Made by a program: the position numbers and the translations under genes
Notes under the pieces: generated by a model
Database searches by the model: none
Told to the model about the DNA's origin: nothing
The model's input: the letters and a program-made list of their open reading frames with translations, nothing else
Assembly (NCBI GenBank): GCA_964035545.1
Contig: OZ037766.1
Coordinates: 7,058,722-7,122,721, forward strand
Direction of reading: 5' to 3'
Length of the DNA stretch: 64,000 nucleotides
Origin: Bugula neritina
Lineage: Eukaryota; Animalia; Bryozoa
Shown: positions 1 through 64,000 of the stretch, piece after piece
Layout: each line of letters starts with the position of its first letter
Position numbering within the stretch: the stretch's first letter is position 1

Positions 1-244
1 ATTATATACATTATTGTCCTCATCCAGTCTGTTAGAATTATGTATATAATAATGGTGAGCTAGTTTAAGAAAAATAAATACTTGCATAATTTGCCATGTG
101 TGTTAGTGTTAAGAAATATTAAAAAGTATATTAGCTATTTATTTTTTAATAAAGCATAAAAGATTCTTTTTAATTCAATACTATTTTCATGCTTGTCATA
201 CACCACTATACCATCAAACTTATAATACAAGAATATACCCGGTT

Positions 245-312
245 TATATATAAGAGTCTTATATATAAGAGTCTTATATATAAGAGTCTTATATATAAGA
301 GTCTTATATATA
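245..312. repeat. 15-bp minisatellite (TATATATAAGAGTCT) x~4
   Basis: Direct tandem copies are visible and explain the repetitive ORF 189..404. Confidence 0.9.
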
Positions 313-2650
313 TATATTTGTGCATCATTGTGTGCGACATTAATACATGCCGCGTTTACTTAATTATTATACTCATTATGAATAATTATAATCATTATAT
401 GTAAGTTATATGATAGTATATAAAATATTTATCCGTATTCTTGACTTCTAATTACTTACATATAAAAATTCATGCATTCCTGAATATTTATTAGGTTATA
501 TTTAAGATTTATGCTTCAAGACCGATTATATAATTATAGGTGTGCTTAATAAACTGTTGAAATATTATGTATACAAAATCATGAACAGCATGTACTTTTC
601 AACTTCCGTCCCGTTTAAGTAAATGTAAATTGCTGTAATTGCATATCGGCATTTTATTTGCTCTCAAAAGAAGCTAAAAGTTTGCATCAATTTCATAATT
701 AACAAGAAGCTGCATTAATATCTGGCTTTTTATGTTGATTAAAAAGCAAATCAGTGATTACTTTATATTTCTTTAAAAAGTGTAAATTAAATAAGAAACA
801 GACTTCTCATATTTTTCAAATTAAAAAAAGTAGCTCTTTTCTTAAACTTAGAAGGCTCAAGAAGATTGGAGAATAATTTTTGCTGAGAATTTTCCCCATG
901 CAGTGCTATCCTCCCAACTCCTAGTGCAACCAACAATATAATTATTGTTAAGTGTATATAAGTATATTATACTTTAAATTCAATCCCTTAACTTATTTCA
1001 TGCTATTAAGCAGTGGTCTATGTATAATCCATTTAACTAAACAAGTGTTTAAAACAATAACCAATAGCATTAACCGCAAATTATTAATCATCAAAGTTCA
1101 TTATAATTTCAACTATATTTAACATTAAATCTTTGTCAGCCCAAAAAAATTTAAACTTACTTACGAATACACAAAGTCTATCTATACTTCAATTTTCATA
1201 ACCATGTAGTATAGATTTAAAAGGTGATGAAAATACACATATCATCTTCAATAAAGCAGTACTGAAATAGAAGCTGTTGGTCAGAGCCTCCATTTTGTTT
1301 GTGTTATCCTCAAAAACTGTTAATCATGGAAATAATTTGATTGTTGAGCAGAATGTGCAAAGTCGATATCAGGAATTGTTTACTGTCCCATTGTTGCTCA
1401 ACCTCTACACATATTTTGTATGTATATTTATTTAAAGTATATTAATTGTTGTAATTCTTAATGATTTTGTTTGGCTTTTACATAAAATATGGAATTAGGA
1501 AGTTAATTGTCATCTCTTGAGTTACAATCCTCAATAACTAACATATAGACAATTGTAAAATATAATTTTAAAACAATGATATTGAAATGGTTTACAGGAA
1601 TTGTTTAAACATAGTATACTGCATTTATATAGAACACTTTGAGTCTCTGTAAAATGCATAACAGAAATAAAATTGTTTGACTATTTGAAGTGTTGAAAAC
1701 AAGATAGATATAGCATTATTTTTGATTTATATATTTGCATACTTTAAAATTTTATTATATAAAGCATTACAGACCTAGGTTTCTCAACTCCTGCAACATT
1801 GCAACATATTATCATATTATTGATATACATATATTACACACATATATTACACTGCATAATATATCATAACATTATTTTATTACATGTATATTATATTATA
1901 TTTCAATTGAAAAAAGTTATATATTTTATAGATCTTTGAGGTTTTATATCATGTACAATCATGATTACTATAAATATACACAAAATAATAATATGCAGCT
2001 ATATACTTTATAATTTATTATGTACTATTACTAATTCAGTGCTATTTAATCTTCATGTTTTTATTAGTGTTTGTTTTCATATATATGACAGTTTTTAGCT
2101 ACTAATATAAGGTTATTGTATAACTATGACATCTTGTTCAATCTATTTGAGATCATGACAATACAGATCTGACATCTCAATTTGCTATAATTATTCATTT
2201 CAGGCTGAAATAGAACAAAAATATCAATTAAATGTTGAAATCGTAATATATTATTATAATAAGCTTTTCTGCTTAAAAACTCAAATTATAAAAATAAGGA
2301 ATACTTAACAAGCAATTTAATAAATGCACTTTATAAATGAATTTTCTAATCGAAATAGATGACACACTTTTGAACATATTATAGTGCTCCAAAAATTATT
2401 TTAATTTTACGCACACCGTGCAAATAAAAGTTCTTTTAGTTGCTTGCATGCACAAAATTGTCAAAACACAAATAGATGTGTTTGCCTAAAGCAGCAATTG
2501 CTAAAAATTGTTTGAATATAATTGAATAAAAAAGGGCACAAAGTTTATAGCAAATAAGCTAAGCAGTAATACCAAGCATATATTGAATAATGCAATCACA
2601 GCAGCAAAGTAAATGCAGGAGTACTTCTATTAACTTAGCGACACTCATAT

Positions 2651-14188
<11,538 letters not shown>

Positions 14189-14254
14189 TGCAGCGAATGC
14201 TATAATATACATATATTACAGCTTGCGTATGGTTTATAAGCAAAACTTTAATAG

Positions 14255-14290
14255 AAATGGCTCCAAACATCACGCCGACACGCTTTTATA
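14255..14290 (-). promoter_or_regulatory. Putative TATA box and initiator of astacin A
   Basis: TATAAAAG on the minus strand starting at 14290, CCATTT about 30 nt downstream, ATG about 100 nt downstream. Confidence 0.5.
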
Positions 14291-15720
14291 TTTAGCTTGA
14301 CACCGACTTGCTGAAAACTGATTGTCAACACATTTCCTATTGTATGCTACTGTATTTCTCCTTGGTATTTACATTAACCTCTACACTCCTAGTCACGTAT
14401 TTAAGATGCAGTAGCCATCCAACTTGTCACAACACCAAACTGTAAACTTTTAAACCTTGCTTATAAAACTAGCATCTTTTTGCCATAGAAATTACGCTGA
14501 TGGAGAAACTTGTTACAGTAGTTTGTAAGCTTTTTGCAACATAAGCTATTATGTGAAATAATAGGCCAAAAGTTAATTGAAGATAAAACACCAAATCTTG
14601 TACATATTCTAATATACCTGCAAACCTGTAAACCCATAATTGGTTAAAACATAATATTGTAATGCCATCATTGTTTATAATGCTTACAACATATCTAAAC
14701 ATACTATTTTGATGAACTATTTGTTGGTTAAAATTGTAGAAGTTATTCTGTTTCATATTAATTCAATGACATTGGATCTGTAGTCTTATGACAATAAGAT
14801 ATATCGCAATGCACATGTTTAAACAGCCTCATAGTTTTAAATTACATTTCTTTAGAATTCAATTCATTGTTTAATCATTGAATGTTATGACTTGAAGCAA
14901 CTTGTGTACATGTGATTTATTATATTATAGATTTCAGTCTGATATAAACAACTATATGTGCATACTCAATACAAGTAGGTATAGGAAAACTGCGTAACAT
15001 AATTGCCAAAGTATTATACTTCTGTAAAAATTTGTATCCAGAACAAAGATTGTAGCTTTTATGAAATAAAATTTAAATTTAAAGTAAGAAATTAAAGTTG
15101 CATTTATACCTTCACGATTTTCAGTCAACCTAAGCTGCTCTGAAATATTTTTACTCCCATACCAGAAGCTATAACGGAGCACCAAGTTGTTTAGTTAGAG
15201 ACAAACCCATTCTGGATTAATTGTTTCAGAGCTGGGTAAAGTAAAATAGCAATTATACCGATACATTTTAGCACATAGCAAGTAAGGTTTGAGATATGAA
15301 GACATTGCAACAATATTGTGATGTTAATTAAACTTTATATTTCATTTAAGTATGGTTTCTAAAAAAATATAATATACTTGTTTGTAGTATAAAAGAACTA
15401 TTGTGTTTTTATAAGCTAAATAAATATATGACCACATAAGCACCAAAAGTGGACCATGATATAAATTCACAAGTTGAGCACCTCTTATAGAAAATTCTAT
15501 ATATACAGTTACATAATATCAAAAAGAGTAGCAGTATTAGGAAAATATTGCATACATGTCGTGGCATGAAATAGAAATAACTCTAACAATTTCTTGTATC
15601 TAAGTTGTATAAATGCTACAAATCATGCCCAATGCAAAAACAGAGATGTGATATATAATATATATGCTACGATTGTTCTTAGATTATCAACGGGCAAATT
15701 ATAATGATTTCTTAAGTAAT

Positions 15721-18700
15721 TTAGCAGCTGTCACATGTGAATGGGCACATGCTCCTCACTCTAAGGGAGATCATGCATTTGTTTTGATAGTCGGGGCACT
15801 TTGAATCCTTGTCAGCGCATCCAGCTTGTACAACTGGAGGTTGAGTTGTAGTTGAAGGTTTGATTGCAACCTAAAACCAAAACAATATGACATCATATCC
15901 TAGTAACAGTATATGCTATGGTTTCTATGTTTATATGGCATATAATATACTGCAATGCCATTTAATGGTTTTTAAATTAAGAGTTGTCTTCCTTTATGAT
16001 CCTACTAATGTAATGAACTACCATATTACTCTATATTTTCATATATACCATTCTTGACATTGATGCATTCACCACAAGTGGGTTGCAATATGATGTGACA
16101 TATAGCTCATTATCTTCTGACAGAAAGAGAGTACTCATATTGAGTAAATTATACTACTTTGGTCTATTACCAGCAGTGCATCTTAACTTAAATTCTTCGA
16201 ATTATAATTTCATAAAAAAAGGTTTATAAATACGTGTTGCAAAATAAGGTGAAAAATTACATATAAGCAACCCTTACATCACTAGCTGTGCATGTTCCAC
16301 AGGTCTTCATACAGTTCATACTCAAATAACTACTGTAGGCGGGCTCTTCACAATACCGCTCCCAGCTGGGACAATAGGTTGACATATCTTCACAGTCTAT
16401 AAAACAAAAAATATAAAAATGTCTTATGAAAATAGCAGTAGCATTGAAATAGGCTAAGTTAAGACACTGGCAAGTAATGAATAGAGTCAATGTTTAGGCC
16501 TACACAATTTAAGACCACAGGCCAAATTTTTATCATGCTTGTACCATGCCTTCTAACCAAATTATCATAATTGTATTCATATCATAACGGAATATCTGTG
16601 ATGAAACCAAATTTATGCTATATTGTAGTAGCACAGATGATACATAACACAGTGTTAGAAGCAGACCAAGTACCTGGTGCTGGGTTATTGCAAGTGTCAC
16701 AAGATTTCTGACAGTTGACACTCATGTAGGAGGGGTTTCTGGAGCATTCTCCGTTTTCTGCCCAGGTAGGGCAGTATTGGTTGTTGTCAGTACATCCGGT
16801 CACAGTTGGTGTTGTAGTGGCTACGGTTGTAGCTGTGAAATACAGGAATGCCTTACATAAGAGGCAACAACTCTTTTATGTAATGCTCTAATGCAATGTA
16901 ATGCTCTATCAAAACCCTGTTATTTTGTGTTACTCTATCTAAACTAATCAAGAATTGGCAACGTTGGGTAGTCATTAAGACAATGAAATATGATCAAACT
17001 ACATACTTTCCTAAATGAAAATTTTAAGATAGTTTATCCTTGAATAGCTAAGATTGAATTACAATAAAAACGGTTTTTTATATTATATATTATATAATGT
17101 ATACTAATCTTTTGGCAAAAGCTTTTTTGTAACTAATTTATCAATAAACAATTGGTTGATTAGATAGATAAAGGATAAGCACTTACTGGCACATGTTCCA
17201 CAACTGAATCTACAATTAGTAGACATGAAAGTTTGGTAACGAGAATCAGTACAGTAGCCAGTATCTGCCCATTGAGAACAGTACTGGTTAGAATCTTGGC
17301 AGTTCAGAGGAGCCCTGGTAGTTCTTGAAGTAGGTCGTGGGGTGGTAGCGACTGGTGCAACGGTAGCTGTAATAGATAAATATGGCATATGGGTATTGGA
17401 TACTTATATGGATATTAGTTTCAGTGTGATTACAGAGTATAAGTGATGTAGTGTGGTGGCAAATTCTTACCAACAGTTCCGTCGCATATTTTAATGGGAC
17501 TGGCTCGGTTTCCAGAGTCACACCAACATCTGCAGTCTGGTCCTTGGAATCCCTGAGGACAGGTTCTTGCTGCGCATCCATTGGCTAAAATAAAACAAAT
17601 GAAAAAAAATTATGAAAATGTATAAAAATTGTGTAATATTAATGATTTATTTTAAAAAAGCAGAATATTATAGCCTTATAAACTATGCTACATAAAAAAC
17701 TTCTTACCTGCAGGGCAGCCGTAGATGGTATTGGCAAGCTGAATGTCTTTGAAACTGAAACCATCTCGATTTCCCATAGCATTTTGAAATCTCGAGTCTC
17801 TTGCAAGGATTGTTGGCTGGCCATTAGCACTGAATGCCTGTAAAACAAAATATTGCTGGCTGATTATTTAAAGAGAAAGCATTTGTCTTCCCCACGCACC
17901 ATGTTGCAATGCACCAATAAATAAGACCATGCCATATCATCTTTTACCAAAGCTGAGGCTCCTTGCATCGTGTTTGGCCTTTAGAAAAGGCCAACAGCTA
18001 TATTGATGGCATCAAAAGCTGCGTTTGTTCAGATTTCTCAACAAATAAATACAGGCCACAAAGTTTTTTGCACATAAATATAATTTCAATTCAAATCCAA
18101 AAACCTAAGTCTATATTTAGAAACTTGGGTATACTACAAACAAGTTTTTTTAGCAAATTAAATGCCCAATAAGGTATGTAGCATTAAACTCACGTATTGG
18201 GAATAGTGCATGACACTGGTGTAATCATATGGCACACCATAGCTGCTGACTTGAGAAGCTGGGTACCTCATGAAGTTGTATGCCACTCCTTGCTGAATGT
18301 TTTGCGTATTAATATAAACAAACCCATCTCTGTCAGGTCTAGTCTGCTCATGCTGGAAGCCAATGGCGTGTCCAATTTCATGAATAACTATTCCTTTCTA
18401 CAACAAAAATGTAATACATTATAATATTTTTTCTATTGCTACACAACTTCAAAAATTTAAATAAATATTGTATATCCATTATAACAGGTTTGATTAAAAG
18501 TGGCCCAAATAAAAAGAGCAATGGAATTCTACTGCAAGATCTATTTATAGAAATAGTTAAAAACTGGTATTATAAGAAATTAGTTGCAGCCGCTATATAA
18601 GTAGATATATAAGTATATAGTACGGTAGTATGACATTTTTACTTACATATCTACACCCGGGAGCTAAGGTAACAGGCTGGACACCACCAATCATACCAAC

Positions 18701-19876
18701 ATATGATGAACAACCACCTCCATTTTGAAATCGGATTCTATTTCTGTCAGCGGATGATGCCGGAACAAATCTGAGACACGTGTATCGGTGGTAGTCGGCA
18801 ATGGCCGACATTATTACTTGCCTGTCACTTGAACCTGAAAAATTTACCAAATAATTAAATTTATGAGTTAAATTTATTTTATGAAAGATGCTATTAAAAA
18901 TGTATAAATGAGATTTCTGGCTGAACCCCAACCCCCCCCCCTCCTTTCTTAAACTAAAACATGTGAATTCTACTCACTAAACACATTATTCATGTCGTAT
19001 GGGACTCTTCGGTTTGTCCATCTAGCATTCGTGTTTGTAGTAGCTTTCCTCTTCTTCCTTCTTCCTTGTGTTGTAGTTTGATTTTCCATGGCATCCATTT
19101 CCTTTAAAAAGCAGGTTATTGATTTACAATGGCAATTTAATAGTTGATTTTACGAACAAATATCTAACAGTTTTATTTTTTTCTAAGAGCGGTATAAGAG
19201 TTACGTACCTTTCTCATTTCCATGTAAGTATCCATTTTGTACAGCATGTCCATCTCTACCATTACAGTATCTTCATCTTGCATTATTTCAAACATTTTAC
19301 CTGTAAAACACCAAAATTGAGTGATTTCTATATCCAAGCTGAAGTTTGCTTTGGTTCTTGTTGGAAAAAAATATTTGTATATGGATATTATACTGAATCT
19401 TTCTGCATCAGTTTGTGTTACAATAGCACTTTAATTCTTTTTTATTCATTCACATATATAGTAAAAAAAAACAAAATGCATATTGGCAGAAATTAATTTC
19501 AACACTAATAATTGTATACCACTGAAATAGCAGTACTGAAAGTACTACAGAAGAAGGCTATTTTAATGCCTTCATGAAAAACTTCATATTGAACCTCCTA
19601 ACCCTCCATGTCTAAAATTATTGACAAGAACAAACTACTTACTCATACTCTTATTGGATGCTGCTGCCATGATGGCGCCATCCATACTCATTTGTTTTCC
19701 TTTAATCATCATAGCCGTGGAGATAGCAACCATTGCCAGCTGCAGAAGTGTAATATAGTAAGTATAAACAATAATCAATCATCAATATCATTAAACTATA
19801 TTACACTGTATATTTTAAAAATAGCAAATTATATGCTTACCAAAGCTGCACTGGTTAAAAAGAATATACGAGCCAT
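15721..19876 (-). CDS. Secreted astacin-family zinc metalloprotease with 4 ShKT domains (paralog B), 12 coding exons
   Basis: Exons approx. 19841-19876 ([12 protein letters not shown]), 19643-19739, 19209-19300 (VEMDM), 18978-19101 (RRKKRKA furin-type site), 18647-18834, 18194-18397 ([19 protein letters not shown]; SVMHY), 17709-17838 and 17472-17584. ShKT exons ~17187-17366, ~16675-16832, ~16278-16396 and 15721-15870 (ends CPFTCDSC*). Intron positions match paralog A. Confidence 0.93.
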
Positions 19877-19954
19877 ACTAAATGACTGAGCTGTGTCAAG
19901 CAAAAGTATATAAATCAAATATAGCTGATGCTTTCAGATGGCAGTGAAGTGTGT

Positions 19955-20180
19955 GAATGACTTTATTGGACCGCAGCAGAGCTTTTTATACTAAATGAAG
20001 GGGGCGATGATTCACGCTCCAGTAACTCGCAGCTCAATACGAGGTTTAAGTTGCACTGTAATGATATTTATTAACAGGAACAATGTGTGTACGCTAATGA
20101 CCTGTTGTATGAGAGCGCTGACATTCAATAGCGGGTGACTCACGCAGACAGAACCATATGCTCACAGGAAGTTTGCGCAA
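19955..20180 (-). promoter_or_regulatory. Putative core and proximal promoter of astacin B (Inr, TATA, AP-1, ETS, C/EBP motifs)
   Basis: TATAAAAA starting at 19990 on the minus strand with TCATTC (Inr-like) 32 nt downstream. TGACTCA at 20136-20142; CAGGAAGT at 20165-20172 directly adjacent to TTGCGCAA at 20173-20180. Confidence 0.55.
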
Positions 20181-22558
20181 ATTAAAGTTTGTTTACTGTT
20201 TGTAGTATTTTTGAATGATTAGGACTCAACAGAAATTATTGGTAAAATTTCTCAATGTTATTTCTTAGTGCAACTATTATGACATCATATTATATAACTG
20301 CTATATTTGAAGATGAAAAATACTGTCAGCGCGCATGGCTAGTAGTGATTTCAAACTATAATAACATGATCTTTGGTAAATATTTTTTTCAAAAATATTG
20401 ACATTTTATCTATAAATTTAGGCATCAGCAGTGACTTGAAAAAACCATGGGAAACTTGAATTTTTTCTCACCCATTCTCCGCTTTGTCCTGGCATGGGGT
20501 ACTTGAATATAGAACATAAATAAACCCAACCTAAAAATATTCTACTCCTCGAAACACACTGTTGATATTAAATTTGATTAAGAAAATCAGAAAATGTTCA
20601 AAGAAGATAAATTGCCAGTCAAGATAAATTGTATACACAGTTGACAACATTGGAACATAGTATTATGTGGCCTGTAACCACATGACAGGGGATAGGCATA
20701 ATTTTTCTTAAAAATGAGCTTCAAGTATGGAATGAAAAGCATATCTTTACCAAAACTTTTCACTTTATTTGAAGTCTCAGATGTAAATAAAACTGGGGGT
20801 GTAAACACTTGAAAATATTCATTTATGAGAAATTTGGCTGTAAGGTTAGCCAGTCTAGAATGAGTTAAATAAATTATTTGTTGACTTTTTTATGTATTAG
20901 CAACTATAACCTTTGTATAGCAAGAATATTGACAAACTTATATATTGAAATATAAGTTTTCTCTTTAAATATTTTGTTGCTTATAGACAAAAGAACATGT
21001 CAAATATAGCTGCCAAACCTTTTGCTAAATTTATTATATATTATGTTAGTGTCAGCAAAGAAAATTCAAATTGAGCTAAGCTTATCACATTTGTTTTTGT
21101 ACCTAGACCTGAAATGTAGAAAGAAGATCAGAGAAAATATATTTGGAATGTGATAAAAACTTTGAAGAAGGCAAAGTTATAACTACTACCACAACACAGA
21201 TGCAACTTATGCAAGTGTTTTTCTACTCCACAATTAACAGATATGCATCGTAAAAAATTCACAGAAGTCGCTATTTTTGACTTTACAACATTCAAAGAAA
21301 CTACTGAGCCTGTAAGTTTAAGTAAATAGACCATCTGATAAATTTATGCATACAGTAGTCTGTCTTCAATATTGTGATTCTTCAATGTTGTTATCAGTGC
21401 CTCATAAGGTATAGTTCAATTTTTCATCATTCTATCCTCTCTCATTGTATTGATTTCATAATACCAGAAAAAGCAACAAAACAGTGAAAATAGCCTAATA
21501 AATACAGATAGCTAACATACTATGATTTTTTTCAGTGAAAGCTTGTTGGATTTTAAGACTGTCATAAATATGCATTGGCAGTATAATAGAGATAGCATTG
21601 CCCATTAATAGATGATTAACTCTTTTGCACACTCATCATTCCAAAGTTTCAATTTGAAAGGACAGAGATTTGGAGTATCAAGTATGAAAGTAGAGCATCG
21701 TGACTGACTCATCGAATGAGTCATTGAAACAACATGTCCATAAAAGGGCATTGCACCAACAGTTTGCTAGGAAAGCCACAGTTATGCTATGGGTACTTTG
21801 TGCTCTGTGGTGATGAAGTTGAGATACAAAATGTGCTGACTTTGTTTAGAATTTAACCATCGTGGTGTGTTACAAATATACATAAAGAGAAGATAACCAA
21901 GATGGGTTAAATTTATTTGATATTGCTCTCCAACCAGGAGTTTGATTTGGGACACACAGATAATATAATAACATAATATAGTAAACATATATAATATTAA
22001 TATTTTGAACCAAAGCTACAATAACTGATATATTTTACACTGGACATTATGAACAGCTCTGCATGCATAATATTGCAGACTATATATTATGTAGTATGAA
22101 GTATCAAACCAAGTAATATTTGTAAGAGGTATGATGCATCTAAACCACAAAAATAACCTGTAAAATGATATTTAATTTACACGTGAATCTATTTAGTGAA
22201 TGATTTAAAAACTTGAGCTAATTTCCATTTAACTAACTTATTGCGAGTCCGCAGCAAAAAGCTTCTTACTATAAAACTATCCTCTATTTTGCACCATGAT
22301 TAGTTAGAGTATTATATCTAATATGAGAAACCACAACGTTCAGCAAGTAATAAGCAGCATAAAGTGACATAATATGTACATTAGTTTGGTACAATGCCCA
22401 TTCAAGTATATGAAAATAATGTAACACCAAGAGTTCTATACACAATACACTTGTTCTATAATATAATAAAATCTAGGAGACTAGAATATTGTCACAGAAG
22501 AGAATCTATCACAATGGTGAGGCAGCTGCTGTACAGCTTGGTACAGGCTGTAAACCGT

Positions 22559-25500
22559 CTAGAGATAGTAGAGTTTGTCTGCAAGATGTTCAGAAGGATC
22601 TCTTCTTATGTTCTCTCCGATCAGATACGCCAACTTGTGAGCATACTAAAATCAAAACCAGTTAAATAGTTGACAAAACATTCTAACTATTCAGTGTACT
22701 TAATTAAAACAATTGATCCCAAAATATCTTACCCTGTATTTCATCCACATTCAATTGAGTAAAAAAGATGCTTTGTTACTACATGAACCCATCTAATGCA
22801 TATATAGCAGTACTACAACTGAGGGGAATGTAAATAAACTGGCATAGATAGATTGGTGGAGATAGAAAGTAACCAGCTGACTGGAAAAACTGCATCATTC
22901 AAAAAGAGACGACTACTTAACTTTATCAGATAATGAGAGTAACATTTGTGAAAGACATGGAAAGGCTCATTCACAGAGTAACATGGCATACAATATGTAG
23001 GGCTTCACAACAATACTCCCATTAAAATAACATCAGCATACAATTGAGAAAGGAAATGATTCAAATTAATAAAACAAAGTATAATCTCTGCTATCATTGT
23101 AAACAAATATATTAATCTGAACAATTATCAGATCATTCACCGTCATACAATTACTGAGTAACCACTAATGACAGCATGTTTTGAAATTTGAGAATACAGT
23201 ATATGTGAAATAGCTGCTGTTTATTGCCAGTTAATCCACATACAAAATTAATTACTAAATAACAGAGTTCAAACACAAATCACACCATTACACAATATTT
23301 AAAGACATTTCAGAGTAAAATTCCAGTCACAACAGTCACAAAGTAGATGAGTTTCATATTGCAGCACTAACTTAGTTTTCACAATCTTCAGACAAATGTT
23401 CTTATAAGATTAGTTAATTGCAAGTCTGTGTAGTTACACAGTTTGCAGAGCACATAATTTTATATCTCCTTAACTCTCATAAAAGGAACTGAAAATAATT
23501 GCACCAACTTAGCCAATAGGTGTGCTTCAAATTACAGACCTATACCCATATCCTTTACTTTCCGAAATATCCTTAACTGAGTTAGTGTTTACAAATCATG
23601 CACATCTGTTAGTGATTTAAAGTCCAGATGATTTGGACATGAGAAGAACCTAAGATATCTGTTTGACATTTAACATTTACGTGTCATTCATCATAAAATG
23701 ATTGGGTTTCAACATATATATATAACTGTTTATATGCACAGCATATGCACCATGTGCCTACAGCCCACAATTTCTTGACCCCCCCAACTATTATTTATAT
23801 TTCATAACCTCATAAATATATACTGTATGACTCTCACTTGAATAATAAGATACTTCTATAACAACACTCAAATTGTAAAAATCAATGTAATTTCTGTTTA
23901 GAAAGGAAATAGCAACCAAGAGCCAATGTGATTGCACTAGGATAACATTATTTGTATTAAGAGTGCTTCTTCATGAAATTATACTTTATCATGACATAAG
24001 TCCTAAGAAGACACCAGCTAAAGTTAGCAACTATACATGAGTTGACTTGTAAATTATGATGAATCAACTACATTTGTTTTCACACAACTATACAAACACT
24101 GATTGGTATCCTGTAACTGTAACAACAAAAAGCTGCCACAGTTCTTGCGCAGCTACATGACTATATACGTAGATCCCAGCAGGTTGAAGTGTACCATATG
24201 TGTACATGCTATGCACTATGCTGATTACATGGATGGTTAACGGATACTACTCCCAGCAATTTTGAATGTTTGGGAGAATTCAATGTTTAAACTTGAACAT
24301 TATTAAACGCACACCAGTGTCCATACATATAGCACATTTACTGCAGTGCTTAAAAACTTTAATCTGCTTCAATAACCTCATAAAGGCTGAATCCAAGTTA
24401 CCACTATGAAGTCTGACAATACAAATACTTTACTAACAATTTCTAGAAGGATTCTATACCTGACAAGGAGCAGGTACTCTGACAGTGCCTGTCCAGTTGT
24501 AGTAGAGGTGACACATCTTGTAGGCCAACTGTTGTAGGTTGTCACTACGTAGCTGTGTGTTGTCATGTACCACAACATAGTGAGTAGGTGTTACCGTGCC
24601 TTGAGTTACGTGCTGAGACACCAGGTAGAAATCATACCTACACAGACGGCATTACACACAGTTGAGTTGATGTTACGAATGAAATTAAGTTGATAGCAAA
24701 ACATGACATACATTCTAGACATGAGAATATGAAAGCCACGAGGTTGCAGAAGGAACCCACTTACCACTTAGCCTTGGTGACAGTGTGATCTAACACAGTA
24801 CCAGGTGGGGGGTTATCCATAGCCTACAAGAACAAGAAAAGCTTTACACAACAGAAAAACATTTGTTTTGGAGCTTTTTATTTTCAGAACAGAAAACAAG
24901 CAGCAGTTGAAATCACAAACTACATTCTCTAGAATCTAGATAATAGAGTTCAGTGACTCCTGCTACAGAGAGAAACCAAATGACCTGCTTACCCTGGCTG
25001 AACCTCAACACTGACCTGTCTATTTATAGCGAAGAATCTGGTGTTGATTCTTTTCTGCACCACAACCACTATGAGGCCGGGTGGCTGTATCTTGTACTGT
25101 TCAAAGGAGGTGAAGCAAGATAACAGTTGGCTAACTTCGTGGTTGGCTACTGTCTCCAACATGGAGTCACCAACGCCATCTCTGAACACTATAATCTTGT
25201 CTGGGAGAATGTTGTTGATCTGCCAATAATAAACTGGAGTCAGAAAAAGGAGTGAGATGCAGTGATGGAGAAATACTAGCGTTCTAATGCAGCAAAAATA
25301 GGTTATGTGTTCAACCAAATTTATCAAAAAATTAAACAATTAAAACTTTTTATTACTGTACATAAGCTGAATATAGCACCACAAAAAAAACATAACAAAA
25401 AAGCATATGATAATTACATAAACATATTTAAAAATGGGCCGACTTTAAAGGCATATAATATACTTATTTTAAGGCCGTTGTTATAACCATTTTACCTAAA

Positions 25501-28500
25501 CAAAGAGAATTGGCTCTGGCCCACTATAACCTCAAACCGAGCCAGCTCGTAACTACCTGAAACTGTAGCTATAATCGAGTAGAAATACCTGGTAATATTT
25601 CGTCAGAGCTGCAAGAAAGCAATTCTTAAGTCCACTTATGAGCTCCTCCCCAGGTGCCTGTGTTGTGACTCGACTGTAGTATCTGGTGGCAGACTTGTTC
25701 AGAGAGGCAACAAGTCCGGCCACTGATCGACCTCTGCCCTTAGCGCTGTCGTGATACACATCTATGCCCACATACATAGTGTTGCTCTACAAATCAGAAT
25801 TATATTGATCTAATCATCCTTTAAAAAAATTCCTAAACACTATCATCCTACACATTTCTATAAATTGAATTTACTTTTTCAAATTTAATTTATAACAAAC
25901 GATGCCACTAATGAAAACTGTATTAGAGACGTATTAGATATAATTCTTAAGTCACATATTTTCACACAATATTTTTAGAAGAGGGGATTTTGGATCGACT
26001 CAAAGTATGCACAGTGTATGGCATGCACAGTATACGATATTTACAGTATACGATATGTACAGTGTATGACATGCACAGTATACGATATGTACAGTGTATG
26101 ACATGCACAGTGTACGATATTTACAGTGTATAATATTTACAGTGTGTGATATCTACCATATGTCACACACACACAGCATACCACACGGACAGCTAATATT
26201 CTATTAAGGTAACTCACCAATGGTATATGCAGCTGCCAAAGTTCTCCACCTAACTTAGCGTTGATCTGCAGACTTATCTTCTGCACAACAGATCTCAACT
26301 TCCTCTCATCACTAATAGTCTTGGATATGATCATCTGCGATGGACACGGACGCTCTGCGCACAAGAGCTTCTTGACCGCGTTGTACTTGTCTTCCCGTTT
26401 GGTGGGGAATATTACAACCACCAATTGGACCTAGAATTATATTTTAAGTGTGAACCACCAACACATACCAGGACAAAGTTAATGTCAACAGCTGGCAGCA
26501 GTTACATAGTCAATCAATACGTTTGGAGGCAAGCTTCAATGTGTTTTTCATAGTTTGAAAACATTTGTGTTGAATGAAACCTCAAGCATAAGTTCATGAA
26601 AACTGCAACCATCACAAGAGCACCCATTGCATAATGTGAAGGAATGCAAATGCAGTAATTAAGTGAGGTGCTGCACAGCATTCTGAATTCTGACGTCGGC
26701 TGCTGACACATGCAGTCATAGAGTAGAGCACTATGGTAAGTGATATAGTGTGTTGAGATTGGTTTATTACTAAGGCAACGTGAGTAATGCTAGGTGATGT
26801 TTATGTAATACAATGTTTTATGTAACACAATGAGTCACATCAGTATATAATATTTATATGCACTATTTCCTTTTCAGAAGTAGGTAAAGCACTGCAGATA
26901 TTTTTAAAGCTTGTGACGAAAATAACGATTTCCACAAAGCATGTTGGCACAACCTCAAATCAAAAGTTGGATATAAAATTCAGGGCTTGTGCTATAACAA
27001 CTTTCGGTAAATACAGCCTAGTAGAATCAAACTGGTAAATTTAGCCACTCTTTAGCCTGGGATATTGACTGAAGAGATAAAGGAGCAATAGGTGGCAAAA
27101 GCGCAGTCATTTCTTGAATATCTCAACTGTTTTATACTACAGGGCACTGGCAGCTGGGAGTATCTTAACCTCAGTGGGTCACACACATGTCAGCTGCTGC
27201 ACTAGACAGGGCCCCACTATTTGCCCTCAACAACCAAAGAAAACAATAGCAGAACTGTGATCATCACACTGTGACCTATGTTGGAATTTCTATTAAGGAT
27301 GAAACAAATGCTTTGGCAGATAATTTCAAGCCTGTAACCAAGTTGCTCAATGCAAATGAACTCCAGTCATATGATTGTATTAAACAAACTTACTGAGGTA
27401 ATGGCCATGTATGAGATACTGGGCACAAAGAGCTACTAGGTTAGTTTAGCTGCAAAGTCATTACAACTTGTAGTTTATATATCCCAGACATAATACATTA
27501 TATACATGACCATTCTAGCACTGAACACACCAACACAAGCACACAAATTTCTGCAGCACTGTTGTGTGAACTAAAATATGCCTGCAGGCATGGGTACCTG
27601 CTTGCTGATGGAGTTTTGCATGCAGGTAATGTAACTAAAGGTTTACCTGATTATTGACAGAATTTTGAATGCAGCTGATATAACTCTCAGTCCTATCATC
27701 AGGGAGTCGCACTTCCGTAGGCCTTTCAATTTCAATACCAAGCTGCTGTCCAACCTTTGCGTACTGTTTCAAGTAGTTCATGGCTTTATCCCCCTCTCTG
27801 TTAGGGTAAACTAACACCCAGTTTCTCAGATTAACCTAAAGGTACATAAAAAGGCTACTAATGAAACATGAAGCCATGCAGGTATGCAACTAACCAGCTT
27901 GCAATTCCTACTGAATGAAGTGTGTTGAGTAGCAAAGAAAGACCCAAGTAGAAAACCCCAGTGCAGGATACAACAAAATCGAGAAGCTTTTGTTTAAATG
28001 AATAGCTCCGAAAAATTGTAAAAAGCACGAACTGAACTTCAAATCAAAATTATATAAGAAAATATAGGCCAGTGAAACTTCTCAACATAGAAATAGCCTC
28101 ACAAGAAATAAATTGAGTCCCCAAATGTGTGTAAACAACCAACAACCCCGACTATATACATGATTATGTTGCAAGAACCACATACTACAAAGTGGATAAA
28201 CAAATAATTCTTACTGGGTTAACGACAGCATTATTTGTTGCGTCCCTCGTCCAGTCTGCCTTTGGACCTGCAGTGCAAGTATGGTTCTTTCCAAGAACTA
28301 TTTGTTGGGTGGGAAATACCCGTGCCTCAATCTACAACAAACGCACAGTTTATGTCATATAATATTCGGTAAAGTACAAAATACTCAACACCATGTAAAC
28401 AGGTGAGAAAACAGCTATGCAGTTTTTTTAAAGTTGTATGCAATCTAGCAAAGGGAAAATTGTTAAACTTCTAGCAATTTTATGCTTGGCTAATGACTAT

Positions 28501-31500
28501 TACTAACATTTCCTATGCACAAGTGCAAGGAAATTAGAATCCTGAAAACTAAAATTGTTCTAAGACTTAATTTTTTAAATATATAATGATTGTACGCAAT
28601 CAAAAAGATAAGGCATATTTATTTTGGCCATCACTTTTAGATATGGAGTCAGACAACAGTTCATTGTGGGCATAGTTTTGGCACCATTCCAGGCATGATT
28701 GTGCACTTTATTCGGACAGATGAGCAACTATGAGTCACAAGTGATGTTGAATCAACAAAATGTGCACCAGCTACAAGTGAATCATTCATATCCCAGCCTG
28801 CAGCTGAAAAAACCCTTGTAGTGATAAAAATAAGCCAATGAGGATAGAGATATCCAATCAGTGATTATAACCCACAACTGCTACATGTTAGCTGATGAAA
28901 TCATCAAGATGACTGTCAAAGATGTTCAGCACTTTTGTGCTAACAAAGAAAAAGATCCCTGTAGAGGTTGCAGTCAATTTGGGGGAATATGAGATGACAG
29001 CATTAGAGGTCATGGGTCAACTCAACAGGGATATAACATAAGTTAACTTTCCTACACACTGTCCTGGGAACTTTTTTATTGGGAACAGCTTACTTGCATA
29101 ATAAAATTAATCAAGAATAATATTAATGTAAAATGACAACCAAACTTGATAAATTCAATAAATTCATCATAGAGCAGATTGCCAGCATAGAATTAGCATG
29201 AATGTGTTTTACTAAGTAGCTGCAGTAACAATGGCTGTGATGTGAATAGTTCAACAATATTATGACCAAGTGATTTTACTACATCAAAAGACCATAGGAT
29301 ACTCATTATGTTATCTAAAACATTCCAATATTGTACCAGCTTGTGGACAAACAAATTACTAATTCAAATGAAAACAGTAGATGCCTGATTAATAAACAAT
29401 AATTATTCACTACTTGTCATCAATCTATTGTTAGCTGACAAAAAAACTTTTCAACTGTATGACCTAATAGCATGCATTATATCATATGTACTGAAGCATG
29501 CACCAACCCCTATACCCATGATTATTTAATATAAAACAATAGAAGAAAAATGTCCTTTTATATGTGCTGTAGAGAAAGCTGTAGAATCTACATAACTATT
29601 ATTGTTTTATTGATATAACACACACACACTACTCATCCTGGTGCGCTGATGAAGGAAGGGGGTAATTTTCTTCTAAATTTAGCTGCCAGTATTAATAAAA
29701 AGTAGGACTAACAAACATATTTTTTGCAGGTCTTTCTGCTGAAATAATCCTAGATGGCCATCAGACTAACCTAGAGCAAAATACAGGAGTGTGATTTTTC
29801 GGGTATATTAAAGTCAAAGAAATTTTTTTTTTCAAGTTCCAGTTATTACTTGGCTGCTAAAATCATAGCTGCTGGTAAAAGAAATACAGAAAAGTTGTTT
29901 CAACTAAATAAATATGCTATCGTGGAAGCTATGAAGTTTTCAAGTGTTTTCTTACTGAAATAAAAAGAATGTTTATGTACATTTATTAGAAACACCACAA
30001 GAGGTGTTATGCAATATAGCTTACGGAGCTAAACAATCTAGTAGTTTCTATTAATACTGACCTTGACTGTATCATCATCTAGCTCGAGTCCCCACATGCC
30101 CAGCTGGGCCATTGCATCTGGGTTACTCTTTACACGACTGATGAATTTACGCACGGAGAGTTGGCGGTTTTGAGGTGTTACTCTGGTGTGGGCTGCAATA
30201 TCCTGTTAACAGAAAAGTAGTGCACTGCACGCATATACAACACAAATAGTCAGTAACATGGGTTTGCAACATATTTTTTAAAAATATTATTTGCTTAGAA
30301 AAACCATTAGTCCATAAAAAGAAAACAAATTACTGGTATCTATTAATTTAGGTAAGGAATTTATCTTATCTTGATTTAATATTTGGGAAGAGGCTTTTGA
30401 AAATTAAATATTCAATATGCTTCTTATAAACATATACAATTAAAATTTAGGTTGAGTTCATTATGGTACAGCCTTTGCTGTATTTTCCCAGTACTGAGAG
30501 ACGGGCTGGAATCTTACCTTCATGACCCTGAAATTCTGCCTCATTTCATCTGTAAGGCCAGTCATATAGGACAACTCCGGTATCAAACAGAGGAGTTCCT
30601 CCCTCTTCTCCCCTGTCGCTCTATCACGACGCTTTGGTCTACTGATCAGCATGGGCTGCTGGTGCTCCTGGATGTGTAGTCCATACTGTTCGCTGATAAA
30701 TATTGGGTGATAGGTTTATGATATAATTAATATGAGAGTAAATGTGTTAAAGAGCTGCTAGCATCTACTCTAGAACATGTGCTAGAGTAGATGCAGCACA
30801 AGCAAAACTACCGAGTAATTTTCCCTCGCGCAAAAAGTCAATCACACTAGAGCTATTTACAACTGGCACAATGATGGTGAGAATGTGTTTACATTTTTGC
30901 AGTGCATAGATTTTGAGTGCAATGCAAAAAAGAAACTAGGAAAATAACTATCAAAAAAGAAATTGAATGTTTAAGCATAAGAAGTAAGGAAACCTTGTCC
31001 AAATTAATGAGTTTGTATTTAGTATTTTGTATTTAGTTAGCCATAGGACAAAATGAAAATGTTCCTTGAAACTGAGAAATTTAGCAGTAACACACTTTTA
31101 CATGCGCTGTGAAGTTTTCCCTCACCGATAATACTGGACGAAAGAACACGGGCCTTCTCGCCTCTCAAAGGAAGAACTGGGATGTTGGGTAAAGTCAATA
31201 TCATCAATTCTATAAGTTTTGTTGTTATATCTGGTGATGACGCTCTGGCCAATCAGAGCTTTTATGACATACTCTTGTTTCTGGTTGTTAGGGATACGAC
31301 CATTGTTGTATATCCCCACCCTATTAAATTAAAAGAATAAATAGTGAATATCTTGAAAAGTATGCAAAGAAAAAAGAAGATAACTACCAATTACGTATTA
31401 GAAATTGGTGTTCCATACATCAAGAAATCAGGGAAAAACTTAATTAGCTTGTTGTAGCCATTTCACCATCTTGTTACCACTTATTTCTGCAGGATATAAT

Positions 31501-34500
31501 ATATGTCATATTAAAAAATAATTAATAGCACAATCACATAATAACTTACATAACATCATAGGCAGTTTCTCGCCTCAGCACCTTGTGAGAAACATCACAC
31601 ATGAGGAGTAGCCCACCGTCGTACTCTGAGACTGTAGTCACGTAGCCAGGCCACACTTCTAACTTGTGCTGGGGAATATTTATGGCTGCGTCTTTGTCAT
31701 AGCTGGATGTCCTTCCTATCTGCACCATGTTGAGGATATTCATAATCCTAGGAAAGTACGAGAGCAAATGTTACGCACCCGTAGATAAACTGAGCTCTCA
31801 GTCTAGAGATAGTCAAGTATTCACATGTTTAAAGTAGCCTGTTAACACTAAAATGGGTGGTCAATTAGGCCAGCCAAGTTTACAGGAGCAGCCAACTGCT
31901 GGGAAGAATATAACAGACAATTATTAGAGCTATCAAAACTTCAGCAATCTAAAAGAGTACATTAGTCATGTAGCTTTCTGAAGCAACTTGGGCAAACAAT
32001 TTGCTTATTGCTAATTTTATAGAAGAAATGCGATACATATGGTATATAGGTATATCTTGATCCTACTTTATAATGAAAATTATAGCTCTATAGTCAGTTA
32101 ACACACCTCTTGAACAGCACATTGTACATTTGTATGCACTGCCTGTTGGTTATGGAGATAGTGTGAACCAGAGTGACCTTGACGGTGACCTGTTGCTGAG
32201 AGTAGGGGTTGGTGCTGAACAGAGTGGTCACCTAGCAACACATGACAATACAAAACATGCTAAACATCGATTCACGAAATCCTAAGAGTACATCACACAG
32301 GCTGCCACATTCCTTTGAGACCTAGGATTTCAAACTCCCTCTATAAATGTCCTAAGGTCTCAAATGGACATTTAAACAACTCTGCCAGGAGACTAGCATC
32401 AGTACTATATGTGAAACATGCCTGAGGCATGCTTTGCTAACAGGAAAATATATGTGGGATTTTAAACTTTTACTGAACTAAATAGTTGAGTCTTAATTAT
32501 TTAGCTTGATAAATTATTAATTTTCATGCAGCAGAGAGAAAATAAGGGTTATTTGAATGGTTGCAATACATTGAGACCACCTAGCTATGGAAAGGCAACT
32601 CCTGTCATTTTAATTAGTAAATTAAATCAAGACAATGATTGTAGCAGTAACAAGTATAAGTTATGGCAGTTTTTTAACATCAAAATAAAAAGCAAACTTT
32701 ACTAAATCTGATCTATACCTTGTTTTATAAAATAATTATCAAGACTGGAAGAAAAATGAAACAGTTCACTCCCTCAACACTTCAACACTATTTACGTGTA
32801 CATCCATCAAACTAATGAGCCTACTCAGTCATGATGTACAGACATTCTGTGAGCTTAAAAGAGGTCAACCTCTAGTAGTATGAAAGAAATTTGTTAACGA
32901 ACATTGAAAACATAATACTATTCTACTTATAATTTGCCAAAGACATATCACCATTATAAAGTAGCAGAAAATTCCTAAACATAAGCCTTCGCACATACAT
33001 TAGTAATCATATGAAATATATGTAGCAACAGGTTAACTTGTTGATCCAACCAAAACTACCTTACATGCAGCTGGCTACAACGTCTACTTGAGAAATGTGA
33101 ATTAGAATGAAACTCACCTTTGATGAGAGCTCGTGAGGCAGAAACAAAACATTCCCATCGAATACCCTGGCCGCACCAATCATATCCTCGTGTGTATACA
33201 GCAGCTTGTATCTCATACCAATAGAGTCCACATTCGGAGTGAAAGACACACTGTACTGGTACCAACACTTGGTCTTGGATTTCAGTCTGATGTAGTTGGC
33301 AGAAACAGGTATGCTAAAACCAGGGAAAAACAAATTCACAAAATATGAAACCAAAATGAGAATAGTAGATGCCAAAAATTCTTATGCTAAATAATAGAAG
33401 TAGATATGAGAAAACTTTGATACATGCTTAAAAAGTTCCTTTTTTTTACAATAGAAAATTATTAGGCCATTGCTGCTTGTATGAAGTAATGAAAATTAAA
33501 CTAAGCAGGTATGTACACACATTAGTATGATTATTTAGCTTATCCGATCTATTGATCTCAACCTATTCGAAATTTTACCTAACTCTTGTTGAGTTAAAAG
33601 TAAAAGGCAATTATATAATCAATTAGTCTTTATAGAACCAACTGCCTACGTACCATAAAACAAGACTTGCTCTAATCACTGAGAGCCCTGAAGAACTCAA
33701 TTAGAGGCAGAGTAATGTGCACAGCACATGCTGCTGATTGCGTGCAATCTGAGGGCCATGATTTCTACATTACACTGGAAAATGTTCAACACACCTGCTC
33801 ACATTTTCAAAAACCCATCATTACCCAAACAATTAGGCAATTGTATTATTAGAGTGAAAAGAAGGTGTAGCATATCTACAAAATTAGACGAAGGAAGCCA
33901 CTGAAAGGTGTTGGAAGCAAATTACAGAGCATGGAGGTGTACAACAGTTGCTGGAGCCTGTGTGTGGTTCTGCTGTCCTGCTGTATTATGACTGCGACTG
34001 CAGAAAGTTACACTAAAGAGACTGTAAATTGTGATTTTGAAGAGGTCAGTTGGTGCGGATATGTTCAGCCCAATGATGTCTCAGATTTGAAATGGACTTC
34101 AGCAACCGAAAGAAATGGCAACCGGTGAGTTGTTGACATACTTGACTATTAGTACTTAATATGAAAAGAAAAAATGATATAAATCAACTATTGTCGAAGT
34201 ATTTTAACAAAAGATGCTTTCAAAAAAAGAAGAAATAATGTAGACATGCTTGTAGTTTGAACATGAGTTGCATTTTACAAATTGTTGCTTTAGATTTGTG
34301 CAGGTGGAAATGCACAACACATCCATACTGGGTGAAAGAGGAAGATTGATATCTCCGGCAATTGAAATACCGGCCACCATTGATGTCGCCTGCCTCACGT
34401 TCAGATACAAATTTCACGGGATTGGACTGACTTTGCTGCATGTGGTGGCGAATGTGTACAGCACAGGGTATCAGAAGTAAGTAGACAGCCTGCTCTGGCA

Positions 34501-37500
34501 GTTTTAGAATGGAAAGTAACTCACAGGTTTACCATTTGAAATTTTACCTAAGCTAACAGTGCAGGTCGGCTGAAACTGCTGAAGGGGGTGTACTAGAAAA
34601 AAATTTAGCTTTGCAAATAGTTTTTAAAAAGCAAAAAAAATTCAATCAAAATAATTATTTTTATTTATTTCTACAAGGAAAAATCTGCACCCAGATCTAC
34701 GGAGCAGTCTATTTGTATACTTTCAGCTATTCACAGTGGTACAGGCGTGACCCGTCTCCCTCGGAGGACTGGCATCGGCAGCAGCTACAAATTCTGCTGC
34801 CGCAACAGTCAGTCTTGATGAGGCTGACTATTGATGTGACATCTACCCAGGACAGATCAGATGAAGAGTCGTATGGTCAAGTGGCAGTTGATGACCTAAC
34901 ATTTACTACTGGTGCTGCGTGTAGCCAAGAAAGAATACTAGACACAGAAGATGATGTTGTAACTACAGCTAAAAGTTCACCGACATCAACCACAACACCA
35001 ATACCAACTACTACAGCAATACCAACAACAACTACCACAGCAATACCAACTACTACAGCAATACCAACTCCTGAAGCTGGTCAGGCAGAAGCAGTTATCA
35101 AAGTGGAAACTTCCAGACCAAAAAACTCGCTAGCAATTTTGCTGAAAGAAAATAAATAACCAACACAACATGAATAAAACTAGCTAACTCTACATTGCAC
35201 GCTTGCAAGCATTTGTATAAAAGTTCAACGTATTTCTTGCTAAATCTACTAATAGTGATTTTCATTTCTAACTTAAATGGTTAGACATTTTAGATTTAAA
35301 TTAATTTATATCTCCTTCATAAACAGTTAATGATTCTTATCTGAGTAGATTCACAGTCATGTAAAACAAATAAATAGCATATTTGATAAAGAAGCTATTC
35401 AACAACTTTTTGATACGGCAAACTAGCATATAGCCTACATTGCTGCTTAGATCTGGAAGAGTGACTGCTATAGTTTGGTACAATTATTGAGTTCAATAAA
35501 TACTTTTCTCGCTAATGATTTTCTAACAGTACCCTTGTCTAGTATTATTGGGACTTTTCCTTGAAAGATAAATTTGTTGAGATATTCTTTTTAGTGACAG
35601 TTTCTTATTTTCCAAGTTTGTGCATATATTTGAATACAATGCATATGTTCATGATGGTAAGATGAGATAAACTTACGGTGTCCCAGTTACACCTTTAGGC
35701 TTGGATATACATTGAGTTTGCTGCTGAGCTTGCTGCCGGGTTTGCTGCTGTGTAGGTGTAGGTTGACTGAGCTGCTGAGGCTGAGATGTGTCAGCCACAG
35801 GAGGTTCATTGAGATTCAGGTGCTTCATTGCAGCTGTGGGAATACTCTGCTGTTGGACAAGAGGTGGTGATAGAGGCTTCACTTGTCTGATTGGTCTTGG
35901 AGGACTCGGCCTGCCAAGGATCACAATATATACAGTATCACATGGTATCACAATATATACAGTATTACATGGTATCACAACATATATACAATATTACATG
36001 GTATCACAACATATATAGTATCACATGGTATCACAATATATACAGTATCTCATGGTATCACAATATATACAGTATCACAAAGTATCACAACATATATAGT
36101 ATCACACCATGTCACAACATATTATGCAGTATTATACAGTAATACATGGTATCATAAGGCATCACAACATAATATTTAATATTATTTAGTGTCACAACAT
36201 ATAAAGCATTACACAGTAATATAAGGTATCACAACGTATATAAGATTACATAGTATCATGACATAAATCACATGTAAATCATACAGCATCACATTATATC
36301 ACAACATATACAGTATTACATGGTATCACAATACATGTAGCATTACATGGTATCACAACACATAGTGTATTATATGCTATCACAACATATACAATATCAT
36401 TTATCATATAGGCTACAATATCACAACATTTATATTACTACAAACATCTTAGTTACTTCAGGGCTTGTCTACCCATAGACAAAGCCAATAAAAGAAGTAG
36501 CCAATAAGGCTTCACCATATTTGCTAAAAACTATATATTTATCACTTGATACAATATATACAATTATGAATATACTTTTTTCATTCAACAGACCACACAA
36601 GAGCTTCTCACCAACTCTGGCATCACGGATAAATCTCAATAGTTCAAGCATATTATCAACTAAACTGAAATCTTTGTCCACTAAGAGCTACAACCATTAG
36701 AATACTTGTGAGTATTCAAGTCTACAATGAAATACATAACTAAAGGAGAAAACAAGAGCCAGAACTTACCCACACATCTCTAACAGAGCCGCACCTCTCC
36801 CCGATGGCTTAGCCCGAGTATTCTGTGAAGATGATGGGACTGTATATGATGAAGAGGGTTCACCGAAACCTGAATGTGGTGTTGGTGGAAGTGAGGTTAC
36901 GGGTAACTGCACTGAGGCGGGAGATTCAGAGGTATTTGGTATCATACTGAGAAGATACGAGCCTCTGCCACCCGACTTGGGCTTTGAACTGGCTGTAGGT
37001 GGCTAGAAAAGGACAGTAGTCAGCATTCTGAGTAAGTTGAGTTAACAACTGCTAATTGGCACACAGAGTATGGCAGAACTTGGTTATCACAGATTTTTAA
37101 GTTATGATTTTGCAATTACGAAAATTACAATTGAAAAAATTCGAGGCACTACCCATTTCACTAATAATGAATATAGAATTGGGCTTAACATTTAAAATTC
37201 TCGGTAATTAGTCATTACAAAACTCTGAATAGACCTAGTAAGTACTTGCTTTGCCCACTTGATTAGTTTTCTACTGGAACATGCACCATTATATGAATTA
37301 AGATAAACACAAATTTATGCTACGAAAGAAACAAAGAAAGATTAGACAACACATATATTTTGTTGTACAAACGCAACATGAATATGCCATATTCACCAAG
37401 TTTTGTTGGTGAAACATTGCTTTATAAAACAAATTTTGGAGTTGTCTAGAGGTTTGCTACAAGCAAGCTTTAACTTACACAGAGAGATATAATCAAAACG

Positions 37501-37693
37501 TATGGACATAGCTAAACAAAGTATAGAAATTATACGGAATATATATAATCCTGCTATTGTTAGTTTAGCAAACCTGTACAGTGGGTGCATTGTGATCACC
37601 AGAAGCTCCAGGAACTCCAGCGGCACCTGGTTTCCTTAGAGGCTCCTCGAGAGCTTTGAGAAGGGCAGAGCCTCTCCCTCCTCTTCCGGCCAT
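22559..37693 (-). CDS. piwi: Piwi-clade Argonaute (PIWIL2/Ago3-like), 17 coding exons, slicer tetrad intact
   Basis: Starts [23 protein letters not shown] (37574-37693). Further exons approx. 36770-37002, 35677-35910, 33118-33313 (N domain, ANYIRL), 32107-32231, 31550-31747 (WPGYVTTV), 31126-31320 ([18 protein letters not shown]), 30518-30692 ([13 protein letters not shown]), 30062-30202, 28215-28331, 27647-27835, 26218-26430 ([21 protein letters not shown]), 25590-25786 (GIDVYH, EELI), 25016-25219 (FRDGVG), 24765-24823, 24460-24637 ([15 protein letters not shown]), 22559-22645 (YAHKLA..LYYL*). The Piwi2/Ago3 subclade call rests on the style of the N-terminus and is less certain. Confidence 0.96.
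26007..26150. repeat. Degenerate ~16-bp intronic minisatellite (ATGCACAGTGTATGAC-like)
   Basis: About 8 tandem units in the Piwi intron downstream of the MID exon donor. Confidence 0.8.
33931..35159 (+). CDS. Secreted MAM-domain protein with Thr/Pro-rich tail (269 aa), nested antisense in a Piwi intron
   Basis: Exons 33931-34124, 34294-34476 and 34727-35159 (810 nt, phase-2 GT-AG introns, in frame). Hydrophobic N-terminal signal. MAM hallmarks [43 protein letters not shown] repeats; AATAAA at 35173. Confidence 0.88.
35918..36430. repeat. ~27-bp minisatellite (TATATACAGTATCACATGGTATCACAA), decaying rightwards
   Basis: Tandem units begin directly at the Piwi exon-3 acceptor. Confidence 0.9.
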
Positions 37694-37849
37694 TACGTCT
37701 ATTGTTATCCAACTCTATATTAAATTTAAATAGTATATAAATTAAAATTATAACAAAATTAAAATTATAACAAAATAAATTTTAAAACATTAATATCAGT
37801 TAAAACTAAAATAGTTAATGTGGGAGTAAGACTTAGACTACACCTTGTT

Positions 37850-38520
37850 GATCTACTTATCTAGTGTTACTGTAAATGCTACTAAGTCTAATAGTAATAC
37901 TAAAAGTAATACTAGTAGTACTAACCAGACTGATATTAGACCTAAGAAGTAGCCTAACCTCGGCTGTTGTATAAGTATTGAGTAGTCTAGTCACTGTCAG
38001 TAGTGAGTAGTCATACTTACCATCACTGAGAGTAAGTACAGTATCAGTATGAGCATGGCTATCACTATCAGTATGAGTATCACTGTGAGATTGAGTATAG
38101 TATAAGTAGTCTAGCCCTGGGCTAAGCTGTTTGTAGTACCTTTGGCTATAGAGCGACACTGACTCAGTCCCAAGACTGTCATTGTGACACTCAAACTGAC
38201 ACTAATTGTCACTATGACATTGACTATGACAGTGCTGGTGTAGTCACAGCCCACAGGCGTCACTGTGGAACTGAGTCAGACACTCACTCTCAGTCTTAGA
38301 GTGTCACTCACTCACGGTCGCTGTCAGCGTGAATGTCAGTCACAGTGTCACTCACACTGTCGGCTTGTCAACTAAAATTTTCCATCACTATCAGTATCAC
38401 CATGACATTGACTATCAGTATCACTATGAGTATGAGTATAACTCTAAGTTTACGACTATCAGTATCACATTCAGTGTTCACTGTCGGTGTCGCTACGGCT
38501 ATGCTTAGTTTAGAAGTTGA
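37850..38520. repeat. Hexamer-periodic ACT/AGT-rich low-complexity tract at the Piwi 5' end
   Basis: AGTATC/ACTATG/AGTATG/ACTGTC-type units at 6-nt periodicity. Confidence 0.7.
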
Positions 38521-38869
38521 ATAGAAGTTCAAGTTAGAAAATGAAATTGAATATTATTATAATTATTACCACAATAATGATAATCATAAGTTAAATTATG
38601 ATGATAATTATGGTATTTATATTGAATTTGATTATCTTTGACTTTAAGTTTAAGTTTATCAGTTTATTTTTAACTTTAAGTTTATGAATCAAATTCAATT
38701 ATTATTATTTAATATCAATATGTCTTTAGCTTTGCAGCAACTAATAACAAAAAACTACTTTACACATTTAAATAGAGATATGATAGTGCTTAAATATTTA
38801 GTAGTTTAAACAAAAATAAAAATGAAAATATATTCTGATCCTAAATCTCTTTTTAATAAAACTACACGA

Positions 38870-39150
38870 GCAGTGGTAAGGCATGCGCATCCAAAATAAT
38901 AATCAACAATGACCTAAACGGAGTCATTTACCCATTACAAAAGCGTTACAATTCTTAGGGGGAATAACTCGGAAGTATAATGCTACGCGTTTTGACTTAA
39001 AGATATAGCCTGTCGGCCAAAGAAAAAATATTGAATTGCAAATATTTAAGGAATATAGTAATTATGTTTATTACTGATTTCAGGCTATAATAAGATTTTT
39101 GCTATAAAATGCGTAATTCACTTTCAAAATGTGCTCCACTGGCACATGGC
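38870..39150. promoter_or_regulatory. Putative bidirectional promoter core between piwi and UMPS
   Basis: Lies between divergent start codons (37693 minus, 40071 plus). Local CpG enrichment with GCATGCGCA (NRF1-like, 38881), CGGAAGT (ETS/GABP-like, 38970) and ACGCGT (38985). Confidence 0.5.
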
Positions 39151-39379
39151 ACCAAAAGCAAAACTCTCAAAGTGAAACTGTTGTGTTTATGTGGAAATTT
39201 TGGTTTTCATAATTCTAAAACCTGCATACATGTATCACTAACAGTAATCGTCAAAAATTTATCTTCCTCATATTGTCTTACTTGAATTAAATGTATTTTT
39301 AGTCATACAAAGTAATAGAATTTCAATTAGAATTATTAATTATGAATTAAATTTCAATTTGACCTACCGGCTCCTACTG

Positions 39380-39830
39380 GCTACTAGTGCTAGTACTACT
39401 AGTACTAGTCCTAGAAGTAAAACTAGATGACTAGTAGTAGTATTAGTGGTAGTTGTAGTAGTGGTACTACTTTTACTGATACTTATACTTATAGTTATAC
39501 TTGTACTATAGTTAATGTTATACTTATAGTTATACTTATAGTTATACTTATACTTATAGTTAATGTTTATGTTATAGTATTAATAATAATTATTATTATA
39601 CTTTAAGTTTAACTTATAATTAATCTTATACTTATACTTATAGACTATCATTATACCTAATACTAATAGTTAATACTTATACTATAAGTTATAAGTTATA
39701 GTTATACTGTCATTATACTTAAATTTAAGCTTACAGTAAAGTTTAATATTAATACTAATACTAATAGTAATAAGTATAACAATACTTATAGTTATGCTAA
39801 TAATAATAATGTAAGAGTAAGACTAAGAGT
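39380..39830. repeat. Hexamer-periodic low-complexity tract (ACTAGT / TATACTTATAGT) at the UMPS 5' end
   Basis: Repeated TACTAG, TTATAC and TTATAG units. Confidence 0.75.
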
Positions 39831-40070
39831 TTTATTAATCGTGAAGTTGATAAATTTCGGTTTAGGGTGAGGGTAAAGGTTTAAGAATTTAAGAAAACAT
39901 AATTACTTTTTAATATTTTTTATCCAGTACACAGGCTTTTTCACAGGTCTTTACTGTTGCGCCTACTAATAATATATGTTACTGTGTCGCACTTGCATTT
40001 TGATTTTTAATAGAAAACTACCAACATTTATTTACAACTTACACTGCTGGTGCTCATCATAGGCTTAAGC

Positions 40071-43000
40071 ATGAGTGGGGATTCTGAATCGAAGAGAAGT
40101 GTTGGCCACCTTCAACAACCCAGTGAATTAATTCAGGATTTACATTCTATCAATGCCGTGAAGTTTGGTTCATTCAAGCTAAAGTCGGGAATTATGTCTC
40201 CATTCTATTTTGATCTTCGCGCCATGATTTCATACCCAAACACACTGGTTTGTATCACTATGGCCTATCTATTCATCTGCTCTAACTATTTCATTGACTG
40301 TACATCTACAGTTACAATTAATCCAAATTATTAATATTAATAATTGAATCATCTAGTGGTTGCTGGACTTCATGGTTCTGGTATTCATTAAAACAATGCA
40401 CTTGATTATATCTGTGATGATACATCTAGACAATGACCAATAAAGTATTTGGGAAGGTTTATTTTATATAAAGCTTTGCTGCCGCTCTTGAGACATTAGC
40501 TACTGTTCTTTTTATATATATTCAGTCAGCTCATAAAAACTCGTGCGATAGCTAATACTTGCCTTAGTAGAGTGTTTGTAAATGTTTAATGTAAAAAGAG
40601 AAGTTTCTTTTAGCGCATGTGGCTCATTTAACAGACGTGCAAGAACTGTCAACAAAATGTCATTTAATGGAATTCTTTCTTGAAAAATATCTGTTGCTGC
40701 ACCTGGCTGCATTTATATGGCTCATCTTGGTTGTACCTGTTACTAATGTTCAGATTTAGAGCTGTTGACAATGACTTAGTTAGATTTTTTAAAGGAATGT
40801 GGTTTCATGTGCTTAGATTGTTATACACTGTTTTGTTATATGCTATGAGCAAACTATTGTTTGCTTTCTTCCGTCTTCTGACAGTGGGAAATGGGAATCA
40901 ATGCTCTTGATCTAAAGAGTAAATGTTATGATATGAGAACATCATAATAGGAACAATGGAGCTGTTGGGTAAAGCTTTTTGTATTCTTTAAGTAGGCTTG
41001 CAAAATATTAGAGCTCTTCAAGTATAACATTCTATTTAGTTATTATAAGTAGGAAACAGGAAGTGCAATCTGTTGCTCTTCAAATGAGAAAATTGGGCTC
41101 CTTGTAATGTAAATTAGTGTTCCCCTTTGCCACAAGGACCTAAGCTTAGAATTGTAAACTGATATAAAATCACTTTTGTCATTTATCTCTGCCTTATAAA
41201 ATTGTTGAAAGCAAATATATTTTCCTATATGATCTGCAACAATGAAATAACAGAAGAAATGTTCTAGTTACATTGTCAACCTTATACTACTGCAAAGGTC
41301 ATAATACAGAATGGCTAAGTTTGTTTTTTAATGGTTTGTTGAATATATTCGTGAGGTTTAATTGTAAGTTAGTAATATTGATACATTTCTGTTGCAGCTC
41401 AAGGCCTCTGAGCATGTGTATGACATCCTTCGAAACCTGGAATATGAAAGTATATGTGGTGTGCCTTATACAGCATTACCAATAGCAAGTGTAAGTATAC
41501 AGCATTACCAATAGCAAGTGTAAGCATACGCAGTTTGCACTATACAGCATTGTTAATAGTAAATGTAAGTATGTATGCAGTGTACACTATACAGCATTTC
41601 CAATTGCAAGTGTAAATATATTGTATGATGTACACTACGGCATTGCCAATAGGTAGTGTAAGTATATGCAGTGCATCATATGCAACATATCAAGCATGGA
41701 GTTCATCATATTTTTTAAATTTCATTCCTCTAAAGTCTAATCCATATAATTAAGTTAATAGAGTTTATTATCACTCTTCTAGTAGCCAGGTAGTTGTGTA
41801 TTGGTCCAATAATATCAGTGTATGATGGTGTGTGACTAACCTTGCAGTGCATATCAACCATGCATCGTGTTCCGATGCTGCTCAAAAGGAAAGAAGCTAA
41901 AAGTTATGGTACAAAGAAGATGGTAGAAGGCGTGTTTGTAAATGGTGATCGCTGCGTAATCGTTGAGGATGTGGTGACCAGTGGTGGCAGTGTGCTGGAA
42001 ACAGCTGCAGTAAGTCTTTCAATATAATATCTTTTTAAATATCTAGTGTGTTGCAGGATGTTTGAAACACAGGCTATACGTGCCGCAAAGTGAGAAAACA
42101 AATGAAACTACACTGCTGTAGGTGGTTAATTGTCACAACTACAGGGTCATCAGTGAGTGAGTCATTGTCCCGAATTTATTTTCAAGACATGTATGCACAA
42201 AATGTATTATAAAACTAATATGCTTGGGCCTGCTACCCTGGAGCTTTATATAGGTGGTAGTCAAGATATATGCGAGTAATTGAATACTGCATAAAGGTAG
42301 CATGTCAAGGATTCTTTTACTATTATCATGTATATAATGACCATAGACACTATCTGTGTATCTCTATATTCTATAATACAATGAGATTTGATGGTATTTT
42401 TCTTCATTGTATGTGATGTTAGTTTAATGTCTCTACGATGCGTTATAGAGTGATGAGGTCCCGAAAAACTTTGAAATTTGTTGGCCAAAATGGCTGTTTA
42501 AGGGTTTGTTTATAGCTCTGTCATGTTCTAGCATATTTTTATTTCGACACCCATTTGAAATGTAAAAGAATACAAGAAAACTTATCCAAACAAAACTTAC
42601 AAATATTTAACCTCCACCTCTAGCTCTTGAGGCAAAAAATTCCATAGCCCTAAACAGGCATTGTCAGAAAGTATGATTATGTAAGTAAGAGATTGTTATT
42701 TTAGAAGTTCTAGTCAGTGCAGTCTGTCTATCAGATTTTACTGTGAAGTGTTGCTTTAGTGTCTGAAAAGTGAAGGCCTGGTGGTGACAGACGTCATAAC
42801 TATACTAGACAGAGGTCAAGGGGGTCAGAAGAATCTGGAGAACCAGGGTATTACTCTTCACAGGTGGGCGGAGTGTGTCACGGCTTATATTATTGCCTCC
42901 ACCTTCTGCATTAATGTGCATGTGGCATCTATGTTGGTGTATGAAATAACTGGTACATTATAGATCAGACTCAATGGGTTTGCAATTACTTCAAGATTTT

Positions 43001-46000
43001 TATACAACTTAGAAGCTGTTATTTATACAAAATAACAAAATACAAAATAAATGTTGCAAATTATCAAATTTTCTTGCCAACACTCAAATATTTATCAGTT
43101 TGAGTCTTTAAATATTGTTTTTCCATTTCTATCACGTCTAAATGCCTCTTTATATTGCAGCCTCATGTTATTCAATGATTTGTCAGTTTATCACAGTTAA
43201 TGGTATATTTTTGATAAATATGTCACGTAGGACTTTCCTAAATAGCTGTGCGGTTTGACTGTGTGGCTGGTTGTTTTGTCTTCAGTTTATCAAAGTTTGT
43301 TATCAATAGTTTGTTCTGTGGTTGGGATGCTCTAAAGTTATGTTAACCAGGTCACAGCTTTCAAACTTCAAAGGTTTTGTTTAAAATGTCATTATTATTT
43401 CTACACTCTTGCCTTATATAAATATTGTAGTGTATTGTCAATACAGTCCGTGATATCTGCTCTCCTGGAATCAGCCAAGATAACATCTGAGCAGGCAGAG
43501 ATCAGTCTTAACTTTATAGAAACCAATCAGCTGATAAGTAATTCTGTGATTGACCCCATCGAAGACATTGTTCTCCGGCTGCACGATATTGGCTCGTTCA
43601 GATTCGGCAGCTTCAAGTTATCCAATGGGATGATAACTCCCATATATATTGACTTGAGACTCGTCATCTCTCACCCCTCACTTATGGTAGTTTTTATGTT
43701 TATATTTCATGTTTATGTTATCAACTAGTCAAATAAACAGCCCAACTGTACAAAATAATGAACTTGACTGGCATTAATATGTTATTATATTTCCATTTTG
43801 TAGTTCAAAACACTTGTTTATGTGTAGAAACATTTCAAAGATTTGTCAGAGTAGGGATGAAATAGGCTACTATTTTGTTATATATTACATGCTATGCTTC
43901 AATGTATTACTATTCTCAACAGTCGGATATATGCAAGCAGATGTATAAGCTGGTAGAGGGTGTGGTCCAGTTTGATATACTCTGCGGGGTACCCTATGCC
44001 GCCCTTCACCTGGCTACGGTATGTTGAAGCTGTGTCATGGTTTAGTTGATATATTTCCTCTCTGCAATTTCGATTAGCTTCTATGTCCAAATTGTTTTAT
44101 TTATTCAATACTGTTGACGTTTCCGCAATATCTAGCTAGTTTATGCTCAAATCAATTTATCTAGCAAATTATATGGGTTTAAATTGCCTGCAATAGTTTC
44201 AAATACAACTTATTTTTAATTCGAATATATTATGCAGCTGCATATAACTATTATGTACACCAAATTTGGAAAAGGTTTTGGTAGATTCTGTGTAAAAGAT
44301 TACCCCAAACTAATAACTGTTTGCAGTCTCCTTTTTATTGTAATACTTGCATATTATATCTGTTATATTAGACTGCTGTTTTAGTGCATTGCTAATGACC
44401 ACGGGTTGAACAATGTTCTACTGAGAAAGGTGGTGAAGCAGTACGGCACTGGCAAGCTAATAGAAGGCGTCTACAAAGAAGGCCAGAAGTGTTTGGTGGT
44501 GGAAGATGTTATGGTTAGTGGACAGGGAATCTATGAGTCTTGTGAGGTGAGTCACGCCAGTCGTGCGACAAACTTATTTCCTGTAATTCTCAGATTACAC
44601 TGGAAAACCTGCTCCTTGTTTATATAAACATACCTGGTAGGTTTCATTTAGGCATTGGATTTGTTGAGATGAGCGTTTGTAATAGTTGTTTGTATTTGTC
44701 TTTTTTAAAGTCAAATGCCTAGAGTTACAGCAAAGTAAAGTACATCATTTAGCAATGCTGAACAACTTTTATGCAGTTCAATGATAAAACATGCTATTAC
44801 TCAAAATTTCCCCCCTTGCAAAAACTGTTGAGGATTTTTTTTAAAAGAGCATCAGAGTTTTATACAATGTCTTCCTATTGATTATTTATGCAACATGATT
44901 CTCAAAAAAGCTTTCCTATTTACTAATATGTTTTATTATATCAAAATAATTGTCATTTTTAGCCTTTGTGTTCTCTCTAAAAATAGAGACAATTTGAAAC
45001 AACTTTCTGAAACTAAAAACTGATGTAGCTGACATGACTAGATGCTATGTGAAAATCTCAGTCAGCTCGTGTAATATGAAAAGATAATTTCAAATAATTT
45101 ATGCTTTATCTGAGATCTGTATATAATTTATACTGTGCGCAATAATAATACTTTCTAGCACTAGTTAAGGTGTTTGTAACATTTGCCGTTTATTCCTCTA
45201 GAGCTTGAAGTCACAGGGGGTTGAGGCCACAGATGTTCTTTTAGTACTTGATAGAGAGCAGAATGGGGAGAGAAACTTGAAGAAGCAAGGCATCAGGCTG
45301 CACTGGTTAGATTTTCAGTTACTATATATATATATGTTACGCTGACACTATTCTGTTTATATCCGTTGGTGTCAAGGCCAAGCAATAGTTCTTCAGTCAG
45401 AGAAGATACAGTTTCAGATGGATCTTTTCCAAGTTTTGAAAATTGATTTTATTTTATTCCATATAATATAGTTTATTTTCTGATTGCAACATTAACATTT
45501 TTGGTTTTTATGTAAACTAACGCTTGTAAAGTTTTTTCCCCTCTTGTTGCTTGTATTTTATGCACTCTCCGTTATACTTTACCAATGTGATCGAATTAAC
45601 TTCCGTTGTTGATAGCTTAATTCGAGTGTCGGAGGCATTGGATATCCTGTTGAAGCATAAGCGTATTGACGCGGAGCTATCTAATGAAGTGATGCGTTTC
45701 CTGAAGGCAAACCCTGCAAACATTCCATTTAGCAAGGCAGAAGATCATCAACGAACTAGCCAAATTAACAAGGTGAACAACTTGCATCCAGATTGACTGG
45801 AATATTTGGTTCTCTATACTTTGAATAGTGCTTTTGCTGTGACTTAGTGATTGCTGTCATACAACTCCTTATGCTTTAGCTGCTGCCTTTCACTGAGAGA
45901 GCTGCCCTGTGCTCCAACCCAGTCTCCAAGAAGCTGTTTACTATAATGCATGAGAAGCACACCAACCTGTGCTTGTCTGCTGATGTTACCACTGTTGACA

Positions 46001-48968
46001 TGTTACTCAAGGTGAGTGTAATACCTGTTGATGTCACTTTACTGGAGATAGTTAGTGTGTTAGCTGTTGACAATTTTGAAATAGGCCATTACTGCTGTCG
46101 AATTACCAGATAACGATAATTGTTTCTTCTAACTAGAATCTCTCACACCCTTGAGCATCTTGTATAACATTCTGTTTATTCTGTCCACGTGTCATTTCGC
46201 AATAAAACTTCCCTTTGGTAAAAATCAAAGTATACTAAAATTCACTATGTTCTGAAAGAAAACCTAATAGTTGCGGGACATCAATTCACATGGCTGATTT
46301 CCACTCACATTTACCTGTAGTGGTATCTTATTGTTTTTCTCTCACATTTTTAACCAACACTTCTGGCAAAGTTGCAGCCGAATGTAAATACAATCAAATG
46401 TAGGATCTGGTTGCTGCAACTACTTTTTAGCGGAATGGTAAATACTTCTCCTTGTGATCAAGGACTGGATATATGTTAGAACATCTGTATAAGTCATAAT
46501 TAACTATAAAATTGAGGTTGCTTGTAGCCAAGTTGTTAACTGCTAAGTAATTGGTGCAGTGTTGTGGAAGTCTTCTGCCATATAACACTTTGTACTAATT
46601 ATTAGAGAGCTTGATATTTGCTGGAATTTGCTCAACATAATATATGTGCCCCAGTAATGTGCATTTTATAATGAAAGAGGACACAACTCCAAAGTATATG
46701 CATGGTGTGTGGTTTACTATATCCTGCAGTAGTTGGGAGGAGGTCCTCAGTTAGCAGACTCTTCATCTCAGTTTGTCCTTTACAGCTGGCAGATCAAGTT
46801 GGCCCACACATCTGTATGCTTAAGACTCATGTTGACATTTTGGAAGATTTTACGCCTGCGGCCGTCGCTCAGCTGGTTGAATTGTCGCAAAAACATAACT
46901 TTGTGATATTTGAAGACCGGTATGTAAACTTTCACATGTAGATTCTATCCGCTAACCAGTAAAGTGAATAAGATTTCTATGTGATGCAGTCACTAGTTTG
47001 AGGTCAAGTTTATAACAAAGTGAAGCTGTAGAATGTAAACTCTAGCATTTTGGAGATGTTCAGCTGTTACTCTTGTGTTCATTATTTTATTTAAGCTAGT
47101 TTCTAAAATTATTTATAGAATATCTCAAACTTGCAATAGAGAGACTTTCGGTGCATATGACTGCTAGCTGCATTTGCCCAGGCATTTTGATTCTGTTAAC
47201 CAATTTTGTCTGAAATGTGGATTTTTGTTGCTTTTCACAAAAGAATACATATTGCAAGTTTTTATTGAAACACATGTTTTTTAAACTCTTTTAATGCTAC
47301 ACTTGTGAGATTGAGATTTATTTTATAACATATACATCATGGTATGATTTGCAGTGCATAAAACATTATTTTAGTCTTAGTCAAAATTAGAAAATGGCTG
47401 AAGTTAGCTGCATATTTTATTCATCCAAACAGGAAGTTCAGTGACATCGGCTCGACAGTGAAGCAGCAATACGCAGGAGGGTTATACAAGATAGCTGACT
47501 GGTCTGAAGTAACTACTGCTCATTCTATTCCTGGACCTGGCATTGTGCAAGCACTGCAGGCTGTGAGTTTGTCTACTAATAGACTACTTCGTAGTAGAAT
47601 AAAAAAATGTATTTTCTACACCAATAAACATGTGAATGTACAGAGTTGGTCTTTGTACTACAGCCGTGTCATTGTGTCCTGTAGGTTGGCTCTCCGAAAG
47701 GTCGTGCTTGTGTCTTACTGGCTGAAATGAGCTCTAAAGGAAACCTTACCAATGCTAGCTACTCTGTTGGTAAGGTGTTTCCCAACACTCGCCTTTCTAT
47801 CTAATTATACTCTTTAAATATTTGTTTTTATTTTTTTTTAATATCACAAGAATGTGTCCTGTCAACTATCTTTTTGAAACATAATAATTGTATTGTTGCA
47901 CATTAATATGTGAAGCTTTCTCAGTTAGCTGGAGCTGCTATTTACTAGATGTACTATCAGCTGGTAGTCTTTGGAATTGTTGAATGAAAGCAAAAAAGTC
48001 ATCTTTCAGCTACAATGGTTGGCGAGTTTTAATGATATCTAGTTTTACAATTGCAGTGTGGAAGTTTGTAACTTGTTGGTTTTGATTGTAGCTACAGTGA
48101 ACATGGCAAGAGAGTACAGTGACTTTGTTATTGGATTTATCTCCCAGTCTAAACTGACCTCTGACCCCACTCTGCTGCACATGACTCCTGGTGAGACTTT
48201 CTACCCTCTAGTCTACGTGTTGAACTCCACTAGCTAAATACAACTTCATTTGTGTCTCTTGCATTTCATTGCCCATCGAAAAGTGTGTTGGTTAGCTATA
48301 GGTCTTGTAGTTTAAGACAGAAATAGGTAAATATATGTGTGTTTTGTGTGTGTATGTACCTACATATTATACAGATAGTACATGCTACCTGCATAGATAG
48401 TATATACTACCTGCATAGATAGTATATACTACCTGCATATATTTATATACTACCTGCATATGTTATGTGTATTTGTTTATTCATGTTTCAAGAATATGAT
48501 AGGGCATTCATTAGAAATAGCTGGAATATTTCTTGGTATATAGAAACTATAAAATTAGCTATATTTGGGCGTTTATTTCTGACATGGACATGTAGTGAAA
48601 CATGTTTAGTTTATTGAACTGATGTATCAAAATCTACTACTTTGAGCACATAATATGTGCAAAAGTTTGTCTAATTTGCCCATATTGCTGTTCAGGTAAT
48701 TCACAGGTACTGCAGTCAAACGCCTATCACAACACAGATGGTTTATACCTGCTGTATTGTAGGAGTGAAAAATACTGATAAAGGTGACAACTTGGGTCAG
48801 CAGTACGTCAATGCTGCCGATGCCGTGATGTTACGTGGTGCTGACATCATCATTGTTGGACGAGGAATAACTCAGGCAGCCGACCCAGTTGCTGCCGCTA
48901 TTGAGTATAAGAATCTAGGATACGAATCTTATGAGAATTTTAGAACTCAGCAGAAATCTGACGAGTGA
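40071..48968 (+). CDS. UMPS: UMP synthase with tandem duplicated OPRTase domains (OPRT-OPRT-ODC, ~698 aa), 15 exons
   Basis: Exons 40071-40247, 41398-41490, 41848-42009, 42760-42863, 43431-43686, 43923-44018, 44385-44546, 45202-45305, 45616-45772, 45880-46011, 46786-46919, 47433-47562, 47685-47769, 48092-48190, 48763-48968 (2097 nt, open frame). OPRT1: [47 protein letters not shown]2: [46 protein letters not shown]: [39 protein letters not shown]. Confidence 0.95.
41467..41670 (+). repeat. Tandem repeat of the UMPS exon-2 end plus donor (TATACAGCATTACCAATAGCAAGTGTAAG), ~5 decaying copies
   Basis: The first unit spans the exon/intron boundary at 41490/41491, the second is exact, and later copies are diverged. 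Confidence 0.88.
48372..48460. repeat. 22-bp minisatellite (AGATAGTATATACTACCTGCAT) x~4
   Basis: Directly visible in the last UMPS intron. Confidence 0.85.
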
Positions 48969-49788
48969 AAACATCATGTGGGCCTAGATGGAGTGACTTG
49001 GTGTTGAGATACTCTCCCCCACTGCACTTCACTGCTTACCTTTTGTTTAGGTGCTACTTTTTTAAAATTCCAGTTACTGCGTATTCCAATTTCCACATGA
49101 TTATTCTACCAGTTCTTTTAATATTAATCGGAGTTTTTATGTTACACAGCTTCGCTTACATGCTATAGGTTTTCACAAAAATACACATATACGAACTTGA
49201 AAGCTATGCCTCACTATTTCATGAGTCATGTTATGCATATACAGGTATTCCAATTTACTTGAGACTCCTTCAAATAATTATATGATATAATATATAATAT
49301 AATATATAGCTAGTTGAACTCAATCTGTTTCAGAGTTTCTCTTTATCAGGACAGAGCAATATGTCCTCTTACAATGTCTCTACCAATATGTGTGTTAGGT
49401 ACAAGACATAGTGCTGAGGCAAATATACTTGCATAGAGAATAGCATTCGCATGTGTAGGTGTTTCGGTTTGTAAAGCAGTGTAAATCATTAATTTAACAG
49501 TAGCCGAGAATTTAATCCAACCTTTGGTTTCACTACGTTTTATTTACTAAAATTAAAACTTCCACTCAGTTTTGTGTCAACAGCCCTCTAGAACATAACC
49601 AATACAAACTATGAGCAATTTGTGAAGAGGGCAATGACGTAGGGATGGTAATTGAAATGTATCTTTCGGGATTGTCTCCTCAAATTGGAGTGTTGATTAC
49701 AGCTGTATAATATATAAAAATAATATTTTAATTTTCACCAAACCACATCAATTTTACAAAATAAAACAATTGTTGTAGTGTTCATCCA

Positions 49789-50039
49789 AGGGAGCAACCG
49801 TAGTCTAGGGGTTAGAGTGGTTGCTTAGTAAACACGAAGTCATGGGTTAATGCAAAGGCCATTTGTCGTATTGAGAAGAGCATCCAGTCACGGTTGCTTC
49901 CTGCTAAAAACATAATGGTCTTTTCTAATGGTCTAATTGCTGTGCCCCATCTGAATAAGTTCTTAGCCAATTTAACAAAAATTATCTTTCAATCAGGGGT
50001 TTCTTGCAGGGATGGCGACTCTAAACTTGCATGAGTTTT
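49789..50039 (+). mobile_element. tRNA-derived SINE, copy 3, with 16-bp target-site duplication
   Basis: TSD TTGTAGTGTTCATCCA at 49773-49788 and 50040-50055; tRNA-Thr-like head containing CTTAGTAA; shared body. Confidence 0.88.
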
Positions 50040-51427
50040 TTGTAGTGTTCATCCACCAAAACACTTATATAGAAATACATAGTATTTTGTTGTTGTTAGA
50101 GCTTTGAGGTCTGAAGCCTGTGGTCCTATTATCATGCCTGTCAACAAGGTGGGCCTGAAGCGCATAAATAATTGCCGTCAAGTGTTCAAAAGAGTTGGAT
50201 ACTTTAACCCAACTCAGGTTTTTCAATCACATAATGATTTTATTATAGTTATCTGCAACTAGTTGAATGCATTTTGTAAAAACAGTATACTGATGAGATT
50301 ATAGCCTCAATCACTGTCAAAGAATTCATCTATTATTATTATATACATAGTATAAGATAAAAAATGTGAAAATTCTTATAAACTATTAATATACATTAGC
50401 CACTCATTGAACTGAGTGTTGGAGATGTCAGTTTGATTTTGAATGCTGTCAAAAGATTCATATATTTTAATCATTATAATATATGAGATAAAAAATATGT
50501 AGTGCAGAAATGCTCAAGTTACTAATATGTTAAACATTCTTTAGACAGAGTTTTCAAGATAACAATTTGATTTTTAATCTATATAATTGTATTTCAAGTC
50601 CTAAAAGCAATTATATACTGCATTATTTTTATTCTAAGAACAAATCAGGGAAACAGCTGTATTAAAAATACCAGGAATCATCTAATGACATACACATTAG
50701 CTTGATTCACTGCTGCTAATATAGATACTTCCACTGCTCCAGCTAATTAAACTACATCAGTTGTGTGCTAAGTATTTGTTAATAAAGCAGATTTATATGC
50801 TAACAAGTGCTATGTATAGCACTGCTTATAGCAGACTCTAATCTTATATCAATACACTGTACTAAAGGTTCTTTCATTTTAGTATTTACTTGCCTTGAGA
50901 AGTCTACTTCATGTCATTATTTTTTATCCTCCCTCCATATAAAATGTCTGAGTGTTTCTGTATGCATCGTCTCTTATCTTGCTGATTATTATCTTATTTT
51001 ATACAATAATATAATTTTACTACCAGTATAATGCATAAAAGCATATTATTACTGTATGAAACGTCAGTCCTTTGGTAACTTAACATAAGTTATAGTAGCC
51101 TGTTGGCAAAAAAAATGCTACTATATTTCCAAGTTCACAAGTTAAAGCATAACTTTGAGTTTTATCAATTATTAGCCCTACACTTAATGACACTATTGAC
51201 AAAAATGTGTGTGGGTGTGGACCATACAAGCCGCACCCACACACACAGAGGAAGTTGAAAGCTAGCAAATATTACAATCGTAACTCCGCCATGTTCTTAC
51301 ACTGAAATATGGTTGGCTGATGAGTTGACCCACATAATAAATATGTGTGCAGAAGACTCATGCAACTAGAAAAAGAATCAGCAAGGTGACAGTCCCATAA
51401 AATACAACATATAATGTAAATTTGTAT

Positions 51428-51606
51428 AGGTAGCTGTAATCTAGTAGTTAGAGAATGTACTAGATCAATGGTTTAAATCTGTGATGTAAAGAAGGCAGCA
51501 GATCATAAGTTCCTCAGTGCTACAGCGTAGTATATACACTCTTCTTAGCCACTCTAAAACCACCAGAGGTTCTCACAGGGATGGAAGCCAATGAACCTGT
51601 GTTTTA
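51428..51606 (+). mobile_element. Degenerate SINE copy 4
   Basis: Weak head (GTAATCTAGTAGTTAGAG) and 3' body (CTTAGCC..CCAGAGGTTCTCACAGGGATGG). Confidence 0.55.
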
Positions 51607-52186
51607 TGACTTTATAATCATTGAAGATGGCTTCCCGTTGCCTTCGATTAAAGAATACTGCAATATGATAGCCTCATAGTCTTATATTCTAATGATATTA
51701 AGATATTATTCACAACATGAGTACTCCAGCCATTTAATTATGACCAGTAATACAGTAGCAGCTTCCCAATCTAACAACAGCAGCAATTTTCAATGCACTG
51801 TAGTAATGAACTGGAAAATAATGAATTGTTTCATTTCAGTGCACAGTAGTAACTACTCAATCTAGCATCAGCAAGTATTATCTGTGGTCTTTATTGTATT
51901 CATTAAGTATGTAATAAGATATGATGATTTTGTGATTATCTTAATTTACATTGTTACTACCACCCACATTTAAATTAACTGAAGCTTCGTACTCTAAGAA
52001 ATGGCAAACAGATTTTCTATAGTTGCAACATTTTATGTAGGAGTTTGTTCACCAGAATATAAATAGCCTTTGTATAAGTGTTATAACATATGTCAGATTT
52101 TATCAGCAAACTCACTTTTTGCAGTAACACCAACTTTTAATGCTTCGTAACCAGTTGCTGTACCAGTACTTTGACATAGTGACTCT

Positions 52187-52411
52187 GATTTTAGGTAAAA
52201 ATGACACAGGTAATACTGGCATAGGTAATAATGGCACACTGATGTTAAGTTTTTCAAACTCCAAACCCCAACCCAAAACTCAAACCCCCATCTCCAAACC
52301 CCCAACCCCCTTCCCAAACCCTCATATTGAGAATTTGCCATTTTTACCTACTTTTCCACCCGTGACATTATTACCTGTGCCATTTTACCTTTGCCATTTT
52401 TACTAGACACC
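52187..52411 (-). mobile_element. Mutator-like foldback MITE, copy 2
   Basis: Reverse-complement relative of 6233-6481; decayed 9-bp TSD AGTGACTCT / AGTAACTCC. Confidence 0.78.
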
Positions 52412-52483
52412 AGTAACTCCATCTGTAAAAAAGGACTAATTTTTCAGTCTATAATCTCTTAGAGCTGTTTGCAGAAGCACTTG

Positions 52484-52592
52484 ATGTACTGCTTCGTATG
52501 TACTGCTCTGTATGTACTGCTTTGTATGTACTGCTCTGTATGTACTGCTTTGTATGTACTGCTTTGTATGTGCTGCTTCGTATGTACTGCTC
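52484..52592. repeat. 14-bp minisatellite (ATGTACTGCTYTGT) x8
   Basis: Directly visible. Confidence 0.92.
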
Positions 52593-53062
52593 CATTTACA
52601 CTTCTTCAATCACTTTGTATACGTAGAGTTTGGGGCAGACTTACAGTATCTATTAATAACTTTATTTCTAGATGATATTTTCTGACATAAGAAGTAATTT
52701 GGAGGAGAGTTGAAACAATTGTGTCTCACACCCTATAAATTTTAAAGTTAAACTGATGAGCTCAAGCTAAGCAAAATATTAAATTATGCAATGAATAGTA
52801 CATGTCATTAGGGAACCTGCATTGCCTGAAGGAAATGGCCAGCAAGAAAATGAGCAGCAAAATAATTCACTTCACTCCTAGTATTTCTTTTAGAGGGAAG
52901 GGGTGTTATAATAAAATCTATATTGATTAGTATACTAATCATGTTAGTAGCAGCTAGTGTGCAGCTTAAATAAACAACAACATAGAATCTATGATTATAA
53001 AGTAATTGCTAAAAAAAGGTGGCCACATAATTTTTGTCTACTGAGTGCCGTACATTGTATTA

Positions 53063-53249
53063 CAGTGCTCCCTCAGTATCTCACTAAGCTGCAGGTCCAA
53101 AACCTGGTGACATAGCAGAATACCAGATTTAATTCGACCATTTTGTCCCTATACACACATACAAAAGCCACAAAACAGTGTCCAAGCCCTTCTTGTGATC
53201 TACAGAATTTCACGAGAAATGCCTCCGTGAGATATGAGGGGAGCACATG
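53063..53249. mobile_element. Tc1/mariner (pogo-like) MITE
   Basis: Imperfect TIRs CAGTGCTCCCTCAGTATCTCAC / GTGAGATATGAGGGGAGCACATG flanked by TA dinucleotides. Confidence 0.6.
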
Positions 53250-54703
53250 TATTATAATTATACTGAACTAGTTTGTTTAAGTGCTAAAGTGTGTAGAGTG
53301 CTTCAGTTGGCCTTCTATTGTAAGCTGCAATAGCAACTGCATTCTTAATCTAATTGTCTGCTGGCTCATCAAATTACTTGCGCTAGTCTAGTACATCAAA
53401 TTATCTTCCTTTAGATTTTATAGCTTCTATTTGCACAGACTTGGTAGAATAATGTAGACTACATGTGCAAATTATGTGACTTGGCTAGTAATTGTAATAC
53501 TAGTGAAAAGTTGCCTCAATAGATCTTAAGTTTCATTATAAGCTAATGTGAGCAGGCGGTCATTTGCTTATGAATAATTTCGATTATTAGAAGTTTTGAT
53601 GAAAATATGTCATAAATTGTTCTACCATGTAATAGTTATTCATAAAAAGATTTTATTATTTCTACTGCTGCTATATGACTTTATTGTCAACCTTGATTAA
53701 CATGGTTTCAGTCAGATTTTATTGCAACATTTATTGCTGTATTAATTGCATTGCCAATTGCTTCTTCCTGTTACTACTACGCAATAAAGAAATTAAGCAA
53801 ACAGCTTTTGTGATAAATTTCAAACTTGTAAAACTTGTAAATTTATTAAAGCAGGTGCTTTATTTTTTGGGCATCATTTGCAATACATTGGCTTTTATTT
53901 TAAAAGGTAACAAAACTGCATTGTTTTAAAAAAGTGCAATATCTCTTCTATTTAAATTCTGATAATTAAATTACCAGTTGGTAATGATAACATGTGATTT
54001 ATATTCTAGTGAATCTAGCCCAACTGCATTGCCTTACACTTGGTAGTCTCAACTATAATTGCTCTTTTGTCATGAAAGAAAACTCAAGTCCCAATTTAGC
54101 TCTTTAACATACCAATCCTCATTTGAGGTTAAACTAGAAAAACTAAATATTCTTTGATTGCAACTTTCTATATTAGCTTGACACAAATTATAAAATAAGA
54201 ACAAATTGAAGATAAAGTGTTAGCTATTTGTTATAATGGTATGAGTGATGGTGTGTGACAGGGTGGTGCTGATTTGTAATGTATTACATGTTGATTTATT
54301 TGGTACAACTACTATAAATATAAAATGATAATAACACTTTGGAATCTAGCAACTAACTGACTCCTCAGCACTAACTACACAAGCAGTATATATAGATGCT
54401 GATTATGACAATAATAAGAAAATGCATGATTCACATAGAAGTCATATTCTACTAATTATAGCTCATAAGATGTGAACTCTATGTGACATTATAACAACTA
54501 ACTTATATATAGAACTATTGTAAATTTCTTTATAGCATGTTCTTCTATACAGTCTTATCTCCCAAATGAGGTCAACATCTGATGCAAACTTCTACATGTG
54601 ACCTTTAGTCATACAATTTTGTGTACTATAGCTACTGCACTAAATTGTATTACGGTAAATGAAAGTCTAATCTATATTTGCATTTGAAATATTGTAACTG
54701 CAA

Positions 54704-55532
54704 TTTTGCATGAACATATGTGGGGATGTTGTTTGGCTTGTTATATGGTTGGTATATCCCGTTTGTGAGGTTGAGGTGGATATCTAAAAAGTTTACTGTT
54801 TTTTTATTTGCCTCAATTGTGATTCTTAATCTATATTGTTTGAAAATGTTGCATATTTCCTTCTTTGTGGCCTCGATGGTTCTAGCCGAAGATTTTAAGA
54901 CACCTAAATCATCATCTCGATATAAACCAAAATTGGGGCCATGCTTGCTGGTCACATGGCACAAGAGAAATGTGCCGACTAGTTCGCAGGTCTCTGCTCC
55001 ATCGTAACTCCCCATAGTTGAGCTGAGCAAATATATCTGGAAATTAAAGAACAATAATATAGCTTATGAGATAAAGTGGAAAATTCTAGCCAGAGCGCAA
55101 CCATGCAACAAGCAGTCACCACTCTGCAAGCTGTGCCTGCTAGAAAAATACTTTATACTTTGCAAGCCACATCTATCTTCACTCAACAGCCGCAATGAGA
55201 TCATAACAACATGCAGGCACGCTAGAAAGCTCCTCCTAGAGAATGTGACTTGACATTTTAATCTCTTAATTACTTTTATTCCATCTATTTATGTATTTTA
55301 ATCCATTGGCTTTATAGCTTTTACACACGTTTCTCATACATATATATATATAGTATGTTTTTATTCTTGTTATATTACATCTTAACATTTTATCTGAAGA
55401 TTGTGTACATTCAATGCACATGAAACTAGTAGTAATAAAGTGTTTTAAATCAAATTTTATCGTTCATTACTTTTATTTACTCTGCTCTGCACTGCATTGA
55501 GCTCTTTTTAGTGGTAAACTATACACCATTTT
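54704..55532 (+). mobile_element. Truncated Penelope-like retroelement (Naiad/Chlamys-like) with an inverted RT segment
   Basis: Minus strand 54704-55019 encodes an RT fragment (TMGSYDGAETCELVG, FGLYRDD, VNFLDIHLNL, PYNKPNNIPTYVH). Plus strand 55020-55253 encodes the GIY-YIG endonuclease C-terminus (ELSKYIWKLK..IKWKIL..CKLCLLEK..LNSRNEIITTCRH..*), followed by a pLTR-like tail with a hammerhead and (TA)n. Confidence 0.88.
55388..55440 (+). ncRNA. Minimal type I hammerhead ribozyme in the PLE terminal repeat
   Basis: Stem I TTTAT / ATAAA; core CTGAAGA (55394-55400); stem II TGTGTA-CATTCAA-TGCACA; GAAA (55422-55425); very short stem III containing palindromic ACTAGT; GTA cleavage triplet at 55432-55434. 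Confidence 0.8.
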
Positions 55533-56729
55533 ATATATATATATATATATATATAATATAAGCCATATATATTATAATATAATATATACATATATTGTAA
55601 TATATCATATTATACATAATATTATATATTACAATATCATTTTTGATTGGAATGCTTATGCAATTAATTGCATCAAAAATAGCAACTGACCACTAAAGCC
55701 TGTTAAATATAGGAAATAAAACTGCCAGAGATCAAATTTTCTTTTTAATACATTATATTATGTTGGTTTTAACTAACATATCTGTTATTGAGCTATATTT
55801 ATCTGGTCGCTATGTGTTTTGTATGTGGTATGGTATGAATCTTATAGCAAATGAGATTACCAATATGTCAGCATTCAATGCTAAAAACAGTATATAAACA
55901 AGCTATCTCCCTAATTGGTAAAAAGTCTATGAATATTTCCTGTTGCAGTTTATGCAGCATAATATGTTAGTTTCAAATGCATGAGTGTTAGTGGTCATTG
56001 ATGTTTAAAATATTATATTATTTGTATATATGCATGTAATTCTAGAAAAAATTAAAAATATGTTTCAACACAACTTTTTAAATCATCAAATGAAATCCAA
56101 ATGGCTTTCTGCTCGATCTATGCAATACAAAAATTTGTTCAAAATCTTTTAAAATTAAAATATAACTCAGCAAATTATGTTGATGATTGTTTATAAACTC
56201 AAGGGAAAGAATAAAACATTTTTATAAGTTGTTTATATTTACTAATAAACTTGATTTTTGAAAGTGTCAAAAGACTTTTTTAACTTCCTTTATATCGAGA
56301 TTTTATCTTTTTGTTGAACACCTTGGCAAACATTGCATATACACAAAATATCTTAAAGCTAAAGACTGCACAACTATAGTTTAAGATGGTCACATCTAAT
56401 TTATAGACTTATAGTCTACATTATGGCTTATTTCTCACATCACAAAACTCCATACTTTACCAATCATCATAAACAATGCACGCTGCAGAGGAGGAAATTC
56501 TTCTGATTGGCTATTAATGTAGCTTCTAATTCACTATAGCAAATAACCGAAGGGAGGGGGATAATGCTGGCGTCTCACATTAATCTAAATAACAAACACC
56601 CCTACCATGGTAATGTAGAATACAAATACCACTGACCTCATTTACTCAGCATCACCCCATAGCAGACAACAGCAGTCAAGTTAGAATATCTATTTCTAGT
56701 CAGTCAGTAGTCTTCTTATTTTCTTCAAT

Positions 56730-58725
56730 ATGTCTGCCGAATGGAAATATGGATTGTGTGGTTGCTTTGGAAACATTCCGGTTTGCGCGCTGACTTATAT
56801 TGTGCCCTGTTATGTTTATGGCAAAACCGCTGAAAAGGTAACTTTATATTTTATACTATTTTTGTGTAATAAAGGTGTCAGTCTCCTTTGTAAAATTAAA
56901 TTTCAACATGAAGCTAAGCGTGTCTCGAAAAAGTGTGTAAATGTATTTTATGAGCACCAATTTGCTGACTTTTACAAAAGATTCCCATTTACTGTACTGA
57001 GATTTGCTTGCATATCTTACACCTAATATTGCTGTTTTTTAACAACCATTTTCTATAGCTATTTCTAACTTAGCCAGCACTTGCCAAGAATCAATGTTCT
57101 TTTGAGTTTTTTTTGGCATTAGACTGTGTATTATAAACATAACTTTGACTGAGAAAAGCAACCAGTTGTACTATAGTGGGAGAAGATAGGAGAACTTTGA
57201 AAACGACTGTGTTCTACTTCTATTGATAAAAAATATGACAAAAAACTTGAGATTTACAATCTGAATCTAAACTCTAAACTTACTGTACATAAATACTTTT
57301 GAGGCTATTTAAATTTTGATACAGCCAAACACATGGGGTTTGCAATTGGTCTTTTGATGACCAAAGAGTAGGCCTATAAAACCTTATTTCTGTTCATATT
57401 ACTTTCATTGCATATATTTATAGATTATATATAGTACCGTAATTTGACATTAAATAGAAACTGTTGCTCTTCGCTATACGATGCAATATCTAGGAAGACA
57501 ATAAGATGACTATTCATTCTATGCCACTGCTATTGCCATTTGCTTTGTGTGCAGCATATCAATCAAATTACAGTTTGGACATCTCACATTTCTTAAGCCA
57601 ACTACTCTAACAACAAATCTATAGTAATTTAGGCTATAAATGAAGCTATGTATAATTTAAGCCTTGTATGAGTAGCCTTAGCTCATGCTTGTGTTCAAAG
57701 TCTCCATTCTTATGAGAACTCCTGCTGGTAAAAGGTCACTCTAAGTGGGTTAAATACTTATCTCTACTGTGGTACAGGAGTGATTATGACTGACTGCCTT
57801 TCCTGGCATCACCAATGGCCTTACCAAGATCTGAACCCATGACCTTGTGCTTACTAAGCACGTACTCTAACTAACTAGACTACCACTGCACCCATACAAA
57901 TTATATACTGGCATAAACACTTATTTTAAGTAAAAGACCTGCAGGAATAGAAAGCTAAATAAAGCCTACATGCTTGCTTACAGAAGTTTCTACCAGCCAG
58001 TATAAATTGATCTGCAAGATGCAGCCATTTATTGGAACTATTAGTTATGCATTGGCTGTATGGAGCTGTTATCTCAAGATGTTTAATGGGGTAGTTCTGT
58101 TTAACAGCTTAGTTCATGCTTGGAGAGTCCCAAGACATTGATTATTAGTTAGCTGCGTCAGATATTTCTTTCTTTCTTTAACCCTAATAGACTAATATAT
58201 AGGACTGAAAAGTGAAAATATCGGCATTTCAATTATTAGCAATATTTAAGGAATGAGTGTAAAAAGTTGCAATAAAAGAAGTTATGTTCTCATCGCAACT
58301 ACTACCAGCTTTTCCAACCAATAAAAAACAATTTTGTTATTTTATGTATTTATGTATACCATTGATAGAGCTCAGTTAGTTGCTTATTTCAAGTACTAGC
58401 TGCTATTCAACTGTTTGTGACCTAAATATTCTGACCTAAATAATATGACCTAAATATTCTAACCTGCATAATCTGACCTACATAATTGGATGACTTTTAG
58501 AATGGAGAAGACTGTTTGAAGTGTGGCATAGCTTCACTCATCCCACTGGCCAACATATACTTCATGACCAAGATGAGACAGTCTATCAGAGAGAAGAAGG
58601 AAATTGCTGGCTCATGTCCTGGAGATCTGGCAATGACCTGTTTCTGTGGGTTGTGTAGTCTCACTCAACAGGCTAGAGAAGTCGAGGCCGACCTGCCTGG
58701 TATTCCAGAGATCCAGAGATCCTAA
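56730..58725 (+). CDS. PLAC8/cornifelin-family Cys-rich protein (110 aa), 2 exons
   Basis: Exons 56730-56837 (WKYGLCGCF..CALTYIVPCYVYGKTAEK) and 58501-58725 (RQSIREKKEIAGSCPGD..CFCGLCSLTQQARE); phase-0 GT-AG intron. Confidence 0.92.
57700..57893 (-). mobile_element. tRNA-derived SINE, copy 5, in the PLAC8 intron
   Basis: Minus strand reads GGGTGCAGTGGTAGTCTAGTTAGTTAGAGTACGTGCTTAGTAAGCAC..GGGTTCAGATC..AGGAAAGGCAGTCAGTCATAAT. Confidence 0.75.
58418..58485. repeat. ~14-bp minisatellite (TGACCTAAATATTC) x~5
   Basis: Lies just upstream of the PLAC8 exon-2 acceptor. Confidence 0.75.
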
Positions 58726-60307
58726 GGCTAACCAATTCTTCTACCAAACTTTTGTTATTTTTATAATGTAGCTAACATTTAAAAGCATTATTAATGACAT
58801 GTAATGTAGTCTTAAAATCTTGATATCATTTTTGTACTGTGCTTTTTCTTCTTTTTTCCAGGATCATAGTCTTGTAAGTGTTTACCAAAATAATTAGTTA
58901 GCTTATACATATATAATAAAATTGTTTCAATAATTACCTATTCATCATTTTATTAATAAATAAAAATAACTGCAGTTATATAATTTACAATAACGGATAC
59001 AACAACATATTTTGTGTACAGTGTTATAAGGCAATGCAAGTATGCTTTTACTATAGGCTAATATAACCCATATAGGCAATATGCAGTCTAATTGGTAAAA
59101 ATAATTGATCTTAAAACAAAACACACAAGTGTCAAAACATATGTTTTACAATACATGTGCATTTATTATTTCAAAAAATAATTTAGGTACTGAAAAATAT
59201 AATTCATAGGACAGCTGCATTACAGGATTAATTCTAAATTGGCCACCTTAATTTCATACATTATAAACTTTTGATTACTTACTCAGCCAACTTAGCTTTA
59301 CTTTATAATTAACTAGTGAGTCATAAATTCCTCTGTATAACAACTTACATTTGTGTTTCTTTTAAACTGTTTGACAAGTCAAGGTTTAATGGAACATAGC
59401 TGTGAGCAGTATAAAGATAAAAGACATTAGGCAACTTGAAAACATTACAGCCAAAATGGCATCCTATTGATCTATAATTGTCATTAGCATCTATATAGGC
59501 TCATTATGCAAAGGCATGTGGCATTCCATATGGTAGGCTTTGACATTTCCTAGAAAAATCTTTTCCTGCTAGTTTTACTCTAACTAAAAGTTCAATTGTC
59601 AGGGGGAGGAATTAGTAAACTAAATGTAAAATCTTGCAATAGTTGGAGGTTGCAGAGCTACAGTACATGGGAATATAACTCCTATAGCCAAGCTGTGTTA
59701 TTATGGGAACTAATGCAGAGGCAAATCAGGGTGGGGTAGGTTTTAATATATCTCTAGTGAATCTAGTTACAAGGTAATAACGTATTGGAACGTTTCAGAT
59801 TTTTGCATAGCACCAGTCTTGAAGCAAAAATTGATAGCCTGAAAATTTGTACTTTTTGAAATTATCATATTATCATATTACTTTGTTAGCATTTCGATAA
59901 CAGCATATACCCGCATGATTTCACTCTGTATACATGCTCAGTGCATATCGTGGGTAATGATGTCTTGGCCTCTGGTGCCATATATACCCAAACCCTTTTC
60001 TAGCCCAAGTTTATAAACTAAGACTTTTATAAGACTTATATAATAAAATTTCTATAATGTACCAGTCTCAAGAACTGATAAAAGCAAACAATTCCAATTA
60101 TTAGGTGTACTGATGAAGTGTTTTTCAAGTTCATAATCAACGATGACGATTATGAACTTGAAAAATCATCTGCAGTCAACATTCAAATAGAGTTAGCTTT
60201 TTTTCTATGCATGTATTATGTACATATATGCATTATGTGTAGTACTAGTGTAATCATGCAAGTTTAAGTTTGGTAGCATGTATTAAGATTGTACCTTTAA
60301 ATCGCAC

Positions 60308-60309
<2 letters not shown>

Positions 60310-60383
<74 letters not shown>
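60310..60383. repeat. (TA)n microsatellite
   Basis: Directly visible. Confidence 0.95.
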
Positions 60384-60386
<3 letters not shown>

Positions 60387-61399
60387 CGAAGGTGTGGGCC
60401 ATGGTACTCTGTTCTGTGCTGATGAGGGGACAAATCCCGAAACAGCTGCTGTCCACAGATTGATATACATATATATATATATATGTAAGGGTGCTAAGAC
60501 AGCTCTTGGTTGCTTCTAAAGGATATAATAATTGAGTTTCCAAATATCTTTAAGTGAAATCTAACAAAATGCTGCATATTAAAAATTCCATTCTCATCAT
60601 ACAATGATCTCTTCAACACTGGGAAATTAAAAGTACTAGTAAACACCACTTATAAGTTTTAACGTCATCTTGCAAAAGTTGTCTTTCCTAAAAATGCAGT
60701 AATGCACATTAACTTGTTAACTTGTAAGTAATTGTTAAAACAAATTATTCTGTATAAATCTGCAGTAACAAGAAGATTTATTATATAAAATATAAGAATT
60801 CAATTAGAAGCTTTTATTAGACTTTTGCTTTTAGGGTATTGTCTCAAATATATGATTTTCACAAAGTCAATTTAATTCTTTTGAGATATTAAGTTTTTTC
60901 AGGCCTGAATTTAGCGAAGCTCAAAGTAAATATCCAATCATTATTTGATGAAACTAATAATATTATTCAATAATTAAGTATCAATTACTAAATTTATTTA
61001 AATGCAGCATAATAAAATTTTAATATTTTTCACACTAAATTAAAACAACTTGAAACAGTCTGACAAATTACAAATATTATAATAATGTGGTTTTTTATTT
61101 ATTGCTCACTTAATAGCCCATAAAAATATATAATAAAAGCATAAAATAACTTATAGCAAAATCAACCACCCATAAACCTTGCAGATAAGCCATCTAATCA
61201 AAGTCCTGTTTAGTGCTTAGCAATGTTTAGAGATGATGTAATCATGCTGATAAATAATATGAGATATGAAAATAAATTTTCAAACATATCATTTTTGTCA
61301 TATGTGATTAATTATATATAGCACCTACACTACACAATACAAGCAGGTTATTGTTATATTAATAAGCTTTATTGCTATAACTTCATAGCATCACTAGCT

Positions 61400-63400
61400 T
61401 CAACTGTAATGTAGCTGAAGTCTCCCAACACCATTATCGTGAGAAACATAGAGGTAGTCATCTTGAACCATTATTCCCAGTATTTCTCCCAACTTCTCTA
61501 ATTCTTCATTCTTCAGTTGCTGCAGTATGGCGCCTAAAAATAGCTATATGTCATTAATTAAAAATGTAATAATTACTCCTAATGCAGATTTTATTAGGAT
61601 TTGAAGGTGTACAAGCTTCAAGCGTGTTACACCAAATGTGAGCATCTATAGCATATTGTAGCACAATACCTTCTTCAGCACTGCAGGCCAAGCAATTAAA
61701 AGTTGATGTTGAAATAGCAAACTAAAAAAATTTCACAAGATCTTGAATAAATTGTCCATTCTTTTACTCGACCAACTTGTAAATATGTGCAGTTACCATT
61801 CAAAATTTTTCTCTATATACAAATAAGCTAACACGAACTATTATCAATGATTGTTTTACATAAACTTTGACTTCTATAAGTTACACAATGGCTGCATAAA
61901 CTACACATGTGTGTTTTACATAATATTTTAATAGCTCAATTTATAACAGCAGCAATTTTATGCCTGTTGATGTATATACAGAGAATTACAATTCAGGCAT
62001 AATGACTTATTGTCATAAATTAAAAAAATTCAATCCAATAGTAAAAATTATAAATATTATTTGAATCTGCACATGATATTGTATATAGTATGCTTGGCAA
62101 CAAAAATTATACTAAAGACTTTGCACAATTATTCTAATGAAACCAATTATATAATTCAGTGAACTATATCATGTCTCATATTTACTTGTGCTGAAGTAAC
62201 TTTTGTTAACATACCGTTTGGGTAAATAAGAGTGAAGCAGTTGATCTTTTCATTCGATCGTACCCAAGTAACACCATTTCTATCAACACACACTGAGAAA
62301 GGACTCTCAACATCTGCTGACCAGAGAATTTTCCCAGATGCTAATTGCTTCTTGTAAATTTTGCCATATTTTCTATCAGCTAAAATAACTGAATCTGAAG
62401 GGCAGCCAGCAATGCCGGCAGCTGATGCATTCCAGATGATGTCTGGTAAAGATTCTCCTTCGAGTGAAAAAACTTTCAAGTTACCAGGCAGCAGTTTTGA
62501 CAAAACAACTTTGTTGTCAACAACTGCAATGTCACATGCAGTGCCCTCAACCTGCCAAGATTTTACAATATTCAATTCCTTATCATATACTACAATCTCG
62601 TCCTGTGAACCTTCTAAAGTATTGCCTAATACTATCCAATCTTTGTAAGGCACAATTGTGAAAGGATAATCAGCAAATAAAATTGACCTTTCCACACAAC
62701 TTCTGTTACTGAAGTTAATCAAATCCATTTTCCCTTTCTTTGCTACCAGAATTCTATCATCTGAGTGCCAAGCCACATCATAGCAAAGTGAGGAGGTATG
62801 CAGCGACTCATAGCTGCCCAGTTGAATTACAGGTCCTTCTTCTGCAACAGCATAAAATTAAATAGCTACTTCACAGGCGAAAATATTGGTAAACCGTTGC
62901 GGCATGTGCAGAAATACAAGATTTGCCCATGTAATTTCATATGAATATCAATAATATTAGGTAGAGTTGAATTTAGAATTTTATTTGTTTTCTTTACTTT
63001 AGTTTGAGGCCCAAGTACATGCAAATCATGATAAAACACTTTGGAAACTCTCGTGCCCGAACAACTAGAGCTTGTAGCAACGTAGATCGTGAAAAGTAAA
63101 AAACTTTGAGTTGTTATATAAATCTTATTTACATCAGGTGATGGGCATCAAAACTTAAATATAGTTAATAAATAATCATGCTAGATTTACACATGATGTT
63201 GAAGTGCCTCGCATTAAAACCATTAGATTTGCAATATTTTGCTTACAATATAATATATTTCAAATATGAGCTCTGACTTGATAAAATATATTATTGATAA
63301 ATATTTAAAAAAAGGAGCAATTGATAATAAACTTTTTAGCTTATAAACTACACATTTTAATTTCACTGCTGTATCACATACATAAACACATACCTGTCAT
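61400..63400 (-). CDS. Beta-propeller (NHL/SMP-30-like) protein, ~255 aa, 3 coding exons
   Basis: Coding exons 63394-63400 (ATG ACA G|gtatgt), 62215-62841 and 61400-61533 total 768 nt in frame. Repeated blade-like motifs (YDVAW, PFTIVP, CDIAVV, AGIAG, PFSVCVD, LGIMV..LYVS). AATAAA 26 nt after the stop. The 5' micro-exon is the least certain part. Confidence 0.7.
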
Positions 63401-64000
63401 TATACTTATAGCTGCCAATATGTTTTACTTTATAGCTATAAGTTGACAATCCTAATAATGACAATAATATATTCAAGTATAGATAATTGAGATAAACCTG
63501 GGAATTGAGTAGTAGCCACTTGGAAAGAGTTTTATTTGCTAGTGTTATAGCGCTGAAAGTTAAGGGGACTTAACTTGAACCTTATAACTATAGTTGAATA
63601 AGCTGCAGTTTCAGTTCATGTGCTGTAATTCTTCCTTTACTTGCAGTTGAGCTTGCAAGGCTTTAGCTTTTGATAAATTGGCAAATGACGAAAGTTAAAA
63701 TTATTCGCTAAAATTGTTCAAATATATAACCAAAATTATACTAATCTTGTATTATAAATAATTATAAAGTCTATTATAACAATATTATAATATATTCTGA
63801 TCATTAGAATTAACATTTAATCAGCAGTTGTCATGTTTTTAAAGTGAAATGTCGGTATTTACAGTAGAATAATTGGAAATCCCGTTTGAATGCACAGTTT
63901 AAAAGATATGATATCAGTTCATAATCTAATATCATTATCAGTTGTTTTTAAAGAGTATAACTTGCAATAAACTGTGTTGGTGCAGTCCGGCTAGTACCCA

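What the first reader, a model, noticed from the sequence alone, without database searches (positions are those of the whole stretch)
40071..45772. UMP synthase with two tandem OPRTase domains (OPRT-OPRT-ODC)
Seen in sequence: one open spliced frame carries a complete OPRT, a second complete OPRT, then an intact ODC. Exon 5 (43431-43686) joins the tail of OPRT1 to the start of OPRT2 with no stop codon. The duplicated exon blocks measure 93/162/104 nt and 96/162/104 nt with identical intron positions and phases. Established: animal UMPS is a two-domain OPRT-ODC protein of about 480 aa. Inference: an old intragenic DNA-level duplication produced a three-domain enzyme, retained because both copies are open despite strong divergence. 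I know of no description of this architecture in animals but could not search for one.
Basis: partly seen in the sequence, partly recalled or inferred. Interest (0 to 1): 0.92.

Follow-up and report, generated by a model that had tools for sequence, protein, structure and literature searches.

The report
Bryozoan UMP synthase with doubled OPRT
The bryozoan Bugula makes its pyrimidine enzyme UMP synthase with two copies of the first domain instead of one; the extra copy is old, strongly conserved and has a rebuilt substrate pocket, so it probably serves as a built-in partner or sensor for the working copy, not as a second catalyst.

Summary
Confirmed. The gene (window 40071-48968, 15 exons, Bugula neritina complex) encodes an open 698-aa OPRT1-OPRT2-ODC protein. 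It is the genome's only UMPS. RNA contigs from four studies show all nine joints of exons 1-10, and one contig runs from exon 1 into ODC. All four OPRT1 introns recur at the same codon and phase in OPRT2, so this is a DNA-level duplication. Five other lineages carry the junction in genomic fragments, and a distant 709-aa transcript has the full architecture. OPRT2 departs from 14 of 60 conserved OPRT columns in all lineages covered (OPRT1: 1), mostly in its own orotate/PRPP pocket, but keeps the loop residues that act on a partner subunit. It is more conserved than OPRT1 (0 replacement, 17 silent changes between two Bugula assemblies). Best reading: a pseudo-enzyme partner for OPRT1, possibly also a ligand sensor; this is inferred, not assayed. 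I found no paper describing it. In passing: the mRNA carries a 5' leader encoded on other contigs, a candidate for spliced-leader trans-splicing.

The parts
40063..40070 (+). 5' UTR remnant after a splice acceptor (AG at 40061-40062) that receives a leader not encoded upstream in the window
   Evidence: loose 5' ends in three RNA runs; junction bases; leader genes on other contigs
40071..40247 (+). exon 1: start codon and OPRT1 hood (K38, S39 intact)
41398..41490 (+). exon 2: OPRT1 core, canonical PYTALP
41848..42009 (+). exon 3: OPRT1 catalytic loop (R104, K105, K108, Y110) and canonical PRPP motif (E130, D131, T134, S138)
42760..42863 (+). exon 4: OPRT1, ends in phase 2
43431..43686 (+). exon 5: OPRT1 C-terminal helices, a linker of about 8 residues, and the OPRT2 hood (K to S243, S to N244, S to T248)
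43923..44018 (+). exon 6: OPRT2 core (T to A290, P to H293)
44385..44546 (+). exon 7: OPRT2 loop keeping R310, K314, Y316, G317; PRPP motif keeping E336-D337 but with T to V340 and S to G344
45202..45305 (+). exon 8: OPRT2, keeps D367-R368
45616..45772 (+). exon 9: OPRT2 C-terminal helices and linker to ODC
45880..48968 (+). exons 10-15 (45880-46011, 46786-46919, 47433-47562, 47685-47769, 48092-48190, 48763-48968): ODC domain with intact catalytic D-x-K-x-x-D motif, and stop codon
   Evidence: RNA joints shown directly only up to exon 10-11

Best explanation
The gene is the animal's single UMP synthase. In an ancestor, the exons of the OPRT domain were duplicated in place (shown). OPRT1 kept the canonical pocket and makes OMP from orotate and PRPP, and ODC makes UMP (inferred from intact motifs). 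OPRT2 changed fast, then froze (shown). It lost much of its own orotate and PRPP 5'-phosphate pocket but kept the loop residues that in OPRT dimers close over the neighbour's site (shown at sequence level). It most likely acts as a dedicated, catalytically dead or crippled partner that pairs with OPRT1, completes its site and occupies the OPRT dimer face (inferred). Each chain would then hold one working transferase site, and the ODC dimer would give a closed two-chain enzyme instead of the open polymer that human UMPS forms through OPRT-OPRT contacts (inferred).
For: One mRNA and only two OPRT and one ODC matches in the genome, all in this gene. Of 60 columns at least 85% conserved among 67 diverse OPRTs, OPRT2 departs in all covered lineages at 14 and OPRT1 at 1. 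Lost: the K26-equivalent and the next Ser, the Thr of PYTALP, two hydroxyls of the PRPP loop. Kept in every lineage that covers the loop: the R99, K103, Y/H105 and G equivalents. K26 binds orotate/OMP and PRPP, and K103 acts on the adjacent subunit (PMC10087573). In the most distant lineage (P0294) the pattern is reciprocal: OPRT2 has also lost the K100-equivalent, while OPRT1's loop has R to H and G to E. OPRT2 clade 100/100 with a stem of 1.65 and end branches of 0.05-0.15 in the four closer lineages. Purifying selection: 17 silent and 0 replacement changes. AlphaFold2 of the P0294 tandem: pLDDT 91, pTM 0.89, both domains folded and packed with confidence, best match human OPRT 2WNS. Human UMPS dimerises by ODC and polymerises through OPRT contacts (PMC9978035).
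Against: No activity was measured. E336-D337 and D367-R368 are kept. Single changes have active precedents: Ser at the K26 position in Bacillus 3M3H and PYAAL in Leishmania 3QW4. OPRT1's own loop is intact in five of six lineages, which a dead partner site would not require. A purely structural partner does not explain 89-96% identity of the OPRT2 hood. PMC9978035 reports human OPRT active without dimerising, which would make a loop donor unnecessary.
Confidence: 0.5

Rival explanations
1. OPRT2 is mainly an allosteric sensor: its rebuilt pocket binds a nucleotide or PRPP without turnover and tunes OPRT1, as PRTase-fold regulators such as PyrR and PurR do. This can coexist with the partner role.
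For: The new residues (N244, T248, H293, V340, G344) are fixed in every lineage that covers them, not drifting; the hood that lines the base pocket is the most conserved part; OPRT1's loop, which would close on this site, is mostly intact; the acidic pair and the base-binding Arg are kept.
Against: No ligand identified. Losing two hydroxyls of the 5'-phosphate loop should weaken nucleotide binding. NCBIfam gives OPRT2 only pyrE-type best matches, no regulator family.
Confidence: 0.27
2. OPRT2 is an active enzyme, either an OPRT with altered kinetics or a phosphoribosyltransferase for another base.
For: E336-D337, R310, K311, K314 and R368 are kept in Bugula; some of its changes occur singly in active OPRTs; selection is strong.
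Against: Several of the changes (S243, H293, V340, G344) were absent from all 67 reference OPRTs and they occur together. OPRT2 scores below the TIGR00336 cut-off (102.8 and 91.5 against 106.8) where P0294's OPRT1 passes (135.6). P0294's OPRT1 loop, which would have to serve this site, is degenerate.
Confidence: 0.12
3. The short linker forbids pairing within one chain, so OPRT1 and OPRT2 pair between chains and, with the ODC dimer, build tetramers or filaments; OPRT2 is an assembly module.
For: Exon 5 keeps the same length in the five other lineages with genomic fragments, leaving a linker of about 8 residues. Human and Leishmania UMPS are regulated by oligomer state (PMC9978035).
Against: The P0294 linker is long and disordered in a confident single-chain model. 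No geometry could be measured.
Confidence: 0.1
4. Assembly or annotation artefact, two genes, or exons 5-8 normally skipped (exon 4 and exon 9 are both phase 2, so skipping would give an ordinary 492-aa UMPS).
For: The skip is possible in frame, and contigs drop rare isoforms.
Against: Same structure in a second assembly; all joints in four RNA studies and no exon 4 to 9 joint listed; six other lineages.
Confidence: 0.01

Closest known systems
Animal and plant UMP synthase (OPRT-ODC, about 480 aa; human OPRT structure 2WNS)
   Same: Domain order OPRT then ODC; OPRT1 and ODC motifs canonical; both OPRT copies are of the eukaryote type and closest to 2WNS.
   Different: A second, full-length, remodelled OPRT lies between OPRT1 and ODC. 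No such chain in the PDB or ESM Atlas searches.
Bacterial and yeast OPRT homodimers with shared active sites (E. coli 1ORO, Salmonella 1LH0, yeast 2PS1)
   Same: The loop with K103 closes on the adjacent subunit (PMC10087573); OPRT2 keeps those residues.
   Different: Here the two partners are unequal and on one chain. It resembles the laboratory K103A plus D125N complementing heterodimers of Ozturk et al. 1995 (from memory, not read here).
C. elegans umps-1 plus stand-alone OPRT R12E2.11
   Same: An animal with two OPRT domains and one ODC (PMC12811246). From memory (Kim 2009, Levitte 2010; not readable here) the ODC-linked OPRT is the weak one, which would parallel OPRT2.
   Different: Two genes in the worm, one chain here; no evidence of common origin was tested.
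PRTase-fold regulators (PyrR, PurR)
   Same: A PRTase fold with an altered site that could sense nucleotides (own knowledge).
   Different: OPRT2 is a direct duplicate of an OPRT inside an enzyme and matches no regulator family.
Annotated OPRT-ODC-OPRT-ODC proteins of Eleusine and Caranx (P0285, P0286, P0411, P0412)
   Same: Two OPRT domains in one predicted chain.
   Different: Whole-gene tandem copies, probably fused by annotation (separate 469 and 475-aa models exist in the same Eleusine cluster); no OPRT-OPRT junction.

Membership tests
UMP synthase (OPRT-ODC) | OPRT domain and ODC domain on one polypeptide, OPRT first | tested here: met
   open spliced frame, single RNA contig, Pfam and NCBIfam on P0294 and P0400
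UMP synthase (OPRT-ODC) | two domains, about 480 aa | tested here: not met
   698 aa, three domains
UMP synthase (OPRT-ODC) | ODC catalytic K and D-x-K-x-x-D motif | tested here: met
   motifs at aa 493 and 523; TIGR01740 above cut-off
UMP synthase (OPRT-ODC) | converts orotate and PRPP to UMP | not testable with these tools
   needs an assay; it is the genome's only OPRT and ODC locus
Active OPRT (pyrE type), domain OPRT1 | canonical hood, PYTALP, catalytic loop and PRPP motif | tested here: met
   1 conservative departure in 60 conserved columns
Active OPRT (pyrE type), domain OPRT2 | type I PRTase fold with hood | tested here: met
   AlphaFold2 model of the P0294 orthologue with matching secondary structure in both domains
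Active OPRT (pyrE type), domain OPRT2 | hood K-S and PRPP 5'-phosphate loop hydroxyls | tested here: not met
   S243, N244, V340, G344 in every lineage that covers them; below TIGR00336 cut-off
Active OPRT (pyrE type), domain OPRT2 | acidic pair of the PRPP motif and loop R, K, Y/H acting on the partner | tested here: met
   E336-D337, R310, K314, Y316 kept
Single-chain pseudo-heterodimer | OPRT1 and OPRT2 of one chain share the canonical dimer face | tested here: inconclusive
   pTM 0.89 for P0294, but no coordinates, a thin alignment on OPRT2, and the short Bugula linker not modelled
PyrR/PurR-like PRTase-fold regulator | binds nucleotide effector without turnover | not testable with these tools
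   no family match; needs binding assays

The most novel reading that the evidence does not exclude
Bryozoans as a whole carry a UMP synthase whose second OPRT is a pseudo-enzyme, fixed for hundreds of millions of years, that both completes the first domain's active site within the chain and binds a nucleotide effector in a rebuilt pocket: a built-in allosteric control of the last steps of pyrimidine synthesis not known in any other animal.
Probability: 0.25. Interest if true: 0.82.

Novelty: new variant of a known kind. Interest (0 to 1): 0.66.

Why it matters
UMPS architecture is nearly fixed in animals, and two questions about it are open: whether the animal OPRT domain needs a partner to work, and how a protein with two dimerising domains avoids or uses polymerisation (PMC9978035). 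This gene is a natural asymmetric construct in which each half can be mutated on its own, so both questions become directly testable. The junction exon is also a rare genomic character for bryozoan phylogeny, and the public B. neritina model needs correcting (it lacks exons 1, 2 and 13).

Tried and rejected
Following the operators' note, the joined 698-aa model was never sent to a search, family or folding tool; it was built and compared only inside local scripts, and searches used single exons by reference or natural proteins returned by tools. A homolog search anchored on a plant UMPS returned only plants. Single-sequence AlphaFold failed (pLDDT 37). I could not force ordinary OPRT rows onto both domains of one alignment. 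Paper searches for a duplicated OPRT or bryozoan UMPS found nothing relevant; the library lacks most subscription papers. The organism of SRR17902662 could not be identified. Grubmeyer 2012, Wang 2012 and Levitte 2010 were not held. No annotated protein of Watersipora or another bryozoan was returned, which is a gap and not evidence of absence. Rejected: pseudogene (selection, RNA), assembly artefact (second assembly), retro-insertion of the extra domain (four shared introns), use of RNA depth to infer an internal promoter (contig depth cannot show it). The human dimer-face positions S87 and Q90 differ in both copies but vary among ordinary OPRTs, so they were not used.
Full report
Observation. 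The region holds a 15-exon gene on the + strand from 40071 to 48968. All 14 introns are GT-AG and the spliced frame is open for 698 aa. Residues 14-212 and 219-418 are two OPRT domains, 39% identical, and 438-690 is an ODC with intact catalytic motifs. The whole genome gives two OPRT matches and one ODC match, all inside this gene. The joined model was used only in local scripts; searches went exon by exon or through natural proteins.

Transcription. RNA contigs from four separate studies show all nine joints among exons 1-10, including exon 4 to 5 and exon 8 to 9. One 2428-nt contig of run X7 covers exons 1-10 and runs on into exon 11. No exon 4 to 9 joint was listed, though that skip would be in frame and contigs drop rare forms. 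The RNA is about 95% alike to the window, so it comes from another strain or cryptic species, and the runs are marked RNA by guess; the joints at GT-AG ends speak for spliced RNA.

Organism. The model matches KAF6036080.1, UMPS of Bugula neritina, at 559 of 572 residues. That public model starts at M95 and lacks exons 1, 2 and 13, but all 15 exons are present and open in its assembly GCA_010799875.2. The window is therefore from the B. neritina species complex.

Distribution. Exon 5, which spans the domain junction, found relatives at 62-67% identity. Their contigs give five further lineages: B (L003, L005, L022, with an extra intron inside exon 5), C (L008, L009, L019), D (L016), E (L017) and F (L021, OPRT1, OPRT2 and the start of ODC on one contig). 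Lineage C comes from records labelled BRYA16, which I take to be the North Pacific plastic metagenomes dominated by encrusting bryozoans (PMC5069773; the link is inferred from the label). A sixth, P0294 from run SRR17902662, is a complete 709-aa OPRT-OPRT-ODC on an intron-free contig, only 44% and 55% identical in the two OPRT domains. Its organism is unknown. None of the roughly 250 other OPRT-containing proteins retrieved had an OPRT-OPRT junction, but few animals were among them, so I cannot say the architecture is confined to, or universal in, bryozoans.

Evolution. OPRT2 sequences form a clade (100/100) on a long stem of 1.65 changes per site, with end branches of 0.05-0.15 in the four closer lineages; OPRT1 end branches in the closer lineages are 0.13-0.51. 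Both sit in an unresolved group with animal OPRTs. OPRT2 is closer to the window than OPRT1 in every lineage: 78 against 62%, 88/65, 90/58, 77/61 and 55/44 (some rows partial). The excess is mostly in the N-terminal half, since exons 7-8 against 3-4 show no difference for lineage F. Between the two Bugula assemblies OPRT2 has 17 silent and 0 replacement changes, OPRT1 27 and 5, ODC 21 and 8 (OPRT2 against ODC p = 0.02, against OPRT1 p = 0.15). This is a burst of change followed by strong constraint, not decay.

What changed. Among 60 columns at least 85% conserved in 67 diverse OPRTs, OPRT2 differs in every covered lineage at 14 and OPRT1 at one. The OPRT2 changes cluster in its own pocket: K to S243 and S to N244 in the hood, T to A290 and P to H293, and T to V340 and S to G344 in the PRPP loop. 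It keeps E336-D337, D367-R368 and the loop residues R310, K314, Y316 and G317. In bacterial OPRT, K26 binds orotate/OMP and PRPP while K103 reaches into the adjacent subunit (PMC10087573); mapping of other Salmonella numbers, and K100 acting in its own subunit, rest on my own knowledge. In P0294 the split goes further: OPRT2 has lost the K100-equivalent and OPRT1's loop has R to H and G to E. Caveats: Ser at the K26 position and PYAAL each occur in active OPRTs, and OPRT1's loop is intact in five of six lineages.

Structure. AlphaFold2 on P0294 residues 1-445 gave pLDDT 91 and pTM 0.89, with two OPRT folds and a disordered linker, best matching human 2WNS. A pTM that high implies confident packing of the two domains, but I had no coordinates to confirm the canonical dimer face, only four alignment rows covered OPRT2, and the Bugula linker (about 8 residues) is much shorter than the modelled one (about 35).

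Mechanism. The best-supported reading is that OPRT1 and ODC are the catalysts and OPRT2 is a crippled, dedicated partner that lends its loop and fills the OPRT dimer face (0.5). Human UMPS dimerises through ODC and forms inactive polymers through OPRT-OPRT contacts (PMC9978035); a built-in partner would close that chain. The same paper reports human OPRT active without dimerising, which weakens the need for a loop donor. An active or re-specified enzyme (0.12), pairing between chains (0.1) and artefact (0.01) follow. None of the functional steps was tested experimentally.

Comparison and novelty. It works like a UMP synthase and meets the defining domain content, but not the two-domain architecture; OPRT2 fails the active-site test for a canonical OPRT. 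I found no paper on this architecture, in a library that lacks most subscription journals. The nearest parallel is C. elegans, with umps-1 and a separate OPRT-only gene (PMC12811246). An earlier first-reader note on this same DNA (s1-472353) proposed the pseudo-dimer; I had written the same idea down before seeing it, so it is agreement, not independent support. Verdict: real, expressed, old and conserved; a new variant of a known enzyme; interest 0.66.

Side finding. Three RNA runs show 15-23 extra bases at the 5' end that are not encoded in the 15 kb upstream in the window or the 8 kb upstream in the second assembly. They join at the AG at 40061-40062. A family of 29 matches to a roughly 190-nt element carries or flanks this sequence, which is followed by a GT donor in the C8 copies aligned; the copies cluster on contigs C8, C3 and C5, with none on the gene's contig C2, and the aligned C8 copies share an upstream motif. 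Four further copies hold only the roughly 70-nt leader, and two of those examined lead straight into an ATG. The element folds better than shuffles (z -2.85), matches no Rfam family and shows no classical Sm site that I could see. This is a good candidate for spliced-leader trans-splicing, for which I found no report in bryozoans. It rests on one acceptor gene so far and deserves its own follow-up.

Noticed in passing
window 40061-40070; G000:C8:11.85-13.14 Mb, C3:31.46-31.63 Mb, C5:8.08-8.32 Mb (L053, L054, L057, L063-L068): Candidate spliced-leader trans-splicing in a bryozoan. The UMPS mRNA carries a 5' leader not encoded upstream; 29 matches to a roughly 190-nt element on other contigs, in which the leader (about 70 nt) ends at a GT donor and follows a shared upstream motif in the C8 copies aligned. 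No Rfam match, no obvious Sm site, no literature found. Shown for one acceptor gene only.
   Followed up: partly
G000:C1:13822982-13823051 (L055), C1:19052657-19052726 (L050), C5:10536234-10536299 (L070), C9:170650-170719: Four copies hold the leader alone without its donor; the two on C1 run straight into similar ATG-started frames and lie next to AT-rich microsatellite-like DNA. They look like retrocopies of leader-bearing mRNAs or a mobile element that captured the leader.
   Followed up: no
window about 32.5-37.6 kb, minus strand (by alignment with L034:1-5184): A Piwi/Argonaute gene (Piwi_N, PAZ, Piwi; 958 aa in the GCA annotation) lies head-to-head with UMPS, its start about 2.5-3 kb from the UMPS start codon.
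   Followed up: no
L034 / KAF6036080.1: The public B. neritina UMPS model lacks exons 1, 2 and 13 and five residues of exon 8, although all are intact in that assembly.
   Followed up: yes
L003:10159, L017:171-172, L021:3642-3643: Intron gain and loss among relatives: lineage B has an extra intron inside exon 5, E lacks the exon 3-4 intron, F lacks the exon 5-6 intron.
   Followed up: partly
window 41460-41680: The exon 2 donor region is repeated several times, degenerate, just downstream in intron 2; RNA uses the first donor (41490).
   Followed up: partly
window 42066-42231: RNA contigs from elsewhere in the transcriptome match two short stretches of intron 3 with unrelated flanks, suggesting a dispersed repeat.
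   Followed up: no
P0098, P0337, P0367, P0369, P0378: Other fusions seen among search hits: long N-terminal extensions, several with dihydroorotate dehydrogenase electron-transfer domains, joined to OPRT or OPRT-ODC in metagenomic bacteria.
   Followed up: no
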